Shown here: positions 1 to 64,000 of the stretch, piece by piece
Layout: the number at the start of each line of letters is the position of its first letter
Position numbering within the stretch: position 1 is the first letter of the stretch
NCBI GenBank assembly: GCA_965224245.1
Contig: OZ245046.1
Location: 2,432,001-2,496,000, forward strand
Length of the DNA stretch: 64,000 nucleotides
Direction: 5' to 3'
Source: Candidatus Eiseniibacteriota bacterium
GTDB lineage: Bacteria; Eisenbacteria; RBG-16-71-46; CAZAMP01
Notes under the pieces: model-generated
What the model was told of the DNA's origin: nothing
Database searches by the model: none
The model's input: the letters and a program-made list of their open reading frames with translations, nothing else
Translations under genes and position numbers: made by a program

Positions 1-1506
1 CGTCTGCCGCGGCCGACCACGCTCGAACTCGGCGGCATCCGAGACGAGCTCGACCCGCACCGGCTCGGCGCGGCTGGTCTTGCGAGCTCTCTGAGACCCT
101 GACGTCGGCAGGTACCCGACGTTCTCGACCACGGCCAGCACGTGCCAGCGATCGGTGCCGACCGGCGTGACCCGCACGTCCACCCAGCGGAGCCGGGGCG
201 CCATCGACGCCATGCCCACCACGAACGGCGCCTGCCGCGCGATCTCGCTCTCCAGGAGCGCCGGCGGCGGATTCCGCCACGAGAAGAGGAAGTCCCAGCC
301 GCCGATCTCGACCGGCCCCAGCTCGGGATGCTCGAAGGGACGCCACTCGACGAGCGCGTCCGGCGCGTGCTCGGTCACGAACGACAGGATGCGATGGTCG
401 TCCTCGACGGGGTGGGTCCGCGACCACTCGATGAACTTCAGGTCCTTTCGCTTGGTCTCGATGCCCGATGCCGTCGGCAGGTCCCACAGCTCGACGGTGA
501 GCGCGAACGCCCCGAGATGGTCGTAGAGCCAGTCGTCGAACGCCCCGCCCATCGTCTCCTTCGGGTGATAGCGGAAGTGATGGAACACCGACACGCACGG
601 GTACTCGGTCAGCTCGGTGCCCAGCTCTCCAATCGCGTCGAAGACCCAGAGGTCGTGCGTGTCCATCTGCTCGTCCGACCGGTCGCTGAACGGACGCAGC
701 AGCACGCGGCCGTAGGTGTGGAACGTGATCGCCCCGAACACGTTCGGATGCGTGGTCATGAAGTCGATCACGGCGCGGATCTCCGGCTCGGAGCCCGGGA
801 AGTCGCCGGCGCCCAGCTGCTCGCCCTCGGGGCGCCAGCCCGCCGGGAAGTTGCGATTGAAGTCGAGCCCCCGATGCGCACGCGCCATCTCGATGGTGTA
901 GCCGTCGTAGCTCTCGACCCGGCCCTCGGGCAGCACGCGGTAGTACGTACCGCCATTCTCGTGCGGTGCTCGCTTGACCAGGAGCCGGGGGTCTCGATCG
1001 GACACCTTCCAGTCGCCCGCGGCATCCCGGATGCGCATCTGGAGGACGCGACCGTCACCGTCGACGTCCTCGACGTGCAGACCATCGGCCCGTCGATCCT
1101 CCGGATACGGGCGGGTGCCCGATCGCAGGATCTCGGGCGGCCGGGCCAGGGCGCGGGCCGCCCCGTCGGGATTCAGGCGGGGCACGACGTAGAACACCTG
1201 CTCGTCGACCACCCGCGTGATCTCCGGATCCGAGCCGTGGCCGCGGAGGAGGTGGTCGATCAGATACAGCGCCGCCATCGACGCCGTCACCTCGGTGGCG
1301 TGGATGTTTCCGTCCACCCAGAAGGCGGGCTTGTCGGTGTCGGGGCCCGTATCGCGATTGGTGACGACGCAGAGCGGGATCTCGGCGCCCTCGAACGACC
1401 GCCCGAGCACGCGTCGCTCGACCAGCGACGGATGCGCCTCGATCCAGTGATCCAGCATCGCGCCGAGCGCGGCGTTGTCGCAGTAGGTGTCGAAGCGAAT
1501 CTCCAC
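1..1506 (-). CDS. M14 family zinc carboxypeptidase (3' end runs off window)
   Basis: Not in the ORF track because it runs off the window edge. My translation from GTG 1506 (RBS GAAGGAG) gives VEIRFDTY...LGRSFEG...KPAFWVDGNIHATE...VPRLNPDG...ITFHTY, containing the M14 HxxE and second His zinc ligands. The + strand ORF 142..1617 is its antisense shadow. Confidence 0.88.
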   Translation of the reverse strand, partial: MEIRFDTYCDNAALGAMLDHWIEAHPSLVERRVLGRSFEGAEIPLCVVTNRDTGPDTDKPAFWVDGNIHATEVTASMAALYLIDHLLRGHGSDPEITRVVDEQVFYVVPRLNPDGAARALARPPEILRSGTRPYPEDRRADGLHVEDVDGDGRVLQMRIRDAAGDWKVSDRDPRLLVKRAPHENGGTYYRVLPEGRVESYDGYTIEMARAHRGLDFNRNFPAGWRPEGEQLGAGDFPGSEPEIRAVIDFMTTHPNVFGAITFHTYGRVLLRPFSDRSDEQMDTHDLWVFDAIGELGTELTEYPCVSVFHHFRYHPKETMGGAFDDWLYDHLGAFALTVELWDLPTASGIETKRKDLKFIEWSRTHPVEDDHRILSFVTEHAPDALVEWRPFEHPELGPVEIGGWDFLFSWRNPPPALLESEIARQAPFVVGMASMAPRLRWVDVRVTPVGTDRWHVLAVVENVGYLPTSGSQRARKTSRAEPVRVELVSDAAEFERGRPRQT

Positions 1507-1576
1507 CGATCGGCTCCTTCCCGTGTGGCGCGGCACCGCCGAGAGACGCAACCGAGGCGGCGTCCGCGCGAGGTGA

Positions 1577-2110
1577 TCAGCGATCGCCCTGGAATCGCGA
1601 CCGCATCGCTCGTGTGAACGTCTCCGACTCGCCCCTCGGAATGCTCAACGACTCCCACTGATCGTCCACGAGGTGCCGGGCGATCACGATGATCTGGCCG
1701 ACGTGATACGCGGTGTGTGCCAGGCTCCGGTGCATCGCCGCGATCACCGTGTGAGGCTCGCCCCGGATCGAGACGGTCCGATCCAGGTCCGTGGGGGTGA
1801 GCCGCGACAGCTCGTCGAACACGACGTCCCACGCGGCCTGCCATCGCGCGCGAAGCACGGCCGGCGTGTCGTCGTCGCCGACGACGAACTCCGAGTCACG
1901 ATCGCGATCGGGCTTCTCGCCGTCGGTCGTCAGGAAGTCGGACCAGCGCGAGCGGAGGTTGCCGCTCACGTGCTTGAGGAGCGTCGCGATCGCGTTGGAC
2001 TCCACCCCCAGCGCCAGCCGGTAGTCGTCGTCTGACACCTGTGCGAGCGCACGATCACCCAGCGTCTTGTAGCGGCGAAACTCGAACTCGATCGATTCGA
2101 GCGCGTCCAT
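1577..2110 (-). CDS. DUF1572/DinB-like protein
   Basis: MDALESIEFEFRRYKTLGDRALAQV...SNAIATLLKHVSGNLRSRWSDFLTTDGEKPDRDRDSEF...HTAYHVGQI. ATG at 2110; the track ORF's upstream extension is spurious. Confidence 0.85.
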   Translation of the reverse strand: MDALESIEFEFRRYKTLGDRALAQVSDDDYRLALGVESNAIATLLKHVSGNLRSRWSDFLTTDGEKPDRDRDSEFVVGDDDTPAVLRARWQAAWDVVFDELSRLTPTDLDRTVSIRGEPHTVIAAMHRSLAHTAYHVGQIIVIARHLVDDQWESLSIPRGESETFTRAMRSRFQGDR

Positions 2111-2154
2111 GGCCTGAGTCCTCCGATCTCCGCACGCTCGGTAGGGACGCCCGG

Positions 2155-3597
2155 TCAGTCGAACAGACGATAGGATACCCAGCGCGTTCGACCGCGATCC
2201 ACCTCGACCCCCGTGAGCGTCACACGCTCGACGACTCCGCCGCCACCGCTCCGGCTCGTCAACGTCAAATCGTGTATGCCCGCGGGGACGGTCATCCGGG
2301 CCAGGAAGACGTCGCGGGGCAGGTTTCGCCAGCTCCGCACGTCCGCGCGCTCGGTGACCGAGCCCAGGATGTCGACCACCAGCCCGAGTCCCTTGCCGCC
2401 GGCATCCTCGGCCTTTCTCCTGGCGATGTACTTGAGGAGAGCGCGCGCGATCGTACGGATCAGGATCGACGACTCGCGGTCGCGGAAGCTGCGCTCCGCG
2501 TTCGCCGCGAGATCCGAGACCCGCACGGCGCGCACCGGGGCCAGCGCGGGCGAGCCCGCGGAGACCCCGTCCGGGTCCGATGCCGAGGGCGCGACCGCGA
2601 CGTCCACCTCGCGCACCCGGGCCGGCACGTCCGTGAACACCGGATAGGCGATCGAGAGCAGGTACGCCAGCTCGGCCCTGGGCGGCCGCCGCCGGTGGTG
2701 GACGCGCCGGTAGGCGGAGCCGGCCACGAGCCAGACGTCGTGCTCCTCCCTGCTGTCGGTCTTCAGGATCGGAACGTCGATCCGAGCCTCTGACAGCGCG
2801 GGCACGAATCCGCTCTCGACGAGGACCAGCACCGTACCGTGGGACGGGTCGTGCTCGGGAAGCACGACGTCCGGGTATCGCTCGCGCCAGCGAACCACGT
2901 CGTCGGATCGCCCGAGCCGTGCGGCCGTGGTCAGAAGATCCTCGACGAGGACCTCGGGTACCCTCGGACCGCCGTCCTCGCGCTGGGCCGCGTAGATCGC
3001 TTCCGCCTTCTGGAACGACACGTAGGCGTCGTTCCACTCGCCGGCGTCCGCGTACAGGAGACCGGTGACGTACTGCACGAATGCGTCGTCGCGGTAGAGG
3101 GGGTCGGCCAGGTCGTCGGTGTAGAGCTCGAGGTTGGCGTTGGCCTTTCGTGCCTCGACGAGCGCGCTCTGTGGCGCGTCCAGCGCGATGTAGTTGAGCG
3201 CACGGTAGACGTGCACCATCACGCGTTCGAACGTGGCGCCGTCGTAGGGCCGGAGCGCATCGGACGTGACGAGCGACGCGATCTCGACCGAGAGGCTCTT
3301 CGTGTAGAGCTCGTCGATCAGACGCTCGGCCGTCTCGAAGGCCTCGTTTGACGCGACGTAATCCGCGGCGTAGTGAAGAACCAGCCCGCGCTCCAGGGCG
3401 ACGAGGAGCGCGTCGCCACCCTTCTCGACCTCGTCCAGCGCAGTCAGCGCATCGTCGTAGCGGCGCGCCACGAGGTCGCCGCGCGTCCGATCCGACACGC
3501 TGGTGTAGGAGGTCGCGCATCCGACGAGCAGAACCAGGCCCACGACCCACCCCGAGCGCGGACGCGCGCGCAGTGCGCGCGGACGCGCCCGGGTCAC
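2155..3597 (-). CDS. TPR-like lipoprotein of COG3014 type (commonly next to lpoB)
   Basis: Lipobox LLVGC, SNEAFETAE, RPYDGATFE, ALVEARK, ERADVRSWRNLP. GTG start overlaps the lpoB stop (GTGA). Confidence 0.72.
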   Translation of the reverse strand: MTRARPRALRARPRSGWVVGLVLLVGCATSYTSVSDRTRGDLVARRYDDALTALDEVEKGGDALLVALERGLVLHYAADYVASNEAFETAERLIDELYTKSLSVEIASLVTSDALRPYDGATFERVMVHVYRALNYIALDAPQSALVEARKANANLELYTDDLADPLYRDDAFVQYVTGLLYADAGEWNDAYVSFQKAEAIYAAQREDGGPRVPEVLVEDLLTTAARLGRSDDVVRWRERYPDVVLPEHDPSHGTVLVLVESGFVPALSEARIDVPILKTDSREEHDVWLVAGSAYRRVHHRRRPPRAELAYLLSIAYPVFTDVPARVREVDVAVAPSASDPDGVSAGSPALAPVRAVRVSDLAANAERSFRDRESSILIRTIARALLKYIARRKAEDAGGKGLGLVVDILGSVTERADVRSWRNLPRDVFLARMTVPAGIHDLTLTSRSGGGGVVERVTLTGVEVDRGRTRWVSYRLFD

Positions 3598-4199
3598 GGC
3601 TTGAACCGTCCCCGCGTGATCCCCTTCTTGATCTTCTCGACGTCGGTCCACGTGAGCAGGTTGGTCTCGATGTCGAAGAGCTTCAGATCGATCTGGTAGA
3701 ACGCGACGCGGGCGCCCTCCTCCTGGTCGAGGATGCTGTTGATCTCGCCCACGAGCATGTAGTCGGCACCGAGCTCGCGACCGAGTCGTTTCACGGTCTC
3801 GGGGTCGGCGTTCTCCAGCTGGTCGAGACGCTCGTCACGCACCTGGTCTCGCTCCCCCGCGTCGGCCACGACCTGGACCTGACCGCTGTTCACGAACGCG
3901 CGCTGGAGATCGTTCAGAAACGTCCGGACGTTGATGTGCTCGGTCGTGTTGTTGCGGATGCTGCCGGCGATGACGACCGGGTTGCGCCCGCTCCTGCGAT
4001 GAAAGTCCGCGAGCCAGCGTCCCTCCAGCGAGGACCCGATCATCTGCTCGGCCACCAGGCGGCTGTCGGTGTCGTTCCAGCGACCCGAGAGGTCGGTGAC
4101 GGTACCGGGATCCAGTCGCGTGACCTCTCGCTTGGCGCAGCCGACGGTTCCGCCGGCGATCCACACCGCGCAGATCGCGCACAGTATCCAACGAGCCAC
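3594..4199 (-). CDS. lpoB: Penicillin-binding protein activator LpoB family lipoprotein
   Basis: Lipobox TVGC, DLSGRWNDTDSR, IRNNTTEHIN, GADYMLVGEINSI, FYQIDLKL. RBS AAGGAGG. Confidence 0.82.
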   Translation of the reverse strand: MARWILCAICAVWIAGGTVGCAKREVTRLDPGTVTDLSGRWNDTDSRLVAEQMIGSSLEGRWLADFHRRSGRNPVVIAGSIRNNTTEHINVRTFLNDLQRAFVNSGQVQVVADAGERDQVRDERLDQLENADPETVKRLGRELGADYMLVGEINSILDQEEGARVAFYQIDLKLFDIETNLLTWTDVEKIKKGITRGRFKP

Positions 4200-4285
4200 G
4201 GGGTCCTCCTTGCGGTCGAGTCGCGACCGGGTTGGGGCGTCGCACGAGGCAGGCAGGGCCGATCGCCACCGCGATCGAACGAACG

Positions 4286-4314
4286 AGTCTCCGAGAGACC
4301 GGCTGCGATGTCAA
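4286..4314 (-). promoter_or_regulatory. Putative sigma70 promoter for lpoB operon
   Basis: TTGACA-17 nt-GAGACT on the minus strand upstream of lpoB. Confidence 0.4.
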
Positions 4315-4376
4315 CCGATCCCTGGCGCTACTCAACCCGTGCCGCGCGGGGAGGTTCCGCCGGCGGCCTCGGGACG

Positions 4377-5729
4377 TCATGTCCGGAGCTCGTGCCCCTG
4401 GTGGACGTGCTTCTGGACCTGAGGATCGAGCCGGTCCAGATACGCGGGGTTCTCGGTGGCGATCCGGATGTACGCGCGCAGGCAGGCTCCGTAGAAGTGG
4501 CGGAGGTTGTCACACACGTGCTCGAGCTTCGAGAAGTCGTGGCTGCCCGAGACCATCGCCTCGTGGTAGCACCCGCCACCGCATAGATGGCGAAGCCAGC
4601 ACGGGGCACAGTACTCCTTCATCCGGACGTTGTTGCCGCGGATGAAGCGGTTGCGGAAGTCGTGGTCGATGCCCTCTTCGATCGTGCCCACACTGTAGCG
4701 ATCGTCACCCACGAAGCGATGGCACGCGTAGAGCTTCCCGTCGGCATCGCTTCCCACGAGTCCGAGCGTGGCCCCGCACGGGTAGTCGCGCACCGATCCC
4801 TCGTGGAACCGCTTGACGAGGCTTGCCACGTTGGAGAATCCGAAGTGGCGGCCGGCGATCGCCTCGTCGGCGAACGTGTCGGCCAGACGGGCCAGTCCCT
4901 CGTTCAGGGCCGCGTAGTCGTCGTCGGTGAACCTCATGCCGGGCTTCTCGACCGAGGCCACGCTCGCGGCCACCTCGTAGAAGCCCATGCCGATCAGGTG
5001 CCGGACGATGTGCTCGACGTCGGCGTTGGCGTGGGTCATCGTGGCCCGTGCCCCCACCTTGAACGGACGGTGCTTGAAGCCGTCGAGAAGGGCGGCGATC
5101 TTCGGAATGATGGAGTCGTAGCTGCCCTTGGACCGATCGCCGACCCAGGGACGTCGGAGGTCGTTCCCCTCCCGGTCGCCGTCGATGCTGACGGTGGTCT
5201 GGACGTCGTACTCGACGAGGAAGTCGATGGCCTCCCGATCGAGCAGGGTGGCGTTGGTGGTCACGGTGAAGGTGACCTCCTTGCCCAGCTCGGCCCCCCG
5301 CTCACGGGCGTGGGCGGCCGCCGCCTTCATGACCGGGAAGTTCATGAAGGGCTCGCCCCCGAAGAACGTGATGGTCACCCGCCTGGCGTCGTCCCCGGCC
5401 TGCCCCAGGAGGAAGTCCACCTGGCGGAGCGCCTCCGAGCGCGTCATCCGGGCCGCGATGGGGGTGGGCGTGTGGTCCTCGAACACGTAGCAGTACGTGC
5501 AGCCGAGATTGCACTCTCCGAGGAGGCTCATCGACAGCGTCTTGACGCTGACCCTCTCGCTCTCGAAACGCCCCGGCGGCGGCGCCGCCGACGCGGCCCG
5601 CTTGCGAAGATCGGACTCGGTGGGAAGCCCATGACCGTTCTCCGACTCGGCCTCGCCGAAGATCTCTCCGGTCTCGACCAGGTACACGTACTCCTTGCCA
5701 CCGACCTCGACGATCTTCGTATCCGCCAA
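4377..5729 (-). CDS. Radical SAM/SPASM peptide maturase, QhpD/ranthipeptide (thioether-forming)-like
   Basis: CNLGCTYC, FFGGEP, TTNATLL, VSIDG; SPASM PCGA...YACHRF...CAPCWLRHLCGGGCYHE...C. TTG start after GGAGGAGG. Confidence 0.85.
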   Translation of the reverse strand: MADTKIVEVGGKEYVYLVETGEIFGEAESENGHGLPTESDLRKRAASAAPPPGRFESERVSVKTLSMSLLGECNLGCTYCYVFEDHTPTPIAARMTRSEALRQVDFLLGQAGDDARRVTITFFGGEPFMNFPVMKAAAAHARERGAELGKEVTFTVTTNATLLDREAIDFLVEYDVQTTVSIDGDREGNDLRRPWVGDRSKGSYDSIIPKIAALLDGFKHRPFKVGARATMTHANADVEHIVRHLIGMGFYEVAASVASVEKPGMRFTDDDYAALNEGLARLADTFADEAIAGRHFGFSNVASLVKRFHEGSVRDYPCGATLGLVGSDADGKLYACHRFVGDDRYSVGTIEEGIDHDFRNRFIRGNNVRMKEYCAPCWLRHLCGGGCYHEAMVSGSHDFSKLEHVCDNLRHFYGACLRAYIRIATENPAYLDRLDPQVQKHVHQGHELRT

Positions 5730-5993
5730 GTCTGCCTCCTCCGGGGGGTTGGGCGATCCGCTGGGGTGTTCGCGAGTTGGCGGAGTATAGCAGATGCCCG
5801 ACGTCCGGTCGCCGCGCCCGCCCGGGCGGGGCGGCGCACCGGCGCCCAACCGGCACCGACGCGGCCGTTGACCCCCCGGATTCGCTTCCCTAGAATGCGC
5901 CGTTCGGCGGTTGCCCTCGGAAAAGGCGCCGCCGTTTCTTTGGACCATTCCCGTACCAGCGGTTCTCCGTGTCCCCCGTGAAAGGAGCCATCC

Positions 5994-6947
5994 ATGAGCG
6001 CTGTCGCCGAGGCGGCGCGGGCGGCGATGACCAAGTGCCTGGCCGTGCAAGCTGAGGACTACGTGCTCGTCGTCACCGACGAGACGTGTCAGGAGATCGG
6101 CCTGACGTTTCGGGACGTTGCGCAGTCACTGGAAGCCGAGACGCTCTTTCTCCAGTATCGCTCGCGCGAGCATCACGGGGACGAGCCGCCGATCGGGGTG
6201 GCCGAGATCATGCGCGAGATGGACGTCGTCCTGGCCCCGACGAAGATGTCGATCAGCCACACCGACGCGCGCCGTCGTGCGTGCAAGGCGGGGGCCCGCA
6301 TCGCGACCCTGCCCGGCGTCACGCCCGAGATGCTCGAACGCTGCTTCGGCGGGGACATCGACGCGGTCGCGGCGCGGGTCCGCGAGATCGCGCGGGCCAT
6401 GCAGGGGCGCGCCGAGGTCCACGTCACCGACGAGGACGGGAGCGACCTCCGGTTCTCGATGGACGGCGCGCGCGTGTTCCAGGACACCGGCATGATCCGG
6501 CAGCCGGGCGACTTCGGCACGCTTCCCCCCGGCAAGGCCGCGGTGGCGCCGGTCGAGGGCAGTGCCCGGGGCGACATCGTCATTCGCGGGACCATGTTCG
6601 GCCGCAAGCTCGAGGACGAGCCGCTCCGGCTCCGCATCGAGGGCGGCCGCGTCGTGGGCGTGGAGGGCGGCGAGGCCGCCGCACGTCTGAACTCGGTCTT
6701 CGAGGCGTTCGGCGACGATGCACGCACGCTGTCGGAGTTCGGGCTCGGCGCGCACGACCACGCGATCCTGACCGGCAATCCTCTCGAGGACGAGAAGGTC
6801 CAGGGCACCATGTACCTGGCGTTCGGCAACAATCGCTCGCTCGGCGGATCCATCGAGGTCGCCGTACACGAGGTGGCCGTCCTGACCGACAACAAGGTCA
6901 CGCTGGACGGTCGAACGCTCCTGGAGAACGGCGTCCTGTCCCTGTAG
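5994..6947 (+). CDS. M29 (aminopeptidase T/AmpS-like) family protein, metal ligands partly lost
   Basis: SHTDARRRAC, GSDLRFS, GTLPPGK, SEFGLG, LEDEKVQGT, AFGNNRSLGG. RBS AAGGAG. Confidence 0.8.
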   Translation: MSAVAEAARAAMTKCLAVQAEDYVLVVTDETCQEIGLTFRDVAQSLEAETLFLQYRSREHHGDEPPIGVAEIMREMDVVLAPTKMSISHTDARRRACKAGARIATLPGVTPEMLERCFGGDIDAVAARVREIARAMQGRAEVHVTDEDGSDLRFSMDGARVFQDTGMIRQPGDFGTLPPGKAAVAPVEGSARGDIVIRGTMFGRKLEDEPLRLRIEGGRVVGVEGGEAAARLNSVFEAFGDDARTLSEFGLGAHDHAILTGNPLEDEKVQGTMYLAFGNNRSLGGSIEVAVHEVAVLTDNKVTLDGRTLLENGVLSL

Positions 6948-6979
6948 CTCGCGAGTCGGCGGCTCGTCCGGCCACGCGA

Positions 6980-7759
6980 TCAGTCGGAGCCGGCCCCCGT
7001 GGGGTCGGCCTCCGGCGCCCCCCCTGACCGATCCAGAAGCGACAGGCGATCGCGGGCCAGGACGGCCTCCTCGGAGTCGGGGTACGTCGAGATCACCGAC
7101 TCGAGATAGCGCCTCGCCGCGTCGAGGTCGTCCAGCTCGATGAACGAGAACCCCAGCTTCAGACGCGCGGCCGGAACCTTGTCCGCGGAGGGGTATGTGT
7201 CCATCAGACGTACGAAGGCCTCGACGGCCCGGTTGAAGTCGCCCTCGGCGTAGTAGCACTCTCCGATCCAGTAGATCGCGTTGTCCGCGAGCTCGTGGGC
7301 GGGATGCCGGCGGAGGAACGTCTCGAACCGCTGGATGGCCTCGGACAGGTTGCCGATGGTGACCTCGTGGTACGCGGCCTCGTACTGCGCCCGCGCGTTC
7401 TCGAGGGTCGGATCGGGCGCCGTCGGCCGGCGCCCAGCGCGAATGGACGAGTCACCCAGGCGACCCAGCACGTCGAAGATCTGGTTCTCGATCTGGGTGA
7501 GGCGGGTCTCGAGGTCTTCGAGGCGCAGGAGGGTCTCGGCGTTCGCGTCGGCCATCCGCTCCGTCAACGCGTCCTGTGACGCCGACACGGCATCGAGCTT
7601 CCTGGACGCTCGCGCCTGCCCGGCGAGCACGTCGTCGAGGCGCGTGTCCACCGGTGGAGGGCTGCCGCACCCGCCGAGCCCGGCGAGTCCGGCGAGCCCC
7701 ACGGCGAGGGTCGCGCCGACCCGGAGCGATCGGCGCGACGACCACGAGCCTCGACGCAT
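6980..7759 (-). CDS. cpoB: Tol-Pal system protein CpoB/YbgF (coiled coil + TPR lipoprotein)
   Basis: Lipobox LGGC, coiled coil, ADNAIYWIGECYY, YPSADKVPAARLKLG. Lies downstream of pal. Confidence 0.88.
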   Translation of the reverse strand: MRRGSWSSRRSLRVGATLAVGLAGLAGLGGCGSPPPVDTRLDDVLAGQARASRKLDAVSASQDALTERMADANAETLLRLEDLETRLTQIENQIFDVLGRLGDSSIRAGRRPTAPDPTLENARAQYEAAYHEVTIGNLSEAIQRFETFLRRHPAHELADNAIYWIGECYYAEGDFNRAVEAFVRLMDTYPSADKVPAARLKLGFSFIELDDLDAARRYLESVISTYPDSEEAVLARDRLSLLDRSGGAPEADPTGAGSD

Positions 7760-7769
7760 CGGAGGGCGC

Positions 7770-8282
7770 TCAGCCCTGAACGCGGAAGTGCGAGCGGCGA
7801 TTCTTCGACCAGGCATCCTCGGTGTGCCGCGGGTCGACCGGGCGCTCCTCACCGTAGCTGACCGTGCTGAGGCGTGCCGCATCGATGCCCTTGCCGATCA
7901 GGTACTGCATGGTGGCCTGGGCCCGGCGCTGGCCGAGCGCCAGGTTGTAGTCCGGTGTCCCGCGCTCGTCACAGTGTCCCTCGATGACGATCCGCTCGTC
8001 GTCGTGGACCATCAGCTGCGAGGCGTTCGCGTCCAGCGTCCGGCGCGCGTCGCCGCGAATCTCGGCCTTGTCGAAGTCGAAGTAGATGTCCTCCAACAGG
8101 AGCGGCGGCGGAGGCGTCTCGGCCGGCTGCTCCATGGGCGGCGTCTCGATCGGCGTGTCCTGGACCACGTCGGCGGGCGGCGTGTCGACGTCCATGTCGG
8201 GAGGGGTCTTCTGGCCGCCGCAGCCCGATCCGACCGCCACCGTCATCACCGCGATCACCAACACGTTCACGAAGCGACTCAT
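7770..8282 (-). CDS. pal: Peptidoglycan-associated lipoprotein Pal
   Basis: Lipobox GSGC, IYFDFDKAEI, IEGHCDERGTPDYNLALGQRRA, VSYGEERP, AWSKNRR. Confidence 0.95.
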   Translation of the reverse strand: MSRFVNVLVIAVMTVAVGSGCGGQKTPPDMDVDTPPADVVQDTPIETPPMEQPAETPPPPLLLEDIYFDFDKAEIRGDARRTLDANASQLMVHDDERIVIEGHCDERGTPDYNLALGQRRAQATMQYLIGKGIDAARLSTVSYGEERPVDPRHTEDAWSKNRRSHFRVQG

Positions 8283-8341
8283 GTCAAGAACCTCCAGCGG
8301 TGGTCTCACCGCAAGTCGTGCAAACCGCCGCACCTGGCTAT

Positions 8342-9634
8342 TCATCGTTCTGGCGCACTGATCCAAGCCGGTCCATAACAATCACCTGGACCGGTTGTCA
8401 AGATCCGATCCCTGAAAGTGTCGACATCCACGACGTACAGGCGACGCTCGTCCCCTCGGAGCGCGCTGTAGACGATGTGGCGACTGTCCGGCGCCCAGCT
8501 CGGGCTCTCACAGTCACCGTTTGCGAAGACGATCGGCTCGAGCCTCGAGCCGTCGGCCGGCATGATGTACAGGTTGTGAATGTTCCCGTCCCTCGACACG
8601 AACGCGATCCGGTCTCCATCCGGCGACCAGGCCGGGGCCGCATTGTATCGACCCGTCAGCGTCAGCCGGGTCACGTCACGGCCGTCGGCGGTCATCCGGT
8701 ACACCTGCGGCGTGCCGGTCCGGTCCGAGACGAACGCGATGTGCCGGCCGTCGGGCGACCATGTCGGGGACGTGTCGATTCCGACCCCCCTCGTGAGCTG
8801 CCGGACGGTCGAGCCGTCGGCGTTGGCCAGGAAGATGTCGGCCTCGCCGGCCACCGACCCCGAGAACGCGAGTCGCGTCCCGTCGGGCGAGAACGCCGGC
8901 GAGCTGTAGCTCGACGTGCCCAGCGTGAGGATCCGCTCTCCGCCCCCGGCGAGGTCGATGAGCCCGATCTCCGGCCGGCCGCGCCGGTAGGTCGTGTACG
9001 CCACCCGCCGCCCGCGCCGGTCGACGTCGGCCATGATCGCCAGATCCCCATCGTACGTGAGCTGGCGGAGGTTCTCACCGTCGATGTCGACGATCCACAG
9101 CTCCTTCACCGGGCCGGACGCCTTCGCGAACACGAGCTTCGTGCGACTGATGCCCACCTGCCCGGTCAGGTTGGCCACGATGTCGTCGGCGAAGCGGTGT
9201 ACGGCGTCGCGCGCGGTGAGCTGGGAGAACGGGTACTCGGACTGGAAGACCAGGGGCTGGCCCGGGAAGCTCTCGACGCGGCCCCGGAGCAGCCAGGCTC
9301 CGCCCTGCTTCTCGACCACTCCCCTCACCAGCGCTTTCGCCTTGGGCGACGCGGGCTGGCCGGAGAAGCGGAAGCAGCGATTCACGTTGAAGAGATCCGA
9401 GAAGTCGAGATCGTCGTAGAGGATGTCGTCCAGGCGGCGCTGCCACGCGGGGGCGTCCCCGACCAGCCCGGGCAGGACGAAGTTCTCCATCTCGATGTCC
9501 ATCTTCTCGACGTCGCGGGCGACGGTGCCGGTGTCGATCAGCGGCGACTCGGACTGCGCCATGGACGCGACCGGAGCCAGCGCCAGGCAGATCGACAGCG
9601 CTCGCGCGAGCGCGCACGGGCCTCGGTGGGTCAT
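8342..9634 (-). CDS. tolB: Tol-Pal beta-propeller protein TolB
   Basis: DDLDFSDLF, VHRFADDIV, repeated PD40 motifs (SPAFSPDG, SPTWSPDG, APAWSPDG). ATG overlaps the upstream stop. Confidence 0.92.
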   Translation of the reverse strand: MTHRGPCALARALSICLALAPVASMAQSESPLIDTGTVARDVEKMDIEMENFVLPGLVGDAPAWQRRLDDILYDDLDFSDLFNVNRCFRFSGQPASPKAKALVRGVVEKQGGAWLLRGRVESFPGQPLVFQSEYPFSQLTARDAVHRFADDIVANLTGQVGISRTKLVFAKASGPVKELWIVDIDGENLRQLTYDGDLAIMADVDRRGRRVAYTTYRRGRPEIGLIDLAGGGERILTLGTSSYSSPAFSPDGTRLAFSGSVAGEADIFLANADGSTVRQLTRGVGIDTSPTWSPDGRHIAFVSDRTGTPQVYRMTADGRDVTRLTLTGRYNAAPAWSPDGDRIAFVSRDGNIHNLYIMPADGSRLEPIVFANGDCESPSWAPDSRHIVYSALRGDERRLYVVDVDTFRDRILTTGPGDCYGPAWISAPER

Positions 9635-10338
9635 CAGTATCCTCGTCGGTATTCGAAGAAGAAGCGAATGCGGAGGTCGTCCCACTCGAAGCCCGCCGGG
9701 AGCGGCGGGAACTTGGGGACCAGCCTGACGGCCTGGAGCGCGACGGCGTCGAAGTCGGAGATGCCCGACGACTCGTCGATCGCGACGTTCGACGCGGTGC
9801 CGTCCCGGGCGATCCGGAAGGTCACGACCGCCTTCGCGCCGTCCGGCGTCCCCACCAGCGGCGTCCATCGTTCGGTGATGAGCCGGGTGACCGCCTCGGT
9901 GTAGTACGCGTACGGAAACGCGACCTCGGTCTCGAGGCGTCCGCCCGCGCCCTTCTCGGGCTCCGGCGGCGGCGGAACCGGTGAGACGGGGGCGTCCGGC
10001 GGCGCTTCGAGCGTGCGCGGCTCCCTCGGCGTGCGGCGCGGCCTGCGCGTCTCGGGCTTCACCTCGGGGATGCGGCGTTCGCGGGGAACGGGGACCTCGC
10101 CGCGAGGACTCTCGACGCCGGTGACGGGCTGCTCGACGACCTCGGGCATGGGCTCGGGCTCCGGCTCGGGGAGCTGCACGAGCTCGACGACGTGCCCCCT
10201 CGGCACCTGGATGGCATCGTCGGCGTGGGCCACGATCAGGCCGATCACGATCATGCCGAACACGTGCACGCCCATCGACCCCACGAGCGCGGTCGTGAGG
10301 CGGCGGCGCTCCGCGGCGTGAGACTCCAACACCGGCAT
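9634..10338 (-). CDS. TolA/TonB family protein
   Basis: N-terminal TM with SxxxH (SMGVH), Pro/Glu-rich linker, TonB_C-like domain (FRIARDG...SSGISDFDAVALQAV). Confidence 0.82.
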   Translation of the reverse strand: MPVLESHAAERRRLTTALVGSMGVHVFGMIVIGLIVAHADDAIQVPRGHVVELVQLPEPEPEPMPEVVEQPVTGVESPRGEVPVPRERRIPEVKPETRRPRRTPREPRTLEAPPDAPVSPVPPPPEPEKGAGGRLETEVAFPYAYYTEAVTRLITERWTPLVGTPDGAKAVVTFRIARDGTASNVAIDESSGISDFDAVALQAVRLVPKFPPLPAGFEWDDLRIRFFFEYRRGY

Positions 10339-10481
10339 CTCCAGCGCGACTCTCCTAGACGTGGCGGCGTGGCAGGCCCCGAGCCGCGCGCACTATACGC
10401 GCTCAAACGAGAAACGCACACCCGAACGTGAAGTTCCGGGTGTGCGTCGATCGAGACCGGTGGTGCCGGCGCGGCGTCGCG

Positions 10482-11420
10482 CTAGCGCCGTCCGAACCCG
10501 ACGCCGACGAGGAAGCTCAGCGACTCGTGGCTGTACTTCGTGCCCATCAGAAGGAACGCGCGCTCGCGATAGTACGGCGCGTACCGGAGGATGAGGCTCG
10601 CGTACGGATCGCTGGAGTCGTCGTCGGTGCCCACGCGAACGTTCGAGAAGCCGGCGCCGAGATCCAGCGACGCCTTGCGGAACCAGAGCTCGTAGTTCGC
10701 GTAGACGCCGGCCTCCTTGATCGTGGTGCCCTGCTCGTTGCCGAAGCCGAGGGCACCGGTCACGCCGAAGTCGAGCTTGCCGCGCCGGTAGAAGTCCTTC
10801 GCCAGGGAGAACGTCAGGAAGTTCGCGTCCTCGGTGAACTCGACGTACGCGGCCAGGCTCGCGGAGATCGGGAAGACGCTCCAGGGATCCCGGTTCCGGT
10901 ACGCGACCATGTCCTCGACCTCTCGCGCGAGCGCGAGCCGGCGCTGATCGTTGGCGAAGAGCGTATCCTCGAGCGTCGCCTGCTGGCTGGCGAGCGCGTC
11001 GCGCCGCGCGTTCAGGGCGTCGACCTGCGCGCGCAGGTCGCGGAGCCGGTCGCGCTGCGTGCCGAGACGCCCGCGGAGCTGAAGGTTCTCGGCGGTCAGA
11101 TCCTGGGCCTTCTGGCGGGACTCCTGGATGCGCTCGACCTCGCGGGGGATCTCGGCGCGCAGGTCCCGGGCGAGGTGGTCGATCGAGTCGCGACGCGCCT
11201 CGGCGCCCCGGATCTCGGCCTCCTTGTCCGCGATGCGCTCACGCTCGGTCGCGATCGAGGCCTCGGCGGCCTGCTCGGTCGCCACGACCTCCTGCCGGGC
11301 CTGCTCGATCGCGGTGACACCCTCGGTGCGGTAGCAGTGCACGCCGAACCCGAGGACCAGCACGACCATCAGGATCGTGTCGATGATGGCCCCGAGGATG
11401 GGGATGTTGAACAGCTTCAT
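10482..11420 (-). CDS. Hypothetical: N-terminal TM, long coiled coil, C-terminal beta-barrel-like domain
   Basis: ATG 11420 after GGAGG; heptad-rich middle; amphipathic strands ending SFLVGVGFGRR. Confidence 0.7.
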   Translation of the reverse strand: MKLFNIPILGAIIDTILMVVLVLGFGVHCYRTEGVTAIEQARQEVVATEQAAEASIATERERIADKEAEIRGAEARRDSIDHLARDLRAEIPREVERIQESRQKAQDLTAENLQLRGRLGTQRDRLRDLRAQVDALNARRDALASQQATLEDTLFANDQRRLALAREVEDMVAYRNRDPWSVFPISASLAAYVEFTEDANFLTFSLAKDFYRRGKLDFGVTGALGFGNEQGTTIKEAGVYANYELWFRKASLDLGAGFSNVRVGTDDDSSDPYASLILRYAPYYRERAFLLMGTKYSHESLSFLVGVGFGRR

Positions 11421-11431
11421 GACGTCCCCTC

Positions 11432-12040
11432 CTACTTGTACGGGCGCCCGGGATCGATGAGACCCCGCGTCCGGTCGAATTCCTCGGGATGCTCGAGACG
11501 ATACAGGCGGTCCCGGAGCGTCTGCTGCTCCTGGCCGAGCGTCGTGATCGAGTCCTGGAGCGCGGCGATGTTCGAGGTGTGCTCGTCGATCGCGCGCTCC
11601 GCCTCCGCTTTGTTCAATGTCGCCTGTTCCAGCGGCTCCTTGAGTTCTTCGAGCTGCTCGGTGAGGCGGGCGATGCCGGCCTCGAGGGTGGGGAACGTCT
11701 GTTCGATGCCCCGCCGCACCGCCACGAGGCTGTCGTGGGTGCTCTTGGCCCACTCGTACTCGGGCACGGTGAGCGTGTCGATGGACATCTCGACCGCGAA
11801 GAGCTCGTTCTCGCGCGTCAGGAACTCGGCGTCGAGCTCCTCCAGGCGGTCGGCCTCGGCCTTCTTGATCTTGTTGACGGCGCTCTCGGCGTCGGCGACG
11901 TACGGTGAGACGTAGGCGTCCGCGAAGATGCTTCCCAAGAACGGCATCAGAAGCAGCCACCAGCGGCGCATGATCGTCGCGAGCAACGGCGCCTTGGGAG
12001 TCCGCCAGTAGGTGGTGGACTTCCTCTTTACGGGAACCAT
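11432..12040 (-). CDS. Hypothetical single-TM coiled-coil protein
   Basis: RRWWLLLMPFLGSIF TM followed by an acidic coiled coil. Start uncertain (12064, 12040 or 11971). Confidence 0.65.
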   Translation of the reverse strand: MVPVKRKSTTYWRTPKAPLLATIMRRWWLLLMPFLGSIFADAYVSPYVADAESAVNKIKKAEADRLEELDAEFLTRENELFAVEMSIDTLTVPEYEWAKSTHDSLVAVRRGIEQTFPTLEAGIARLTEQLEELKEPLEQATLNKAEAERAIDEHTSNIAALQDSITTLGQEQQTLRDRLYRLEHPEEFDRTRGLIDPGRPYK

Positions 12041-12320
12041 GCCCTTCCCCTCATTCTTCGTCACGCGCCTCGGCGCGCCTCCGCCCCGGGATCGCCCATC
12101 GGCCGACCCCGCACACGGACCCCTCTACGACGGCCGCACGGCTCGCGCGTTGCCATCGCGTTACGGTTCCACGGGTTTCGAGACAGTGGCCGCCCAGCGG
12201 CGCGCCCGCTGGCAGGGAATTCGCTGCAGCCGATGTTACCGGGCACCCCCGGGTTTGACAAGCCCCCCGCGCGACCGCGCCCCCCCATGGAGGGCGCGGC
12301 GCGGACGGCCCCCGGTCGGG

Positions 12321-13277
12321 CTAGAGGCCGACGGCGTCGACCTCGACCTTGACCGACTGGACCGCCTTGGCCGACTTGTCCAGGAGGGCCCGCTCGTCGG
12401 CCGTGAGCTCCATCTCGATGACCCGCTCGACGCCGTTCCGGCCGAGAACGACCGGTACGCCGATGAACAGGCCGTCGTAGCCGTACTCGCCTTCGAGCCG
12501 GACGCAGCAGGGGAGGATCTTCTTCTGGTCGTAGGCGATGGCCTCGGCCATGGCGAGCGCCGCCCAGGCCGGCGACACGAACGCGGAGCCGACTCCGAGA
12601 AGCTTGACGACCTCGCCCCCCGCCTTTCGCGTCCGATCCTCGATGGCGGCCAGGGTGGCCTCGTCGACGAACGACTCGACCGGCATGCCGGCGATGCGGC
12701 ATGCGCTCCGGATGGGCACCATCGTGTCGCCGTGTCCGCCCAGCACCATCGCCTCGACGTTGGAGACCGAGACGCCGGCCGCATCGGCCACGAACCGGCG
12801 GTAGCGCGCGCTGTCCAGCACGCCGGCCATGCCCAGGAGCCGGTTCTTGGGCGGATCCAGACGCTGATGGAGTCGGTACACGATCGCATCCAGCGGGTTC
12901 GCGATCGAGATCACGAGCGCGCCCGGGCAGTGCTCGCGAATGCCCGCCGCGACCATGTCGGTGATCTTCAGGTTGGTGGCGAGAAGCTCCTCGCGGCTGG
13001 GGAGCGAGCCGTCCGGCTTCGGCTTGCGCGGCACGCCCGCGGTGTTGATGACCACGTCCGACCCGGCAAGCACGTCGTACGTCTTGCTGCCCACGCAGGT
13101 GACGTCGCTGCCGAGGATCGGCGCGCCCTCGGCGACGTCGAGTGCCTTGCCGGCGGCGAAGTCCGGCGTGGCCACATCCATGAGACCGACCTCGCGCGCC
13201 AGCCCTCGGCGTGCGATCTCCTGAAGCAGTACGCCGCCGATGTTCCCACCGCCGACGATCCCGATCTTGCCCAGCAT
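12321..13277 (-). CDS. mdh: Malate dehydrogenase (LDH-like)
   Basis: GIVGGGNIG, TAGVPRKP...SREELLATN, NPLDA, GMAGVLDSAR, VLGGHGDTMVP. Confidence 0.95.
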   Translation of the reverse strand: MLGKIGIVGGGNIGGVLLQEIARRGLAREVGLMDVATPDFAAGKALDVAEGAPILGSDVTCVGSKTYDVLAGSDVVINTAGVPRKPKPDGSLPSREELLATNLKITDMVAAGIREHCPGALVISIANPLDAIVYRLHQRLDPPKNRLLGMAGVLDSARYRRFVADAAGVSVSNVEAMVLGGHGDTMVPIRSACRIAGMPVESFVDEATLAAIEDRTRKAGGEVVKLLGVGSAFVSPAWAALAMAEAIAYDQKKILPCCVRLEGEYGYDGLFIGVPVVLGRNGVERVIEMELTADERALLDKSAKAVQSVKVEVDAVGL

Positions 13278-13398
13278 CGTCCTCGTCCTTTCACCGGCAA
13301 AACCCGCGCACACGCCCGTGCACGGGCTTTTCGCGGCCGATGAGTGTGATCTCGACGTGACGCTCCCGCAAGCGGAATCTGGGGGGCGAGCCGTCCGT

Positions 13399-13689
13399 TC
13401 AGGCGACGATCTCGAGCTGGGCGCGCCAGCCGTACTTGGCACAGATGGCGGTCGCGAGGGTGCGGAGGGCGTGGATGGTCCGACCTTGCTTTCCTATGAG
13501 CTGGCCCGCGGCGCGCGGGCTGCCCGGAACGACCTCGATGAGGACGAGGTTCCCGGCGTGGGTGAAGTTCGTCGCGCACGTTTCACGATCGTCGATGAGC
13601 TCGGCGACGAGCGTCTCGATCACGTTCGCGATCTCTTTCGTCGTCTGTTCGGTTCGTCGCCGCTGTCTGAGCGTTACCGTCGACTCCAC
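13399..13689 (-). CDS. KH domain RNA-binding protein (KhpA-like)
   Basis: GQLIGKQGRTIHALRTL GxxG KH motif. GTG start after GAGGGG. Confidence 0.8.
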   Translation of the reverse strand: MESTVTLRQRRRTEQTTKEIANVIETLVAELIDDRETCATNFTHAGNLVLIEVVPGSPRAAGQLIGKQGRTIHALRTLATAICAKYGWRAQLEIVA

Positions 13690-14392
13690 GAGCTGTCCCC
13701 TCGGTGTCGTGCATCTTTGCAACCGACGCTTGTCGTCACCGGATCACGCGCGAACCGATGGATCCGGCTCGCAATCCCTCCAAACTGCTGTGTACGATAC
13801 ACACCAGAACCGCGTATGGGCAAATGGAAAACGCGATCGGCGTTCCGTTCTCGCTGGCGCCCCCGGGCGCCTGCCGCCTTTCCGGTGGGTGGCGGTGTGG
13901 CCTTCCGGGGATCCGTCGTGCCGTCGATCGCCCTCGGGTGGGCACGGGTCGGGCGAGACGCTGGCAGAGCATCCGGCGGGGGTGGCCGGCCAAAGGCAAG
14001 GGCCACCCCCGCCAAGGGTTATCACGTGTTCCTCGGAGGGAGCTAGTCGGTCAACTCCCCATTCGGATGTCGACTGCTACTTTCCAACAGCATCTCCTCC
14101 CCCGGCAGTGCCGGCGCCCGGTGGTGTCTCGGCCGTCATCGACCATCGGTTCGACGGCGGTCGCTCGCCTCGCCGGGCGTTCGTCGGGGCTCCTGAAGCG
14201 CGGCGCCCTCTCCGCGGCCGCGAGACGGTGGACCGGACGGCCCACTCCCCTCGCATCATCGAGCCACGGGCACTCGAGCAAGGGGCATGCGTCGACGTCT
14301 CCGGCTACTGGGTCCAAGGTAGCAGGTTTGTGCCGTGAGCGACCAGCCTCCGAATCACGCGGGACGTGGCGGTTGCCCGAGTCGCGCGGCTC

Positions 14393-14402
14393 GTGATAAC
14401 GT
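14393..14402 (+). promoter_or_regulatory. Putative extended -10 promoter, P-domain paralog 1
   Basis: GTGATAACGT (TGnTAnnnT); equivalent motifs lie at similar distances before paralogs 2 and 3. Confidence 0.45.
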
Positions 14403-14591
14403 GTTCCTCGTTGGTGTTCGGACTGTCTCGATCTCGCAGCCTCTTCCGTCTGCTCCCTCGGAGAGCCGTGGAGCGCGCGACATCGTCTGGTCTGCAACTC
14501 TTGGTGTTTTTGCTCCGGCACGGGTGTCTTCCGAGTCCGACATGTGGCGGTCGTCCGTGCCTTTCGGTCTCTTCAACTCAAGGAGTCCAGG

Positions 14592-15266
14592 ATGAACTGG
14601 AAGGGTATCTGTGGTCTCGCTCTCGGTATGGTCGTCGCGGTTGGCACCGCCTCGGCGGAGAAGGTCCCGTACCACGGTGACACCTACGGGCCGGACGGCG
14701 GCTGTGACACCACCGACTACAAGCTGTACACGGGCACGGGCGGCTCCATCCCGGATTGCGATCCGGCCGGCGTATCGTTCCAGGTGGCCACGGATGCCGA
14801 CGGCGACACGATCGACGACGTCATCCTCAGCGCCGAGCTGAGCCACACCTGGTCCGGCGACCTTCGCCTGTGGCTCTCGTACGACGTCGAGTGCGACGGC
14901 ACCGACGATGCCGGTCCCGTCGCCGCGCTCTGTCGCCCGGGACTCGGCACCTGCGATCCCGACGGCTGCTGCGGCTGCTCGGCCGGAGTCCTTGGTCTGT
15001 ACATGTTCAGCGACGACGGTGGTATCCCGCTCGCCGAGGACTGCATCGCGGTGGATCCGGGCTGCTACTCGCCGGCGATCGACTCGCCGAACCCGTTCGC
15101 GGTCTTCGACGGACTCGCCAAGGGTGGCTGCTTCAACCTGTTCGCGGCCGACGGCGCCTGCGCCGACACCGGCACGGTCAACACGTGGATCGTCGCCGTG
15201 AAGAACGGAACCGGCGGCGTCCCGACCGAGAGCGTCAGCTGGGGCGAGCTCAAGTCCACGTACTAG
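14592..15266 (+). CDS. Secreted Cys-rich proprotein-convertase P-domain protein, paralog 1
   Basis: Signal peptide; IPD..G...IDDV....HTWSGDLRLWL P-domain signature; 12 mature Cys; C-terminal SWGELKSTY. RBS AAGGAG. Confidence 0.85.
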   Translation: MNWKGICGLALGMVVAVGTASAEKVPYHGDTYGPDGGCDTTDYKLYTGTGGSIPDCDPAGVSFQVATDADGDTIDDVILSAELSHTWSGDLRLWLSYDVECDGTDDAGPVAALCRPGLGTCDPDGCCGCSAGVLGLYMFSDDGGIPLAEDCIAVDPGCYSPAIDSPNPFAVFDGLAKGGCFNLFAADGACADTGTVNTWIVAVKNGTGGVPTESVSWGELKSTY

Positions 15267-15295
15267 GGGCCTGAGCACAGACTGAGAGATCCCCG

Positions 15296-15331
15296 GGGCG
15301 TCCGCGGCACCGTTCGCGGACGCCCTTTTTT
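15296..15331 (+). terminator. Intrinsic terminator
   Basis: GGGCGTCCGCG / CGCGGACGCCC stem followed by T6. Confidence 0.85.
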
Positions 15332-15440
15332 CAATCCCCTTTGCCGCACCCGTTTGCGCTCACGCCACCCGCTGGGCCCCGACCGACCCCTCCCCGCCCG
15401 CCCGCTGGGCTCCGGCCCACTAGTCGCCGGAAGCGCCCAC

Positions 15441-15616
15441 GTGGTATTGTATTCTGGATGGGAAGCTCAGACTCGAGCATTCACTTCAGGGAACCATGGA
15501 ACGCACGACACGTGGGCAAAGGCGCGGGTGTGCGGTACGTGGCATCGAGAAACGTCAACTCGGAAGGTTCAGCGTCTCTGGCAGCCCAACAGGGGTATCG
15601 GCGAAGGAGTCTCAGC
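15441..15616 (+). promoter_or_regulatory. Extended -10 (GTGGTATTGT) plus conserved structured 5' leader, paralog 2
   Basis: Blocks GGAAGCTCAGACTCGAGCAT and CGAGAAACGTCAACTCGGAA are shared with the paralog 3 leader. Confidence 0.6.
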
Positions 15617-16300
15617 ATGAACGCCAAGGGTATCTGTAGCGTCGCTCTCGGAATGGTCATCGTGGCCGGATCGGCGGTCGCGGAAAAGGTCCCGTACGAC
15701 ACCGGCGACTACACGCCGGACGGCGACTGCCCCGTGGACGGATACAAGCTCTTCGAGAGCACCGCCTTCCTGAGCATCCCGGACTGCGATCCGACGGGCG
15801 TCAGCAACGTCATCGCCACCGACGACGACGGTGCCACGATCGACGACGTCATTCTCGCCGTCGAGGGTTTCCACACCTGGATCGGCGACCTCCGCATCTG
15901 GCTGTCGTACGACGTGGGTTGCGACGGTGCGGCCGACGCCGGCCCGGTCGCCGCGCTGTGTCGCCCGGCACTGGGCACCTGCGATCCCGACGGCTGCTGC
16001 GGCTGCTCCGGAGATCTCGAAGGTGTGTACCTGTTCAGCGACGCTGGCGGCGACCCGATGGGCGAGTTCGACTGCCCGAGCTTCATTCCGGGCGGCTGCT
16101 ATGGTGTCGCGGTCGACTCGCCGAACCCGTTCGCGGTGTTCGACGGCCTGCCGAAGGGCGGCTGCTTCGAGCTGTTCGTGGCCGACGGCGCGTGCGCGGA
16201 CACGGGATTCATTGCGAGCTGGGGCGTGGCCGTCCTGAACGGACCCGGCGGCACCCCGACGCAGGACGTGAGCTGGGGCGCGCTCAAGTCGGCTTACTAG
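15617..16300 (+). CDS. Secreted Cys-rich P-domain protein, paralog 2
   Basis: Same architecture as paralog 1: HTWIGDLRIWL, TCDPDGCCGCS, C-terminal SWGALKSAY. Confidence 0.85.
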   Translation: MNAKGICSVALGMVIVAGSAVAEKVPYDTGDYTPDGDCPVDGYKLFESTAFLSIPDCDPTGVSNVIATDDDGATIDDVILAVEGFHTWIGDLRIWLSYDVGCDGAADAGPVAALCRPALGTCDPDGCCGCSGDLEGVYLFSDAGGDPMGEFDCPSFIPGGCYGVAVDSPNPFAVFDGLPKGGCFELFVADGACADTGFIASWGVAVLNGPGGTPTQDVSWGALKSAY

Positions 16301-16332
16301 AGCCTGCTCACACCGAGACCGACGTCTGAACC

Positions 16333-16363
16333 GGCGTCCGCGGCTCGTCCGCGGACGCCTTTT
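16333..16363 (+). terminator. Intrinsic terminator
   Basis: GGCGTCCGCGG / CCGCGGACGCC stem + T4; paralogous to the 15296 terminator. Confidence 0.8.
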
Positions 16364-16489
16364 AGTGCTCTCGGCCCCACACCCTGGTCAGGCTCCACAC
16401 CCCCCCCGGCTCCGCGGCTCTTGCCGCCCGCGCCCCACGCTCACATGCCTCGTGACCCCACTTATGGGCTGGCGGGGCCAAATCCCTGC

Positions 16490-16658
16490 GTGATATCATG
16501 CATCAGGTGGAAGCTCAGACCCGAGCATCTGGCACGCACGTGGCACCTTCTCGTGGGCGGAGAAGACACGTGCGTCTGGCACCCGGCAACGAGAAACGTC
16601 AACTCGGAACACACTTGTGTCTGGCGGCCTATCTGGGTAACGACGAAGGAGTCTCAGC
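16490..16658 (+). promoter_or_regulatory. Extended -10 (GTGATATCAT) plus conserved structured 5' leader, paralog 3
   Basis: GGAAGCTCAGACCCGAGCAT; stem ACGCACGTG/CACGTGCGT; CGAGAAACGTCAACTCGGAA; GAAGGAGTCTCAGC-ATG. Confidence 0.6.
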
Positions 16659-17336
16659 ATGAACTTCAGGGGTATCTGTAGCCTCGCTCTCGGGATGGTG
16701 ATCGTGGCCGGCGCCGCGTCCGCCGAGAAGGTCCCGTACCACGGCGACACCTACGGTCCGGACGGTGGATGCGTGACCGACGGTTACAAGTCCTTCTCCG
16801 GGCCCGGCGGCATGTTCATTCCGGACTGCGACCCGGCTGGCGTGTCACAGGGCGTCGCCACCGAGGATGACGGCGCGACCATCGACGACGTCATTCTCGC
16901 CGTCGAGATGGACCACACCTGGGTCGGCGATCTGCGCATCTGGCTCTCATACGACATGAACTGCGACGGCACGGCCGAGGCCGGTCCCGTGGCCGCGCTC
17001 TGCCGCCCGGGGCTCGGCACCTGCGATCCCGACGGCTGCTGCGGCTGCTCTGCCGGCGTCTTTGGCGTGTATCTCTTCAGCGACGACGGTGGCGTTCCGC
17101 TGGCCGAGGACTGCGTCGCGGTGGACCCGGGCTGCTACTCGGCCGCGATCGACTCGCCGAATCCGTTCGCGGTCTTCGACGGCATGCCGAAGGGCGGCTG
17201 CTTCGAGCTGTTCGCGGCGGACGGCGCCTGCGCCGACACGGGGTCGGTCCGCAGCTGGACCGTCTACGTGGCCAACGGTGGCGGTGGCACGCCGACCGAG
17301 ACCGTGAGCTGGGGCCACCTGAAGTCCAGCTACTAG
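16659..17336 (+). CDS. Secreted Cys-rich P-domain protein, paralog 3
   Basis: Same architecture; C-terminal SWGHLKSSY. Confidence 0.85.
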   Translation: MNFRGICSLALGMVIVAGAASAEKVPYHGDTYGPDGGCVTDGYKSFSGPGGMFIPDCDPAGVSQGVATEDDGATIDDVILAVEMDHTWVGDLRIWLSYDMNCDGTAEAGPVAALCRPGLGTCDPDGCCGCSAGVFGVYLFSDDGGVPLAEDCVAVDPGCYSAAIDSPNPFAVFDGMPKGGCFELFAADGACADTGSVRSWTVYVANGGGGTPTETVSWGHLKSSY

Positions 17337-17421
17337 ACCTGGCGGATACGAGGCGCACCTGATCCCGGGTGCGGCCAGCGCCCATCGCGACCGCCGGGAG
17401 ACTGATCGGGTCTGATCGATG

Positions 17422-17454
17422 CGAGCCGTTCCTCACGGGACGGCTCGATTTTTT
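17422..17454 (+). terminator. Intrinsic terminator
   Basis: CGAGCCGTTCC / GGGACGGCTCG stem followed by a T run. Confidence 0.75.
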
Positions 17455-17494
17455 GATATCCCCTGCGTCCGCATCCGGTCGGGTACCGGGCCGC

Positions 17495-19348
<1,854 letters not shown>

Positions 19349-19476
19349 GCCGGAGTCCGGTCTTCGACCCCGATGACCCTCTCGTCGCGCCTGCGAGGCG
19401 GCGGTGATCGGGGTGAGCGCGGGTCACGCGGGGCTCGGGGATCTCGTCGTCATGATCGTCCGGCGGACCCGGTTCC

Positions 19477-19824
19477 TTAGCGGGATCTGCCCTCGCCCGG
19501 ATCGGGCCGCACGACCGCCACCCGGCCTCGCCGGAGGGCGAGCAGCATGATGCCGGTCTCCAGGAGCTCCTCGGCCAGGAAGACCGCCGCGAACGCGATC
19601 GGCCAGGTCGTGGAAGTCGCGACGCCGCCGATCAGGAACCCCAGCCCGGCGGCCACGATGAGTGCCCGGAAGCCGCGAATCACGTGGGCGGTCCCGTCCG
19701 GGTCGGCCGCGGCCCCCAGGCCCCGCCGGAACGCCCGGATCCCCCGCCAGCCGGACGCCACGAGCCCGGCGGCGGCCGCCGAGAGCGTCACCTGGCGGAT
19801 CGGCGTGTCGAAGAGCCAGTCCAT
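19477..19824 (-). CDS. Small membrane hypothetical protein
   Basis: MDWLFD after GAGGAGG; about 3 hydrophobic segments; AEELLETG motif. Confidence 0.6.
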   Translation of the reverse strand: MDWLFDTPIRQVTLSAAAAGLVASGWRGIRAFRRGLGAAADPDGTAHVIRGFRALIVAAGLGFLIGGVATSTTWPIAFAAVFLAEELLETGIMLLALRRGRVAVVRPDPGEGRSR

Positions 19825-19924
19825 CCCATCCTCCTCGCGCGAGGGAGGGCCCGGAAGATACGGCCGGGCGCGGCACGGGTTGCCCCGAGAAGGTGCTCGG
19901 GCGGGGACCGGGGCCACGTGCCGG

Positions 19925-20218
19925 TCAGAGCGGTGCGACGGCGTCGCCGTCGCCCGCCGCGTCGCGCGCGCCCCAGGCGCGGCGGGCCTCCTCCCACGAG
20001 AAGAACCGCCGGACCGAGACCTCTCCGTCTCGAGCGTCGAAGATCGCGGCCACCGGGTCGTTCACGCCGTACCACCAGCGCGTGCGCAGCGGGAAGAAGA
20101 TCGCGAAGTCGCGTCCGGATGGATCGCCCCGGAGCTCGGCGTCCCGCCATCCCATGCGAGCGACCATCAGCCAGAGCTCGTGATCTTCCGGATGTCGAAA
20201 CGAGAGCTGAGAGCCCAT
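19925..20218 (-). CDS. Hypothetical protein (97 aa)
   Basis: ATG after GGAGG; protein-like composition (MGSQLSFRHPEDHELWL...). Confidence 0.45.
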   Translation of the reverse strand: MGSQLSFRHPEDHELWLMVARMGWRDAELRGDPSGRDFAIFFPLRTRWWYGVNDPVAAIFDARDGEVSVRRFFSWEEARRAWGARDAAGDGDAVAPL

Positions 20219-20393
20219 GTCGGTGAGCCTCCGGCTTCGTGTTCGGGGTCGCGTCTGGTGTGGAGTCGGCGTGGGCGATCGCGCGCGCGCGGCCCAATGC
20301 GTGTATTCTAGCGCACGTCGACCGACCGGCGCGCGGCGCCGGTCGGAGGGTCGGGTCGCTCGACGGCGTCGAGCGCATCGTGAGGGAGGATCC

Positions 20394-21032
20394 GTGACCT
20401 CGACGGAACCGTCGTCATCGGGCGGCAGCAACTGGATGAAGCCGGTCGGCTTCGGATGCCTCGCGCTCCTCGTCCTCGCCGTGATCGGAATCGTGGTCAT
20501 CAAGCAGAACATCACCGCGATCACGGCCAAGATCGGAGAGCGGGCGCTCGTGTCGGCGGTCGAGGACCTCGGTCTGCCCGAGGCCGACGAGGCTGCATTC
20601 GTCGCCGAGATTCGCGAGCTCTCGCGGGCCTACCGGGAAGGCGAGATCAGCGAGGAGGAGATCGCGGAGATCGTCGAGCGCGTGTCCGAGGACGACGCGC
20701 TCACCGCCGGGGCCGCGATCACCGCGTTTCGCTCGCGCGCGCTGGCCGCGTCGGGACTGCCCGACGACGAGAAGGCCGAGGCCGATCGGATCTGCCAGCG
20801 ATTCACGCGCGCCGTCGTGGAGGAACGCGTTGACGGGCGCGCGCTCGAGCGGCTCCGTGAACGCGCGCACGACATGCGCGGGCGCGACATGCGCGACGAC
20901 GAGATCCGCGACCTGATCGAGTCGCTGGCCGCCGAGGCCGAATCGGCCGGCGTCCCCGACGAGCCCTATCAGATCGACCTGGCCGGGCGTTTCCGTGAGG
21001 TCGTCGCCGAGGCGCAGGCAGCTGCGCCGTGA
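20394..21032 (+). CDS. Hypothetical membrane-anchored helical protein
   Basis: GTG after GAGGGAGG; GFGCLALLVLAVIG TM then an acidic helical domain. Confidence 0.7.
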   Translation: MTSTEPSSSGGSNWMKPVGFGCLALLVLAVIGIVVIKQNITAITAKIGERALVSAVEDLGLPEADEAAFVAEIRELSRAYREGEISEEEIAEIVERVSEDDALTAGAAITAFRSRALAASGLPDDEKAEADRICQRFTRAVVEERVDGRALERLRERAHDMRGRDMRDDEIRDLIESLAAEAESAGVPDEPYQIDLAGRFREVVAEAQAAAP

Positions 21033-21088
21033 CGGGCCCGTCTCGGGAGGTCGTGGGTGCTTCGTGAGGCCCGAGCTGGGCTGCGCCA

Positions 21089-22123
21089 TCAGCTCGGGCT
21101 CGAGGCCGCCCGCCCCTCGCGGGTGATGCGCTCGGGAACCCCGCGGAGCCCCCACACGAGCCCGACCTTCGACATCAGCCACAGCCCGTAGAACGTGATG
21201 TCGTACTCCCACCAGTAGAACCCCTGGCGCGTGGAGCCGGGGTAGCGATGGTGGTTGTTGTGCCAACCCTCGCCCAGCGTGATGATCGCGAGCAGCGGGT
21301 TGTTGCGGCTGTCGTCGCGCGTCGCGAACCGGCGCGTCCCGTACCTGTGGGAGAACGAGTTGATCGTGTACGTGCCGTGGTACGTGGCCACGGTCGAGAT
21401 GCAGAACCCCCACACGAGCATCTGCAACGCTCCGGTGCCCGCCGACGGCACCCAGGCCCCGAGCGCCGCCCCGAACGCCGCGACCATGACGGCGAGGCTC
21501 GCCGGCGCCCACACGTGGTGGCGCTCCAGCCAGCGGAGCTCCGGGTAGGTGACGAGGTCCTTCACGAGCCGCTCGTCCACCGGACCGGCTTCCTCGGTCC
21601 AGAACCAGATCATGTGGGCCCAGAGAAGACCCCACAGCCGGGGCGAGTGGCGATCGGGCGGCTGATCGGAGTGGCGATGGTGGTGGCGATGGTGGGCCGC
21701 CCACCACAGCGGCCCCCGCTGTCCCGCCGAGCAGCCGATCCACGCGAACACGAACTGGACGGCGCGCGAGGTGCGGAACGTGCGGTGCGAGAAGTAGCGG
21801 TGATACCAGCCGGTGATCGCGAACATCCGCACGAGATAGAGCGCGACCGCGGTGCCGACGGCGACGGGACTCCAGCCGACCCAGATGATCGCCAGGCACG
21901 CGACGTGGAGCCCCATGTACGGCAGGAACGCCGTCCTCGTCAGCAGGTGCCGGCGCGTCAGGGGGCTTCGCCGCGGTGACGCGTCCCCGACCGGAGGGGA
22001 CGGGTCGCCGGCGGATCTCACCGTTCGCTCGGGAATGGACGTGCTCTCGCAGGCGCGCACGTACGGGTCCTCCCATGCGTCGCGTCGACTCCCGCGATCG
22101 GGATCGACGATCGTCCGGGTCAC
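21089..22123 (-). CDS. Acyl-CoA (delta-9) desaturase
   Basis: His boxes YHRYFSH, WAAHHRHHH, GEGWHNNHH. Start uncertain. Confidence 0.93.
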   Translation of the reverse strand: MTRTIVDPDRGSRRDAWEDPYVRACESTSIPERTVRSAGDPSPPVGDASPRRSPLTRRHLLTRTAFLPYMGLHVACLAIIWVGWSPVAVGTAVALYLVRMFAITGWYHRYFSHRTFRTSRAVQFVFAWIGCSAGQRGPLWWAAHHRHHHRHSDQPPDRHSPRLWGLLWAHMIWFWTEEAGPVDERLVKDLVTYPELRWLERHHVWAPASLAVMVAAFGAALGAWVPSAGTGALQMLVWGFCISTVATYHGTYTINSFSHRYGTRRFATRDDSRNNPLLAIITLGEGWHNNHHRYPGSTRQGFYWWEYDITFYGLWLMSKVGLVWGLRGVPERITREGRAASSPS

Positions 22124-22255
22124 GGTGATCCCGTACCGGGATCGGGTTCGAGGCCGATGAGCCTACGGAAGTCCGCTCCCCCGTTCCAGGCGATTCTGAT
22201 ACCGTGGCACGGAGAGCGATGCGTCGTGATCGGTGACCGAACCGACGAGCACACC

Positions 22256-23143
22256 GTGGCCACTCCGGCACTGCACATTCTCGGGACCGCACAGGACGGG
22301 GGCGTCCCCCAGCTCGGATGCGCGTGTCCGACCTGCGCGCGCGCCGCCGCGGACCCGCGGGCGCGGCGGCGGGTCGCGTCGGTCGGCCTCACGCTGCCCG
22401 ACCCCGACGGCACCGAGCGGCGGCTCGTGATCGACGTCACGCCCGACGCGCGGAGCCAGCTCCCCGCGCTCGCCGTCGCTGGATCCGGAGACGACCTGCG
22501 CCCCGCGCGGTCTCTCGTCGACGGCGTCTACCTGACGCACGCGCACGTCGGACACTACCTGGGCCTCGCGTTTCTCGGGTTCGAGGTGCTGAACGTCTCC
22601 GAGCTGCCCGTGCACGGGACGGCGCGCATGTGTGCGTTCCTCGAGCGCCACGCCCCCTGGAGCGAGCTCGTGCGGCGCCGCCACATCGTGCCGACGACGC
22701 AGGCCACCGACGAGCCGACGCTCCTGAACCCGGACGTGCGGCTCACGTCGTTCCTCGTGCCCCATCGAGCCGAGCTCACCGACACCGTCGGGTATCTCGT
22801 GCAGGGGCCCCGTCGTAGCGTCGCGTACGTTCCCGACACCGACCCCTGGAACCGGTGGACCGACGCAGCGCGGCGGCGCCTGTCGGGCGCGGACGTCGTA
22901 ATCGTCGACGCGACGTTCCACTCCGCCGCCGAGCTGCCCGACCGGGATCTCTCCACGATCGGGCATCCCCTGGTGACCGACACGCTCGACGCGCTCGGGC
23001 CGCTGGTGGACGCCGGACGTCGGGTCGTTCTGACGCACCTGAACCACTCCAACCCACTGCTGGACCCCGAGAGCGCCGCGCACCGGCTCGTGCGCGAGCG
23101 GGGCTTCGAGATCGCCCGCGAGGGCGACCGGATCGAGCTCTGA
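22256..23143 (+). CDS. MBL-fold metallohydrolase (PqqB-like)
   Basis: LGTAQDGGVPQLGCACPTC, LTHAHVGHYLG, THLNHSNP. Confidence 0.85.
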   Translation: MATPALHILGTAQDGGVPQLGCACPTCARAAADPRARRRVASVGLTLPDPDGTERRLVIDVTPDARSQLPALAVAGSGDDLRPARSLVDGVYLTHAHVGHYLGLAFLGFEVLNVSELPVHGTARMCAFLERHAPWSELVRRRHIVPTTQATDEPTLLNPDVRLTSFLVPHRAELTDTVGYLVQGPRRSVAYVPDTDPWNRWTDAARRRLSGADVVIVDATFHSAAELPDRDLSTIGHPLVTDTLDALGPLVDAGRRVVLTHLNHSNPLLDPESAAHRLVRERGFEIAREGDRIEL

Positions 23144-23167
23144 TCGCGGGTTCTCGCACGGGGAGCG

Positions 23168-23950
23168 ATGCCGCATACTGCGGTCATGAACACACCCGGC
23201 TTCCGGCTCGACGAGATCGAGCCCGGCATCCTGATCGGAACACTGAGCCGCCCCGCACGCAGCAATGCACTCGACGCCGCCACCATCGACGAGCTCGAGG
23301 CGGCGGTCTCGCAGATCGAGTCGGATTCCTCGGTGCGCGTGCTGATCCTCACCGGCGCCGGGGATCGTGTGTTCTCCGCCGGCGGCGACTTCGCGTACTT
23401 CGCGACGCTGTCCAGCGCCGAGTCCGTGCGCGCGATGTCCGAGCGGATGCAGCGACTCTTGCACCGCCTCTGGATCGGCCGCGTCGTCGTGATCGCGGCC
23501 GTCAACGGCGCGGCCATGGGAGGCGGCTCGGAGATCCTGACCGCGTGTCATCTGAGGCTGGCCGCCGACACCGCACGGTTCCGGTTCGTCCAGGCGGTGC
23601 GCGGGGTGACTCCGGGCTGGGGCGGCTCGGCACGGCTCGTGAGCCTGATCGGACGCGCCCGCGCGCTCGACCTGCTGCTCACCGCTCGCACGCTCGACGC
23701 CGCGGAGGCGTCGAACGTGGGGCTCGTGACCGAGGTCGTGCCGGCCGACCGCCTCATCGCGCGCGCGACCGCTCTGGCGCGAACGGTCGCGTCTCATCCG
23801 CCGTACGCGGTGGATGGGCTTCTGGGGATCGTGGGCGCGATGGACGGCGCACACGTCGCGGCCGCCTACCGCACCGAGACCGAGCACTTCGTCGCGTGCT
23901 GGATGCGCGCGCGATTCTGGGAGACGTGCCGGGCGTCCGGTGATCGGTGA
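23168..23950 (+). CDS. Enoyl-CoA hydratase/isomerase family
   Basis: FSAGGD, IAAVNGAAMGGGSE, PGWGGSARL. Confidence 0.9.
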   Translation: MPHTAVMNTPGFRLDEIEPGILIGTLSRPARSNALDAATIDELEAAVSQIESDSSVRVLILTGAGDRVFSAGGDFAYFATLSSAESVRAMSERMQRLLHRLWIGRVVVIAAVNGAAMGGGSEILTACHLRLAADTARFRFVQAVRGVTPGWGGSARLVSLIGRARALDLLLTARTLDAAEASNVGLVTEVVPADRLIARATALARTVASHPPYAVDGLLGIVGAMDGAHVAAAYRTETEHFVACWMRARFWETCRASGDR

Positions 23951-23975
23951 TCGGTGATCGGTGATCGGTGATCGG
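23938..23975. repeat. Tandem heptanucleotide repeat (CGGTGAT)x5 + CGG
   Basis: Directly visible; spans the stop codon of the enoyl-CoA hydratase gene. Confidence 0.95.
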
Positions 23976-23987
23976 ACGGACGCGAGA

Positions 23988-24470
23988 TCACGCACCGCCT
24001 CGCGCCGCGAGCTCACGCAGGTGATCGACGAACGCGTCGCGATCGGTGTCGAGCGCCGCGAAGACCTGATCGTCGGCCGCCGCCACGAGCGGTATGGCCC
24101 GGTCCATCACCGCGAGCCCGTCGGGGGTGATGCTGACGGTGACCGTGCGCGTGTCGGACACCGACCTCGCGCGGGCCACCAGCCCACGGCGCTCGAGCGA
24201 GCGAAGGACCGTGGACGTCGTCATCGGGTCGACCCCGCTTCGCGTGGCGATGTCTCGCTGCGCGGGACGTGCGTCGGGCTCCGGCGGCGCGCCGGTGTCG
24301 AGTCGCGCCGTCACGGCCAGGAGCACGAACTGCACGTGGGTCAGGTCGACCGGCGCCAGAGCGCGCCGGACCGTGCGCTGCCAGGCGTTGGAGACCCGCC
24401 ACAGCCAGAAGCCGGCACCATCCCCCGGTTCGGGCGACGTGTCGCCGGCGCCGTCTCGGCTAGGCGGCAT
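23988..24470 (-). CDS. MarR family transcriptional regulator
   Basis: GFWLWRVSNAWQR...LTHVQFVLL...DPMTTSTVLRSLERRGLV...DTR...TPDG. Confidence 0.9.
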   Translation of the reverse strand: MPPSRDGAGDTSPEPGDGAGFWLWRVSNAWQRTVRRALAPVDLTHVQFVLLAVTARLDTGAPPEPDARPAQRDIATRSGVDPMTTSTVLRSLERRGLVARARSVSDTRTVTVSITPDGLAVMDRAIPLVAAADDQVFAALDTDRDAFVDHLRELAARGGA

Positions 24471-24891
24471 GCCGGGAGTCTCCCGAGGCACGCGCGCACA
24501 GTCGCGCCATTGCGCTCGGCAGCCTCCGGGCGTACGGACGACCGATCAGGGCCGCGGCGACCCTCGACATCGGCCCCGAGAGCTCGATCCGATGCGTCAC
24601 CTGCGTGCCGGGCCCCACGGGTCGCAGCGCGTGCCGGACCCGGACCTCGCAGCCCGGAAGCTGCGCCCGGGTGCTGAAGCCCACGTTGGACAGCACCGTC
24701 TCCAGCGTCCAGCGTCGAGCCGGGCCGATGCGGTCCTTCGTTACGGCCGTGGAGCCGGGCCGAAACGGACCGTCGAGCCGCGACCAGGCCAGCCCGGCGT
24801 CCCACTCGGACCAGCTCCCCACCCGCTGATACTCGCGCCAGATCGCCTGCGCGGGCGCCTCGGTGACGACGACGTGCTCGTGTGTCCACAT
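24460..24891 (-). CDS. SRPBCC/polyketide cyclase-like protein
   Basis: MWTHEH..., WSEWDAG...LDGPF; upstream of and coupled to marR. Confidence 0.8.
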   Translation of the reverse strand: MWTHEHVVVTEAPAQAIWREYQRVGSWSEWDAGLAWSRLDGPFRPGSTAVTKDRIGPARRWTLETVLSNVGFSTRAQLPGCEVRVRHALRPVGPGTQVTHRIELSGPMSRVAAALIGRPYARRLPSAMARLCARASGDSRHAA

Positions 24892-24908
24892 GGGATCGAC
24901 CTCCTTTT

Positions 24909-24937
24909 ATAAGCTAACTTATTTTAAGCTTACTTAT
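24909..24937. promoter_or_regulatory. Tandem palindromic operator (probable MarR sites)
   Basis: ATAAG-CTAA-CTTAT and TAAG-CTTA-CTTA, 15 bp apart, in an AT island just upstream of the SRPBCC-marR RBS. Confidence 0.65.
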
Positions 24938-25027
24938 CATCGATCGCAAGCACAAAAAACGCCGGCCGAACGGCCGGCACATCGTCCTGTGGCGGGGGGA
25001 CGTTCGCCGCGATCGCGGGAGGTGGGA

Positions 25028-25984
25028 TCAGTCTCGCTGGACCTCGATCTCACCCATCGACGCGGTCGTGTGGATCCGCAGTGCGAATCGCTCGATCTCC
25101 TCGTCGCCTTCCCGGATGCGCGGCGGGCGGACCGAGACGCCCTCGACGTCCATGTCGCGCGGCACGGTCACCTCGATCCCTCCCATGCGGGCGTGGAGGT
25201 CGACGGTCGCGGAGTTCAGCCACTCACCGGTGAGATCGATCTCTCCGCCCCCCATCCGGCAGCTCACGTCCAGCTCGGACGGGCTCGCGTTGCCGAGCCT
25301 GACCCCCTGGACGCCGCCCATCTCGCCCGAGATGACCAGTGCCGTCATCGGCTGCCGGAGGGGCTCGTCGATGCTGAGGATCAGACCGCCCTTCTCGAAC
25401 CGGACGTCGGCCGACGTGATCCAGAGCCCGCCGATCTCGGCCTCGAGCCCGCCCTCCTCGACGCTCAGGACGAGCTCGATCGGGACGTCCGGCGACAGGT
25501 AGATGTCCATCTCCGGGTCGGAGGCACCCATGAGCTCGGCGAAGAGCGCGGTGAGACCGGAGCGGGAACCCTTGCGGTGAAAACGGACCTCGTACGTCCA
25601 CGTCGAGTCGGAGTCCTCGGTGAAGCGCTCCTCGAGGGTGTAGGCGTTCCTGTCGAACGTCGCCTCGACGAACGTCCCCTCGCCGGGGTCCGACGGCCGG
25701 AGGCGGAACTCGCCCTGGCCGACGTCGAGAACGACCCGCCCCACCGGCCGACCGGTCCGGGTTGCAACGTCCGGGTCTGCCGCCGCGGCGACCGCGGCAC
25801 CCGCGGCAGCCTCGCGGGCCGGCCCGGGCAGATCCGGCGACAGCGTCTGCTCCTCGACGACCTCCCGATTGACGCCGCGCCACGCGATCAGCGCACTGAT
25901 CCCGCCCATCAACGCGCCGAGCACGATGATCCCACCGCAGCCGATCAGTCCGAACTTCAGGCAACCCTTGCCACCACCAGCCAT
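25028..25984 (-). CDS. Membrane-anchored LiaF/toast-rack-like beta protein
   Basis: N-terminal GCLKFGLIGCGG TM; repeated MGG/beta-solenoid motifs (EMGG, RMGGG, RMGG, SMGE). Confidence 0.65.
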   Translation of the reverse strand: MAGGGKGCLKFGLIGCGGIIVLGALMGGISALIAWRGVNREVVEEQTLSPDLPGPAREAAAGAAVAAAADPDVATRTGRPVGRVVLDVGQGEFRLRPSDPGEGTFVEATFDRNAYTLEERFTEDSDSTWTYEVRFHRKGSRSGLTALFAELMGASDPEMDIYLSPDVPIELVLSVEEGGLEAEIGGLWITSADVRFEKGGLILSIDEPLRQPMTALVISGEMGGVQGVRLGNASPSELDVSCRMGGGEIDLTGEWLNSATVDLHARMGGIEVTVPRDMDVEGVSVRPPRIREGDEEIERFALRIHTTASMGEIEVQRD

Positions 25985-26164
25985 GTCGCCTCCGCGGTTG
26001 CACACGCCTCGGCCGAGCCTACACGCCCTCGGGGCACGGATGGGAGCGCGATGCGTCCCTTTTTTCGACGCCTCCCCGATCTGCTACGGTAGCCGTCGAG
26101 TCGAGTTACAGAACCGCGCCCCCGCGCGCCGGTCCGAGCGCTCCCACCGTGTCGAGGACACCCG

Positions 26165-26971
26165 ATGAACGACTGCCTCTCGACCATCGTTCGCCACCGC
26201 TCGATCCGTCGCTTCCGGTCGACACCGATCGCGGACAGCGATCTGGACGCGATCCTCCACGCCGCCGAGCGTGCGTCCTCGAGCGGCAACATGCAGACGT
26301 ACAGCATCATCGTCACCACGGACGCGGCCAGGCGCGCCGCGCTCTGGGAGCTCCATGGGCGCCAGGACATGATCAAGCAGGCACCGGTGCTGCTGACGTT
26401 CTGTGTGGACTGGCACCGCATGAACAGATGGTGCCGGCTGTCGGAGACCGAGCCCGGCTACGGAAACGTCCTGTCGTTCCTGGTCGGGTTCGCCGATGCG
26501 CTGATCGCCGCGCAGAACGCGGCGCTGGCGGCCGAGTCCCTCGGGCTCGGCATCTGCTACATGGGGACGACGCTGTGTGCCATCGAGCGCCTGACCCCGT
26601 TCTTCGCGCTACCCCCGGACGTGGTCCCGGCCACCACGCTGGTGATCGGCCATCCCGACGAGGATCCGGCGCTCCGCGCGCGCCTGCCCCAGAGTGGTAT
26701 CGTGCACCGGGAGACGTACGAGGCTCCCGACGACGCGCGCATTCGCGAGATCTACGCCTCTCGCGAGACCGAGGGATGGGATCGCTACATGTCGATCCCG
26801 GCGCTCGCGCAGGCGATCGAGACGTCCGGCGTCCGGAACCTGGCGCAGGTCTACACGCAGCTCAAGTACACCCGCGAGAACAACGAGGCGTTCTCGGACC
26901 AGATCCTCCGGACGCTCCACAGGCAGGGCTTCCTCGCGGGATCCTCCGACGATCAGCCGACTGGAGGGTGA
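26165..26971 (+). CDS. Nitroreductase (NfsA/Frp-like)
   Basis: RHRSIRRF, RASSSGNMQTYSII, AAESLGLGICYMG, RARLP. Confidence 0.9.
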   Translation: MNDCLSTIVRHRSIRRFRSTPIADSDLDAILHAAERASSSGNMQTYSIIVTTDAARRAALWELHGRQDMIKQAPVLLTFCVDWHRMNRWCRLSETEPGYGNVLSFLVGFADALIAAQNAALAAESLGLGICYMGTTLCAIERLTPFFALPPDVVPATTLVIGHPDEDPALRARLPQSGIVHRETYEAPDDARIREIYASRETEGWDRYMSIPALAQAIETSGVRNLAQVYTQLKYTRENNEAFSDQILRTLHRQGFLAGSSDDQPTGG

Positions 26972-26972
26972 C

Positions 26973-27674
26973 ATGAAGATCGACGACGTGATCGCGCTCG
27001 TGACCGGAGGCGGCACGGGCATCGGGTTCGAGACCGCCAGGCTCCTCACCGAGCGGGGGGCGCGCGTGGCCGTCATGGGCCGACGGGCGGATCGCATCGA
27101 GCGCGCGGCCGAGACGCTGGGGGCGCTCCCCATCGTCGGTGACGTGGGCGTCGAGGCCGACGCGGCGAGGGCGGTCACGACCGTCGTCTCCGAGTTCGGG
27201 GACTACAACACGCTGGTGAACAACGCGGGCTGGGGGCGTTTCGGCCCGCTCCTGGAGCTCAGCCTCGCCGACCTTCAATCCGTGATGGCGACCAACGTGT
27301 TCGGCGCGATGCTGATGGCACGCGAGTCGGCCCGGCACTTCGTCGCGCGGAGCTCCGGCAACATCGTGAACGTCTCGTCCACCGCGGGATCGCGCGGATT
27401 CGCCGGCGGCACGTCCTACGTGGCCAGCAAGTTCGCGCTGGGCGGCATGACCGAGTGCTGGCGCGCGGAGCTCCGAAAGCACGACGTCCGCGTCATGCAG
27501 GTGAACCCGAGCGAGGTGATCACCGACTTCGCCCCGAGCGCCGGGTACGAGCAGCGCGCGAGCGACCGGAAGCTCCGCGGAGAGGACATCGCGCACGCGA
27601 TCCTGTCGATGCTCGCCATGCACGACCGCGGATTCACCACCGAGCTCACCGTGTTCGCGACCAACCCCGACTGA
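26973..27674 (+). CDS. SDR family oxidoreductase
   Basis: TGGGTGIG, NNAG, YVASK. Confidence 0.92.
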   Translation: MKIDDVIALVTGGGTGIGFETARLLTERGARVAVMGRRADRIERAAETLGALPIVGDVGVEADAARAVTTVVSEFGDYNTLVNNAGWGRFGPLLELSLADLQSVMATNVFGAMLMARESARHFVARSSGNIVNVSSTAGSRGFAGGTSYVASKFALGGMTECWRAELRKHDVRVMQVNPSEVITDFAPSAGYEQRASDRKLRGEDIAHAILSMLAMHDRGFTTELTVFATNPD

Positions 27675-27716
27675 CCGTGCGTCGTCGGGACGACGCCGGC
27701 GTATCCGACGCCGGGC

Positions 27717-28667
27717 TCAGGATCCGTGCGGACTCCCGACGCCGGCCGGAGCCCGGACCGGACAGATCTCCAGGATGGCTCCGATTCCGTCGCACGTGGC
27801 CTTGCCTCCCGGCACGCACGGCGAATCGGGCAGCAGCATGAACGTCTCGTCGTCGCAGAAGAGCGGATCCTCGTGGAGGTCGGTGTCTCCCGGCACGCAC
27901 GACTCGGAATAGTCCGCCGTCGCGCTCTCGAACAGCAGATTGCATCCGAGTGTCGGCACCGGCGTTTCGAAGCACGCGATGCCGAAGTTCGCCGACTGCA
28001 CGATCGCGTTCTGCGACACGATGGGCGCCGACCCGCTCGTGAAGATCCCGCAGTCACCGGATCGCGCGATCGTGTTGCGCTCCACGATCGGCGCGGCGCC
28101 CATCGTGCAGTGCACGCCGAAGATGCCCGGGGCGACGAGGACGTTGCGCTGGATCACCGCGTCGCTCTCGGGGGTGGGGCACGAGATCGCGTACCGGGCC
28201 GCACCGTTCACGCGGCAGTCGAGCACGCTGACCCCCGAGGCCCGGATCACGACCCCGCTCCGGTAGGTCCCCTCGATCACGACGTCCTGGATCGTCACGT
28301 CGCGGGCGTTCACGAGGATCGCGTCGGTCGTCGACCCGAGATCGAACGAGAGGGTGGCGCGGGTCGTCCCGCCGCGCGCCGCGTCTCGCGTCGACGGCTC
28401 GCGGCCCATGATCGTGACGCCGCGCTGTTCGGCCTCGATGACGACCGGCGCGTCGACGACGTGCAGGCCCACCGCCGCGCTCACCACACCGTTCGCGCCG
28501 GCTTGCGCAACGGCCATCCCGAGGTCGGCCACCTGCTCGGGGAACCTCACCGCCGTCGGGGTCGGGTCGTCGGGGGACGTCGTCTCGTCGTCGCCGCAGC
28601 CGAAGACCGTCAGGGCCGCCGCCGCGACGGCGATCGCCCTCGCGCGGGCACTGTCTGCGTGTCTCAC
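27717..28667 (-). CDS. Lipoprotein with right-handed parallel beta-helix repeats
   Basis: GTG after GAGGAGG; lipobox VFGC; PbH1-like repeats; DPLFCD...SPC tail. Confidence 0.75.
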   Translation of the reverse strand: MRHADSARARAIAVAAAALTVFGCGDDETTSPDDPTPTAVRFPEQVADLGMAVAQAGANGVVSAAVGLHVVDAPVVIEAEQRGVTIMGREPSTRDAARGGTTRATLSFDLGSTTDAILVNARDVTIQDVVIEGTYRSGVVIRASGVSVLDCRVNGAARYAISCPTPESDAVIQRNVLVAPGIFGVHCTMGAAPIVERNTIARSGDCGIFTSGSAPIVSQNAIVQSANFGIACFETPVPTLGCNLLFESATADYSESCVPGDTDLHEDPLFCDDETFMLLPDSPCVPGGKATCDGIGAILEICPVRAPAGVGSPHGS

Positions 28668-28861
28668 GGGACCTCCTCGTGGCCTGAGCGTCACGACCGG
28701 CCGTCGCACGAGGATCATCCTAGCGCGGGGCCTGCCGGCGTGCGAGCCCACGACGGTCGGGGCCGCCCCGGCGAGCTCTCCGGACGCCACGGCCACCGTT
28801 GGCGAGGTCCGGGCGGTGCGCTACGTTTCTGCGATCCACCCGGGTCCGGCGAGGGCAAGCC

Positions 28862-30127
28862 ATGACACGAACGGACAGGTCTCGACGATCGGTGGCTTCG
28901 GGCCTCGTCGCCGCATCGGTGGCCGGGGCCGCCGGCATCTCGGCAGAGGCGGCCGAGATCACGTTCCGGGTCGAGGTGCCCGACGACACCCCGACCGCCG
29001 ATTCGATCCATGTGGCCGGCGACTTCCAGGGCTGGGACCCCGGGAGCGCCGGGCACCGGCTGGCCCTGGCCTCCGACGGACGCTACGTGATCACGCTGAC
29101 GCTCCCACCGGGACCGATCGCGTTCAAGTTCACGCGCGGCGACTGGGCCCGCGTCGAGAAGGGCGCGTCGGGCGAGGAGATCGCGAACCGCGTCGTCCGG
29201 GTCGACGGCGACGAGATCGTCGACGCCGTGGTACGGAGCTGGGCGGACCGGCGCCCCGCCGGGAGCCCCTCACCGCCGCCGCGCCGGTCCACGATCACGG
29301 GCGAGGTACGTACGCTCGAGATCCCCGGCTTTCTCGGCGGCCGCCGTGTCTGGGTGTACGTACCACCGGACTACCACGCCGAGCCCGAGCGCCGCTATCC
29401 GGTCCTGTACATGCTCGACGGGCAGAACGCGTTCGACGCCGCCACGAGCTTCGCCGGAGAGTGGCGCGCGGACGAGACCTCGGAGGCACTCGTGCCGCGG
29501 GGCGAGATCGCGCCGGCGATCGTGGTCGCCATCGCCAACGGAGGCGAGCGGCGTCTGGACGAGTACACGCCGTTCGTCGACGCACACCGTGGCGGGGGCG
29601 GTGGACGGGCACACCTCGAGTCGATCATCCGCATGGTGATGCCGGTCGTCGACGAGCGGTTCCGCACGCTCACCGGCCCCGAACACACCGCGCTGGTCGG
29701 GTCGTCGCTGGGCGGGCTGATGGCGCTCTACGCCGTGCATGCGTTTCCCGACGTCTTCGGGATGGTGGGCGCGGTATCGCCGTCGCTGGCCTGGGCCGAT
29801 CACGCGATCTTCGACTGGATCGCGTCCGAGTCACCGGCGCCGGACGATCCGAGCGCGCGGGCACGGATCTACGTCGACATGGGGACGCGTGAGTCCGGCG
29901 TGCTCCGTGACGCGGACGGGAACGGCATCGACGACGCGGTCGACGACGTACGGGAGCTCGGCGCCCGGCTCATCGCGAGCGGACGATCGCCCGGCGTGGG
30001 CCTGAAGATCGTCGAGGATGAGGGCGGGCGGCACGACGAGCGAACGTGGGCCGAGCGCTTCCCCGACGTTCTCAGATTTCTCTTTCCTCCCGAGGCCCGA
30101 GGCGGTCAGGATGCCGGCCGTCGCTGA
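28862..30127 (+). CDS. Alpha/beta hydrolase (esterase) with N-terminal CBM20-like domain
   Basis: VAGDFQGWDP...FKFTRGDW CBM; YPVLYMLDGQN, GSSLGG nucleophile elbow, HDERTW. Confidence 0.88.
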   Translation: MTRTDRSRRSVASGLVAASVAGAAGISAEAAEITFRVEVPDDTPTADSIHVAGDFQGWDPGSAGHRLALASDGRYVITLTLPPGPIAFKFTRGDWARVEKGASGEEIANRVVRVDGDEIVDAVVRSWADRRPAGSPSPPPRRSTITGEVRTLEIPGFLGGRRVWVYVPPDYHAEPERRYPVLYMLDGQNAFDAATSFAGEWRADETSEALVPRGEIAPAIVVAIANGGERRLDEYTPFVDAHRGGGGGRAHLESIIRMVMPVVDERFRTLTGPEHTALVGSSLGGLMALYAVHAFPDVFGMVGAVSPSLAWADHAIFDWIASESPAPDDPSARARIYVDMGTRESGVLRDADGNGIDDAVDDVRELGARLIASGRSPGVGLKIVEDEGGRHDERTWAERFPDVLRFLFPPEARGGQDAGRR

Positions 30128-30151
30128 GACCCCGACATCTGGAGGCGCGAC

Positions 30152-30982
30152 GTGTTCATCCGTGTCGTTCCCATCGTGCTCGCGCTGTGGGCACTCGTCG
30201 CGACCTCGCCCGCGGTGGCCGAGCCGGTCCGCATCACCCTGGACGATGGCTCGACGGTGGTGGGAGAGGTCGTCTCGGAGACCGAGACGTCACTCGTGCT
30301 CGACACGGAGAGCCTCGGGCAGGTCACGATCGCTCGCGTGCGCATTCGCGAGATGGAGGCGGGCACGGGAGCGAGGTCCGAGGCGCGCGGTGATCCCGAC
30401 TACAACTCCCTTCTCCTGGTCCCCACGTCCGAGACACTGCGCAAGGGCGACTCGTACTACCGCAACTTCGAGGTGTTCTTCAACAACCTCGGGCTGGCCA
30501 TCACCGACGACCTGAGCCTCAGCGTGATGGCGGCCTTCCCGGTCGACGCGAGCTTCCGGATCGGCAGTGTCGGCGCCAAGCTCCGACTCGCCTCGCTGGA
30601 TCGCTCACCGCTGGGCGCCGCGCTGGCGGGCAACGTGCTCGTGGTCGGGGACCAGACGATCTACACCGGAACGGGCATCGTCTCGCTCGGATCTCGCCTC
30701 AGCAACCTGAGCCTGGCCATGAACGTCGTGGGAACGGACTCGGACACCGCGACGTTCGTTCTGGTCGGCGCCGGCGTTCTGATCGGAAATCACTGGAAGG
30801 CGATCGTGGAGTACGGGAACAGCTCGGACGCCATCCTCGACGACGACGATTACAACGGTCTCGTCAACATCGGGCTCCGGTACTTCAATCGCGAGTACAG
30901 CCTGACGCTCACGGGTCTCCGCCCGCTGGAGGTGAGCGGCGGATTCGCGTTTCCGCTCGTCAGCGTCTCGTTCCACTTCTGA
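30152..30982 (+). CDS. Hypothetical exported/outer-membrane beta protein
   Basis: Signal peptide, small N-terminal domain (ITLDDGSTVVGEVV), amphipathic strands, C-terminal F. Confidence 0.65.
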   Translation: MFIRVVPIVLALWALVATSPAVAEPVRITLDDGSTVVGEVVSETETSLVLDTESLGQVTIARVRIREMEAGTGARSEARGDPDYNSLLLVPTSETLRKGDSYYRNFEVFFNNLGLAITDDLSLSVMAAFPVDASFRIGSVGAKLRLASLDRSPLGAALAGNVLVVGDQTIYTGTGIVSLGSRLSNLSLAMNVVGTDSDTATFVLVGAGVLIGNHWKAIVEYGNSSDAILDDDDYNGLVNIGLRYFNREYSLTLTGLRPLEVSGGFAFPLVSVSFHF

Positions 30983-31124
30983 TGGACGCCACGGCTGTCG
31001 CCGACGACGAGGCCGAGCTCCGGACGGCGACGGCGACGACGCCCCTCGGGGGCACATGCCGGCCCATCGCACAGGCCGGCTGCGGCTCGAGCCGCGCGCG
31101 ACGCCGCCGGGTCCGCCTCTGGCG

Positions 31125-31970
31125 CTAACGAACGTCGATCGTGGCGATCCGGACGCCGTTGGTGACCTCGTTCCCCGGAGGTGCGGGCGTGACGGCGCGG
31201 GAGTCGGCATCCCCGTCGTCGGCGTCGCTCAGGTCGTCGATCAGCGACGTTGCGTGCTCACCGGAGAGTCGCCCCTCGATCTCGGTCCACAGGAGCTCGA
31301 ACGCGCGTGCCGGTGCGCTGCCCCGGGCGAACTCGGAGATCGGTCCCCGCTGAACCCCCATGCGCTCGACCGGGCTGGCGTACGGAACCCAGGCGGCGAG
31401 GAACGCGTCGTCGCGGGCGGCATCTCGAGCCAGCTCGCGATGGAGCTTCCGCCGGCGGTCCACCATCGACAGGAACGGCATCACGAGCGGCCGATAGCCC
31501 GACGATCGATCCAGATGCGCGCGGAGCTGCTCCAGCGTCCGCATCGAGAGCGGAGTGGGAATGGTCGGCACCACGAGTGCGTCAGCCGCCGCGAAGATAC
31601 GCTCCGACGCCGGCGTGAGCCCCGGGGGACAGTCCAGCACGATCAGCGTGTAGTGGGGCGACAGCGCGTCGAGAACGGTGTCGACGTCGCCGGATCCGGC
31701 CGCCCCCTCCCCGGGCGATCGCGCTGGAATGAGGTCCAGCCCGTCGAACGCCGTGGACCGCGCCCCGTGCCGGCGCAAGACCTCGCTCTCCCCGCTCGTG
31801 TCGGACTCGGTCGCCTCCTTCAGGCCGAGGTAGAACGTGGAGGCACCCTGAGGATCCAGATCCCAGAGAAGCGTCCTGGATCCCTCCCGGGCCGCGACGT
31901 GAGCGATGTTGACCGCGGCCGTCGTCTTGCCGACGCCGCCCTTGATGTTGACCATGGCAATGGTAGTCAT
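31125..31970 (-). CDS. ParA/Soj family ATPase
   Basis: NIKGGVGKTT deviant Walker A, LWDLDPQG, LDCPP, PTIPTPLS. Confidence 0.9.
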   Translation of the reverse strand: MTTIAMVNIKGGVGKTTAAVNIAHVAAREGSRTLLWDLDPQGASTFYLGLKEATESDTSGESEVLRRHGARSTAFDGLDLIPARSPGEGAAGSGDVDTVLDALSPHYTLIVLDCPPGLTPASERIFAAADALVVPTIPTPLSMRTLEQLRAHLDRSSGYRPLVMPFLSMVDRRRKLHRELARDAARDDAFLAAWVPYASPVERMGVQRGPISEFARGSAPARAFELLWTEIEGRLSGEHATSLIDDLSDADDGDADSRAVTPAPPGNEVTNGVRIATIDVR

Positions 31971-32295
31971 GCTGAGCCTGTACTCCAGGTCGATGGTCTC
32001 GCCGAAGGCGAGCGTGATGGGTGGTGGAACGTCCATCGGCTGCGCGAAGATGCACTCGGATGGATGTCGTCGTCGAGCGTACGCTGCATATATGGCGCAT
32101 CGCGGGCGTCGTGTCCACTGTCGATCTCCCGGGAATCGCGCGCGACCATCCGTCGTGATCGGGTCGGGAGCGTGTGCTAGAGTGCCTCGTGCGACGTCCG
32201 AGCGTCGTCGGGCCGACACGCCGGCCGCCGGCGCACCGAGCCCACGCGCGCGCGATCATCCCGGATTAAACAGACACTTCCACCGGACGGTGACG

Positions 32296-34071
32296 ATGCT
32301 CGACCGCCCCAGGCCGCCTCGTCCACCGCGGACACGCGGCGCGTGGATCGGCCTCTCGCTCGGCGCCCTCCTGGCGCTGGCAGGGCCGGCGTCACGACCC
32401 GCGGCGCTCGCCGAGACCCTCACTCTCACCCCCGAGTGGTCGGTCGACACCGGCGGATGAATCTTCGCCAACCCCGAGGTCTCGGGGGATCGGGTCTACG
32501 TCGGATCGTGCAACGGGCGGTTCCAGTGCCGCGACCTCACCGACGGCTCGATCCGGTGGAGCTACGACGTCAGCGCCGACGGCGAGGCCCGGAGCTTCCA
32601 CGGGAACATGCTGCTCCAGAAGAACGTGATCCTCGTCGGCACCGACCCCGAGGACGGCTACCTGTACGCGTTCGACCCGCAGACGGGCGAGGTACGCTGG
32701 AAATGGTGGGCCGCTCCCGGGATCGGTACCGACCTGGTCGCGGGGCCCGATCTCGTCTACGCGGTGACGCTGGACGACGTGCTCGTGTGCCTCGACCTGG
32801 AGACCGGCGCCGAGCAGTGGCGCAGCGTCCCCGAGACCACCGTCAGCTCCATGCTCACGCGCGGATCCACCCCGGCGCTCGAGGACGAGACGATCGTCTT
32901 CGCCGGCGTGGCGGGCCGCGTCCAGGCGCTGGACGCGCGGACCGGCGCCGCCGGGTGGTCCACCGAGGTCGGGGGGCCGGTGACCACGTCGGTGGCCCTC
33001 CATCGCTCACGAGCGCTCGTCGGAACCGAGGCCGGCGTGCTCCACGCGCTCGATCGCACCACCGGGACCGTCCTCCGTTCGGTGTCGCTGCCCGGCTCGC
33101 CGCGCGGCGAGATCGTCACGACCGAGGCGGGGCTGGTGGTGCTCGTCGGCGAGGACGGCTGGCGAGCACGGCTGGTCGCGCTGGACGACGATCTGACCGT
33201 CGCGTGGGAGAGTGTCGCCACCGACGGCTCGCTCTGGACGAGCGCCCGCCCGACGCGAGCGGGCCGGTGGATCCTGGTCGGCACGGCCAGCGGCGAGCTG
33301 GCCGCGATCTCGTCCGACACCGGCGAGACCGACTGGACACTCCCGATCGAGCCCATGCGCGACTGGACCGGGGACGGCATCCGGAGCGCCTCCATCGTCG
33401 CCGGCCGCCTCATCGTGGGCACGATCGCCGGGCGACTCACGTCGTATCGACTCCCCCCGGAGATCCTGGCCGGGGCCGGGCCCGTTCGGCGGCCCCGCCC
33501 GCGTCCGGTGGCCATGGCGCCCACGTGAGCCGGCTGACCCGGCGAAGGGTCGCCGCTTCGGGGAAGCGGCCTGGATCACGACTGGACGGTCTCGCTGCGG
33601 TACGTGGATACCGGAACCGATCGGGCTCGCTGGCGTTCCACGATCAACCGGCGCGTGCTGCCGACGCTCTCGCTCGGGATCGAGTTCAACCCGGTCGTCG
33701 GCGAGGTCGGTCCGCTGGTCACGTGGTTCTTCGTCGGTGAGGGGCATGGCACACCCGCCGTCTTCGTCGGCACCAGCTCCGATCGGATCGGAACCGACGA
33801 GGGCGAGCAGAGCTACTACGCGACGGCGACCAAGCGGCTGCCGTGGTGGCCGGTCTCGGCCTACGTGACCGCCAACTACTCCGAGGCGGACGAGTCGTTC
33901 AACGTGCCCTTCGGGGGCACGATCAACCTCACCGAGACGCTGTCGATGCGTCCGATGTACGATGGCGAGCGCACGCATCTGATGGCCACGGCGGCCACCG
34001 AGCGGTTCGCGGTGTCGCTGATCGCAGTCTGGCTGGAGCGGGTCGGCGTCTCGGTCTCCACGGGCTTCTGA
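32296..34071 (+). CDS. Putative triple-selenocysteine protein (591 aa): signal peptide, PQQ-repeat beta-propeller (Sec55), UxxU linker (Sec411, Sec414), C-terminal beta-barrel-like domain
   Basis: Track ORFs 31906..32460, 32608..33528 and 33604..34071 are in one frame, separated only by TGA at 32458, 33526 and 33535. Intervening codons are open and protein-like. A SECIS-like hairpin follows each TGA. Confidence 0.75.
32472..32487 (+). promoter_or_regulatory. Bacterial SECIS-like hairpin for TGA 32458-32460
   Basis: TGA + 11 nt + CCCCGA-GGTC-TCGGGG. Confidence 0.75.
33540..33570 (+). promoter_or_regulatory. Two overlapping SECIS-like hairpins for the UxxU codons
   Basis: CGGCGA-AGGG-TCGCCG (33540-33555) starts 11 nt after TGA1; GCCGCTTC-GGG-GAAGCGGC (33552-33570) starts 14 nt after TGA2. 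Confidence 0.65.
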
Positions 34072-34097
34072 AGGTCTCGACCACGAGGATGGCGTCA

Positions 34098-34769
34098 ATG
34101 CGCAAGCTCGTCCGTCACGCGATCGCGATCGTCGCGGTCGCCGCCTGCACCGCCGTGTTCGCCGATCCCGCCGAGCACCCGGACGAGGCGGTCTGCCGCA
34201 CGTGCGAGATCCGTGGCGGCGGGCACGGTCTCGAGAAGGTCGCCGCACACCGGGAGTACGAGGGCACGTTCTACTACTTCTGTGACCCGGGCTGTGCGGA
34301 CGCGTTCGATGCGTTCCCCGAAGCCTACGCCCACCAGCCCCTCCCGAGGCCGGCCCCCGACGTCACGTTCACCTCGCTCGACGGCTCGTCCGTTCCCCCG
34401 AGCGCGCTTCGCGGGCAGCACGTGCTCGTGGACTTCTGGGCCACGTGGTGCAAGCCCTGCGTGACGAGCATCCCCAAGCTCGTCGAGATCCAGGAAGAGT
34501 TCGGTGAGCGGGGCTTGCGCGTGGTCGGGGTCTCGATCGACGAGATCGAGGCCGATCGCGTCCGTGCGTTCGTCGACGAGAAGAACATGGCGTACACCGT
34601 GGCGCTGGACGGCGGCGACGAGCCGGCCTGGCTGGCCTATCGGGTGGCCGCGATTCCCGCGGCCTTCCTCGTCGATCCCGACGGTCGCATCGTGGCCGAG
34701 TGGAAGGGGGCGGTCGATCCCTCGCGAATCCGGGCCGAGATCGCCGACCGGCTCGGGGGGACGGACTAG
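34098..34769 (+). CDS. Exported YHS-domain + TlpA-type thiol-disulfide oxidoreductase fusion
   Basis: Signal peptide; VCRTC...YEGTFYYFCDPGCADAF YHS/TRASH domain; VDFWATWCKPC, IPAAFLVD. Confidence 0.88.
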   Translation: MRKLVRHAIAIVAVAACTAVFADPAEHPDEAVCRTCEIRGGGHGLEKVAAHREYEGTFYYFCDPGCADAFDAFPEAYAHQPLPRPAPDVTFTSLDGSSVPPSALRGQHVLVDFWATWCKPCVTSIPKLVEIQEEFGERGLRVVGVSIDEIEADRVRAFVDEKNMAYTVALDGGDEPAWLAYRVAAIPAAFLVDPDGRIVAEWKGAVDPSRIRAEIADRLGGTD

Positions 34770-35004
34770 CTCGACCGGGCCCCGGTAGGCCGCCACCGGG
34801 GCGCCCCCCGGCGCTCCCGCGAGGCTCGAGGTCGTCCGGGATCCCCGCAGCGTCCCCAAACCGCTCATCGGTAAGCATTTGCCTCAAAGCTGAGGATCGT
34901 TATATTCTGAACCGACGCCGAGCGGCGATGGGGGTCGTGTGGGCGGTACGGTCCGCACTCCGGGCGACGCGCGTTTGCCGCTGGAGACGCCGCAGGAGAG
35001 CCCG

Positions 35005-35640
35005 ATGTCCGCCGCCGCCGCTGATCTACCTCCATGGATCCACTCGCTGCCGGTTGCGATCTGGGTGTCCGACGAGCACATGCGCCTGTCGTACGTCAAC
35101 GAGGCCGCAGAGCGTCTCTTCGAGATCACCGGCGACGTCGTGGGCTGCCACTGCTTCGAGATCGTGCGCGGCCGCGACGCAAGCGGAGCTCCGTTCTGTC
35201 GCCCCGACTGTCCGGCGGCGGCCGCGATTCGTGACGGGTGCGCGAACGACGGCTTCGATCTCAAGATCGGTGACGGGGTCGGATCCTGGACGCGCGTGTT
35301 CATCGCTCCGGTCGCGGGTCGCTCGTCGCGGCCGATCATTCACTTCGCGGTCCCGATGCAGCGCGAGCACTGCGCCGAGGACTTCGTCGAGCGCGTCGCG
35401 GAGCGGACCCGTGCCGCGTCCCAGGCTCGACTCGACGCGCTCACCGACCGCGAGAAGGAGATCCTGGCACTTCTGGCGCGCGACAAGACGGCACGAGTGA
35501 TCGCCGACGAGCTGGCCATCAGCTATTCCACCGTTCGCAATCACATCCAGCACGTGCTGACGAAGATGGACGCGCACTCGACCCTGGAAGCGGTCGCGTG
35601 CTGGGTGCTCGCGACCGCCGTCGTGTCCGGCGAGGAGTGA
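35005..35640 (+). CDS. PAS + LuxR-type HTH transcriptional regulator (Cys-rich PAS)
   Basis: YVNEAAERLF PAS; GCHCF...FCRPDCP; LTDREKEIL...IADELAISYSTVRNHI. Confidence 0.88.
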   Translation: MSAAAADLPPWIHSLPVAIWVSDEHMRLSYVNEAAERLFEITGDVVGCHCFEIVRGRDASGAPFCRPDCPAAAAIRDGCANDGFDLKIGDGVGSWTRVFIAPVAGRSSRPIIHFAVPMQREHCAEDFVERVAERTRAASQARLDALTDREKEILALLARDKTARVIADELAISYSTVRNHIQHVLTKMDAHSTLEAVACWVLATAVVSGEE

Positions 35641-35769
35641 CGTCCAGCCATCCCGGACGAGAGCGCTACCGTCCGGTCGCGATCACGCGTCCCGCGACCG
35701 GCGATCACGCCACCGGGACCCGCGCCGGCGACGAGATCCTCGACCGATCGCGATCCAGGAGGCCACGCG

Positions 35770-36381
35770 ATGTCGCCGACCGGGACGTTCGAGATCGCCC
35801 CCAGCGGACGGGCGAGGTGTCGCGGGTGCGGCCGTGCAATCGCCAAGGGCGAGATCCGCTTCGGCGAGCGAATGCCCAATCCCTTCGGTGACGGCGAGAT
35901 GACCCTCTGGTTCCATCCACGATGCGCCGCGTACAAGCGCCCCGAGCCGTTCCTGGACGCCCTGTCCTCGGATACGACTCACTCCGGTGAGCTGTCCGGA
36001 CGCGAGTCCCTGATCGACGCCGCGCGGTGCGGCGCCGCGCATCGCCGGCTACCCAGGCTGAGCGGCGCCGAGCGCGCGCCGAGCGGACGCGCTCGCTGCC
36101 GGTCCTGCCGAACGCTCATCGACAAGCAAAGCTGGCGGTTCTCACTGGTGTACTACGAAGAGGGTCGCTTCGAGCCCGCCGGCTTCATCCACGCGGGCTG
36201 CGCACCGGACTACTTCGAGACGACCGTCGTGACGGAGAGCGCGACGCCTCTCGTGGAGGGCGGCGAGCTTCTCGTGGAGCGCGCCGCACACTTCTCGCAG
36301 CTGGACGACGCGGATCGGTTGGCGCTCGCCGAGGCCGTGGCCGGCGGAGGTCCGTCCACGTCCCCGGTGGCGCTCCCGTGA
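35770..36381 (+). CDS. Tandem PARP-type zinc-finger protein
   Basis: Two copies of ExAPSGRARCxxC...HxxC. Confidence 0.8.
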   Translation: MSPTGTFEIAPSGRARCRGCGRAIAKGEIRFGERMPNPFGDGEMTLWFHPRCAAYKRPEPFLDALSSDTTHSGELSGRESLIDAARCGAAHRRLPRLSGAERAPSGRARCRSCRTLIDKQSWRFSLVYYEEGRFEPAGFIHAGCAPDYFETTVVTESATPLVEGGELLVERAAHFSQLDDADRLALAEAVAGGGPSTSPVALP

Positions 36382-37127
36382 CGGCGCATCGCCGGGGAGC
36401 CGCCGGCGGGGTCGCGGCGGATCTCGTGCACGTCTGGGTCATGCCGGTGGATGCGTGCATCGCGGCGCACGGCGAGCCGGCGCTCGTGGAGCTGCTCGAC
36501 GCCGGCGAGCGAGCCGAGTGCGGCCGGGCTCGACAGGACCGGGTCCGGCGTGAACGCCTCGTGTCCAGAGCGCTCCGCCGCGTCGCCCTGTCCTGGCTCG
36601 CCGATCGTCCGGCGACGAGCTGGACGTTCACGGTCAACGCGTTCGACCGGCCCGAGCTCGTCCCGACCCCTGGCGTGCCCCCCATCCGCTTCAACGTCTC
36701 CCACTCCGGCGGTCTGGTCGCGTGCGCGACCGCGCTGGCGCACGACGTTGGAGTGGACGTCGAGGACGTCACCCGGCGGGTGTTCGACCTGGTCGCCATC
36801 TCCGGCTACCTGGCGCCATCGGAGAACGAGCATGTCGTGGCGCAGCCGGCGGCGACTCGCGCGCGCACGTTCTTTCGCTACTGGACGCTGAAGGAGGCCT
36901 ACGCGAAGGCTCGCGGCATGGGGCTCGCGGTGGGCTTCGACTCGTTCGAGATGGATCTCGGCGGCTCCATACCGTGCCTCAGCACCGGGCCGGAACGTAG
37001 CGCCTGGCGCTTCGAGCAGTGGGACGTGGGCGACTCCCACGTCGTGGCACTGGCGGTCCACGCGGAGGCAAACGAGCCGCTCCGGATCGTGTTGACCCGG
37101 CTGGACGATCTGAATCCGATTCCCTGA
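36378..37127 (+). CDS. Sfp-type 4'-phosphopantetheinyl transferase
   Basis: FNVSHSG, VGVDVE, FFRYWTLKEAYAKARGMGL. GTGA overlap with the upstream gene. Confidence 0.92.
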   Translation: MTAHRRGAAGGVAADLVHVWVMPVDACIAAHGEPALVELLDAGERAECGRARQDRVRRERLVSRALRRVALSWLADRPATSWTFTVNAFDRPELVPTPGVPPIRFNVSHSGGLVACATALAHDVGVDVEDVTRRVFDLVAISGYLAPSENEHVVAQPAATRARTFFRYWTLKEAYAKARGMGLAVGFDSFEMDLGGSIPCLSTGPERSAWRFEQWDVGDSHVVALAVHAEANEPLRIVLTRLDDLNPIP

Positions 37128-37356
37128 CACCGCGCCGGGCAGCGCCACGCGTTCGTGGAGCCGGGTCGATCTCTCCCGAGAGTGCGTAGCCGAGGGTGAT
37201 GAGCGTGACGTGACCGCATCCGGCCCGAACGGACGACGGCGCGCTCCGCGGGGCGGAGCGCGCCGGAGGCTCGAACGCGTGTGAGGTGGGCTCCCCGCTG
37301 GCAGGGCCGGGCGGTGGGATCCGATCCTGCCGTCATCCGGCGTCCCGGGACGGCCT

Positions 37357-37929
37357 TCAGAACGTGAAGCGGAGCCCGGCCGCGAACGGCCACACCCACG
37401 AGTTGCTGGTGCCGACCTCGTCCTCGTCGGTGAACGCGATGTCGCCCTGGGGGCTCAACACGAACGCCAGCTGCGGAGCGAGCGCGTAGGCGAGCTTGGC
37501 TCCCACGTTGATCGCCGGGTACGTGAAGCGGTCACCGCCGTCCACGTCGAACGTCATCGCCCCGGCCCCCGCGTTCACCAGAACGCTGAAACGTCCATCG
37601 GGGCTCGTGTACGCGTCGTAGCCGACCTTGGCCATGATGTGCGCCACGTCGATGTCGGGGCCACTGATGTCGCCGTCGAGGCTCGCGCCCCCGTGACGGC
37701 CGTAGTCCACGTCGGCGAGGAGGTAGAGCTTCGGGCTCACCTGGTAGCCTACTCCGAGGCCGAAGCTCCCGCCGGCCTCGGCCGCGTCGGTGATGTCGAA
37801 AGTCGGCACGTTCAGGCCGCCGCGCGCTTCCAGCATCATCGCGTTCTGGGCGATCGCGGCGCCGGGCAGGGTGATCCCGATCGCGAGCGCCGCCGCCAGC
37901 GCGAGGATCGTCGAGCTCGATGCATTCAT
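37357..37929 (-). CDS. Outer membrane beta-barrel protein
   Basis: Signal peptide, amphipathic strands, C-terminal GLRFTF. Confidence 0.82.
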   Translation of the reverse strand: MNASSSTILALAAALAIGITLPGAAIAQNAMMLEARGGLNVPTFDITDAAEAGGSFGLGVGYQVSPKLYLLADVDYGRHGGASLDGDISGPDIDVAHIMAKVGYDAYTSPDGRFSVLVNAGAGAMTFDVDGGDRFTYPAINVGAKLAYALAPQLAFVLSPQGDIAFTDEDEVGTSNSWVWPFAAGLRFTF

Positions 37930-38026
37930 GATGGTCCACTCCTGGTCGTGAGTCCGGGACGTCGCGATCGGCCGTCACCGGCGAACCGGGACGGCCGACG
38001 CGTTTGGTTCAGGTCGGAAGGTGCGC

Positions 38027-38572
38027 CTATGACGGGAGGATCACGCCGTCGATGACGTGGATGATGCCGTTGGAGGTCTCGATGTCGGTCGTGACGACCA
38101 TGGCGTCATTGACCATGACCTTTCCATCCTTCACCTCGATGGTCACGTCCTGCCCCTCGACCGTCTTCGCGCTCTTCAGCTTGACGACGTCCGACGCCGC
38201 CACCTTGCCCGGGACCACGTGGTAGGTGAGGATCTGGACAAGCTTGTCCTTGTTCTCGGGCTCGAGAAGCGTCTCCAGCGTCCCCTCGGGGAGCTTGGCG
38301 AACGCCTCGTCGGTGGGCGCGAACACCGTGAACGGCCCCTCGCCCGACAGCGTCTCGACGAGACCCGCGGCCTTCACCGCGGCCACGAGCGTGTCGAAGT
38401 TGCCGGCGCCGACCGCGGTCTCGACGATCGTCGGCAGAGGCGCGGCGTCGGTCGATGCGGTCGCCTCGTCGTGAGCGTGGCCATGATCGGCACCGCGGTC
38501 GGCGTGGACGGCCGGCGAGAACGTCAGTGTCGTGATCGAGACGAGGGCAGCGAGTGAGAATGCGCGAGTCAT
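38027..38572 (-). CDS. Fasciclin domain protein
   Basis: [47 protein letters not shown]. Confidence 0.95.
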
Positions 38573-38867
38573 GAGTCCGGTCTCCTGTTTCGATGTGGTC
38601 GTTTCCCGGGAGAACCACGGCGAGGCCGACGGCCGTCGGTCCGCGATGCTCCGTCTCGCCCGAGTGTTCCTGACGACACCTGCATGGATGCGCTTGTCCG
38701 AGAAATATATTCAACAAAATCTCAACCTGCGATGGTTGTTGGGGTTACGGAGTCTCAGATCCTGGACAGACACCCGGTCGAGGGCGTCCGAACCTGATGC
38801 CACGCCGGCGAGCGGACCGGCCAGCCGGAGCGTCCGCGGCCGACGTCGGGGGGGCACCGGGGCCGGG

Positions 38868-40466
38868 TCACTCCATCGCGGGAAGGCGCTCGTGGAACGG
38901 ATCCCGGAGCGTGCCGCGTCGGGCTCCCCGGGCGCCGGTCTCGTCGTCGAGAACGCGGACCGTCCACTCGTACAGCTGATCCGCCTCGTCGCGCGTGTTG
39001 CCGACGCAGGTCACGCCGACCTTTCCGAACTGCGAGAGCGCCCCGATCATGTGGAACAGCACGCCGGTCTGCGTCACCGGCCGGAAGCTGAGACCGTGCT
39101 GGGTCAGGATCTCGAGGAAGTCCTCGGGCAGAAGCCCGCGATAGGACGGCGAGGTCAGCGCGTCGGTCGAGAAGTAGAACTTCGGCCGGCCGTCCGGCGC
39201 GTGGAAGACACCGCTGTCGGCGTCCAGCGATCCGCAGGTCAGGAACTCCAGCGCCTGGAACGGATGCGTCGTTCCCCCCATCCGGAGGTTGATCTCGATC
39301 GCCGCGATCCGCCACGGCTCGCCCGGCTCGCGCCAGGCCAGGAAGTCCACCGCGACGCGACTGACGACCCCCTTGGCCGCCAGCGCGTCCGCGATCTTCC
39401 GGGCCTCGGCCTGGATCGCAACCCGGTAGTCGTCCGACGCGGGGAACCGGCAGCCGACGTACGCCTGCTTGTTCGGTCCGCCGAGCACCTGATCGTGAGA
39501 CGAGATGACCGCGTGCGTCCCGTCGGGATGGATGCGCATCTGGACGCTCGGTGATCGTACCTCGCTCGCCTCGATGAACTCCTCCACCACGCCGCCCATC
39601 TCGCTCAGCTTGCGGAAGAAGCTCCCGGGCGTCTCCTCCTCGGCGTTGAACACGAGGTGGTCGAGCGCGGCGTCGATCGCCCGGACACGCGCGGCCCGCT
39701 CGGTCGACGAGGGCGACGGGAACGTGAACATCGCGTTCCCCTCGCCCGAAAAGCTCTCGTCCAGCTTCACGACCGCCCGCTTCGAGGCCGGGCGCGCCTC
39801 GGCGAGGTCGGCCAGCGCCTCGGCGAACTCCCGTCTGGTGTGAAGCCCGTGTGAGCCGTGGGGATGGGGCACGCCGGCATCGGCGAACAGGTTCCGTCCC
39901 CCGCTCTTCGTCCCCAGCGCGCGCAGGTCGGGATCGAGCCCGTTGAGCGGAATGTCGAGCGCCAGCGCCAGACGTCGCTCCAGCTCGGTGGAGTTGAAGC
40001 ACGTCAGGTACGCCTGTCGCGGGTTGCCGATCCAGTGCTTGATTCGCTCGATCGCCCTCGGGCGCTCGAGGATCTTCTCGGTGAGCGCGCGGGAGCTGCT
40101 GTCCATCATCGACAGAAAGCCCAGCCGTTTCGACGCGTGGCTCGATGGCACGCCGACCAGGAGATGCAGGTAGTAGTCGATGATGTCCGGGTGGATCGGC
40201 TGGCTGGATAGATACAGAACGCGCGAGGACGGATGCCGTAGCCGCATCAGCGCGAAGAGCAGTCGCTCCTCGTAGCTGGGTACGCCGGAGATCTTCGCCA
40301 GCTCTTCCTGGTCGAAGCTCAGCGACGGCACGACCACCGAGGTATGTTCGAGTGGACGGGCGCCCTGGATCCTGTTCCAGAGCGGTGGGAGCCGCTTCTG
40401 GAGCTCCAGGAACGCCGAGCGCTCCGTCTCGGAGGCAGCGCCCCGATGAGCGGGCATGCTGGTCAT
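38868..40466 (-). CDS. PGM1-related ATP-grasp peptide ligase family protein
   Basis: VVVPSLS, YEERLL, GTKSGGR, KLDESFSGEGNA, SPSVQ, HDQVLGG, EINLRMGGTTHP. Confidence 0.82.
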   Translation of the reverse strand: MTSMPAHRGAASETERSAFLELQKRLPPLWNRIQGARPLEHTSVVVPSLSFDQEELAKISGVPSYEERLLFALMRLRHPSSRVLYLSSQPIHPDIIDYYLHLLVGVPSSHASKRLGFLSMMDSSSRALTEKILERPRAIERIKHWIGNPRQAYLTCFNSTELERRLALALDIPLNGLDPDLRALGTKSGGRNLFADAGVPHPHGSHGLHTRREFAEALADLAEARPASKRAVVKLDESFSGEGNAMFTFPSPSSTERAARVRAIDAALDHLVFNAEEETPGSFFRKLSEMGGVVEEFIEASEVRSPSVQMRIHPDGTHAVISSHDQVLGGPNKQAYVGCRFPASDDYRVAIQAEARKIADALAAKGVVSRVAVDFLAWREPGEPWRIAAIEINLRMGGTTHPFQALEFLTCGSLDADSGVFHAPDGRPKFYFSTDALTSPSYRGLLPEDFLEILTQHGLSFRPVTQTGVLFHMIGALSQFGKVGVTCVGNTRDEADQLYEWTVRVLDDETGARGARRGTLRDPFHERLPAME

Positions 40467-40537
40467 GCGCGGCAGTATCACCAGGGGTCCCGGGATTGTC
40501 ACGACCGAAACGGCGCCGGCGCCCCCGAGTCCGGGCG

Positions 40538-41686
40538 CTACTCGCCGAACCAGCGCGACAGCCGCTCGGACTCGAACCGCCGCTTCGCCTCGGCGTGCTC
40601 GGCGGAGACCGACCCGAGCGCGATCTCGGGCTCGGGCTGCGCGAAGAAGTCTCCCTCGACCCGCGTCGCCGTCGAGCGGCCCATCTCGATGAAGCAGAAG
40701 CCCCGGCCGTCGAAAGACCCGGGCATCGCCCGGCCGAGACGGTCGGCGGCGATGGCGGCCGCCACCCGCCGACCCTGGAGCTCGGCGAAGAGCCCGGCCT
40801 TCGGAAGCGGGAGTCCGTTCGCGAGCTCGATCCGCGTGACGTCCCCGATCGCGAAGACGCGCTCGTGCTCGGTCTCGAGCGTCGCGGGTCGCACCGCGAT
40901 CCACCCTCCCGGTCCGGTGAGCCCCGACTCGCTGACCACGGTGGGGACCCGGTGCGGGGGCACCGCCATGATCACGTCGGCGTCCAGCGATGCGCCGTCC
41001 GCGTAGCGAACCCGGCCGGGCTCGACGGCGTCGACCTTCCGCCCCACCTCGAACCGGATGCCCCGCTCGGCGAGCCGTTCGCCGAGCCAGCTCGACCCCT
41101 CGGCGCCGGCGTTCGGGAGCAGCATCGGCTGGAGGGTCGTGACGTGAATCTCCGAGCGGTCACGGAGACCCCGATCCCGGAGGTGCTCGTCGAGGAGCAT
41201 CGCGCACTCGTACGGCGCCGGCGGACACTTGTACGGCGCACCGGCCACGACGATCGCGACTCGACCGCCGTCGAACGTCGCGAGCGCCTCGGCACAGGCC
41301 GGGATCGCATCGGCATCGTAGAGATTGTGTCCGTGCTCGACGAGCCCTGGCACCAGATCGGCGCGCGCGACCGCACCGAGGGCGACGACCAGGTAGTCGC
41401 CGTCCAGCATCTCCGCGTCGGTCCGGATCCGGCGAGCGACCGGGTCGATCGTCTGGACATCGCCGCGCACCACCCGGATCCCCCGCCCGGCCAGCGTCGT
41501 GCGCGAGCGCCGCCCCTCCTCGAGCGTGCCCAGGCCCACGAGTGCCCAGAGCTTTCGGAGGCCGATCATGAACGCGTCGCGGCGATCCACGAGCACGACG
41601 TCGTGATCGTCGCCCAGGAGGCTCCGGAGCTCGGTCGCCACCGTCAGGCCGCCGAATCCACCGCCCAGTATCAACGTGCGTGACAT
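40538..41686 (-). CDS. FAD-dependent oxidoreductase (sulfide:quinone oxidoreductase-like)
   Basis: ILGGGFGG, YKCPPAPYE, FAIGD, LPKAG, GFCFIE. Confidence 0.88.
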   Translation of the reverse strand: MSRTLILGGGFGGLTVATELRSLLGDDHDVVLVDRRDAFMIGLRKLWALVGLGTLEEGRRSRTTLAGRGIRVVRGDVQTIDPVARRIRTDAEMLDGDYLVVALGAVARADLVPGLVEHGHNLYDADAIPACAEALATFDGGRVAIVVAGAPYKCPPAPYECAMLLDEHLRDRGLRDRSEIHVTTLQPMLLPNAGAEGSSWLGERLAERGIRFEVGRKVDAVEPGRVRYADGASLDADVIMAVPPHRVPTVVSESGLTGPGGWIAVRPATLETEHERVFAIGDVTRIELANGLPLPKAGLFAELQGRRVAAAIAADRLGRAMPGSFDGRGFCFIEMGRSTATRVEGDFFAQPEPEIALGSVSAEHAEAKRRFESERLSRWFGE

Positions 41687-41843
41687 GCTGTCTCCTCCCC
41701 CGAGCGAGGTCGTCGTCGCTGCGCCGAGGTCGACCCGCCGTCGCGGTGCGGATGATACCCCCGTTGACGCCGGATGACATCGCCGCCTATCGTCGCGATC
41801 GATGCCGGCGAGCAGTGGGCCCCTCACCGGTGGAGACGGCTGC

Positions 41844-42353
41844 ATGAACCACCGCGACGACGACACGATCGCCCTCCCGGGCACGGGCGGGTGGGCCGTC
41901 CGGCCGACACGCGAGCCGGACCGCGAGCCGTTCGGCCGTCTGCTCTCGTCGGTCGGACTCCCCGAGAGCGGCTTCACCGACCAGTTCGAGCACTTCGTCG
42001 TGGCCGAGCGCGACGGCCACATCGTCGGCGGGGCGGGCGTCGAACGGTACGGCCGCGATGGGCTCCTGCGCTCGGTGGTCGTCGATGCATCCCAGCAACG
42101 GAGCGGGCTCGGGTCACGTCTGGTCGCCGAGTGCGTGACGCGAGCCGAGAGCGACGGGCTGGGCGCGCTCTACCTGCTGACGGAGACCGCACCCGAGTTC
42201 TTCGCCGCCCTCGGCTTCGTCCGGATCGATCGCGCGTCCGTGCCCGAGGCCATCGCGCGATCGAGCGAGTTTGCCAGCGTCTGCCCGGATTCCGCGGTCG
42301 CCATGATGCTCCCGCTGGTCACCGGCTCGACCGCACCCGATCGCGCCCCGTGA
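41844..42353 (+). CDS. arsN2: GNAT N-acetyltransferase, ArsN2-like
   Basis: LLRSVVV, GLGSRLV, YLLTETAPEFF..LGF, SSEFASVCPDSAVAM. Confidence 0.75.
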   Translation: MNHRDDDTIALPGTGGWAVRPTREPDREPFGRLLSSVGLPESGFTDQFEHFVVAERDGHIVGGAGVERYGRDGLLRSVVVDASQQRSGLGSRLVAECVTRAESDGLGALYLLTETAPEFFAALGFVRIDRASVPEAIARSSEFASVCPDSAVAMMLPLVTGSTAPDRAP

Positions 42354-42589
42354 TCAACCGGTCACCGCTGATCGAGGCTCGGCCGCCGCATGGCGCGGTG
42401 ACCGCCAATCCGGTCTCGCCGGGAAAGGACAGATCGGTGTCGACCCACCATGCCCCCGGCCGCATCGGCCGGCAATACCTCACGTCGAGGCTCGACGTCC
42501 TCCTTGCCGTCGGGGTCGCGACCGACTGCAGCTCGGGTCGCCACATGGGCGTCGAGTCCTCGCGACTTCGACGCGCGCGGAAACGGTGG

Positions 42590-42754
42590 CGCGCGGGATC
42601 GATCATGCCCCCGATGCCGTGGCCGGCGCACCGCGACGTCACGGACGAGGATCTGCACGCCATCTGGGCGTACCTGCGCACGGTGCCGGCCATCAGCAAC
42701 GGGGCGCCGCGGCCTGCGCCCCCCGGCGAGGGTGCGGCCTCGGCTCCGCACTGA
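42590..42754 (+). pseudogene. C-terminal remnant of a diheme c-type cytochrome-like gene
   Basis: IMPPMPWPAHRDVTDEDLHAIWAYLRTVPAISN with no CxxCH or start upstream. Confidence 0.6.
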
Positions 42755-42764
42755 CGGTCCCGGC

Positions 42765-43970
42765 GTGCCGAAGAACGCCACGATCGTCCTCTGCAACCGG
42801 CAGGGCGAGCTTCTCGGGGAGCTGGATCCGATCCGTGTCGAGATGCCGTGGTGGCAGGAGGTCTCCGACGTCGTCGCCGCGATCGCCGAGCGGGATCGGA
42901 TCCGGATCACCGTGCTTCGGCTTCTCCAGACGCGTCTGCCGAGCCCCACGTCCCCGAGCGACGCGAGCGACGTCACGTATCTCGCCGAGCTGGACCCGGC
43001 GACGTCGCCGCCTCGCCTGCGGAAGACCGCCTTCGCCAACCCGCCCCATCCTCTGCGATGCGACTACGCCGAGCCCGGAGGACCGACGGCCCTGATCGAG
43101 TGGGCGCGTACCGAGCTGGCCCACGCGGGGCTTCCGGAGACCGGCCCGCCGGCGCAGATGCGCACGTGGAACCTCTCGGCCATCTGGCGATTCGACACAC
43201 CCGGCGGACCCGCGTGGCTGAAGGTCGTGCCACCGTTCTTCGCGCACGAGCCGCTCTTGATCGATCACCTGACACCGGGTCCCGTCCCCGAGCTGATCGC
43301 GCACGCACGGGGTCGGAGCCTCCTCCGGCACGTCCCGGGACGGGACGTCTACGAAGGAGACATGGCCGCACGCCTCCGGCTCCTCGACGTGGTCGTCGGA
43401 CTTCAGCGCGCGAGCGTCGACCGCCTCGACGCGCTGACGGCGATCGGCCTCTTCGACTGGCGTACCCCGGCGCTCGTCGACCGGATGGCGAGGCTGCCGG
43501 CGTACGCGCGCGATGCGGATCGCGAGGCGGTGGAGACGCTCGTGGCGGGGATCGAGGATCGGCTCGAGGCGCTGGCCGCGTGCCGCTTTCCCGACACGCT
43601 CGTGCACGGCGACGCGCACCTGATGAACGCCCTTCTCGGTGACGACGGCGAGATCACGATGCTGGACTGGGGCGATGCCGGCGTCGGTCACCCGCTGTTC
43701 GATCTGGACGCGCTCGAGCGGTGGCGTCCGCCGGACGAGATCGCCACCGTGCGCGACCGACTCGTGTCGCTCTGGTCGGATCTCGTTCCCGAGCCGGACG
43801 TACGCCGGGCCATCGCGCTCTGCCGGCCGCTGGGCGCCCTGCGCGAGGCGCTCGTGTACGCGGGATTCGTGGAGAACGTGGAGCCCGACGAGCGGATCTA
43901 CCACGCCGACGACGTTCCGGCGGCCCTCGCCACCGCCGTGGAGCGCGCCGCAGCGGAGCCCACCGCATAG
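42765..43970 (+). CDS. Aminoglycoside phosphotransferase (APH)/kinase-like protein
   Basis: AWLKVVP, TLVHGDAHLMN, LDWGD, HPLFD. Confidence 0.85.
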   Translation: MPKNATIVLCNRQGELLGELDPIRVEMPWWQEVSDVVAAIAERDRIRITVLRLLQTRLPSPTSPSDASDVTYLAELDPATSPPRLRKTAFANPPHPLRCDYAEPGGPTALIEWARTELAHAGLPETGPPAQMRTWNLSAIWRFDTPGGPAWLKVVPPFFAHEPLLIDHLTPGPVPELIAHARGRSLLRHVPGRDVYEGDMAARLRLLDVVVGLQRASVDRLDALTAIGLFDWRTPALVDRMARLPAYARDADREAVETLVAGIEDRLEALAACRFPDTLVHGDAHLMNALLGDDGEITMLDWGDAGVGHPLFDLDALERWRPPDEIATVRDRLVSLWSDLVPEPDVRRAIALCRPLGALREALVYAGFVENVEPDERIYHADDVPAALATAVERAAAEPTA

Positions 43971-44095
43971 GTCCGACACCCTCATGCACGCCGGCCGGCG
44001 ATGAACCCGTTCACGTCGTCGGGCGCCCGGTCAGCGAGCCATGCCATGGCGGACGCCGTGCACGCCGACGCGGCGGCGAGCGTCGCCGCCGTCGA

Positions 44096-44674
44096 TCATC
44101 GCGCCGACGACCCCGACGGCGCATGGTCGGTGTTGCGAGTCGCCTCCGGATCGTCCGGGCTCGATGCAGGGGCCGGCATCTCCGGATCGGGACCCGGCTC
44201 GGCGAGCAGCGCGGCGAGCCGGGCCTCGAAGGCCTCGACGTCCTGCGGTCGGAACCCCTCGTGGCGGATTCGAAACGCACCGGTCCGGTCGAAGACGAAG
44301 GCCGTGGGCACCACCTCGAGCCCGAACGCCTTCGCCAGGTCACCCCTGGGATCGCGCAGGACCGGCAGCGTCACCTCGAGAGCCTCGATGAAGCGGTCGG
44401 CGGCCTCGGCGCGGCGGTCCAGGTTCACCGTGACCACGCGGAGTCCGTCGTCGGCACGCTCGGCGGCCAGCGTCTGCATCCATGGAAAGGACGAGCGGCA
44501 CGGCACACACCAGGATGCCCAGAAGTCGACGTAGACCACCTGCCCCGCGTACGGGGCCGGATCGTCGACCAGCGCGAGCACGGCGTCGAGAGAGGGCGCC
44601 GGCTCGTCGGCGGATGCGATGGAGGCTCCCATGGCGAGAGCGCACAGGACGGCGGCGGTGAGACGCGGGTGCAC
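44096..44674 (-). CDS. TlpA family thiol-disulfide reductase (exported)
   Basis: GTG after AAAGGAG; signal peptide; VDFWASWCVPCRSSFP, VPTAFVFD. Confidence 0.92.
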   Translation of the reverse strand: MHPRLTAAVLCALAMGASIASADEPAPSLDAVLALVDDPAPYAGQVVYVDFWASWCVPCRSSFPWMQTLAAERADDGLRVVTVNLDRRAEAADRFIEALEVTLPVLRDPRGDLAKAFGLEVVPTAFVFDRTGAFRIRHEGFRPQDVEAFEARLAALLAEPGPDPEMPAPASSPDDPEATRNTDHAPSGSSAR

Positions 44675-44869
44675 GTGGGCTCCTTTCGCTCGGTGGACGA
44701 CACGGTCGCGAAACCGAAGGCGCGGCGTCACACGCGCGCGCGGCGGCATCGACGCCGCGGGGGCGCGTGCGAGTCGCCGTCACCGACCTGTTGCACACGA
44801 TCCCCCGAGGCGGGGTTCCCGCCGATCGCGGCGTCCTCGCGCTCGGACGCCGACCCCGTGGCGGGCGCC

Positions 44870-46300
44870 CTACCGCACGACGACGATCCGATGCACGGCC
44901 TGCAACAACCCGTTTCGCAGCCCGACGTGATAGACCCCGGGCGCAACCCGGCGTCCCAGGCGATCGGTGCCGTCCCAGAGCACGTCGCCGGCGGCGGTGG
45001 CGATCGGCGAGGCGATCCGCCGGCCCGACGCGTCGACGACGACGGCATCGGCGCCCACCAGCGCATCGCCGACGATGAGATGGACCGCGCCCCGCGTCGG
45101 GTTCGGCGTCAGCGACCGCAGCAGCACCGGGGAGGCCGGCGTCTCGGCGACCGAGATCAGCGGGTCGCCCTCGGCGACGTACACGTTCCAGCTCCCGCTC
45201 GAGTCGTCGCACCACGCAACCGCCACCTCGCCCCCGGAGTTCGTGGTCACCGACGGCTCGCGCACGTCGCGTCCGATCCCCAGCTCCTGATCGAACGTCC
45301 AGGTGCCCGAGAGATTCCAGGCGACGATCAGACGCTCGTCGACCATCGACAGCGACTCGTCCCAGGACTCGTGTCGCCACGCGAGAACCGGCCGTCCGAC
45401 CTGGGTCAGGTGCAGCCACAGCTCCTGCGGCCACTCGAACAGAGTTCCCGTGTGTCCGGTGCCGATCGCGTCGGCGTCGCCGAACGCGCCACCGGTCCCC
45501 GTCGCGACGCTCACCTGGTTGCACGGACACGTGGGCTGCTGGCCGTGCGCGGCCAGCGCCATGGTCCACGTGTTCGGGTCGACGGCGAGATCGAAGCGGA
45601 TACCGGCGCCCTCCATCACCGGCGATGCCGGCTGCCACGTGGTGCCGTCGAACTGGCGTCCCTGCACGCCGGGGAACGCCGCCCCCGTATCGAGCCAGGT
45701 CACCAGCAGTCGATCCTCGGCGTCGACCGGGCTCAGCTCGACGGAGAGTTCACCGATCGGATCGACCGCGATCGGTCCGGCCAGGATCAGCGGCGCGGAC
45801 CACCCCTCGGTGACGAGCTCGGAGAAGAGCACGTGGAAGACGCCGCTTCCCTCGTCCAGCTCGGCCCAGGCCACGTGGGGCCCCGAGGCCTTCGCGGGAG
45901 ACGGATCGATCGGCGTGCCGAGCCCGGCGCTCCCGACCACGTCGGCGTCGTGCCACGTCCCGCTCTTCCAGCTCCGGAAACGAACCTGATCGGCGTCGTC
46001 TGACCAGACGACGTAGATCTCGTTTCACCTGAGACAGGTGTAGTGGTCGAAGTCGTGCCCGACGCCCACGGTCTCGATTGGACCCCATCCCCCCTCGCTC
46101 TGGTCCTGGTGGAGGATCTCGTCGCCTTCCTGCCAGAGCAGGTGCCGGACGTCGAACGCGTCGGTCGTGAGGATGGGAGCCGTCGACGGGATCGGCGTCG
46201 TGGTGTGCTGGGTCTCGATCCACCCGGCCGCCACCGGCGACGAGACCGTCGCCAGGAGCGTGACGACCGCGGCGGCGCCGACGGGGCGTGGCGCGGGCAT
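44870..46300 (-). CDS. Putative selenoprotein (476 aa): secreted beta-propeller-like protein with CxxU (Sec92) and FlgD-Ig/T9SS-like CTD
   Basis: Track ORFs 46025..46300 and 44870..45940 are in frame; the only stop between them is TGA 46025-46027 in HYTCLR-U-NEIYVVW. RBS GAGGAGG, signal peptide, CTD PNPTRG...WDGTDRLGRRVAPGVY. Confidence 0.8.
45994..46013 (-). promoter_or_regulatory. Bacterial SECIS-like hairpin for TGA 46025-46027
   Basis: Minus strand: TGA + AACGAGATCTA (11 nt) + CGTCGTCT-GGTC-AGACGACG. Confidence 0.8.
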
Positions 46301-46560
46301 GGGGTCCTCCTCGGATAGTTGAGCATGCGAGTCGCGGGTCCCGGCCGGGGCCGCGCGAGGAGACCCGACGAGTGTACACCCCCCGCGCGATCGGGTCCGC
46401 CTCGCTCTCGACTACCCGCGTTCGCATCGGCGGGGCGCGCCCCCGCCCGCGACACGGCGGCCGGTGGTCTGCGATAATCACCCCCGTGCATCCACGAGAC
46501 CGCGTCGACGTCCCGGCGGCTCGCCGTCGCCGGCCCTCCCTCGAGCCCGGAGGCATCACG

Positions 46561-48186
46561 ATGATCCGCTCGACCCCGTACCGCGCCGGCGCCGCGCTGG
46601 CCCTGGCCCTCTTCGCAGCAACGGCCCTCGCCGACGACGTGAGGACGCATCTCGAGACCCACGACGGGGGCACGCGCGCGGTCGAGCTCGTGTCACCGGG
46701 CGGCGGCGGTGGCGGGGCCGACACGGGCACCGTCGCTGCGCGCGGGGGGATCGGCGTCGAGTGGCAGCGCACGCTGACCGATGCCGTGTACACGACGTGC
46801 GCGATCGTCGGCAGCCCGGTCACCGACGTGGCCGCGGGTACCGAGCTCAACCCCCCGCGTCAGGCCGAGCTCGTCCCGTCGGTGGGAGACGGCACGCCGA
46901 CCTGGTTCCATCCGGGAACCTCGTTCCGCGTATCCGCCTCCCGCGCCGGTGACGTGATCGCCGGCGTCGACTACGAGTCCGCGACCCAGACCGTCAGCGT
47001 GTACCGCTGGGCGCCGGACTCCAGCACGCCGCTCTGGACCGACACGCTCACGGGCGTGACGCCCGGCTCGTATCGCGCGATCGCGACGTCGGCCGACGGG
47101 TCGACCGTCGCCGTGCTCGTCTCGGTGCAGGCCGGGGGACCGTTCGCCCGGTGTCGCCTGTACGACGCGGCCACCGGCGCGCTGATCGGAGAGCACGACG
47201 GCCCGGCGGGGTTCGGACGCAACGTCTCCATCGGAGCCGACGGTCGATTCGTCGCGTTCATCGGGCTGGCCACCGCGTACGTCGTGGACCGGGACCTCGA
47301 CGCCATCCGCTGGAGCGGCAGCATGGGCGCGACCAACGATCCGATCGCGATCTCCACCGACGGCACGTACCTGGCCTTCGGGTGGACGAGCCTTCAGATG
47401 CGCGCGTGGAACGGCACCGACTACGCCCCCGCGTGGAGCATCGCCGGCGGCAGCTACCAGGTGAAGAGCGTCACGTTCTCGTCGGACAGTGGCACGTTCG
47501 CGGCCGGGTGGTATCGCTCCGACTACCTGCAGAATCGGATTCACCTGTTCGATCCGTCGAGCAGCACCCCGCTGTGGACGCACCTCGACACGCCGGGAAG
47601 CGGCGCGTACCAGGACATCCCCGCCGATCTCGCCCTCACGGCCGGCGGCGAGTATCTGGCCGTCGGATGCTGGGGGGACGCCGCCCACACGAACGACGAG
47701 ATCCGCCTCTACGGCCACGGCTCGCCCGACGCGCTCGGGTCGGTCGGATCGCCGGGCTCGATCTTCGACGTGGACGTGGCGCTGGACGGCGACGGCGTCG
47801 TCGTCACGGCATGCGGCAAGCACGTGCATGCGAACGAGACCGGCCGGGGCGGTGACCTCTTCTCGATCACGTTCACCGAGCCGGTGGCCGTCGGTGACGC
47901 ACCGGGACGACCGCTCGGGCTCGCGATCGACGTGGCCAACCCGCTCCGGGCCGGGGGACGCATCGTGGTGAGCACCGAGCGTGCGACCGACGTCGAGCTG
48001 ACCGTCTACTCGGCGACCGGCCGGCGTGTCCGGGCGCTGGGGTCGGGCATGTTCGACGCGGGACGCCACGAGGTCACATGGGACGGTCGCGACGACGCCG
48101 GGCAGGACGTGGCCGCGGGTGTGTACCTCGTCGAGGGACGGAGCCGAGACGGGAGCGTCACCGCGCGCACGCTCCTCTTGCGTTGA
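46561..48186 (+). CDS. Secreted WD40/PQQ-like beta-propeller protein with FlgD-Ig/T9SS-like CTD
   Basis: Signal peptide; repeated S.DG...A / PLW blades; CTD VYSATGRRV...WDGRDDAGQDVAAGVY. Confidence 0.82.
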   Translation: MIRSTPYRAGAALALALFAATALADDVRTHLETHDGGTRAVELVSPGGGGGGADTGTVAARGGIGVEWQRTLTDAVYTTCAIVGSPVTDVAAGTELNPPRQAELVPSVGDGTPTWFHPGTSFRVSASRAGDVIAGVDYESATQTVSVYRWAPDSSTPLWTDTLTGVTPGSYRAIATSADGSTVAVLVSVQAGGPFARCRLYDAATGALIGEHDGPAGFGRNVSIGADGRFVAFIGLATAYVVDRDLDAIRWSGSMGATNDPIAISTDGTYLAFGWTSLQMRAWNGTDYAPAWSIAGGSYQVKSVTFSSDSGTFAAGWYRSDYLQNRIHLFDPSSSTPLWTHLDTPGSGAYQDIPADLALTAGGEYLAVGCWGDAAHTNDEIRLYGHGSPDALGSVGSPGSIFDVDVALDGDGVVVTACGKHVHANETGRGGDLFSITFTEPVAVGDAPGRPLGLAIDVANPLRAGGRIVVSTERATDVELTVYSATGRRVRALGSGMFDAGRHEVTWDGRDDAGQDVAAGVYLVEGRSRDGSVTARTLLLR

Positions 48187-48243
48187 GCGATTGCGGTCAG
48201 CGTCGGCGTCGCGGCGGCGTCGTGGCTGCGCCGGTGCGATTCG

Positions 48244-48639
48244 TCAGCTCGCCGGCTCGTCGGCGCCGCGCGATGCGCCCGTGTTCGTCGAGTAGTGGGG
48301 CTGAAACAGCTCGACCGTGAAGTCGCCCGGCATCTCGAAGTGCGTCGAGAGCGCATAGCCCGCGTCGGAGACCTCGTCGGTGAATCGGACGCCGCGCGAC
48401 TTCAGCTCGGCCACCGTGCGATGGATGTCGTCGCAGTAGAACGAGATCTGTGCGGTCCCGGACGCCGGCGTTCCATCGTCGCGAAGCGGATGACATCCGA
48501 TGTCGGCCCTGGGAGCGTCGAAGATGAGCCACCCGCCGCCCGCGTCGACGTAGGAGTCGAACCCGAGCTTGTCCCGGATGAACGCGCGCAGCTCGTCGGC
48601 CTGGGACGTGAAGAACATCGTGTGCACACCCTTGATCAT
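48244..48639 (-). CDS. VOC (glyoxalase/extradiol dioxygenase) family protein
   Basis: MIKGVH, DAGGGWLIF, SFYCDDI, ELFQP. Confidence 0.85.
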   Translation of the reverse strand: MIKGVHTMFFTSQADELRAFIRDKLGFDSYVDAGGGWLIFDAPRADIGCHPLRDDGTPASGTAQISFYCDDIHRTVAELKSRGVRFTDEVSDAGYALSTHFEMPGDFTVELFQPHYSTNTGASRGADEPAS

Positions 48640-48812
48640 GACTCCTCCTCGTGTGTCTCGATCCCTCGGCTCGGCGCCGCACGCTCCCGGGTGTCATCGA
48701 AACCGATCCGCGGCTACACTCCATCCGGGGCGATCCCGTGTGCATGCCTCCGCGCGACCGCCCTCGTGTGGGACACGTCGACGTCACACACTCCTCGATC
48801 TCTGGAGGACAC

Positions 48813-50036
48813 GTGCGAGCTCGGCACACGATGTCGATCGCGGCACTCGCGATCCTCGGGGCACCGGAGGCGTTCGCCGCCGACCTCACGATCGAGGAAG
48901 AGGTTACGCGACAGCTGGCCCGGATCGCGACACTGATCGAGACCCCCGACGGTGCCTGGATCGATCCGTTCGTGTCCGACGGTATTCGCGTCGTGTTCGT
49001 GGGCGAGGAGGTGCACGGCGTCGCCGAGCATCTCGAGCTGAAGCGTGAGCTGGCGCGACGGCTCGTGACCCATCACGGCTTCACGCACGTGCTGTTCGAG
49101 GACGACGTGTACAAAGGCGACGCACTCGACGCGGCTCTCCGGGCCGATCCCCCGACCCGAGCCGCCGATGCGATGAGATCGTTCTTCTGGTGCTGGAACG
49201 TCACCCAGATCCACGCGCTGTTCGACCGGGATCCCGGCCTGGGGCCGCTGCCCATCATCGGCGGGATCGACGTTCAGACCGGCGCGTTCGCGTTGTCCTC
49301 GCTGGAGACCGAGATCGTCAGCGAGGAGCAGCGAGCGGCATTCGACCGGCTGGACGCGATCTTTGCCGGCGGGAACCGCGAGTACGCGGCGACGGAACCG
49401 GGCGAGAAGGCGGCCGACGCGCGCAGGATCGCCGACGCCGCGGCTCGGTTCACGACGCCGGCCGCGGCGCGCGTCTTCGCGCATCTCGGGCGCGTGCACC
49501 GCGTCCGATCGGCCGCCGCCGAGCACGGACCCCGCATGAAGGCGCGCGAGGCCGGCATGGCCGAATCGCTGATGGACGTTCTCGACGCCGATCCCCACCA
49601 TCGCGTGGTGGTGTTCGTCCACGATGCGCACGGGGGCTACACGCCGTTCTACGAGTCGTTCACCGGCGGCGTCGTGCCGGTGGCCGCGCGCGTCCGGGAG
49701 GAGGGCGCCGGCGTGCTGTCGGTCGGCGCCGTCTTCGCCACCGGATCGGTCCTCCTGGACCCGCGGGCGCGCGACGACGAGGGCGGCGCGATCCGGACCC
49801 ACGAGACGCCGCCCGAGGGCTCGCAGGCCGCGTTCTGGATCGGGATCCCGCACGGACGCTGGCTGATCGATCTGCGCTCAGCGGCGGTCTCCGGGAGCGA
49901 GCCGCTGCACGCGTTCCTCCATGCGTCCCCGGCCGGGTACTTCGAGAACTACGGTCCGGCGCGCCCGCTGGCCGACACGTACGACCTCCTCGTGGGATAC
50001 CGCCGGGTAACGCCGGCCACGCCGCCCGAGCCCTAG
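48813..50036 (+). CDS. Erythromycin esterase family protein
   Basis: VGEEVHG, RRLVTHHGF..VLFE, GIDVQ, REAGMAE, HDAH. Confidence 0.75.
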   Translation: MRARHTMSIAALAILGAPEAFAADLTIEEEVTRQLARIATLIETPDGAWIDPFVSDGIRVVFVGEEVHGVAEHLELKRELARRLVTHHGFTHVLFEDDVYKGDALDAALRADPPTRAADAMRSFFWCWNVTQIHALFDRDPGLGPLPIIGGIDVQTGAFALSSLETEIVSEEQRAAFDRLDAIFAGGNREYAATEPGEKAADARRIADAAARFTTPAAARVFAHLGRVHRVRSAAAEHGPRMKAREAGMAESLMDVLDADPHHRVVVFVHDAHGGYTPFYESFTGGVVPVAARVREEGAGVLSVGAVFATGSVLLDPRARDDEGGAIRTHETPPEGSQAAFWIGIPHGRWLIDLRSAAVSGSEPLHAFLHASPAGYFENYGPARPLADTYDLLVGYRRVTPATPPEP

Positions 50037-50085
50037 TGACGGCGTCTTCGATCGAGGTGTCCCGACGCCACGACAGGACCCGGCG

Positions 50086-52284
50086 TCAGAGCTCGAGCCC
50101 CAGGTAGAACCCGGGCCACACCCGGACCCAGGTGTCCTCCTCCCGCGAGGAGTGCCACGTCGGGCCGTCGTACAGGTCGCGCCCGTCGCTCAGCTTCGAC
50201 ACGTAGACGTTCACCGTGCCACCGACGACGACCGACAGGCGATCGAGGATCGGCACCCCCAGTCCGACGCGGGCCTGGTTCAGCATGTGCACCTCGTCGG
50301 GCCAGTCGCTGTTCTCCACGATCGCGTTGGCCAGCACCTCGACGTCGACGAAGTAGCGCCGCGCCGGGATGTGCGCGCCGAGCCCGAGCCCGATGAAGAA
50401 GCGATCGTCGTCGTACACCGACTCCGTCGCCGCCGTGTAGAGCGTGTAGACGTGCCGGCTCCCGAGCTTGACGGCCACCCCGGCCTCCGAGACGTCGCTG
50501 GCCCAGAGTCCGACGCGATGGTGACCGTTCTTGACCACGCTCAGGAGCCCGATCGCGGCCCCGTCCACGTCCTCGGCCACGTTCACCACGCCCACCATCG
50601 CGCCCTCGACCCGGCGACCCACGTTCACCACCGAGAACTGGGCGCCGCGCAGGTCGCCGACGACGTTCACCGCTCCGCTGGCCTGAACTCCCTCGAACGT
50701 GACCGCATGGTTCGCCACCCCGGCGAGCTGGGCGCCGCGCGCGTGCGTGGCCTCGTTGGCCACGCCGGCCGCCTGCACGCCGTCGAAGGGCCCGATGGCC
50801 ACGTTGGCCACCCCGGCTCCCTGCATCCCGCGGATCTGACGGTCCCTGGCCAGATTGAAGACGCCGGCGAACTGCACGCCGAGCGTGCGATCGGCGTACC
50901 GGCCACCGTCGAGGTGTCCGCCCGACTCGCCGAGCGAGACGTTTCCGATGCCGGCGAGCTGGGCCCCGATGAGCCCACCCCGGGCGACGTTTCCGAGGCC
51001 GGCGTACTGGACGCCCTCGACGTCCCCGTGGTCGTAGCTGCCGAGCCAGCCGAGTTCGAAGCCGCGCACCCCGCCGTGCTCACCGACGAGATTCAGCGCG
51101 ATCCGGTTCACCGTCCGCTTCGCGTCGGGTCCGGCGGTGCTCACGCCCGGCCACAGCCCCACCGAGAACGTGACCTCCGGATGCGGGGCGCCGGACACGT
51201 CCGGTAGCGGCCCGCCACGCGCGACCGCCGCCTCGACGTCCAGCTCCGAGAGCTGCATCATGGTCAGTGTGGTCGCCTCGTGTGCGTCCACGTGCAGGCG
51301 GCCGCCGTAGTAGTCGCCCTCGCGGCTCACCACGACGCGATAGTCCCCGGGCTCGAGCCCCAGCTCGACCGTGCGACCGGGCATCTTCTGGAGCGCGACC
51401 ACGAGCGCATCGTTCCGATCCCGCACGTGTATGCGGCCGGCCAGGTCGGTTCCGAGCTGAAGCCCGGCCGTGGTGCCACGGATGTCGGTCATCACGAGAT
51501 CACCCGCCCCCACGAGCTGGATGTCGTACGCGGGATGCTGGGCCCCGCCCTGTGTGGCCTCGGTCCGGGCCAGCGTCTCGTCGAACGCGAACTGATACGC
51601 CTCGTTCAGCGTGACGCGTCCGTCACCCGACGCGTCGGCGGCGCCGCGCAGACCCGACACCAGCGCGTTGGTGAAGAACGAGCCGCCGATCCGGTCCGAT
51701 TCCTGGGCCGCCTCGTCCTCGGAGCTGGATGTCAGGAACGCGTGCCCCTCCATCCGCCTCGACGTGTCCACGAGAAACGGGGGCTTCGGCGTGCCGCCCT
51801 TCAGGCGCGTCAGGACCCCGGACGCGCAGCTGTCGAGAATCACCACGCGCACGTCCGCGGGAAGACGGTCGATCGCGGCTCGGAGCTCCTGGTACTCGTA
51901 GCGCGACTCGCCGATCAGGAGGCCGCGCTCGTCGGAGTGACCGGAGTAGTAGACGAAGACCTCCACGCGTCCCGGTCGCGGGCTCAGCGCGTGAATCCTC
52001 GCCTCGAGCTCGGAGAGCGCGGACACGAACGCGTCGTGATCCGGGTCCACGAGAACGATCCGGTCCTCGTCCCGCACGCCGCCGAGCGTCTGGAACACCG
52101 ACGCCACCGAGCCGGCGTCGTGCGCGGCGTAGCGCAGGCGCACGCGATCGGACCCACCGTCGTTGACCCCCATCGAGATCATGAACCGCCGGACCGCGAA
52201 TGCGTCGTCCGCCTGAGCATCGGCCGCGGCCGGGATCGAGGCGATCAGTCCGGCCAGGACGGCGATCGACGCCGTGTTCATCAC
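50086..52284 (-). CDS. Secreted caspase-like (peptidase C14) protein with Gly/Asn-rich repeats and C-terminal barrel-like domain
   Basis: Signal peptide; YYSGHSD and ILDSCASG His/Cys dyad; GxQxAGxxN repeats; C-terminal WPGFYLGLEL. Confidence 0.85.
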   Translation of the reverse strand: MMNTASIAVLAGLIASIPAAADAQADDAFAVRRFMISMGVNDGGSDRVRLRYAAHDAGSVASVFQTLGGVRDEDRIVLVDPDHDAFVSALSELEARIHALSPRPGRVEVFVYYSGHSDERGLLIGESRYEYQELRAAIDRLPADVRVVILDSCASGVLTRLKGGTPKPPFLVDTSRRMEGHAFLTSSSEDEAAQESDRIGGSFFTNALVSGLRGAADASGDGRVTLNEAYQFAFDETLARTEATQGGAQHPAYDIQLVGAGDLVMTDIRGTTAGLQLGTDLAGRIHVRDRNDALVVALQKMPGRTVELGLEPGDYRVVVSREGDYYGGRLHVDAHEATTLTMMQLSELDVEAAVARGGPLPDVSGAPHPEVTFSVGLWPGVSTAGPDAKRTVNRIALNLVGEHGGVRGFELGWLGSYDHGDVEGVQYAGLGNVARGGLIGAQLAGIGNVSLGESGGHLDGGRYADRTLGVQFAGVFNLARDRQIRGMQGAGVANVAIGPFDGVQAAGVANEATHARGAQLAGVANHAVTFEGVQASGAVNVVGDLRGAQFSVVNVGRRVEGAMVGVVNVAEDVDGAAIGLLSVVKNGHHRVGLWASDVSEAGVAVKLGSRHVYTLYTAATESVYDDDRFFIGLGLGAHIPARRYFVDVEVLANAIVENSDWPDEVHMLNQARVGLGVPILDRLSVVVGGTVNVYVSKLSDGRDLYDGPTWHSSREEDTWVRVWPGFYLGLEL

Positions 52285-53123
52285 CGCATTCCTTTGCGAA
52301 GGATCGTCGAGAACTGATCGTACCCGTCCGGCAGCTCGAGCGCCCCCTGCTCCCGCCGGCCGGGATCGCCCGCGAGAAGCCGGGCCGCCGCCTCGACGGT
52401 CGCCACCGACACGGGCTCGGCGCCGGTGACCAGGAAGAACCGCTCGAACGCCGGCGCGGCGTCGAGCTCGTAGGCATGGGGAATGGGCACCTCACCGTCG
52501 TGCGCCAGCTCGGTCGAGCCCGACGGATCCTCCGGGAAGTGCCGTGTCACGACGCCCGCGCCGTCGATCGAGACCACGACGCCGAACGCATCGTATCCGG
52601 CCACGACCGACAGCTGGAGCACGTCACCGGCGGTCACGGTGGCGCCGTCGGCGAGCCGTTCCGCCTCGTCTCCGGCCCGCCGGTAGACGTTGAGGTGCGG
52701 CGCGAGTCCCTTGGTCCGGATCTCGCCCGAGCCCGGCCCCCGCGGGTCGTCCCCGGGAACCGGTCCCGGCGGCAACAGCAGCATCGCCGCCACCGCCGCC
52801 GCGGCGAGGACGGGAACGCCGAGGAGCCACGATCGGCGACGCGACGGCGTCCGGGTCGTTCGGAGGTCGGGCGGCCGGTCGCGATCGGTCGCGCGAGAGT
52901 TGCGCTCCAGCCGATCGCGGACGCTCCGGGCGAACCGCTCCGGTGGGTGGACGGCCAGGATCTCCGCGTCCGAGCGACGGATCGCGTCCAGGCGCGCCGC
53001 CAGCTCCGCGTCCCCGGCCAGCCGGTGCTCGATGGCCGCCATCGCGTCCGGATCGAGCTCGCCGAGCGCGAACTGCTCGAGCAGAACGTCGGAGATCGGC
53101 GTGGCCTGTTCACGGGAGTTCAT
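52281..53123 (-). CDS. Anti-sigma-like membrane protein (ActD/DUF4384-like)
   Basis: ISDVLLEQFALGEL N-terminus, single TM, RTKG, VVVSIDGAGVVTRHFP, ELDAAPAFERFF. ATGA overlaps on both sides. Confidence 0.75.
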   Translation of the reverse strand: MNSREQATPISDVLLEQFALGELDPDAMAAIEHRLAGDAELAARLDAIRRSDAEILAVHPPERFARSVRDRLERNSRATDRDRPPDLRTTRTPSRRRSWLLGVPVLAAAAVAAMLLLPPGPVPGDDPRGPGSGEIRTKGLAPHLNVYRRAGDEAERLADGATVTAGDVLQLSVVAGYDAFGVVVSIDGAGVVTRHFPEDPSGSTELAHDGEVPIPHAYELDAAPAFERFFLVTGAEPVSVATVEAAARLLAGDPGRREQGALELPDGYDQFSTILRKGMR

Positions 53124-53599
53124 GCGTCCTCCAGCGCGCGGGCGCGCACCCGGAGTCCCCGGAGCCGCTTGCGTACCCCGGAGACCGAGAGCCCGACCTC
53201 GCGCGCGGTCTGTTCCAGCGTGAGGCCGTCGACGTAGTGCAGCACCGCCATCACGCGCGTCGACGGACGTTCGTGCTCGAAGAGCCGGGCGATGCCGAGG
53301 CGTGCGAGGAGGCTCGCCTCGCCGTCGTCGCGACCGGCGATCTCGGAGAGGAGCTCGGACTCGGCGTCCTCGGGTCTCGACCGACGAGACCGGAGGACGT
53401 TCAGGCACACCCGGGTCGCCATTCGCATCAGAAGTCCGGCCGGTCTCTCGTCGGCCAGCTCGTCCTGCTTGCGCACGAGCCGCACGAAGACGTCCTGCGC
53501 CGCGTCCATCGCGAGATCCTCATCCTTCAGCAATCGCCGGCATCGGCGGACCACCATCGGTCCGTACCGGCGGTACATCGCTTCGACGTCGATCGGCAC
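53120..53599 (-). CDS. ECF RNA polymerase sigma factor
   Basis: YRRYGPMV, AMDAAQDVF, ATRVCLN, LHYVDGLTLEQTA..VGLSVSGVRKRL. Confidence 0.92.
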   Translation of the reverse strand: MPIDVEAMYRRYGPMVVRRCRRLLKDEDLAMDAAQDVFVRLVRKQDELADERPAGLLMRMATRVCLNVLRSRRSRPEDAESELLSEIAGRDDGEASLLARLGIARLFEHERPSTRVMAVLHYVDGLTLEQTAREVGLSVSGVRKRLRGLRVRARALEDA

Positions 53600-53872
53600 G
53601 TGCGGCTCCTCCCGACTTCATCAAGAACAACACGAGAACCGACCGGATGTGTTACCTCGGATCGCGGGAATCTCCACTCCACGTCCCCCGGCGCCACGCG
53701 ACGCACCACCGGCGGGTATCGAACGACGGTGGCATCGGTTCGAACATGGATCGAGAACCGCTCCCGGTGACGCGCCGTACGGCGGCGGATGGACCGCGCG
53801 GGTGCGAGAACGCCGGCGCGGCGCTAGAATGGTGGGTTGCGCCGACCCGATCCGCCGCCGAGGAGGCTTCCC

Positions 53873-55168
53873 ATGCGTCGATCCAGCGCCACGCGGCTCA
53901 CCGTCGCTCTCGTCTCTCTGGCCCTCGCGACCGGCGCGGCGGCCACGACCTGGTACGTGCCCGGCGATGCGAACACCATCCAGGGCGGCATCGACCTGTC
54001 CACCGACGGCGACACGGTTCGGGTCGCTTGCGGCACGTACGTCGAGCACGACCTCGCCATCACGCAGGGCGTGGTCCTGATCAGCGAGACCGGAGACCCG
54101 GGCTGCGTCACGGTCGACGCGGATGGACGGGGGCGCGTGCTGAGCATGGAGCTCGCGACCGGTGCGCCGCGCATCGAGGGGCTCACGTTAACCGGCGGCG
54201 TGACCGAGGCCATCGACGACGTGCCGGGCTGGGGCGGTGGGATCCTCTGCCTCGGAACCGCGGCCTCGATCACGCGCTGTGTCTTCGACGGCAACCAGGC
54301 CTACGGCGGCGGCGGCCTCGCCGCCGTCGGACACGCCGCGCCGACCATCAGTGCGTGTACGTTCACCGGCAACGCCGCGCACGATGGTGGAGGCCTCCTC
54401 TGTCTGGTGGGCACGCACGTCGTGACGGACTGCACGTTCACCGGCAACGCCGCCGACTCGCTCGGTGGCGCGGTGCACGCGGTGCTCGGGGTCGTCGACG
54501 TCGCGGGCTCGACGTTCCACGGCAACGCGGCGCCGTTCGGTGGCGGCGTGGCATCGGGGGTGTTCGAGTCGGTGTTCGAGATGAACCGATCGATCCTGTC
54601 GTTCAGCACCGCGGGCGATGCGGTCAGCTGCGACGAGCAGTCGCACGCCGCGCTCGCGTGCTCGGACGTGTTCGGCAACGCGGGCGGTGACTTCGTCGGA
54701 TGCCTCGCCGGCCAGGACGGCACGTCGGGCAACTTCTCGGCCGATCCGCTGTTCTGCGACGCGGCGAGCGGCGACGTTCGGCTGGCGCCGACCTCACCGT
54801 GTCTGCCGGGCCAGCATCCCGACGGCGCCGCCTGCGAGCAGATCGGCGCCCACGGCGCCTGTGACGTGCTGGCCGCGGGGGAAGCGCCCGCGACCTCGGC
54901 ACGGCCGTCGCTTCACGCGCACCCCAACCCGGCGCGGGGCGCGATCGTGCTGCGCTACGAGGCGGGGCCCGACCGCGACGCCGTCGTGTCGATCTTCGAT
55001 CTCGCCGGTCGCCGCGTGCGCGCGTTCTCACCGGTGCGCGGCGCGGGGACGATCATCTGGGACGCGACCGATCTCGCGGGTCGCGCGGTGGCCGCCGGCA
55101 CGAGCTACTTCGTGCGCATCCGCACCGGTCACACCGAGCGCACGCTCCGCCTCACGCTCCTGGAGTGA
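53873..55168 (+). CDS. Secreted right-handed beta-helix protein with FlgD-Ig/T9SS-like CTD
   Basis: VPGDANTIQGGID, FTGN.A..GGG repeats, NFSADPLFCD, PNPARG...IFDLAGRRV...WDATDLAG. Confidence 0.85.
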   Translation: MRRSSATRLTVALVSLALATGAAATTWYVPGDANTIQGGIDLSTDGDTVRVACGTYVEHDLAITQGVVLISETGDPGCVTVDADGRGRVLSMELATGAPRIEGLTLTGGVTEAIDDVPGWGGGILCLGTAASITRCVFDGNQAYGGGGLAAVGHAAPTISACTFTGNAAHDGGGLLCLVGTHVVTDCTFTGNAADSLGGAVHAVLGVVDVAGSTFHGNAAPFGGGVASGVFESVFEMNRSILSFSTAGDAVSCDEQSHAALACSDVFGNAGGDFVGCLAGQDGTSGNFSADPLFCDAASGDVRLAPTSPCLPGQHPDGAACEQIGAHGACDVLAAGEAPATSARPSLHAHPNPARGAIVLRYEAGPDRDAVVSIFDLAGRRVRAFSPVRGAGTIIWDATDLAGRAVAAGTSYFVRIRTGHTERTLRLTLLE

Positions 55169-55235
55169 GCGAGCCGGACGAGGCGACCGGCCCGGTCGTT
55201 CGAGGCGAGAGGCGACGCCCGACCGGGGACGGCGA

Positions 55236-56564
55236 TCAGCCGGGGTCGACGGCCACCCCGGGAGCTACGTCGATGGCTCGCAGCCGCTCACCGGCCGCAT
55301 CGAACACCTCGATCACCACCGGCGTGTCCGACGGCACAAAGAGACGCGCCGCCGACTCCCCGTCGGCCTCGGCCCAGTCGAGCGGCACCGCCTCGTCGGG
55401 CTCGCCGTCCACTCGGGCCCGGAGGATGCACGTCCGATCGCGGCACCCGGGGACGTCCACGTCGAGCGCACGACGCCGGCCGCCCAGCGTCATCCAGTCG
55501 GGACGTCCGTTCGTGTACGTGGTCCTCGGCGTGAAGACCTGCAGGTCCACCGCGAAGTCGGCCGGCGCGTACGGCCGGCCGTCAGCCTCCACGAGGACGA
55601 CCGGTCCTCCGTCGAGGAGCCCCGCCGCGAGCGCGGCCCGGTACGCCGGATGCTCGTGCGCGGCGTCGCTTCGCTCGCTGAGCCGCGTCTGATCGACGGT
55701 GACCGGATCGATCCCGGTCATCTCGCGGAGATAGAGCGCCATCGGATACCAGCGCTCGGTCTCGCGCTCGAGGATGTGTGAGAAGCCGGCGTGGACGAGC
55801 ACCCTGGCCTCGGGGTCGGCGTCGAAGATGGCGTGCGCGAGGTTCTCGGCCTGCGCACGATCGCGCCGGGCCTGTGGGGTCAGGTCGTCGTCGGTGTCGG
55901 TCTGATCGGGTCGGCTCTCGTAGGGAACGAGCCGGTAGCCGAGCCGGAGTGCCTCGCGTACGACGGCGGCGAAGACGGGCTCGCCGGTGTACGTGCCGGT
56001 GCCGTCCGTCGGGTACCCGCGCGTGGCCAGCGTGGAGTCGTCGTGGGAGAACGCCTCGGCCGCCAGGTAGCGGTAGCCCTTCTCCTGGAGGATCGGGAGA
56101 AGCTCGAGCGTCAGGAGGCGATCGGACGCCGCGTGATGGCGCTCGTTGATCATGATCACGCGCGCGGTGTCGGCCACGTCGGCGAGGTACTCGATCGCGT
56201 CGATCGCCCGGAGGTCGTCAGGGAGCGTTCCCACCGAGTCCGGTCCGCCCATCAGGGAGTCCCAGGCACGAAGGGCGGCGGCGTGGTGGCCGAGCGCGGC
56301 CTCGGCCTGGGCGAGGATCTGCGTGTACGCACTCTCCCACCGGGTGCCCTCGTAGTCGGATGCGTGAGCGCGGGTGCGCAGCAGCGGTGCCCACCGTGGC
56401 TCGCCGGGCTCGCGTCGCGAGAGGTTCCAGGGCGGCTCGGGCTCGGCGGCGGGCGCGGCGACGGCGGGCTCGGCCGCGGGCTCGGGGTCAAGATCGGACC
56501 GTGCCCACGCCGGAGGCGCGAAGAGGAACGATGCGCCGAGAATCATCGCAAGCGTCGACCGCAT
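55236..56564 (-). CDS. Secreted hypothetical protein (ChaN/TIKI-like hydrolase fold possible)
   Basis: Signal peptide MRSTLAMILG; IMINERHH, GYRYLAAEAF, RRDRAQAENL, VHAGFSH. Confidence 0.7.
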   Translation of the reverse strand: MRSTLAMILGASFLFAPPAWARSDLDPEPAAEPAVAAPAAEPEPPWNLSRREPGEPRWAPLLRTRAHASDYEGTRWESAYTQILAQAEAALGHHAAALRAWDSLMGGPDSVGTLPDDLRAIDAIEYLADVADTARVIMINERHHAASDRLLTLELLPILQEKGYRYLAAEAFSHDDSTLATRGYPTDGTGTYTGEPVFAAVVREALRLGYRLVPYESRPDQTDTDDDLTPQARRDRAQAENLAHAIFDADPEARVLVHAGFSHILERETERWYPMALYLREMTGIDPVTVDQTRLSERSDAAHEHPAYRAALAAGLLDGGPVVLVEADGRPYAPADFAVDLQVFTPRTTYTNGRPDWMTLGGRRRALDVDVPGCRDRTCILRARVDGEPDEAVPLDWAEADGESAARLFVPSDTPVVIEVFDAAGERLRAIDVAPGVAVDPG

Positions 56565-56704
56565 GATCGGCGCGCTCAGACACGGTCTTTCGGGTGACGG
56601 GTTCGTTCGATCATGGAGGAGATCATACCTCGAACGATCGACACCCGCCGCCGGGTTTTCGAGGTGATGGACCGCGACCCGGAACTCTGGTCGCAGAGTC
56701 CCCA

Positions 56705-57472
56705 CTACATGCCGACGACCACCGAGACGACCGCGTAGTGAAGCCAGGCGAAGTTGTAGACGGAATCGACGTCCGCGCCCCCCTCGAGCGTGCGGTAGCC
56801 ACCGGTGATTCGCCAGCGCTCGCCGACGTCTCGACCCAGCTTCAGCGCGACGTCGAAGGCCCGGCCGGGGCCACCCGCGAGGCCGTCGAAGTCGAAGAGA
56901 AGTCGCCATCGCGGAGCGACCTGCCAGTCGGCTCCGAGATGCAGGAGGGGGACGAAGCCGACGTCGGTGTCCCTGCCGGTCGTGGACCCCTGGACGAGCT
57001 CGACCTTCGCGTCGCGGACCTTGGCCGTGAAGCCCGTCCACAGGCTCAGCGTCTCGCGATCCGTGAGTCGATAGCGGTACGTCAGGCGCCACGAGTTGAA
57101 CTGGTACGTGGCCTCCACCGGTCGGGCGGGCTCGAACATCGCGCCCGCGAAGCGGACCGGTCCGGGAGGCCGGTCGGTCTCTCGTATCGACAACGGTGCG
57201 AGCAGGGCGCGCAGGCTGTGTTTGGCTCCGAGGTTGGCGGTCAGATACAGGCGTCCGGCTGCAAACGGGCCGTTGCCGGTCACGTCGATGAGCGAGAACC
57301 GGGATCCCGTCTCGTCGTTGGGGATCTGAACGTCGTTGCGACTCTGCCAGAGAGCGGCGCCCTCCAGCTCGGCGACCAGGAACGAGTCCTCGAGGGTCGT
57401 CGCCGTCGAGACCGAGCACAGCGCCGGCATCGTCAGCGCCAGCAGAACCGCTCGCGTGATTGCGTCGGGCAC
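56705..57472 (-). CDS. Hypothetical outer-membrane beta-barrel protein
   Basis: GTG after AAGGAAGG; signal peptide; NDVQIP, YQFNSWRLTY, GYRTLEGGAD. Confidence 0.7.
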   Translation of the reverse strand: MPDAITRAVLLALTMPALCSVSTATTLEDSFLVAELEGAALWQSRNDVQIPNDETGSRFSLIDVTGNGPFAAGRLYLTANLGAKHSLRALLAPLSIRETDRPPGPVRFAGAMFEPARPVEATYQFNSWRLTYRYRLTDRETLSLWTGFTAKVRDAKVELVQGSTTGRDTDVGFVPLLHLGADWQVAPRWRLLFDFDGLAGGPGRAFDVALKLGRDVGERWRITGGYRTLEGGADVDSVYNFAWLHYAVVSVVVGM

Positions 57473-57652
57473 GGAGGTCCTTCCTTTGTCCGTCTCACGC
57501 CGGTCGGGCATGGTTGCGGTCGAGACGAAGCGCCTACCGGTACCTCGCCGTCTGGCGGTCACCCCGGGCACTTCTCTCTGGCGGGGCGTGCGCGGAGAGG
57601 CTAGAGTCCGGCCCGCGTCGGAGGACGCGCTGTACCCGACCACAATCCGATC

Positions 57653-58078
57653 GTGACCGACGTGCTGCTCACTCTCCAGCTGGCGACGACCCTCACGCTG
57701 ACAGGCGTGATCTGGTATGTCCAGCTCGTTCACTACCCGCTGTTCGCCATGGCGGATCGAGCGCGCTTCGCGCAGTTCGAGCGCCGACACTCCAGAGCGA
57801 CCGGCCGGGTGGTCGCGCCGCTGATGATCGTCGAGGCGATCTCGGCGCTCGCGTTCATGCTCACCGCCGATCCCGACCACCGATCTCCGGCGCTCGCAGG
57901 GGCGCTTCTCGTCGCCGCGATCTGGCTGTCCACCTTCCTGCTTCAGGTCCCCTGCCACCGGACGCTCGGCACCGGCTTCGACGCCAACGTACATCGACGA
58001 CTGCTCCGCACGAACTGGATCCGCACCCTGGCCTGGAGCGGGCGGTCCGCGATCCTCCTGTGGATCGCGGCGCGATGA
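57653..58078 (+). CDS. Small integral membrane protein
   Basis: TGVIWYVQLVHYPLF, STFLLQVPCH, NWIRT. Confidence 0.75.
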   Translation: MTDVLLTLQLATTLTLTGVIWYVQLVHYPLFAMADRARFAQFERRHSRATGRVVAPLMIVEAISALAFMLTADPDHRSPALAGALLVAAIWLSTFLLQVPCHRTLGTGFDANVHRRLLRTNWIRTLAWSGRSAILLWIAAR

Positions 58079-58150
58079 CGCGTGCGTCCAGGCTCCGTCA
58101 TAAGGCGTCACGCCGGCGAGCGTGCGCGCCCTGATGGGCGTCCGGGCTCA

Positions 58151-59365
58151 TCACTCGTGGCCACCCGTTCCCGGGGAGGATCCGCTGGCTCCTTCTCGGG
58201 GCAGGCCCAGGCGGAGGACCGCGAGCCCGACGAGGGCCGAGAGGATCGAGCCACCGAACACCCCCAGCCGCGTCGCGACCGCGTAGTCCGCCGGCTGGCC
58301 CTCGAACGCGAGCATCCCGATGAACAGGCTCATCGTGAATCCGATGCCGGTGAGGATGCTGACCCCGAGGAACGCGACCCAGGACACGTTGCCGGGCAGC
58401 CGCCCCAGGCGCGCGAGAACGGCGAGCGCGGCGAAGCCGAATACCCCCACGGCCTTCCCGATGAAGAGCCCGCACGTGATCCCCAGCGTGACCGGCCCCA
58501 GCCACACGTCTCCCCCGATCCCCCGGAAGCTGACCCCGGAGTTCACGAACGCGAAGAGCGGCAGGATCAGGTAGGCCACCCATGGGTGCAGAATGTGCTC
58601 GAGATGCCGGAGCGGCGATTGACCGCCGTCATCCTGCGCGCGCAACGGGATGGCGAACCCGAGCGCGACCCCGGCGAGCGTCGCGTGGACACCGGACTTG
58701 AGCACGCAGATCCAGATGATGCTACCGACGACGAAGTAGGCGCCGAGGTGCGTGACGCGGCATCGGTTCAGGATGAACAGAACGGCGACCCCGGCCGACC
58801 CGAGCCCGAGCGCCAGGGTCGAGAGCTGCTCGGTGTAGAAGAACGCGATGATGAGGATGGCGCCGAGGTCGTCGACGACCGCCACCGCGGTCAGGAAGAC
58901 CTTCAAGGCCAGGGGCACACGGGTTCCCAGAAGAGAGAGGATCCCCAGCGAGAAGGCGATGTCCGTGGCCGCGGGAATGGCCCAGCCGGTGCGCGCAACC
59001 GGATCATTCTGTGCGAACCCCAGGAAGACCGCGGCGGGCACGACGACGCCCCCGAGCGCGGCGATGACGGGGAGGGTGACCTGCCGGCGGTCGGACAGCT
59101 CGCCGTCCAGGATCTCGCGCTTGACCTCCATCGCGACCAGCAGGAAGAAGATCGCCATCAGCCCGTCGTTCACGATGAGCAGGAAGTTCTTCTTCAGCTC
59201 GAGCGCTCCGAGCGTGATCTCGATCGGGATGTCGAGCAGCAGCTGATAGATGCGTGCGAGACCGGGTACGTTCGCAGAGACGAGCGCCGCCGCAGCGGCC
59301 AGGATCAGCAGGATCCCGCTGGCCGACTGGAGTTTCAGAAACCGCTGAAGCATCTGAACGGGCAT
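58151..59365 (-). CDS. nhaA: Na+/H+ antiporter NhaA
   Basis: NDGLMAIFF, GWAIPAATDIAF, AVVDD, KSGVHATLAG, GIGFTMSLFI. Confidence 0.97.
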   Translation of the reverse strand: MPVQMLQRFLKLQSASGILLILAAAAALVSANVPGLARIYQLLLDIPIEITLGALELKKNFLLIVNDGLMAIFFLLVAMEVKREILDGELSDRRQVTLPVIAALGGVVVPAAVFLGFAQNDPVARTGWAIPAATDIAFSLGILSLLGTRVPLALKVFLTAVAVVDDLGAILIIAFFYTEQLSTLALGLGSAGVAVLFILNRCRVTHLGAYFVVGSIIWICVLKSGVHATLAGVALGFAIPLRAQDDGGQSPLRHLEHILHPWVAYLILPLFAFVNSGVSFRGIGGDVWLGPVTLGITCGLFIGKAVGVFGFAALAVLARLGRLPGNVSWVAFLGVSILTGIGFTMSLFIGMLAFEGQPADYAVATRLGVFGGSILSALVGLAVLRLGLPREGASGSSPGTGGHE

Positions 59366-59375
59366 GACGGTCTCC

Positions 59376-60287
59376 TCACCCGGCCTCGTGGCCGAACAGC
59401 CGATCCCTGGCCACCTCGAGAAGTAAACGTACGGCCGGATGCTTGACCTTTCGCTCCACGGAGATGGCGTAGAAGCGCTCGCGAAGCTCGGGAAGACGGC
59501 CGACCACCCGTACGCGATACTGCCGCACGATCTCGTCCTCGATGACGCTGGGGCCGATGAAGAGCCCGAGCCCGGCCTGACCGAACACCTTCAAGAGCGC
59601 ACTGTCCTCGAACTCCGCCACGATCCGGGGGCGGAAGCCGGTGCGTTCGCACCACCCGTCGAAGGCGCGCCGCAGCGCCGTGCTGGTGGTCGGCAACAGG
59701 AACGGCGCGCCGTCGAGAGAGTCGGGGAACCTCTCGAGGTGTCGCTCCGCGAGATCGCCGACACCGAAGACCGTCGACTCGCAGCCCCCGATCTCGTGGT
59801 TGAAGGCCCGGATGTTCACGTCGGCGCCGATCGGACCGTCCGACAGCACCAGATCCAGCTCGTGAACCGCCAGCCGCGCCAGGAGCTCGGGCGACTTGCC
59901 CTCGAAGCAGATCAGCTGAGTGGGCTCGGTCGAGGCCAGGGCCGGATCGAGGAGTCGATGGGCCACGAGCTTGGGGACGACGTCCACGACGCCCACGCGG
60001 AAGCGAAGCGGGCTTCCCGCCGGCCGCCCCTTCACCACGTGCCTGAGCTCGCGACCGAGCGCGAAGATCTCGTCCGCGTAGCGGTAGACCAGACGACCGG
60101 TCTCGGTCAGCACGAGCTTCCGGCCGGAGCGAGAGAAGAGCCTCGCCTCCAGATCGGCCTCGAGACGTCTTATCTGGGCGGAGATCGTGGGCTGGGCCAG
60201 CTGCAGCTTCTCACCGGCAGCGACGATGGTCCCCTCCCTGGCCACGGTCCAGAAGTACAAGAGATGATGGTAGTTGAGCCATTCCAT
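59376..60287 (-). CDS. nhaR: LysR-type transcriptional activator NhaR
   Basis: MEWLNYHHLLYFW, EFEDSALLKVFG, ERKVKHPAV; adjacent to nhaA. Confidence 0.95.
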   Translation of the reverse strand: MEWLNYHHLLYFWTVAREGTIVAAGEKLQLAQPTISAQIRRLEADLEARLFSRSGRKLVLTETGRLVYRYADEIFALGRELRHVVKGRPAGSPLRFRVGVVDVVPKLVAHRLLDPALASTEPTQLICFEGKSPELLARLAVHELDLVLSDGPIGADVNIRAFNHEIGGCESTVFGVGDLAERHLERFPDSLDGAPFLLPTTSTALRRAFDGWCERTGFRPRIVAEFEDSALLKVFGQAGLGLFIGPSVIEDEIVRQYRVRVVGRLPELRERFYAISVERKVKHPAVRLLLEVARDRLFGHEAG

Positions 60288-60301
60288 GATCAGAAACGTT
60301 A

Positions 60302-60318
60302 CATCGGCTGAGACGATG
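60302..60318. promoter_or_regulatory. LysR (NhaR) binding palindrome
   Basis: CATCG-N7-CGATG (T-N11-A) in the divergent nhaR/hpf intergenic region, next to an AT-rich tract. Confidence 0.6.
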
Positions 60319-60425
60319 GTTCAACATTTTATTTTCTATTTTTCTAATTCTCGATTCATCCCGATACTCCCCGTGCGTGGCAGGAGTCACGCGGTGCCCG
60401 ACTACCCGTGCAAGGAGATGACCCG

Positions 60426-60809
60426 ATGCGGCTCGAGATTCACAGTCGGAGCTTTCCCCTCACCCCGTACCTCAGTCGCCACGTGGAAGGGCGTGTCCAC
60501 CATGCGCTGGATCGGGTGCTGCCGCGCGTCTCGGTCGTGTCCGTGCGGCTGGCCGACGTCAATGGTCCTCGTGGCGGTAGCGACAAGCACTGCGGGGTGA
60601 CCGTCCGGCTGGCCGACGGCCAGACGGTGGTGATCCGCGAGCTGGACGCCTGCGCCTATCGCGTGGTGGACCGAGCGGTGACTCGCATGAAGCGCCAGGT
60701 CAAGGAGCGGCTCAAGGCGCAGCGCCAGCGGCGGCGCGGGCGTCTGACCATCCGACGTCCGGATCGCGAGCCGGGCGATGACGACGCCGACGCGGCGGCC
60801 GTGGCCTGA
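60426..60809 (+). CDS. HPF/RaiA family ribosome-associated protein
   Basis: VRLADVNGPRGGSDKHC...AYRVVDRAV. RBS AAGGAG. Confidence 0.85.
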   Translation: MRLEIHSRSFPLTPYLSRHVEGRVHHALDRVLPRVSVVSVRLADVNGPRGGSDKHCGVTVRLADGQTVVIRELDACAYRVVDRAVTRMKRQVKERLKAQRQRRRGRLTIRRPDREPGDDDADAAAVA

Positions 60810-60869
60810 TCGACGACGATGGGCCTTCGCGGGGGTTGGGCCTTCAACCAACCCCCGCCGCGGCGGGGA
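60808..60869 (+). repeat. Structured repeat element, copy 1
   Basis: Core GGGGGTTGGGCCTTCAACCAACCCCC (60831-60856) is identical to 61783-61808. Confidence 0.85.
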
Positions 60870-60893
60870 TCGAGTAACGTCCGGATATTTTTC

Positions 60894-60922
60894 TTGACAT
60901 TATGCTCGACATGCCCGAGAAT
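60894..60922 (+). promoter_or_regulatory. Sigma70 promoter for CIA30 gene
   Basis: TTGACA-17 nt-GAGAAT, followed by AAGGAGG and ATG 60949. Confidence 0.6.
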
Positions 60923-60948
60923 GCGGGTCGTTCGAAGGAGGTCCGGGA

Positions 60949-61671
60949 ATGGTGACATCGGATTACGTGGCCTGCATCGCCGCGGTCATCCTGCTGGCGG
61001 CGGTTCCGGCAGCCGCCGAGACGGGGGTCGTCGACCGCTCGTCCAGCGGGTCGAGCGCCGTGTCGCCGTCCTCGGAGCGTGTTCGTTTGGAGGTCGCGCC
61101 GATGTCTGCCGTACACGATCTGGTCGACTTCTCGACGCGTGGCGAGATCGATCGCTGGCGCGTGGTGAACGACGGCGTGATGGGAGGACTCTCGCGGAGT
61201 CGCCTCGTCGCGGTCTCGGATTCCACCGCCGCCTTCGAGGGCGTGCTCTCTCTCGAGAACGACGGGGGCTTCGCGTCGATCCGGCGCGCATCCAGCCGTT
61301 ACGACATGGCGGATGCGAGCGCGATCGAGGTCGTCGTCAGAGGAGATGGCCGACCGTACCAGCTTCGGCTGCGCACGAACGACGGGCTCGATGGGATCGC
61401 GTACCGGGCGACCTTCGACACCGTGCCGGGTGAGTGGCTCCGGATCGCCATCCCGTTCGACGAGTTCGTCGCGAGCTATCGGGGCCGGCGCGTTCCCGGC
61501 GCCCCCTCGCTCGACCCCGCCGACGTGCGTCAGCTGGGGTTTCTGCTCGCGGACGAGCGCCCCGGCCCGTTCAGGCTCGAGGTGCGCTCGGTTCGGGCAC
61601 GCGGGAGCGAGCCCATGGGCTCGGAGGGATCCGACTCGTCGGGCGGCGGGTCGGCAACGGGCGCCACGTAG
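60949..61671 (+). CDS. CIA30 family protein (exported)
   Basis: WRVVNDGVMGGLS, LSLENDGGFAS, RGDGRPY, GPFRLEV. Confidence 0.9.
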   Translation: MVTSDYVACIAAVILLAAVPAAAETGVVDRSSSGSSAVSPSSERVRLEVAPMSAVHDLVDFSTRGEIDRWRVVNDGVMGGLSRSRLVAVSDSTAAFEGVLSLENDGGFASIRRASSRYDMADASAIEVVVRGDGRPYQLRLRTNDGLDGIAYRATFDTVPGEWLRIAIPFDEFVASYRGRRVPGAPSLDPADVRQLGFLLADERPGPFRLEVRSVRARGSEPMGSEGSDSSGGGSATGAT

Positions 61672-61761
61672 GCGCCAGGCGACGGCTCGGGGTCCGACGT
61701 CTCGACGTCAAGGTCTCGAGCACCGCTGCGTTGATGCGGATGCGATGGCCGCCGGTCAGCG

Positions 61762-61823
61762 GATCGACAACAACGGCCTTCCGGGGGTTGGGCCTTCAAC
61801 CAACCCCCCGACGGCGGGGGGAC
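61762..61823 (+). repeat. Structured repeat element, copy 2
   Basis: GATCGACAACAACGGCCTTCC-GGGGGTTGGGCCTTCAACCAACCCCC-CGACGGCGGGG. Confidence 0.85.
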
Positions 61824-62057
61824 GTCTGGTCACCGTGCCGCTGTCGAACCCGACGAGTCTCTCGATGACCCACCAACGTCGACGCCCAGGCGCAGACGTT
61901 CCAGGAGCACTCGGCCTCGTCCCCCTTCTGACCCCGTCTGATGCTCCCTGGCATGTGCTCGCTGCACGACGCGACCTCTCGGCCTCGTCGCTCGAGACGA
62001 TGAGCGGCCACTGCGCCCCGCATCATGCGCTCCGCGGCGTCTGCGTATTCGACGAAC

Positions 62058-62747
62058 TCAGAACACGCCGGCGATGTACGCAAGCCCCATGAGTCCCAGA
62101 ATCGCCGCGCTGATCCTCGGCAGCAGATGTTCGTATCGGTGGAGCCTCTTCTCGAAGCGATTGAGCGTCGCGATGGCCAGGCATGTCAAGACCACGAGAC
62201 TCACGGCCACCGCAATGGCATAGACACCCATGACCAGCCACGCGTTCGCCTTCCCCGCCGCGAGCGCGATGATCGCGAACTCCTCCTCGTGAACGAAGCC
62301 GAGCGCAAACGCAAAGCCGGCGAGACCCATGAGACTCCCGACGGACTTTCCATCTCCGACAGCGTGGTCGTGGTGGTGATGGCCGTGATCGTGGTGCTGA
62401 TCACCGGCGCGGTGATGGTGGTGATGGTGATGATGGTGCCCACCACGCCACTGATGAGCGGCCATGAGCAGAAGCAGTGCACCCGCCACGACGTTCATCC
62501 AACCGAGGGAGTCGAGGTCCCACACGTGGTTCGCGAGCGCATACAGCGCGACGACGGCGAAGGACGACGTGAGGTGCGCAACACCCAGGATCACGGCGGC
62601 CCATATGCCGTACCACCACCGATACCGCTTGCGGAGCGCGAAGATCGCGGCGACCGGCCAGCCGTGCCCGGGCTCCACGCCGTGGAGCATCCCGATCGAG
62701 ATCGCGGTGGCGTAGACGGCAGCCGTCCCCTGGAGTGGCATGCTCAC
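62058..62747 (-). CDS. His-rich Ni/Co transporter-like membrane protein (RcnA/NiCoT-like)
   Basis: GMLHGVEPGHGWP, poly-His loop HHHHHHHH...HHDHGHHHHDH, GFVHEEE. Confidence 0.8.
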   Translation of the reverse strand: MSMPLQGTAAVYATAISIGMLHGVEPGHGWPVAAIFALRKRYRWWYGIWAAVILGVAHLTSSFAVVALYALANHVWDLDSLGWMNVVAGALLLLMAAHQWRGGHHHHHHHHHRAGDQHHDHGHHHHDHAVGDGKSVGSLMGLAGFAFALGFVHEEEFAIIALAAGKANAWLVMGVYAIAVAVSLVVLTCLAIATLNRFEKRLHRYEHLLPRISAAILGLMGLAYIAGVF

Positions 62748-64000
62748 CTCCCGGCGTGATCGAGTGTCTCGGTTGCGCGGTCCGACGTCAGATCCGAGCC
62801 CGCCCAGCGAGTGAACAGGACCGGTACCAGAATCATGTTCAGGAACGTGGAGGTCAGAAGACCCCCGATCAGGACCTCGCCCATCGGGCTCTGGATCTCG
62901 TTCCCCGGCTTCGTTCCCGCGAGTACGAGCGGCACGAGCGCGAGTCCGGCGGTCAGTGCAGTCATCAGAACCGGCGCCAGTCGCTCCTCAGACCCCTTGC
63001 GCACGGCCTCCCCGATCTCGAGTCCCTCGCGCATGAGGTCTTGATATCGCGAGACCAGAAGCACGCCGTTGCGCGTTGCGACGCCGAACAACGTGATGAA
63101 ACCCACGAGCGCGGCGATGCTCAGGACCCCCTCGCCGATCGCCACCGCGAAGACACCGCCGATCATCGCCAGCGGGAGGTTGACGAGCACGATGAGCGTG
63201 TGCCGGTGGTTTCGGAAGGCGACGTACAGCAGCGCATACATGGCAATCAAGATCAGAACGGCCAGTAGCATGAGCGTCCGTGCACTCTTGGCGCCCTCCT
63301 CGAACTGACCGCCGTAGCTGATCCGGTATCCTGTCGGGAGGTCCATCGCCTCCGAAACGGCCCGTCGTGCCCGCTCGACCGTGCCAGCCAGATCGGCCCC
63401 CTCGATGTTCGCCGTCAAGACGCCGACGCGCTGCACGTTCTCTCGCCGAACCAGGCTCGGGCCCAGGTCGAAGCGGACCTGCGCGACATCATCGAGTCGC
63501 AGCACCGCTCCGTCGGGCACTACGACCGGGATCTCACCGAGCTGATCTCGATGCTCGCGCAGCCGCTCCGGCAGCGTGACCACGATGCGTGATGGGACGC
63601 CGTGCTCGACGATCTCACCCACCTCCGTACCCTGAAACGCCGCCTCGACGATCTCGGCGAGATCGGATGCACCTAGGCCGTGACGCGCCATGCGCGTGCG
63701 GTCGAAATCGAGCAGAAGCTGAGGGACGCTCGCCTGCTCCTGGTTACTGAGGTCCACGATTCCCGGAACTCCGCGCACGATCTCCTCCACGCGGCTCGCG
63801 ATGCCGCGGATCACCGAGAGATCGGAACCGAAGACCTTGACGGCGAGATTCGACTTGCTGCCCGAGATCATGTGATCGATCCGGTGACTGATCGGCTGCC
63901 CGAAGCTGACCGTCGCGCCGGGAATCATCGCGACCGCATCTCGCATCTCGGCAAGTAGCGCTGCCTTTGGCCGCCCTTCCTGGAGGACGACTTCCATCTC
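62744..64000 (-). CDS. CusA/CzcA heavy-metal efflux RND permease (5' end off window)
   Basis: ISHRIDHMISG, RRENVQR, NLPLAMIGG, GFITLFGVATRNGVLL, ERLAPVLMTAL, GGLLTST. Confidence 0.93.
   Translation of the reverse strand, partial: EMEVVLQEGRPKAALLAEMRDAVAMIPGATVSFGQPISHRIDHMISGSKSNLAVKVFGSDLSVIRGIASRVEEIVRGVPGIVDLSNQEQASVPQLLLDFDRTRMARHGLGASDLAEIVEAAFQGTEVGEIVEHGVPSRIVVTLPERLREHRDQLGEIPVVVPDGAVLRLDDVAQVRFDLGPSLVRRENVQRVGVLTANIEGADLAGTVERARRAVSEAMDLPTGYRISYGGQFEEGAKSARTLMLLAVLILIAMYALLYVAFRNHRHTLIVLVNLPLAMIGGVFAVAIGEGVLSIAALVGFITLFGVATRNGVLLVSRYQDLMREGLEIGEAVRKGSEERLAPVLMTALTAGLALVPLVLAGTKPGNEIQSPMGEVLIGGLLTSTFLNMILVPVLFTRWAGSDLTSDRATETLDHAGR

Follow-up and report, generated by a model that had tools for sequence, protein, structure and literature searches.

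A probable triple-selenocysteine fusion of a BamB-like propeller and an outer-membrane barrel in a Candidatus Eiseniibacteriota genome

Within the window (the whole 64,000-nucleotide stretch of contig OZ245046.1 that was analyzed), positions 32296-34071 very probably hold three selenocysteine (Sec) codons within one fused gene, a reading that we draw from sequence comparison. Translated with TGA as U, this segment gives 591 residues and a stop, with in-frame TGA at codons 55, 411, and 414; the first-pass annotation of this DNA had claimed a single frame with three TGAs, and the translation confirms it (U55, U411, and U414). We propose that the gene would yield one 591-residue exported selenoprotein in which all three internal UGAs are decoded as Sec by the host SelA, SelB, SelD, and tRNA-Sec, with one hairpin serving UGA55 and another common to UGA411 and UGA414. 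Judged by homology, the protein joins members of two selenoprotein families, one a beta-propeller and the other an outer-membrane beta-barrel, that are encoded by separate genes elsewhere among the loci examined. The features of the gene and of its downstream partner are as follows:

32296..32412, + strand: start codon, with a predicted signal peptide over residues 1-39 (n-region rich in Arg, hydrophobic AWIGLSLGALLALAG, A-L-A before E40)
32425..33453, + strand: predicted eight-bladed BamB-like beta-propeller (Pfam PQQ_2, AlphaFold model, Foldseek)
32458..32460, + strand: UGA codon 55, putative selenocysteine (column TGA in homologs)
32472..32487, + strand: SECIS-like hairpin for UGA55 (CCCCGA / loop GGTC / TCGGGG, 11 nt after the UGA)
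32509..32511, + strand: Cys72 codon (GSCNG), candidate resolving partner of Sec55 (invariant column)
33454..33525, + strand: linker rich in Pro and Arg, PPEILAGAGPVRRPRPRPVAMAPT (in stand-alone barrel proteins, its homolog is the mature N-terminus)
33526..33537, + strand: U-A-G-U motif, UGA411 and UGA414, two putative selenocysteines (TGA and TGA in homologs, C-x-x-C in distant ones)
33553..33569, + strand: SECIS-like hairpin common to UGA411 and UGA414 (CCGCTTC / loop GGG / GAAGCGG)
33583..34068, + strand: predicted 12-stranded outer-membrane beta-barrel ending in Phe (AlphaFold, VIA-align)
34069-34071, + strand: terminal stop codon TGA (homology stops here)
34089..34769, + strand: partner gene, probable lipoprotein with a YHS/TRASH-type metal-binding domain and a TlpA/ResA-like thioredoxin fold (WCKPC) (Pfam)

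A shared frame is not significant by itself. Because the GC content is ~70%, frames without TAA or TAG are common; the frame of locus L021 equivalent to that of the window is open far past the gene, as are many non-coding frames. What takes the three-TGA observation beyond chance is comparative evidence, i.e., conserved TGAs and hairpin covariation. Logan contigs assembled from two runs on a single sample (X1 record 1 and X2 record 7) cover all of 32296-34071 and differ from it at 0 positions; the TGAs and the fusion joint are thus not peculiar to a single assembly. Because the window may itself derive from that sample, the agreement does not count as independent support. Among RNA runs searched for the stretch 32296-34071, none was listed as holding it, and runs X4 and X5 gave short pieces from relatives only.

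All three TGA columns are conserved among homologs. The column of codon 55 is TGA in 5/5 close genomic homologs and in 72 of the 74 metagenome loci; one of the other two is unrelated here, and the second (L198) is a Cys form (TGC) with 2 mismatches within the 6-bp stem of its hairpin. At the UxxU motif (UGA411, 33526-33528; UGA414, 33535-33537), both codons are TGA in 76/76 genome-contig loci that reach the motif, spanning ~ten phyla, and the patterns used to retrieve these loci were either biased towards Cys or blind to the motif. A survey of the phylum found the barrel family in 44 of 206 genomes, with two TGAs in each of the 45 motif-covering matches. Nine of 60 relatives have a barrel with two TGAs, each encoded by a short gene that supplies its own Met and signal-like segment. 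In the window, no start codon separates the motif from the conserved PGEG..LRGSG segment, the first one being GTG at 33604. The N-terminal extension of the barrel family reads PT-U-x-G-U-PGEG, and six distant homologs (P0134, P0139, P0157, P0201, P0136, and P0153) have C-x-x-C at the motif, the Cys forms of the region reading PT-C-AG-C-AGEAR. Three database proteins (P0004, P0079, and P0228) show W at both motif positions; P0079 matches locus L099, the DNA of which is TGA TGA, and the W in the database is the gene caller's Trp translation of TGA. Thus, where the first-pass annotation had looked to homologs for Cys or conserved TGA at codons 55, 411, and 414, TGA is kept at all three, and the Trp that it had named as the contrary outcome did not appear: the non-Sec forms carry Cys (the six proteins above at UxxU and L198 at codon 55). 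Its view of UxxU as a feature of a Pro-rich linker did not stand, because in stand-alone barrel genes the motif follows the protein's own signal peptide.

Each Sec site is followed by a SECIS-like hairpin. The hairpin CCCCGA-GGTC-TCGGGG, already noted 11 nt past the first TGA, was found at 32472-32487. In an alignment of 79 sequences (65 distinct), 92.6% of its 390 cells pair, and 0/500 shuffles match the score; pair 24-39 occurs as CG (21), GC (20), GU (7), AU (2), UA (2), and UG (2). The hairpin for the UxxU pair lies at 33553-33569, 15 nt past UGA414 and 24 nt past UGA411, and had been overlooked in the earlier annotation. Across 77 sequences, 93.8% of its 616 cells pair, 7/8 pairs are compensatory, and again 0/500 shuffles match the score. 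At synonymous third positions, pair 39-51 is GC in 50 sequences, GU in 16, and AU in 7, and pair 42-48 is CG in 61 and UA in 12, the window having the compensated U-A pair. RNAalifold recovers the same UxxU helix. At both sites, compensatory changes fall at synonymous positions, and the loops are G-rich (GGG, GUG, or GUU for UxxU; GGUC for U55). Single-sequence folding of the TGA55 region was no better than that of shuffled sequence (z = 0.05) and gave z = -1.92 for the UxxU region; folding energy alone gives the hairpins of either site no support. An Rfam scan of 32300-34100 at E <= 10 returned no match, SECIS models included, which says little because Rfam has few bacterial SECIS models.

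The genome is equipped to read these codons. A search for selA, selB, selC, and selD, as the first-pass annotation had suggested, found selA (515.8 bits), selB (324 bits), selD (378.4 bits), and tRNA-Sec (71.9 bits), all exceeding curated cut-offs, and the host selD has one in-frame TGA of its own. Among class relatives, selA was detected in 59/61, including all 10 barrel carriers among these. Three Sec insertions per bacterial polypeptide are expected to be inefficient, and if some chains terminated at UGA411, their product would be a free propeller.

Residues 1-39 are probably a signal peptide, and stand-alone propeller homologs likewise start with a Met and a hydrophobic segment. Residues ~53-373 match Pfam PQQ_2 (E 6.4e-40), and the AlphaFold model of the domain (pLDDT 90.1, pTM 0.89) has 32 strands; in a Foldseek search, it comes closest to BamB chains (TMq 0.76-0.79 at 18-21% identity). 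The PQQ-type propeller of the first-pass annotation therefore holds as a propeller but not as a PQQ enzyme, the fold being BamB-like instead. A PQQ-dependent dehydrogenase was considered and rejected, as TIGR03075 scored 60.6 bits against a cut-off of 480.05 and PF01011 covers only residues 152-218, a match judged against its 595-position model. The domain shares with BamB (TIGR03300 / PF13360) an eight-bladed propeller, equal size, and the PQQ_2 match, but its TIGR03300 score is 109.9 bits, well short of the 285.2 cut-off, and its NF008351 score is 90.1, with a cut-off of 423. BamB has a lipoprotein signal with a lipobox Cys, whereas the window protein has no Cys in residues 1-54 and so lacks one.

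Three features are invariant in the propeller family: a G-U opening blade 1, a Cys 17 residues on (GSC), and an F-H. To our knowledge, the U, the C, and the F-H are not found in BamB. Cys72 is invariant in alignments A5 (6/6) and A8 (52/52), and U55 is likewise invariant in those 52 sequences. In the propeller model, the loop that leads into the blade's first strand contains U55 and the one that leaves its second strand contains Cys72, from which we infer that the two lie near each other in space. Their joint invariance is consistent with the proposed Sec-Cys pair, and one face of the propeller seems to bear a Sec/Cys redox site. A protein-database search with the propeller returned only the window's truncated ORF (P0272) and generic BamB-like proteins; the family surfaced only through a six-frame DNA search, and a metagenome scan with a shorter alignment (A6) gave 72 propeller loci.

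For the C-terminal domain, which had been called beta-barrel-like, AlphaFold gives a confident model of a 12-stranded outer-membrane barrel (pLDDT 88.1, pTM 0.81). VIA-align Z values are 16.4 for the COG4313 channel, 16.4 for FapF, 16.1 for KdgM, and 13.6-14.8 for autotransporter translocators, and 68/75 complete barrel homologs end in Phe. The fold is shared with the 12-stranded barrels FapF (5o65), the COG4313 channel (4rl8), and the KdgM/NanC porins, and with the type Va autotransporter translocators NalP, AIDA-I, EstA, Hbp, and BrkA. Although 151-170 residues align to these known barrels at 2.5-3.0 A and the C-terminal Phe is common to both, identity is 7-15% and the window barrel lacks their Pfam matches. 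No Pfam family was found at E <= 0.1 or 1 for the C-terminal part of the window protein (155 aa), P0002, P0134, or P0139, and no NCBIfam match at E <= 0.1 for the barrel proteins. As a lead only, the ESM Atlas labels the Cys homolog P0134 a 'putative outer membrane protein with beta-barrel domain' (score 0.97). We know of no Sec or CxxC plug in the FapF, COG4313, KdgM/NanC, or autotransporter barrels. The window barrel keeps all invariant residues, has 62% identity to its best homolog, and shows no frameshift; it deviates at near-invariant positions (GSPEG to GTDEG and NYSEWD to NYSEAD), changes that could reflect relaxed constraint.

The two families meet in a linker that belongs to one of them. 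The 24 codons between the last blade and TGA 33526 align with '..RPRPxxSAPT' segments located after the signal peptide in barrel homologs. The genome (97% complete) has a single copy of each family, and both are within this gene. No other propeller-barrel fusion was found among 76 barrel loci or 73 propeller loci. The first-pass annotation had reasoned that propeller and barrel always occurring as separate genes would speak against its reading; this is so in all other loci examined, but the window itself is a fusion.

We weighed the triple-Sec fusion against three other explanations of the same DNA. If the gene were a pseudogene, the TGAs would be nonsense mutations or sequencing or assembly errors, and public gene calls do give fragments (P0272, 306 aa, for the window; ORFs of 155-172 aa for homologs). 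However, the three columns are TGA in dozens of distant genomes and contigs (76/76, 45/45, and 72/74), the residues flanking each TGA are conserved on either side, and the two run-level assemblies are identical base for base; we regard a pseudogene as very improbable. A changed genetic code, in which TGA is read as Trp or Gly, would account for the W at both motif positions in P0004, P0079, and P0228, yet those W forms match loci with TGA in the DNA, and homologs without TGA have Cys, never TGG. Across 75 complete homologous barrel loci, the terminal stop is TGA in 44, TAG in 17, and TAA in 14, a substitution seen at the gene end but never at the UxxU motif, and neighboring genes in the window likewise terminate in TGA or TAG. 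With a complete Sec machinery in the genome as well, a code change is scarcely credible. We rejected both the code-change and the pseudogene readings as already contradicted.

It is unlikely, though conceivable, that the locus makes two products, with a Sec55 propeller ending at TGA 33526 and a barrel that, having no start or signal peptide, is a decaying remnant or a read-through trace. Stand-alone propellers often end in TGA soon after the last blade (L121, L123, and many of L127-L200), the fusion is absent from all other loci examined (0/76 and 0/73), the window barrel differs at a few near-invariant positions, and at 70% GC a long frame easily stays open by chance. Against two products, the 24 codons ahead of TGA 33526 are in the frame of the propeller and are homologous to the mature N-terminus of the barrel family, and the SECIS hairpin is intact with its compensated pair. 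Moreover, the barrel reads without frameshift, is 62% identical to its best homolog, and has lost none of the invariant residues, and this sole barrel copy in a 97%-complete genome retains its conserved YHS-TlpA partner.

That partner begins just after the fused gene. It matches Pfam AhpC-TSA (1.3e-21, 77.2 bits), Redoxin (1.3e-19, 70.9 bits), and YHS (1.5e-07), with the AhpC-TSA and Redoxin scores above their cut-offs, and it has the WCKPC motif; a W-C-x-x-C thioredoxin fold in an exported protein places it in the TlpA/ResA type. It falls below the NCBIfam equivalog cut-offs for both ResA (90.9 vs 170) and TlpA (69.8 vs 230), so we call it TlpA-like and assign no named ortholog. Just downstream of the barrel on the same strand, the thioredoxin part occurs in 53/76 loci and the YHS part in 52/76. 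In four loci (L108, L109, L113, and L114), YHS is fused upstream of UxxU, and the Cys forms P0136 and P0153 have three YHS copies each. Clustering of the flanking ORFs of the 76 barrel loci revealed no widely shared gene besides YHS-TlpA; other flanking genes, each limited to <= 7 loci, are a mixed set that includes hydantoinase B, PhyH, TonB receptor, and methyltransferase genes, and no metal-resistance or cytochrome-assembly genes are conserved near barrel loci.

Gene neighborhood and domain co-occurrence, from which alone function was inferred, tentatively suggest a metal or redox role for the selenoprotein, with a redox or soft-metal site that would be located at the outer membrane. In the mechanism that we envisage, the signal peptide would take the protein across the inner membrane, and the barrel would insert in the outer membrane with the UxxU segment at the periplasmic mouth of the pore or within it. 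The adjoining YHS-TlpA-like thioredoxin would keep the diselenide reduced, and the reduced selenolates might bind or relay a thiophilic (copper-like) metal, or relay electrons; in this genome, the Sec-propeller would be tethered to the barrel. There is a parallel in the copper-site maturation of Bradyrhizobium by a periplasmic TlpA-type thioredoxin (TlpA-ScoI/CoxB), where such a thioredoxin is encoded beside a Cys-pair protein that it presumably reduces for copper binding. Here, in contrast, the client would presumably be a diselenide borne by an outer-membrane barrel, the thioredoxin bears a YHS domain, and no cytochrome oxidase genes lie near the barrel/YHS-TlpA genes.

A more speculative and rather doubtful proposal is that UxxU sits within the barrel lumen as a diselenide/selenolate gate or metal filter reset by YHS-TlpA, or else that the barrel exports N-terminal cargo in the manner of an autotransporter. 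Autotransporters and FapF are ordered as signal peptide, variable N-terminal cargo, linker, and C-terminal barrel, which resembles the layout of the gene; on an autotransporter-style reading, the cargo may be none in most species, YHS in some, and the Sec-propeller here. Type Va autotransporters thread a helical linker through the pore and have their passenger on the cell surface. DSSP assigns no helix to residues 10-47 of our barrel model, the segment ahead of the barrel, and the autotransporter alignments begin at model residues 29-32, before the first strand.

We did not find either family described in the NCBIfam collection, reviews, and literature searched, and we consider them two widespread selenoprotein families. 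Neither the propeller nor the barrel selenoprotein family matched NCBIfam release 20, and neither was found in term searches of the selenoprotein family tables of 2022 and 2026 reviews or in the main text of the BSepDB paper, whose family list sits in a supplement outside the search. Full-text literature searches for a propeller or outer-membrane-barrel selenoprotein gave no match. A known UxxU selenoprotein family is similar in that two Sec replace a metal-binding/redox C-x-x-C and Cys forms exist; it is listed as metal-binding, whereas the UxxU of the window is an N-terminal extension of an outer-membrane barrel. In the review table, the GSU2204 family (NF041027) is listed as an MtrB/PioB-type outer-membrane beta-barrel, CXXCH-containing and with one Sec. 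A barrel selenoprotein thus has precedent because this family, too, is an outer-membrane beta-barrel that carries Sec; the window barrel differs in its small size (12 strands in about 160 residues), in its UxxU extension, and in having no NCBIfam match.

The barrel family also occurs in MAGs labeled as about ten other phyla, and public gene calls cut these genes at TGA or render TGA as Trp. Because of this mis-annotation, the envelope selenoproteome of these bacteria is under-counted. Sec at both positions in every close member of the barrel family seen is unusual and suggests a chemistry that Cys cannot replace there. The triple-Sec fusion is a test case for multi-Sec decoding in bacteria, and the barrel/YHS-TlpA pair is a two-gene module in which a selenium-dependent role in redox or metal handling at the outer membrane can be put to the test. 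If autotransporter-style export were true, the propeller fusion would be a cell-surface selenoenzyme, and if either the gate or the export reading were true, selenocysteine would be serving the bacterial envelope in a new way.

Translation of 32296-34071 with TGA read as selenocysteine (Sec, U) gave a single frame of 591 residues, confirming the three-TGA frame described in the first-pass annotation. Pfam placed a PQQ_2/BamB-type propeller at residues ~53-373 and matched nothing in the last 155 residues of the protein. Because G+C in this region is ~70%, frames free of TAA and TAG are common, and the shared frame is by itself weak evidence; in one related DNA locus (L021), the same frame stays open well beyond the gene end.

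Features of the candidate selenoprotein gene and of the gene downstream
32458: in-frame TGA, read as U55
32472-32487: hairpin, 11 nt after the UGA of codon 55
33526: in-frame TGA, read as U411
33535: in-frame TGA, read as U414
33553-33569: hairpin CCGCTTC-GGG-GAAGCGG, 15 nt after the second UGA of the U-x-x-U (UxxU) motif
34069: final TGA, end of the 591-residue frame
34089-34769: downstream gene, YHS domain plus AhpC/TSA-Redoxin thioredoxin fold with WCKPC (Pfam)

The source organism is equipped for Sec decoding. The search for Sec machinery that had been advised found all of it in the 6.9-Mb genome (27 contigs, 97% complete): selA (515.8 bits), selB (324 bits), selD (378.4 bits), and tRNA-Sec (71.9 bits) each score over their curated cut-offs. 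Across the class sample, selA is present in 59 of 61 genomes; the other two have completeness values of 86% and 81%. The selD match (L010; G000:C1:4218184-4219107) contains one in-frame TGA, and SelD is probably itself a selenoprotein in this genome.

A six-frame search with the read-through protein found matches to residues ~351-591 in nine of 60 relatives (45-60% identity), each containing two TGAs. One of the nine (G053) is marked as unpublished, and nothing is concluded from it by itself. In all nine, the barrel homologue is a small separate gene: a Met is followed by a hydrophobic signal-like segment, 20-35 Pro/Arg-rich residues, APT-U-SG-U-PGEGAPLRGSG, and ~175 residues to a terminal GF. 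A wider scan, which sampled a single genome for each species, yielded 78 loci, two of which begin downstream of the motif; TGA occupies both motif positions in the 76 of 76 loci that reach it. One retrieval pattern was spelled with Cys codons and the other lies far from the motif, so this sample is not biased towards TGA. The loci come from MAGs labeled Eisenbacteria, Thermoanaerobaculia/Acidobacteriota, Poribacteria, Latescibacterota, Gemmatimonadota, Krumholzibacteriia, KSB1, Calditrichota, Methylomirabilota, 'Cytophagia', and 'Alphaproteobacteria'. The family is carried by 44 of 206 genomes from the window's phylum, with two TGAs in 45/45 matches covering the motif. At the gene end, 75 complete loci use TGA (44), TAG (17), or TAA (14); this interchange indicates that TGA serves as an ordinary stop in these organisms and that only the motif keeps it invariant. 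Two contigs (G089:C144 and G092:C18) carry two family matches each: both have two TGAs in G092, and the second in G089 is a C-terminal part only, with one TAG. Several further contigs from sequencing runs X1, X2, X4, and X5 match only 33520-33575 (UxxU plus hairpin) with 5-8 differences, indicating that other community members carry the family.

The hairpin behind UxxU, the proposed SECIS of this site, is under selection as RNA. Across 77 sequences aligned without gaps, its 7-8 bp helix is paired in 93.8% of 616 cells, with two-sided changes in 7/8 pairs; none of 500 shuffles reached the observed values, and sliding the partner strand reduced pairing to 36-66%. RNAalifold gave the identical helix. 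Since the covarying columns (GC 50, GU 16, AU 7; and CG 61, UA 12) are synonymous third positions of Pro/Ser and Leu/Gly codons, the constraint acts on the RNA. Four loci (L050, L053, L080, and L117) encode PGEGAPVGG in place of PGEGAPLRG and have a different hairpin ~4 nt further upstream. In the window, the interval from the motif to the conserved stretch behind it contains no start codon, so this stretch is translatable only by read-through.

Cysteine, named in the first-pass annotation as one of two outcomes that would support Sec, was found in homologs at the 411/414 columns. An exhaustive profile search gave 231 barrel-family representatives, 14 of which were examined at the motif: six (P0134, P0139, P0157, P0201, P0136, and P0153) read PT-C-AG-C-AGEAR, one (P0131) has C..W, one (P0228) has W..W, and six lack the motif. 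Judged by sequence, this alternation of C-x-x-C with U-x-x-U is the classical Sec/Cys pairing. P0131, a distant member reading P-A-C-V-G-W-PGEG, might represent a C-x-x-U form whose TGA was rendered as W. In public protein sets (best 120 of 597 matches), the family appears almost only as 155-172-residue ORFs that start after the TGAs; a few entries, e.g., P0004 and P0079, have W at both sites. This W is a gene-caller artefact, because the DNA locus matching P0079 (L099) reads TGA TGA. P0002, P0228, and about 590 more database proteins are also among the mis-called entries (after-TGA ORF or W at the TGAs), and P0272 is the window's propeller, called as a 306-aa fragment.

Codon 55 belongs to a second family. 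The five best propeller homologs in the 206 phylum genomes (G155, G045, G162, G120, and G168; 32-39% identity) each have exactly one TGA, at the U55 column, in the context G-U-[VI]F..P.V.GD..Y.GSC.G. In a metagenome scan (74 loci), the alignment begins after the U55 column, so retrieval was blind to codon 55. At this column, 72/74 loci have TGA and L198 has a Cys codon (TGC); L199, also among the 74, is an unrelated PQQ-like repeat. The hairpin 11 nt past this TGA, also noted at first pass, is real: among 65 distinct sequences, 92.6% of 390 cells are kept, one pair varies among CG 21, GC 20, GU 7, AU 2, UA 2, and UG 2, and 0/500 shuffles reached the covariation score. It is evident only from comparison, as the window's hairpin folded alone is no more stable than shuffled sequence. 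The Cys-form L198 has two mismatches in the stem. A Sec reading is thus supported for all three codons.

Structure prediction bore out the beta-barrel-like domain as a 12-stranded outer-membrane barrel (86 sequences; pLDDT 88.1, pTM 0.81). Structure comparison matched the model to 12-stranded outer-membrane barrels: the COG4313 channel and FapF (both Z 16.4), KdgM (Z 16.1), autotransporter translocators (Z 13.6-14.8), a designed 12-strand barrel (Z 13.2), and PcoB (Z 8.8). The propeller model (52 sequences) has 32 strands, pLDDT 90.1, and pTM 0.89. BamB chains are its closest structures, with TMq reaching 0.79, but by NCBIfam score it is not BamB (109.9 against a cut-off of 285.2), and the window protein lacks the lipobox Cys. 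U55, Cys72, and Phe101-His102 are invariant in the 52-sequence alignment. In the model, the loop that leads into the first strand of blade 1 contains U55, and Cys72 is in the loop following the second strand; by propeller topology, both would lie on one face.

Just downstream of the barrel loci, on the same strand, lies a homolog of the thioredoxin part in 53/76 and of the YHS part in 52/76, six of the 76 having <700 nt of flank. No other neighbor is common to more than seven loci. YHS-like domains, the same domain as on the TlpA-like neighbor elsewhere, are fused in frame upstream of UxxU in L108, L109, L113, and L114, and the Cys forms P0136 and P0153 have three copies. On the basis of these neighbors and fusions, we tentatively suggest, at rather less than even confidence, a two-gene module in which a TlpA-like reductase would hold the N-terminal diselenide/selenolate (or dithiol) site of the outer-membrane barrel reduced, and this site might handle a thiophilic metal or relay electrons. 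The window's further neighbors (ParA-like ATPase, PAS-LuxR regulator, zf-PARP protein, and PPTase) gave no extra functional hint.

Further genes on the 3' side of the TlpA-like gene
34939-35640 (+): PAS plus LuxR-type HTH regulator with a Cys-rich N-terminal part, directly 3' of the TlpA-like gene; may regulate the module
35770-36381 (+): ORF with two stretches matching the PARP/DNA-ligase zinc finger (zf-PARP, E 2.8e-21), a domain not known to be common in bacteria

No model in NCBIfam release 20 matches the barrel proteins, and only sub-threshold BamB and PQQ models match the propeller. In term searches of two reviews (PMC13188914, 2026; PMC9312934, 2022), the families with UxxU were limited to Prx-like, 'metal-binding (putative mercuric reductase)', and FmdB proteins; GSU2204 (MtrB/PioB type) was the single barrel selenoprotein of the outer membrane, and these searches gave no entry for a propeller, PQQ, or porin selenoprotein. 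UxxU, barrel, propeller, PQQ, and porin are likewise absent from the main text of the BSepDB paper (PMC13326102), whose 111-family list is supplementary. Full-text literature searches combining selenoprotein with UxxU, beta-propeller, outer membrane, beta-barrel, BamB, or groundwater MAGs found neither family described. Hence, on these searches, both are apparently undescribed, a rating that a supplementary listing would change.

The two families meet only in the window: none of the 76 barrel loci has a propeller, and none of 73 propeller loci runs on into UxxU. The 24 codons ahead of UGA411 (..RRPRPRPVAMAPT) align with the N-terminal ends of the mature small barrel proteins, and nothing remains of the stop, spacer, start, or signal peptide from a once-separate barrel gene. 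The genome has one copy of each family, both within this gene, and contigs from two runs of one sample, which may be the window's source, cover 32296-34071 with 0 differences. The window gene most likely joins two widespread selenoprotein families, both of which are mis-annotated in public gene calls, in a fusion unique to it.

Follow-up and report, generated by a model that had tools for sequence, protein, structure and literature searches.

Two conserved UGA codons ahead of a predicted outer-membrane barrel are probably read from one SECIS-like hairpin

How might a bacterium decode, as selenocysteine (Sec), two UGA codons that lie only three codons apart? The question is raised by ACG TGA GCC GGC TGA CCC (33523-33540), which places two TGAs in one coding frame of a Candidatus Eiseniibacteriota bacterium (GCA_965224245.1, OZ245046.1 positions 2,432,001 to 2,496,000, forward strand; these 64,000 nt are the window). 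A sequence-only reading of the window had taken the encoded T-U-A-G-U-P for a double-Sec analogue of a CxxC motif. It further proposed that two overlapping hairpins serve the two TGAs in relay, on the premise that one SECIS could not serve both.

The frame that holds the pair (Table 1; codons are numbered from the ATG at 32296) encodes, in order, a signal peptide, a PQQ-like beta-propeller, a Pro/Arg linker, UxxU, and a barrel. Between about 32420 and 34099, third-position GC keeps to 0.78-1.00 in this single frame, so coding continues across TGA411 and TGA414. Databases list the product of the locus as a fragment of 138 aa (P0217), and none of the gene's three putative Sec codons is at present recognized by annotation pipelines.

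Table 1. Features of the UxxU-barrel locus (window coordinates; TGA translated as U)
Feature	Position	Strand	Evidence or remark
Reading frame	32296..34071	+	591 codons plus stop; in-frame TGAs at codons 55, 411, 414
Probable signal peptide, MLDRPRPP...LALAGPASRPAALA	32296..32412	+	judged by eye from translation
PQQ-like (BamB-like) beta-propeller domain	32413..33447	+	Pfam PQQ_2 5.7e-40; homologues align to about residue 384
TGA codon 55 (DTGG-U-IFANP)	32458..32460	+	aligned TGA in 5/5 phylum homologues covering the site
SECIS-like hairpin of codon 55, CCCCGA-GGUC-UCGGGG	32472..32487	+	11 nt past TGA; 17 nt to loop
Pro/Arg-rich linker (…GPVRRPRPRPVAMAPT)	33448..33525	+	alignments A2, A4
First TGA of UxxU (putative Sec411)	33526..33528	+	conserved TGA; Cys aligned in P0014, P0019, P0037, P0035
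Second TGA of UxxU (putative Sec414)	33535..33537	+	conserved TGA; same evidence as Sec411
Hairpin 1, CGGCGA-AGGG-TCGCCG	33540..33555	+	6 bp in window; at most 5 bp in relatives
Hairpin 2, GCCGCTTC-GGG-GAAGCGGC	33552..33570	+	core 7 bp, 33553-33559 with 33563-33569; loop GGG
Predicted 12-strand transmembrane beta-barrel ending ...STGF	33583..34068	+	AlphaFold2 model; Foldseek
Partner gene: signal/lipobox-like N-terminus, YHS, TlpA/ResA-like redoxin (WCKPC)	34089..34769	+	Pfam

The TGA pair is not peculiar to the window. It was present in all ten of the first loci inspected, and of 88 related loci, drawn from some ten phyla, 87 show P-(T/S)-TGA-x-(G/A)-TGA-PGEG in the corresponding position, with the nucleotide pattern TGA-NNN-G(G/C)N-TGA-CCN-GGN-GAR-GGN; the sole miss (L098) begins inside the gene. 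The pair is thus no chance occurrence. In 206 genomes of the phylum to which the window belongs, the motif is covered by 45 matches (44 genomes), every one of them with both TGAs. Degraded-looking copies are confined to L097 and a second copy in G089. Seven homologues (P0014, P0019, P0037, P0035, P0082, P0015, and P0033) read C-A-G-C at the UxxU position, within PT-C-A-G-C-AGEA at the aligned columns; the first four are aligned column for column (A4), and a quick tree groups the Cys homologues in a single clade (SH-aLRT 100). U-x-x-U is therefore both conserved and aligned with C-x-x-C, as the double-Sec interpretation had it. Intermediate forms, which the sequence-only reading suggested looking for, did not appear among the loci: all Sec forms seen are UxxU with both Sec kept, and no UxxC or CxxU family member with DNA turned up. 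A metagenome scan with an IUPAC pattern for the UxxC form returned 119+ stretches, and none of the 80 loci fetched belongs to the family, the pattern being too unspecific. Separately, P0011, with C-V-G-W-PGEG, is possibly a CxxU form whose TGA was translated as W. When the genome was screened for further in-frame TGAs in tandem, four candidates emerged, none with a hairpin, through a filter so strict that it missed this locus too.

The genome encodes SelB (324 bits; cut-off 242) and a tRNA-Sec (71.9 bits; gathering score 47), and aragorn calls one tRNA-SeC(tca). SelB is uninformative as a discriminator, being present in 180 of the 206 phylum genomes and in 38 of the 45 family-positive ones. 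Judged by their conservation and their Cys counterparts, both TGAs are genuine, deeply conserved selenocysteine codons, at which we infer that Sec is inserted.

Three rival accounts of the TGAs have to be set against this. Gene callers see an ordinary gene end, in which the TGA at 33526 stops the propeller, the second TGA arises by chance, the hairpins form a terminator, and a new gene starts from GTG 33604. Among 644 related database proteins, the 120 listed are indeed all truncated at 128-181 aa and either unnamed or labelled "hypothetical protein". Yet the residues that lead up to the TGAs, separate them, and directly follow them are conserved across phyla (APT-U-SG-U-PGEG), the Cys homologues read straight through, and GC3 is continuous; moreover, the signal peptide of stand-alone relatives lies upstream of the TGAs, so that the downstream piece would have none. 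An ordinary gene end is accordingly extremely unlikely. Just as unlikely is a broken gene, or an assembly or sequencing error in the window. The propeller fusion is indeed unique to the window genome (0 of 87 other loci), but the TGAs recur in all relatives, and in each of three sequencing runs a Logan contig covers 32200-34200 with 0 differences; these contigs come from another assembler but all from one sample, and are not independent DNA. The locus is carried by four DNA runs from one study, with no RNA run among those listed. The remaining account keeps translation going but has one or both UGAs read as Cys or another residue, for example by a SECIS-dependent tRNA of the tRNA-ReC type, to give CxxU, UxxC, or CxxC. 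Genes for tRNA-ReC-like molecules are enriched in genomes with UXXU hydrogenases, in a report that notes the same limit of sequence analysis (PMC13582414), and aragorn places at C1:4940935 an odd tRNA-Cys(GCA) of 80 nt whose anticodon stem has 6 bp. This call has a poor D arm, however, and is a candidate only; canonical tRNA-Sec and SelB are present; and no family member in the 206 phylum genomes has TGY at either site, so that Cys appears not to be equivalent there. Decoding as Cys or another residue is thus very unlikely.

What protein carries the motif? Stand-alone family members have a signal peptide (judged by eye), an N-terminal tail of about 30 residues with P-T-U-x-G-U-P-G-E, and then the barrel. 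The tail is predicted to be disordered and the barrel to be roughly 12-stranded, of the outer-membrane, small-porin type. The AlphaFold2 barrel model (mean pLDDT 83.7, pTM 0.80) has 12-13 strands, spanning model residues 35 to 195, and retrieves only transmembrane barrels in Foldseek. At least 90% of alignment rows retain the C-terminal F (F196). Searches of the UxxU and barrel segment with Pfam and NCBIfam HMMs found 0 families at E up to 0.1, the known UxxU families PF00578, NF041115, and TIGR02605 being among those without a match, and a profile search of PDB sequences found no match. A UxxU on the tail of a porin-like barrel, in location and fold, is absent from the selenoprotein families in the reviews, whose supplements may label the family otherwise. 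The protein represents a new, unnamed family of putative selenoproteins, unannotated and widespread: its genomic loci number over 80 and come from some ten phyla, most of them uncultured.

The window gene is an unusual member. Its linker aligns with the mature N-terminus of the stand-alone proteins (alignments A2, A4), and no longer, fused homologue appeared among 8000 candidates scored, which is weak evidence. In this genome alone the family's own signal peptide is missing, and a propeller with a putative Sec is fused ahead of the tail, which would yield a three-Sec polypeptide. Codon 55, by its aligned TGAs, is a conserved putative Sec position of a separate family, the propeller's. At the position of its hairpin, homologues show compensatory changes (CCCCGC/GCGGGG, GCCCGC/GUGGGC). 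One mRNA of the window thus offers what looks like a canonical SECIS next to the double-UGA site.

Both hairpins at the double-UGA site lie exactly where the sequence-only reading had placed them (33540-33555, 11 nt after the first TGA; 33552-33570, 14 nt after the second), and they are mutually exclusive in the window since 33552-33555 is common to both. They fare differently under comparison. Hairpin 2, with its loop 31 nt from UGA411 and 22 nt from UGA414, folds alone at -12.5 kcal/mol (z -3.39; 0 of 200 shuffles as good), and at up to -13.6 kcal/mol with 7-8 bp in the window. Over 80 distinct sequences, 93.3% of its cells are paired, and seven of the eight pairs have changed on both sides (39 such cells), a level reached by 0 of 500 shuffles; slid controls are 36-66% paired. 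Compensation is direct: U at column 39 (15 sequences) meets A at column 45 in 12, and A at column 36 (nine sequences) meets U at column 48 in seven. RNAalifold predicts hairpin 2 as the only substantial helix. In the window it sits within codons for A-P-L-R-G-S-G, and clades with another peptide there (APVGGxG, QLLGSS) still keep a hairpin. The SECIS-like character claimed for it thus holds up under covariation. Section 5 of PMC13188914 gives a bacterial SECIS model with a loop of 3-9 nt, a stem of 4-16 bp, G in the first two loop bases, a distance of 16-37 nt from the UGA, and an energy of at most -7.5 kcal/mol. Hairpin 2 satisfies this model for both UGAs in 73 of the 80 sequences, and in another set of four the hairpin lies 26-27 and 17-18 nt from the two UGAs. 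Because 31 and 22 nt both fall within this range, the premise that one SECIS could not serve both UGAs is not needed. Rfam gave 0 matches over the window at gathering score, and a permissive search of 33490-33620 returned only a chance-level L31 leader match on the other strand. No T run lies 3' of hairpin 2.

Does hairpin 1 then act as a second SECIS, as first proposed? On such a relay, it would serve UGA411 until the advancing ribosome melts it and frees 33552-33555, whereupon hairpin 2 would serve UGA414. The window's own geometry is in favour: hairpin 1 begins 11 nt past the first TGA and has 17 nt to its loop, exactly as for codon 55, and this lies within the 16-21 nt of the genome's best screen candidates (codon 55 together with eight out of 22, selected by eye for a UxxC motif or a GGUC loop). 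It also folds at -8.6 to -9.3 kcal/mol in the window (alone, -8.6; z -2.59; 6 of 200 shuffles fold as well). Wobble-position pairs 21-36 and 24-33 form in 69/80 (27.4 expected) and 52/80 (36.1 expected), the covariation score is attained by 6 of 500 shuffles, and 28 of 80 sequences pass the model's energy threshold of -7.5 kcal/mol. Against this, three of the five family-wide pairs are fixed by Gly, Glu, Ala, and Pro codons, all five form in only 49 of 80 sequences, and the sixth (columns 26-31) forms in 3/80; overall, 75.0% of cells are paired, versus 73.6% in shuffles. Where the Ala wobble base at column 33 is A (20 sequences), C stands opposite it in 13 and U in only five, so hairpin 1 is uncompensated there. 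The Pro wobble base at column 21 is C in 62/80 (20 expected from each gene's codon usage), which accounts for the excess of pair 21-36, but the same rise of C and fall of G occurs at columns 3 and 15, outside the hairpin. Eight of 80 sequences keep both UGAs with no potential for hairpin 1; they form two clades (L018, L037, L039, L066; L094, L095, L099, L100) and count as two events, not eight. A mini-stem CCC/GGG (columns 19-21 with 28-30) is uninformative as to covariation, and RNAalifold does not predict hairpin 1. Nor does energetics help: hairpin 2 is the more stable in 77 of 80 sequences (means -12.7 versus -5.2 kcal/mol), with a pair probability in the window of about 0.85 versus about 0.13. 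With UGA411 in the A site both hairpins would lie outside the ribosome, where hairpin 2 wins by about 7.5 kcal/mol. As an RNA element hairpin 1 is weakly supported, and it is probably a by-product of the P-G-E-G-A/S-P codons. The relay is unlikely, yet keeps some weight because hairpin 1 sits at the genome's usual 17-nt spacing. Its broader form, in which the overlapping hairpins of most family lineages are a true two-state translational switch, is improbable. On that reading, a transient hairpin 1 at the canonical 11-nt spacing would recruit SelB for the first UGA, and its unwinding would free the shared CCG so that hairpin 2 recruits a second SelB for the next. The clades lacking hairpin 1 would then have made up for it by an upstream shift of hairpin 2 (type 2) or by tolerating a lower yield. 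If true, such a relay would solve the problem of closely spaced Sec codons.

The better explanation, and probably the correct one, is that both UGAs encode Sec in a new secreted barrel family and are read by one SECIS, hairpin 2, with hairpin 1 not required. SelB bound to hairpin 2 would deliver Sec-tRNA first at UGA411 and, three codons on, again at UGA414; hairpin 1 would be dispensable for decoding. Against this, a distance of 31 nt from UGA411 exceeds what is usual in this organism. In the mature protein, the UxxU pair on its disordered tail should face the periplasm, because small-porin-type barrels have both termini there. A likely partner is encoded next door. The downstream gene (ATG 34089 chosen by eye; searches ran on 34095-34769) matches Pfam AhpC-TSA (1.3e-21) and YHS (1.4e-07), with NCBIfam ResA/TlpA matches below their cut-offs. 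Across 87 loci a Trx match occurs in 61 and YHS in 58, nearly always directly downstream on the same strand, and in Cys forms P0015 and P0033 two YHS domains are fused ahead of the CAGC-barrel. The redoxin might keep UxxU reduced, or exchange a soft metal with it. Synteny and fusion with YHS and TlpA-like domains thus suggest, as a hypothesis open to test, that the family belongs to a redox or soft-metal system of the envelope.

In predicted fold, signal peptide, and C-terminal Phe, the family resembles the KdgM/NanC-type 12-stranded small porins (PDB 4fqe, 4pr7, 2wjr). The KdgM structure 4fqe superposes on the barrel model with TMq 0.57, TMt 0.64, and rmsd 4.5 over 177 columns. Identity is only 8-11%, however, and the porins lack a Sec or Cys tail, so membership in their family is not claimed. 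Two further systems offer analogies only. Eukaryotic SelL, of thioredoxin fold and with a 3'-UTR SECIS, has a UxxU able to form a diselenide; in the TlpA-ScoI/CoxB systems, a periplasmic TlpA-like reductase keeps the metal-binding Cys pair of its target Cys proteins reduced.

The Escherichia coli fdhF SECIS has a small apical loop starting with G. Hairpin 2 resembles this element, a GC-rich hairpin in the coding region 3' of the UGA, in its GC content, its loop, and its place within coding sequence (PMC8659212, section 13). The fdhF upper stem-loop begins 11 nt past its UGA (PMC8659212), whereas the hairpin 2 stem begins 14-15 nt past UGA414 and 23-24 nt past UGA411. Unlike fdhF, hairpin 2 has a family loop of GGG or GUG and no bulged U, and would serve two UGAs.

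Bacterial UxxU motifs have been described before, in other families: a Prx-like thiol:disulfide oxidoreductase (PF00578), a metal-binding "putative mercuric reductase" (NF041115), and an FmdB-type protein (TIGR02605) (PMC13188914, PMC9312934). These share with the window family a UxxU from two UGAs and a presumed redox or soft-metal role, but have thioredoxin or HMA folds rather than a transmembrane barrel. The closest parallel in decoding is the UXXU Group 4 [NiFeSe] hydrogenase large subunit, reported in 2026 (PMC13582414). There too, two UGAs three codons apart precede one conserved SECIS-like hairpin, SelB is canonical, and the authors raise the possibility of a single SECIS for both (PMC13582414). 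The hydrogenase site, a cytoplasmic Ni-binding CXXC, belongs to a large enzyme in whose tree CXXU, UXXC, and CXXC relatives intermingle (PMC13582414), whereas in the window family every Sec form seen is UxxU, on the disordered tail of a secreted barrel, and the Cys forms are a separate clade. How two bacterial UGAs three codons apart are read was raised as an open point in 2026, and for this the window family supplies 80 natural sequence variants of a double-UGA site, including two clades with altered hairpins.

Read with TGA as selenocysteine (Sec, U), the gene forms a single frame with TGAs at codons 55, 411, and 414. Because the window is about 70% G+C, long open frames carry little meaning, but third-position G+C is 0.78–1.00 in a single phase from about 32420 to 34099. 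The sequence-only reading had described the motif ACG TGA GCC GGC TGA CCC and two SECIS-like hairpins: hairpin 1 (CGGCGA-AGGG-TCGCCG), starting 11 nt past the first TGA; and hairpin 2 (GCCGCTTC-GGG-GAAGCGGC), starting 14 nt past the second, with four bases common to both. All are present exactly as described. Folded alone, hairpin 1 gives −8.6 kcal/mol (z −2.59) and hairpin 2 −12.5 kcal/mol (z −3.39).

The expected conservation of the TGA pair in relatives holds. The 177 codons past the second TGA find matches in 10 of 61 related genomes, each with an open frame of exactly 177 codons, and upstream of that frame all 10 loci read (A/T/V)P(T/S/A)-TGA-x-G-TGA-PGEG. Scanning one genome per species yielded 78 further loci of this UxxU family, in MAGs labelled Eisenbacteria, Thermoanaerobaculia/Acidobacteriota, Poribacteria, Latescibacterota, Gemmatimonadota, Krumholzibacteriia, KSB1, Calditrichota, Methylomirabilota, and others. 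The motif TGA-NNN-G(G/C)N-TGA-CCN-GGN-GAR-GGN is present in 87 of the 88 loci, the exception (L098) starting within the gene; seven loci occur in both sources, and 80 sequences are distinct across 76 nt. Within the window's phylum (206 genomes, one class), all 45 motif-covering matches, from 44 genomes, have two TGAs; what is left consists of fragments and, in genome G089, a degraded second copy. (The unpublished genome G053, with loci L019 and L238, is one row in the first-genome counts and in the motif, hairpin-alignment, and phylum tallies. No claim leans on it alone, and the same motif stretch, identical, is in public record L034.)

Searching 1.84 billion representatives with a profile yielded 231 matches, mostly starting past the TGAs. 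The full-length homologues P0014, P0019, P0037, P0035, and P0082 read PT-C-A-G-C-AGEA, the CxxC form among those that the earlier reading wished to see checked, and so align Cys with both TGAs. The genome encodes SelB (324 bits; cut-off 242) and one tRNA-Sec (71.9 bits; gathering threshold 47; aragorn call tRNA-SeC). A conserved in-frame UGA, homologues with Cys, a SECIS-like hairpin, and Sec machinery are the customary criteria, and by them UGA411 and UGA414 are predicted Sec codons.

Several observations concern the same segment. In a degraded family copy, L097, frame and hairpin are lost directly past the motif. Contigs of other organisms in sequencing runs X2 and X4 match window 33520–33574 alone (55 nt, five differences). 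Across community members, the UxxU and hairpin segment is the gene's most nucleotide-conserved part.

Features of the UxxU locus, of the window's genome (G000, contig C1), and of genome G089; bare numbers are window positions, and alignment column c is window 33519 + c
Feature	Location	Strand	Details
Frame with TGA read as U	32296–34071		ATG 32296; stop 34069–34071
Codon-55 TGA and hairpin	32458–32487	+	6-bp stem, GGUC loop, 11 nt downstream
UGA411	33526–33528
UGA414	33535–33537
Hairpin 1	33540–33555		columns 21–26 with 31–36
Hairpin 2	33552–33570		columns 33–40 with 44–51
Wobble columns 3, 15, 21, 24	33522, 33534, 33540, 33543		chi-square 40, 43, 128, 31 against own codon usage
Candidate selenoprotein ORF	44870–46300	−	476 aa, signal peptide; in-frame TGA 46025–46027
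Screen candidates (in-frame TGAs)	G000 C1: 4437671, 4920231, 4827150, 2704515, 319722, 5236936, 308150	+, −, −, −, −, −, +
80-nt tRNA-Cys(GCA)	G000 C1: 4940935–4941014	+	aragorn; 6-bp anticodon stem, poorly paired D arm
Degraded second copy (L258)	G089:C144:27588–28087		frameshift and TAG

Covariation across homologous loci, a proposed check, bears out hairpin 2. In the gap-free alignment of the 80 distinct sequences, 93.3% of its cells are paired and seven of its eight pairs have changed on both sides (39 cells), values reached by none of 500 shuffles; slid controls gave 36–66%. Compensation is nearly complete (U39 with A45 in 12 of 15; A36 with U48 in 7 of 9), appears in several separate clades, and the hairpin is still there in clades with another peptide (APVGGxG; QLLGSS/VLLGSS). 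The 7-bp core of hairpin 2 is the sole substantial helix in the RNAalifold prediction. Loop sequences are GGG (61 sequences), GUG (14), and GUU (4). The consensus bacterial SECIS, as given in PMC13188914, has a loop of 3–9 nt with G in its first two positions, a stem of 4–16 bp, a UGA-to-loop distance of 16–37 nt, and an energy of at most −7.5 kcal/mol; in 73 of 80 sequences hairpin 2 fits the model relative to both UGAs (31 and 22 nt). One clade of four sequences has it 4–5 nt nearer (26–27 and 17–18 nt). Hairpin 2 is more stable than hairpin 1 in 77 of 80 (means −12.7 vs −5.2 kcal/mol). In the window, folding gave a pair probability of about 0.85 for hairpin 2 and about 0.13 for hairpin 1. 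With UGA411 in the A site, about 11 nt lie inside the ribosome (PMC4513850); both hairpin sequences would then be outside, and the stronger should form. Comparative evidence of this kind suggests that one SECIS, hairpin 2, probably serves both UGAs.

The sequence-only reading had envisaged a relay, hairpin 1 serving UGA411 and then hairpin 2 serving UGA414, which appears unlikely. Spacing argues for it. The genome was screened for in-frame TGAs flanked on both sides by sequence of coding-type composition, which gave 123 candidates, 22 with a model-conforming hairpin. Among the 22, eight that looked convincing on inspection (thioredoxin-type UxxC motifs in five, GGUC or GGA loops in the other three) have 16–21 nt to the loop; the codon-55 SECIS has 17, as does hairpin 1 from UGA411, and hairpin 2 is 31 nt from UGA411 as against 22 from UGA414. 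(The remaining 14, with hairpins 18–36 nt from the TGA, are candidates only.) Only 6 of 500 shuffles matched the hairpin 1 covariation score, although related sequences can yield such values without structure, and its 75.0% paired cells compare with 73.6% in shuffles (reached by 10 of 500). Pairs 22–35, 23–34, and 25–32 are dictated by the amino acids (Gly GG, Pro CC, Glu G, Ala C); pair 26–31 is present in just 3 of 80; and the other five all form in 49, with −7.5 kcal/mol reached in 28. The covariation anticipated for hairpin 1 fails where column 33 is A (20 sequences), column 24 being C in 13 and U in 5. Two clades (eight sequences; SH-aLRT 99 each in a quick tree) have no hairpin-1 potential and keep both TGAs, contrary to its assigned role at the first.

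At wobble column 21, 62 of 80 sequences have C where the codon usage of each gene predicts 20, so that pair 21–36 forms in 69 against 27 expected, favoring the relay; however, the same G-to-C shift occurs at columns 3 and 15, outside hairpin 1, and the excess is read as regional bias rather than proof of pairing. G is avoided and C preferred at column 24 as well. The bias could stem from the Sec-decoding context, from hairpin 1, or from avoidance of base pairs with hairpin 2's C-rich arm. Beyond the single SECIS and the relay, the small remaining probability falls to Cys decoding, error, or an ordinary stop, taken together.

Stand-alone relatives have a signal peptide about 45 residues ahead of the first TGA; a Pro/Arg-rich stretch; and UxxU with a conserved domain of about 165 residues, ending G-F. 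The domain has no match in Pfam or NCBIfam, and its profile found nothing among PDB sequences. An AlphaFold2 model (82 sequences; mean pLDDT 83.7, pTM 0.80) has 12–13 strands at residues 35–195, and residues 1–30, which take in UxxU and PGEGAPLRGSG, score just 50–61. Foldseek matches are transmembrane β-barrels only (a designed 10-strand barrel, FapF, KdgM, NanC, OmpG, and OEP21), the best mutual score being KdgM 4fqe (TMq 0.57, TMt 0.64, rmsd 4.5). The family is therefore read as a small barrel of the outer membrane whose flexible tail would carry the two Sec. Such barrels generally have the tail on the periplasmic side, which would place it in the periplasm. Language-model neighbours bear barrel-type names, a lead only.

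The family is invisible in public databases. Its proteins number 644 at E up to 1e-5; the 120 matches listed are 128–181 aa, lack a Pfam domain, and are unnamed or "hypothetical protein". For the window, the database product is a 138-aa fragment. A large group of "hypothetical proteins" of about 175 aa (P0232, P0233, P0222, P0242, P0246; Pyrinomonadaceae, Armatimonadota, Thermoanaerobaculia), 35–43% identical to the barrel, starts M/V-(V)-R-G-(S/T)-(G/A), exactly where Sec forms have P-L-R-G-S-G. These may be further Sec forms clipped by gene callers.

In the window, 17 nt past the UxxU gene, lies a gene for a YHS domain and a TlpA/ResA-like redoxin (WCKPC). Searches with the proteins of the window located the redoxin portion at 61 of 87 other loci and the YHS portion at 58, nearly always on the same strand and 5–380 nt downstream; several loci without a match sit at contig ends. 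Of the 57 redoxin motifs found, 56 read WCxPC. Two Cys forms, P0015 and P0033, have two YHS domains fused ahead of the CAGC-barrel. Synteny and fusion thus link the U/CxxU/C tail to YHS and a periplasmic thiol reductase. Our best functional guess, a tentative one, is a redox-active or soft-metal-binding site that the partner would keep reduced.

The window's UxxU copy has no signal peptide of its own and runs on from a PQQ-like propeller (Pfam PQQ_2, 5.7e-40), which adjoins the family in none of the 87 other loci; upstream of other members, the long open frames are Arg-rich and spurious. Contigs from three runs of one sample (the same sample), built with another assembler, span 32200–34200 with zero differences. 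Codon 55 aligns with a TGA in all five phylum homologues covering the site, in the context D-T-G-G-U-(I/V)-F...V-G-S-C (window DTGG-U-IFANP...VGSC). Each homologue has a hairpin 11–12 nt past this TGA, with a GGUC loop in 5 of 6 sequences and compensatory changes (CCCCGA/UCGGGG, CCCCGC/GCGGGG, GCCCGC/GUGGGC); the polypeptide would therefore contain three Sec. The predicted codon-55 SECIS is of textbook type, an internal standard on the same mRNA. The propeller, with no NCBIfam match above cut-off, is a second unannotated, putative selenoprotein family.

The organism appears rich in candidate selenoproteins. The 476-aa ORF has a single in-frame TGA in HYT-C-L-R-U-NE (CxxU) and a hairpin, CGUCGUCU-GGUC-AGACGACG, with its loop 19 nt past the TGA; its sole Pfam match is a weak C-terminal FlgD_ig. 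The tabulated screen candidates include several thioredoxin-type UxxC proteins and others, with hairpins 16–21 nt downstream. The 80-nt tRNA-Cys(GCA) may be either a tRNA-ReC-like gene or a miscall; a normal 76-nt tRNA-Cys lies elsewhere in the genome.

Recoding at one UGA in E. coli is 30–40% (PMC4513850), and two or three UGAs in series imply low yield or an efficient system. UxxU in bacteria is already known: Prx-like, NF041115 metal-binding, and FmdB-type families appear in reviews (PMC13188914, PMC9312934); GOS data include UxxU in a Prx-like family (PMC2398784); and a single SECIS for both UGAs was suggested in 2026 for UXXU hydrogenases (PMC13582414). The present family was not found in the accessible full-text literature, BSepDB, or deep-Sep passages; supplementary tables could list it. 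It matches none of the HMMs of the known families, and it is distinguished by its obligate double Sec, its outer-membrane barrel setting, its YHS-TlpA module, and the triple-Sec fusion of this genome, each as predicted here.

Follow-up and report, generated by a model that had tools for sequence, protein, structure and literature searches.

Three predicted exported selenoprotein modules in a Candidatus Eiseniibacteriota genome, including a two-Sec UxxU protein regularly partnered with a YHS-TlpA protein

Bacterial in-ORF SECIS elements, of which that of E. coli fdhF is the archetype, are hairpins located right after the UGA codon with a small apical loop starting with GG or GU, and the published model (PMC13188914, section 5) specifies a loop of 3-9 nt, G in the first two loop positions and a UGA-to-loop distance of 16-37 nt. 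Catalogued selenoproteins include UxxU/metal-binding and YHS-domain proteins (NF041115, NF041384; PMC13188914, Table 1), and Sec is found in outer-membrane-barrel proteins of the GSU2204/MtrB-PioB type (NF041027) and in the FCYXU-type TonB-dependent receptor (NF049945). An exported TlpA-type thioredoxin-fold protein that is encoded together with an exported redox protein is represented by the ScsB-TlpA-PprX pathway of Caulobacter, in which, as outlined in PMC3322552, TlpA reduces an exported peroxiredoxin and a DsbD-type membrane protein supplies the electrons.

The window analysed here is a stretch of 64,000 nt from Candidatus Eiseniibacteriota bacterium (GCA_965224245.1, contig OZ245046.1, positions 2,432,001-2,496,000 of the forward strand), of which positions 32296..46300 were studied. 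The genome (6.9 Mb, 70% GC; referred to as G000) encodes tRNA-Sec (71.9 bits, called SeC (tca) by ARAGORN), SelA (427.6 bits), a SelB wing domain (59.5 bits) and a SelD of the Sec type (378.4 bits, motif GAG-U-ASKL), whose gene carries a hairpin of its own (TGA-N12-stem-GGT). The initial annotation had placed in-frame TGAs at 32458-32460 on the plus strand and 46027-46025 on the minus strand, and both are present. Its interpretation of these as Sec codons with SECIS elements, in exported proteins cut short by gene callers, was supported, while our sequence comparisons bring the number of predicted selenoprotein modules to three (A, B and C) instead of two. Taking the whole explanation jointly, we consider it probable that these are genuine selenoprotein modules, which are read via SelA, SelB, SelC and SelD with the help of in-ORF SECIS hairpins. 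They are absent from the 2026 table of 119 selenoprotein families (PMC13188914, Table 1), from Pfam and from NCBIfam.

The hairpins of all three modules fit the published bacterial SECIS model (PMC13188914). Both TGA-N11-stem-GGTC hairpins described in the initial annotation were found, with stems of 6 bp in gene A and 8 bp in gene B; the GGTC loop is indeed common to the two genes, but as a signature it is merely the general bacterial SECIS consensus, which can be compared with the SelD hairpin. A scan of both strands of the genome for the strict pattern yielded 16 cases with TGA versus 10-54 for eight non-stop control triplets, i.e. no enrichment, and none with TAA, TAG or TTA in place of TGA; the only cases located in long frames that are coding-like on both sides are the two in the window. 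Following ordinary terminal TGAs, a hairpin that is even loosely SECIS-like is present at 17 of 3254 coding-like frame-closing codons.

Module C, the two-Sec module, lies on the plus strand and comprises a Sec411-Ala-Gly-Sec414 motif (33526..33537, TGA-GCCGGC-TGA; T-U-x-G-U-P in the family) and a beta-rich body of 177 residues (33538..34068) ending in VSVSTGF. TGA-N6-TGA stands ahead of PGEG(A/S)PLRGSG in 41/41 copies from 40 genomes, which, like all related genomes in our comparisons, are kin and not independent samples. The predicted SECIS (33552..33570) has an 8-bp stem and a GGG loop, which lies 31 nt from the first TGA and 22 nt from the second; it differs from the in-ORF consensus in that one predicted hairpin apparently serves two UGAs that are 9 nt apart. 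Across the 41 sequences 93.9% of the cells are paired, compared to 37-72% for slid controls, and stem pair 33-39, CG in 37 of them, has become UA in 3 via the synonymous changes CTC>CTT and GGG>GGA. The body was identified in 42 of 201 genomes of the class with 46-63% identity, in every case in an open frame of about 177 codons directly preceded by a stop. It matches 772 database clusters; the best 120 of these are without exception shortened to 142-166 aa and include no Cys-form homologue. At E <= 0.1, full-length members match nothing in NCBIfam or Pfam. As a lead only, its closest Atlas clusters carry the name DUF3570 or TonB-receptor-like barrel, and the body is likely to be an outer-membrane barrel. 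In this respect C resembles NF041027 and NF049945, although neither model matches it and C is small (about 220 aa) with an N-terminal UxxU arm. With the families NF041115 and NF041384 of Table 1 in PMC13188914 it has in common a UxxU motif containing two Sec residues and a YHS-type metal-binding link, but it has no sequence match to them, and the YHS domain is here located on a Cys-only partner and not on the selenoprotein.

This partner, TlpA1 (34098..34769, plus strand), is exported and combines a YHS/TRASH-like 4-Cys domain with a TlpA-like redoxin domain (WCKPC), with Redoxin, AhpC-TSA and YHS of Pfam all above cut-off. In 31 of the 39 other C loci the UxxU gene is followed, after 15-178 nt, by a YHS-TlpA orthologue with 41-50% identity, and the six Cys of these orthologues are invariant in 30/30; six C loci have no TlpA gene there although their downstream sequence extends for at least 1.5 kb. 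The claim that a TlpA protein partners the Sec protein of the first unit therefore holds in that TlpA1 is a real and conserved partner, yet its partner is C and not the PQQ propeller of module A, whose orthologues have a thioredoxin-fold neighbour in 0/5 loci. In the genomes compared, conserved TlpA pairing is seen for C alone among the three predicted modules. In the most likely reading, the UxxU diselenol arm would bind a soft, copper-like metal or cycle at the outer membrane between its diselenide and diselenol states, and the YHS-TlpA protein would reduce this arm or exchange metal with it, with electrons that would be supplied by a DsbD-type membrane protein, for which the genome has two genes at other sites (DsbD_TM), a supply similar to that of the Caulobacter pathway (PMC3322552). 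The partner differs from the peroxiredoxin of that pathway in being a barrel-like protein with a predicted diselenol arm, and TlpA1 differs in having the extra 4-Cys domain. From these features we infer selenol redox or soft-metal handling as the putative function of the modules; only the name of the YHS domain, the invariant Cys and CusB-like genes in 2 of 39 C loci point to the metal.

Module A precedes C on the same strand and has the fold of BamB (YfgL)/PQQ-like eight-bladed propellers: the AlphaFold model of residues 1-410 (pLDDT 88.4) is BamB-like, the top Foldseek matches are BamB (TM 0.72/0.84), and the score against Pfam PQQ_2 is 137.9 bits. An assignment as BamB was rejected, since A reaches 111.8 bits on TIGR03300 at a cut-off of 285; A passes no PQQ-dehydrogenase model and differs from BamB by a Sec/Cys pair and an FHG/GTD constellation, both of which BamB lacks. 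Sec55 (32458..32460, context SVDTGG-U-IFANPEV) is encoded by a TGA found in the same alignment column in five other genomes (G168, G186, G075, G152 and G045), all with a signal peptide upstream and in frame. We searched 1.84 billion database representatives and examined the best 150 matches, 72 of which are <=620 aa long; in 23 of these the first residue is exactly the one that follows U, 31 start between U and Cys72 and 15 further down, and only 3/72 are full length. Two of the full-length homologues have Cys in the Sec55 column together with Cys72, whereas the third combines Ala in that column with Val in place of Cys72. Cys72 is near-invariant, as are Phe101-His102 and Asp117. The predicted SECIS (32472..32487) has a 6-bp stem (CCCCGA/TCGGGG) and a GGTC loop 17 nt from the TGA; across the six orthologues 91.7% of the cells are paired and two pairs show compensatory changes, which 6 of 500 shuffles equal. 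The 60-nt fold around the TGA is no more stable than shuffles (z = +1.46). As the hairpin overlaps the codons of the PQQ-repeat motif P-x-V-x-G, which in a genome with 70% GC tend to form such a stem anyway, it is weak evidence by itself, and the case for Sec55 as a predicted Sec residue is carried by the conserved TGA. Sec55 would lie in the loop that leads into the first strand of blade 1, with Cys72 in the next turn of that blade; the two would form a selenenylsulfide redox pair on the top face beside the conserved His102 and Asp117, their proximity being deduced from propeller topology only.

With TGA read as U, 32296..34071 (plus strand) translates without any other stop as a fused A-C frame of 591 codons plus a terminal TGA, in the order signal peptide, propeller, Pro/Arg linker, T-U-A-G-U-P and barrel-like body. 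TlpA1 starts 26 nt downstream and thus directly follows the first gene, as had been stated, only if the TGAs at 33526-28 and 33535-37 are read through to 34068; otherwise a frame of 177 codons intervenes. We infer that the fused frame is translated as one chain. As a possible but less favoured alternative, unit 1 could encode two proteins: ribosomes would stop at TGA 33526 to give a 410-residue propeller, the barrel frame would be a decaying or separately started remnant and TlpA1 a leftover of an old C/YHS-TlpA pair. The fusion is unique to G000, elsewhere C is a stand-alone exported protein, the five genomes with A orthologues have no match to the C body, and those orthologues stop directly after the last blade; the fusion could have arisen by a recent rearrangement in which the signal peptide of C was lost. 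Moreover, multiple UGAs reduce read-through yield, and with three in one message (U55, U411, U414) the full-length product should be scarce. Decay is nevertheless at odds with the GC3 of the C body, which is still 0.90 (parts of the frame: 0.83/0.93/0.90), with about 60% identity retained over all 177 residues of the sole C copy in the genome, with the intact UxxU motif and SECIS with its compensated stem, and with the conserved linker before the motif (..RPRPRPVAMAPT), which is kept in frame. Regarding a separate start, the first ATG/GTG/TTG in the C frame after TGA 33535-37 is at 33604.

The second unit is located on the minus strand (46300-44096) and would encode a propeller that has a CxxU turn and is located at the surface or secreted; TlpA2 follows. 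Gene B (44870..46300, 476 codons) has a signal peptide, a beta-propeller with C89-L-R-U92 and an invariant QPTCPCN motif, and a C-terminal FlgD_ig/T9SS-tail-like domain; its model (pLDDT 80.8) is all-beta in residues 27-378, with propeller lectins and sialidases as nearest folds. At the position of Sec92 (TGA at 46025..46027), three distinct homologues have the second Cys of a CxxC motif (CGVC, CSVC, CLSC), and a metagenome contig, L042, has a TGA (TCLL-U-NEIF) at 38% identity overall. The predicted SECIS of Sec92 (45994..46013) has the 8-bp stem CGTCGTCT/AGACGACG and, 19 nt from the TGA, a GGTC loop; it folds at -23.4 kcal/mol (z = -2.56), and L042 has the same core apart from one base in the spacer. 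TlpA2 (44096..44749), an exported TlpA-like redoxin (WCVPC; Pfam Redoxin and AhpC-TSA above cut-off), is the last gene of this two-gene unit, about 120-190 nt after gene B. The TlpA gene noted beside B is hence present, but the pairing is not conserved: none of 13 loci with B homologues has a neighbouring TlpA gene, and none of 11 with TlpA2 homologues has a B-like gene, so the adjacency may be local or fortuitous.

The initial annotation had interpreted all of 32296-46300 as a single extracytoplasmic metal(loid) system based on selenium, with a TlpA dedicated to each Sec protein and with the SQR-like, ArsN2 and PAS-LuxR genes as further components. All three of these genes lie between the units, and ArsN2 is a true family member (146 bits, cut-off 125). 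Also in line with this idea, two of only 13 Redoxin-family loci in the 6.9 Mb flank these selenoprotein genes, in units 13.5 kb apart, and in G075 the A orthologue adjoins an ArsR-rhodanese/methyltransferase/MBL/MFS row. Conversely, the intervening genes are found on both strands, with a promoter-like site before the LuxR gene, the B/TlpA2 and A/TlpA pairings are not conserved, and at the thresholds used G001, the only other genome of the same family that was searched, has neither A nor B nor C. Among the scanned neighbour ORFs of A, B and C homologues, the SQR, ArsN2 and LuxR families do not recur (0/59 and 0/59). Because these genes show no such link, a 14-kb system is not supported and appears quite unlikely to us; the intervening 14 kb is ordinary, unrelated gene content. 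That the TGAs are nonsense mutations or assembly errors in pseudogenes, with hairpins as by-products of GC-rich coding sequence, is highly improbable and already contradicted by the comparative sequence data, since the missing enrichment of the strict pattern and the weak, motif-overlapping A hairpin are outweighed by the TGAs conserved in A, C and one independent contig for B, by intact frames that are coding-like on both sides, by compensatory stem changes at synonymous sites, by the full Sec machinery, and by re-assembled Logan contigs that match 32200-46400 (runs X1 and X2) and 32200-36099 (X3) with 0 differences, the three runs deriving from one sample that is probably the source of the assembly.

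The region thus probably holds three exported selenoproteins hidden from gene finders, one of which, the two-Sec protein, is regularly partnered with a metal-binding thiol reductase, and the pairing of C with YHS-TlpA points to a selenium-based activity of the cell envelope that is so far undescribed.

The window (G000:C1:2432001-2496000; GC content 70%) belongs to a 6.94 Mb genome of 27 contigs (G000), which encodes tRNA-Sec, SelA, SelB with its wing domain and SelD, each scoring above the curated cut-off. The tRNA-Sec reached 71.9 bits and was called SeC (tca) by ARAGORN, and SelD is itself of the Sec form, reading GAG-U-ASKL and showing a TGA-N12-8 bp stem-GGT arrangement. In the window, the frame opening at 32296 (plus strand) contains an in-frame TGA at 32458-60, followed by 11 nt and a 6 bp stem with a GGTC loop; this part is referred to as module A. 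The frame opening at 46300 (minus strand), gene B, contains an in-frame TGA at 46027-25, followed by 11 nt and an 8 bp stem with the same loop. A third hairpin belongs to module C, which lies downstream of module A and carries TGA-GCC-GGC-TGA at 33526-37 (plus strand), predicted to encode a UxxU motif. The distances from UGA to loop are 17 nt for A, 19 nt for B and 31 and 22 nt for the two UGAs of C, with the loops GGUC, GGUC and GGG. As far as section 5 of the review PMC13188914 sets out the bacterial SECIS model (loop of 3-9 nt, a G in the first two loop positions, UGA-to-loop distance of 16-37 nt), all three hairpins fall within it. Moreover, the in-frame UGA is conserved among orthologues and flanked by coding sequence according to GC3, in five other genomes for A, in 41/41 copies for C and in one other contig for B.

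The initial annotation had regarded TGA-11 nt-stem-GGTC as a signature shared by the two outer hairpins. Both hairpins are indeed present, but since SelD carries a similar one, the pattern represents the ordinary SECIS shape of this genome. Counted strictly (TGA-N11-stem of at least 5 bp-GGTC), the pattern has 16 occurrences in the genome versus 10-54 for non-stop control triplets and is thus not enriched; only the two in the window are located in long frames whose GC3 is of the coding type to either side of the TGA. A loosely SECIS-like hairpin was found at 17 of the 3254 TGAs that close coding-like frames. Because of these two observations, the hairpin frequency does not refute the reading of the initial annotation, for which an equal frequency after ordinary terminal TGA stops had been named as counter-evidence. 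A genome-wide screen for in-frame TGAs based on GC3 alone was uninformative (176 candidates, for the most part neighbouring genes or antisense frames), and filtering for hairpins left 26 candidates of mixed quality.

The broadest conservation was observed for module C. A search with the frame 33538-34071 gave matches in 42 of 201 genomes of the class (46-63% identity), where in almost every case the open frame comprises about 177 codons and starts directly after a stop. For the comparison we used 39 loci, omitting G053 (unpublished), the split copy of G105 and the fragments of G096, which together with G000 amounts to 41 gene copies. TGA-N6-TGA precedes PGEG(A/S)PLRGSG in 41/41 copies, which rules out a plain double stop. 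Outside G000 the gene encodes a separate signal peptide and a linker of the form ..RPRPTASAPT, and from this shared context together with the TGA-N6-TGA of all 41 copies the motif can be read as (P)T-U-(S/A)G-U-P. A single hairpin with 8 bp and a GGG loop, at a distance of 31 nt from the first TGA and 22 nt from the second, serves as the putative SECIS of module C; across the 41 sequences 93.9% of its positions are paired compared to 37-72% in slid controls. Its pair 33-39 is C-G in 37 sequences and U-A in three, including G000, via synonymous changes of Leu and Gly codons. Full-length members gave no Pfam or NCBIfam match at E ≤ 0.1. In the protein database module C is represented by 772 clusters, of which the best 120 are all truncated (142-166 aa) and include no full-length Cys form. 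The body of the protein ends in ..GF, and the nearest Atlas clusters (query P0160) are automatically named DUF3570 or TonB-receptor-like barrel, the nearest one being mostly from Acidobacteriota; both are leads only. G000 contains just one copy of C. In another genome (G180; L105:2432-4375), two tandem UxxU genes are followed by one YHS-TlpA gene.

The gene following the frame of modules A and C, TlpA1 (34098..34769, plus strand), combines a YHS domain (PF04945, 31.8 bits versus a gathering cut-off of 30.3) with a redoxin domain. In 31 of the 39 loci, two of these being partial matches, a TlpA1 orthologue follows C 15-178 nt downstream in the same orientation, with 41-50% identity and the YHS part inside the alignment. 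Among the eight loci without it, two end within 240 nt past the gene and six offer at least 1.5 kb of room. Six Cys residues are invariant in 30/30 recovered orthologues, four of them in the YHS part (CxxC...CxxxC) and two in the redoxin part (WCxxC). These counts overstate the number of independent cases, since the genomes are relatives (25 genera). From the sequence comparison we conclude that C and YHS-TlpA form the conserved functional unit, and the two proteins are likely to be functional partners. In the reading we favour, a diselenol arm of C at the outer membrane would be kept reduced by YHS-TlpA or would swap a soft metal with it; a role in metal handling rather than a purely redox role is conceivable, if somewhat less probable than not. 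A known analogue of the pair, as far as it is outlined in PMC3322552, is ScsB-TlpA-PprX. The remaining same-strand neighbours of C are diverse, with CusB-like, Na/H exchanger, YceI and phosphodiesterase genes in two loci each. The CusB-like (HlyD_D23) genes follow the UxxU/YHS-TlpA pair on the same strand in 2/39 loci (L083:206-2817 and L085:337-1521), with an OEP gene in L083. Two DsbD-type genes are encoded elsewhere in G000.

In G000, the stop-free frame upstream of the UxxU motif is module A, reading ...RLTSYRLPPEILAGAGPVRRPRPRPVAMAPT-U-AG-U-PGEG..., with the linker of the C family retained. The resulting A-C fusion frame (32296-34068, plus strand) comprises 591 codons with predicted Sec at positions 55, 411 and 414. 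Re-assembly of three runs from one sample gave contigs that match the fusion region base for base; the many short joints in this comparison, with sides of 20-27 nt, were taken as cross-matches from other organisms. The C body had no match in the loci of the five genomes with A orthologues. We consider it somewhat more probable than not that the A-C frame is translated as a single chain.

Pfam labels the frame opening at 32296 as a PQQ_2 propeller. Among 201 genomes of the class, eight contain module A matches at E ≤ 1e-20, G000 included. The TGA occupies the identical column in G168, G186, G075, G152 and G045 (e.g. WSVDTGG-U-VFSSPAV), each of which also encodes an in-frame upstream signal peptide. 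The homologue of G007 has Ala in this column, and the match in G005 begins only at query residue 70-81, so that the Sec site lies outside the alignment; a phylum-wide profile search added no orthologues to this set. Over the six orthologues 91.7% of the hairpin cells are paired compared to 44-67% in slid controls, and two pairs are altered on both sides, one of which (columns 15-30) connects two third-codon positions. This level of covariation was matched by 6/500 shuffles, and it has to be read with the caveat that the stem is made of codons of the P-x-V-x-G repeat motif.

As a word-indexed homologue search returned only three proteins for A, we searched 1.84 billion representatives exhaustively instead and obtained 203 matches at E ≤ 1e-30. 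Among the best 150 of these 203, 72 entries are at most 620 aa long: 23 start directly after the Sec position, 31 between the Sec position and Cys72, 15 further down and three are full length. This start pattern is the one expected from mass truncation at an in-frame TGA. Two of the full-length entries have Cys at both positions 55 and 72 (P0032, P0052) and the third has Ala and Val; since both residues are lost together in the latter, the alignment suggests that positions 55 and 72 function together as a pair. Near-invariant residues are Cys72, Phe101-His102 and Asp117. Structure prediction (pLDDT 88.4) gives A the fold of an eight-bladed BamB-like propeller, and the propeller topology would place U55, Cys72, Phe101-His102 and Asp117 in loops on one face of blades 1-2. 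BamB itself (TIGR03300, 111.8 versus 285.2 bits; NF008351, 92.8 versus 423) and a PQQ-dependent dehydrogenase (TIGR03075, 64.2 bits versus a cut-off of 480) were rejected as identities of A. Tetrathionate hydrolase is a cofactor-free PQQ-like propeller acting on sulfur chains. It is among the PDB sequence matches of the A profile (7cqy, 6l8a; E 1.9e-23) and may serve as a functional analogue for a propeller acting on chalcogens. We regard A as a separate, predicted selenoenzyme family, which was brought in here by fusion.

Two further A-type propellers, P0069 and P0076, whose gene calls start just after the Sec position, carry an additional C-terminal domain of about 260 residues; the A family therefore has other fusions, too. 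In G075 (L055:2-5710), the A orthologue closes a same-strand row of ArsR-rhodanese, a methyltransferase frame, an MBL-fold protein, an MFS transporter and another methyltransferase, which hints weakly at a metalloid connection of A. The methyltransferase frame ends in ..DIGLWKG at a stop and possibly contains Sec. DUF4386 genes are located beside A orthologues in two genomes (L055:8762-9778, L058:2671-4559).

Gene B (44870..46300, minus strand) encodes an exported protein with a C89-L-R-U92 motif and has few relatives. Outside the common C-terminal tail, it matched just four proteins in 5.8 billion, one of which is its truncated self; eight genome loci and five metagenome loci contain further homologues. 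In three distinct homologues, with the motifs CGVC, CSVC and CLSC, the U92 column holds the second Cys of the motif; in the C-S-x-x type it holds V, L or S. In L042, a contig of 1059 bp with 38% protein identity overall, it holds a TGA (TCLL-U-NEIF), and the SECIS core is that of gene B apart from one spacer base. QPTCPCN is invariant. The model of B (pLDDT 80.8) is a beta-propeller, whose nearest folds are lectins and sialidases, with C89 and U92 on either side of a tight turn between two strands; this predicted strand-turn-strand arrangement is unlike the helix-capping CxxC of thioredoxin. The tail scored below the cut-offs of TIGR04183 (T9SS C-terminal sorting domain) and PF13860 (FlgD_ig) as a single sequence (16.4 versus 23 and 17.7 versus 27 bits), and as a family profile it matched the C-terminal domains of FlgD, PorZ and PorU in the PDB (E ~1e-6).

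Gene B is followed by TlpA2 (44096..44749, minus strand). TlpA1 and TlpA2 exceed the Pfam Redoxin cut-off of 26.6 bits (70.9 and 61.0), carry WCKPC and WCVPC, respectively, and have hydrophobic N-termini. We refer to both as TlpA-like, since with 69.6 and 49.6 bits they stay below the cut-off of 230 for TlpA proper (NF047696). Recent duplication was rejected, as they are only 33% identical. G000 contains only 13 Redoxin-family loci, two of which end the two compact same-strand units; with the gene number roughly estimated at 5800, this is unlikely to be due to chance. The pairing of each Sec gene with a TlpA, which the initial annotation expected to be conserved, holds for C (31/39 loci) but not for A or B. 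By tblastn, no TlpA match was found in the five loci orthologous to A, and none at E ≤ 1e-4 in 13 loci of B, where two matches appeared in one locus at E ≤ 1 (E 0.5-1). Likewise, none of 11 loci homologous to TlpA2 contained a B-like gene, and no thioredoxin-fold family was present among 59 neighbour ORFs over 11 A- and B-homologous loci. B and TlpA2 may be a local pairing, which we consider less probable than not.

Between the two units, Pfam labels a PAS-LuxR regulator, a pyridine-nucleotide disulfide oxidoreductase and a GNAT protein, the last being ArsN2 according to NCBIfam (146 versus 125 bits). The gene labels of the initial annotation agree with Pfam in this region and in both units (PQQ_2, YHS and redoxin with WCKPC, redoxin with WCVPC), and its proposal of a 14-kb selenium-based system including the SQR, ArsN2 and LuxR genes is not supported; we regard such a system as very improbable. 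The SQR-like gene was rejected as a selenoprotein of the HxxU type, having no in-frame TGA and reaching 165.2 versus 525 bits, and is an ordinary Cys-type relative. A promoter-like site, TTGCCT-16-TATATT (34879-34906, plus strand), located immediately upstream of the PAS-LuxR gene, suggests that the regulator is transcribed apart from unit 1.

Further candidates were observed outside the window. At G000:C1:308150 (plus strand), an ArsM-like frame with an in-frame TGA (..DIDLWTG-U-IAGALLE) followed by an 8-bp hairpin probably encodes a Sec-type arsenite methyltransferase. A frame at G000:C1:5236936 (minus strand) with TGA-N12-8 bp stem-GGTC, ..PSAANS-U-GTKVWLAV.. and GC3 of 0.93 and 0.88 on its two sides is another selenoprotein candidate. 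Sec-containing TlpA-like genes seem to be common in the class, with one or two in-frame TGAs in about 20 of the best 55 TlpA2-like matches from other genomes. At least two such genes are present in G000, W-U-PVC near C1:4920000 and W-U-VGC near C1:4157000, and in addition GSIT-U-PYC at C1:4437671.

Table 1 of a 2026 review (PMC13188914), a catalogue of 119 prokaryotic selenoprotein families and subfamilies, lists no PQQ/propeller protein, no UxxU barrel and nothing like B, and the words PQQ, propeller and Eisenbacteria do not occur in the review. In the available portion of the deep-Sep paper (PMC12013277), PQQ, propeller, Eisenbacteria, TlpA and BamB are likewise absent. No selenoprotein model matched A, B or C in NCBIfam scans, and we found no paper on such proteins in the literature, of which supplementary tables could still list candidates. 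As far as we have seen, there is no earlier description of family B, of the A-C fusion or of the pairing of C with YHS-TlpA.

In a more far-reaching proposal, the UxxU barrel and YHS-TlpA would constitute an outer-membrane module, whose diselenol arm would bind soft metals or chalcogens on the cell surface or redox-cycle them. At UGA-411 of the fusion, termination would release a free periplasmic propeller, and Sec insertion would give a three-Sec form tethered to the outer membrane. The joint reading, an unrecognised, widespread UxxU/YHS-TlpA outer-membrane module that is fused here to a U55/C72 propeller, with one message yielding two products, is put forward as a speculative proposal and as a whole is rather unlikely.

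Selenoproteins are systematically missed by annotation, and three predicted families of them, which the 2026 catalogue, Pfam and NCBIfam all lack, lie here within 14 kb. As the initial annotation anticipated, ordinary gene calls miss these genes: A and C are large families (203 representatives at E ≤ 1e-30 and 772 clusters), and nearly all their database entries are N-terminally truncated hypothetical proteins lacking the signal peptide and the active-site residue. For the questions of how two UGAs are served by a single SECIS and how products are partitioned between termination and read-through, the A-C fusion provides a natural test case. To our knowledge, the redox chemistry of the bacterial envelope is almost all thiol-based, and the conserved UxxU/YHS-TlpA pair represents a clonable two-gene system for asking what role selenium plays there.
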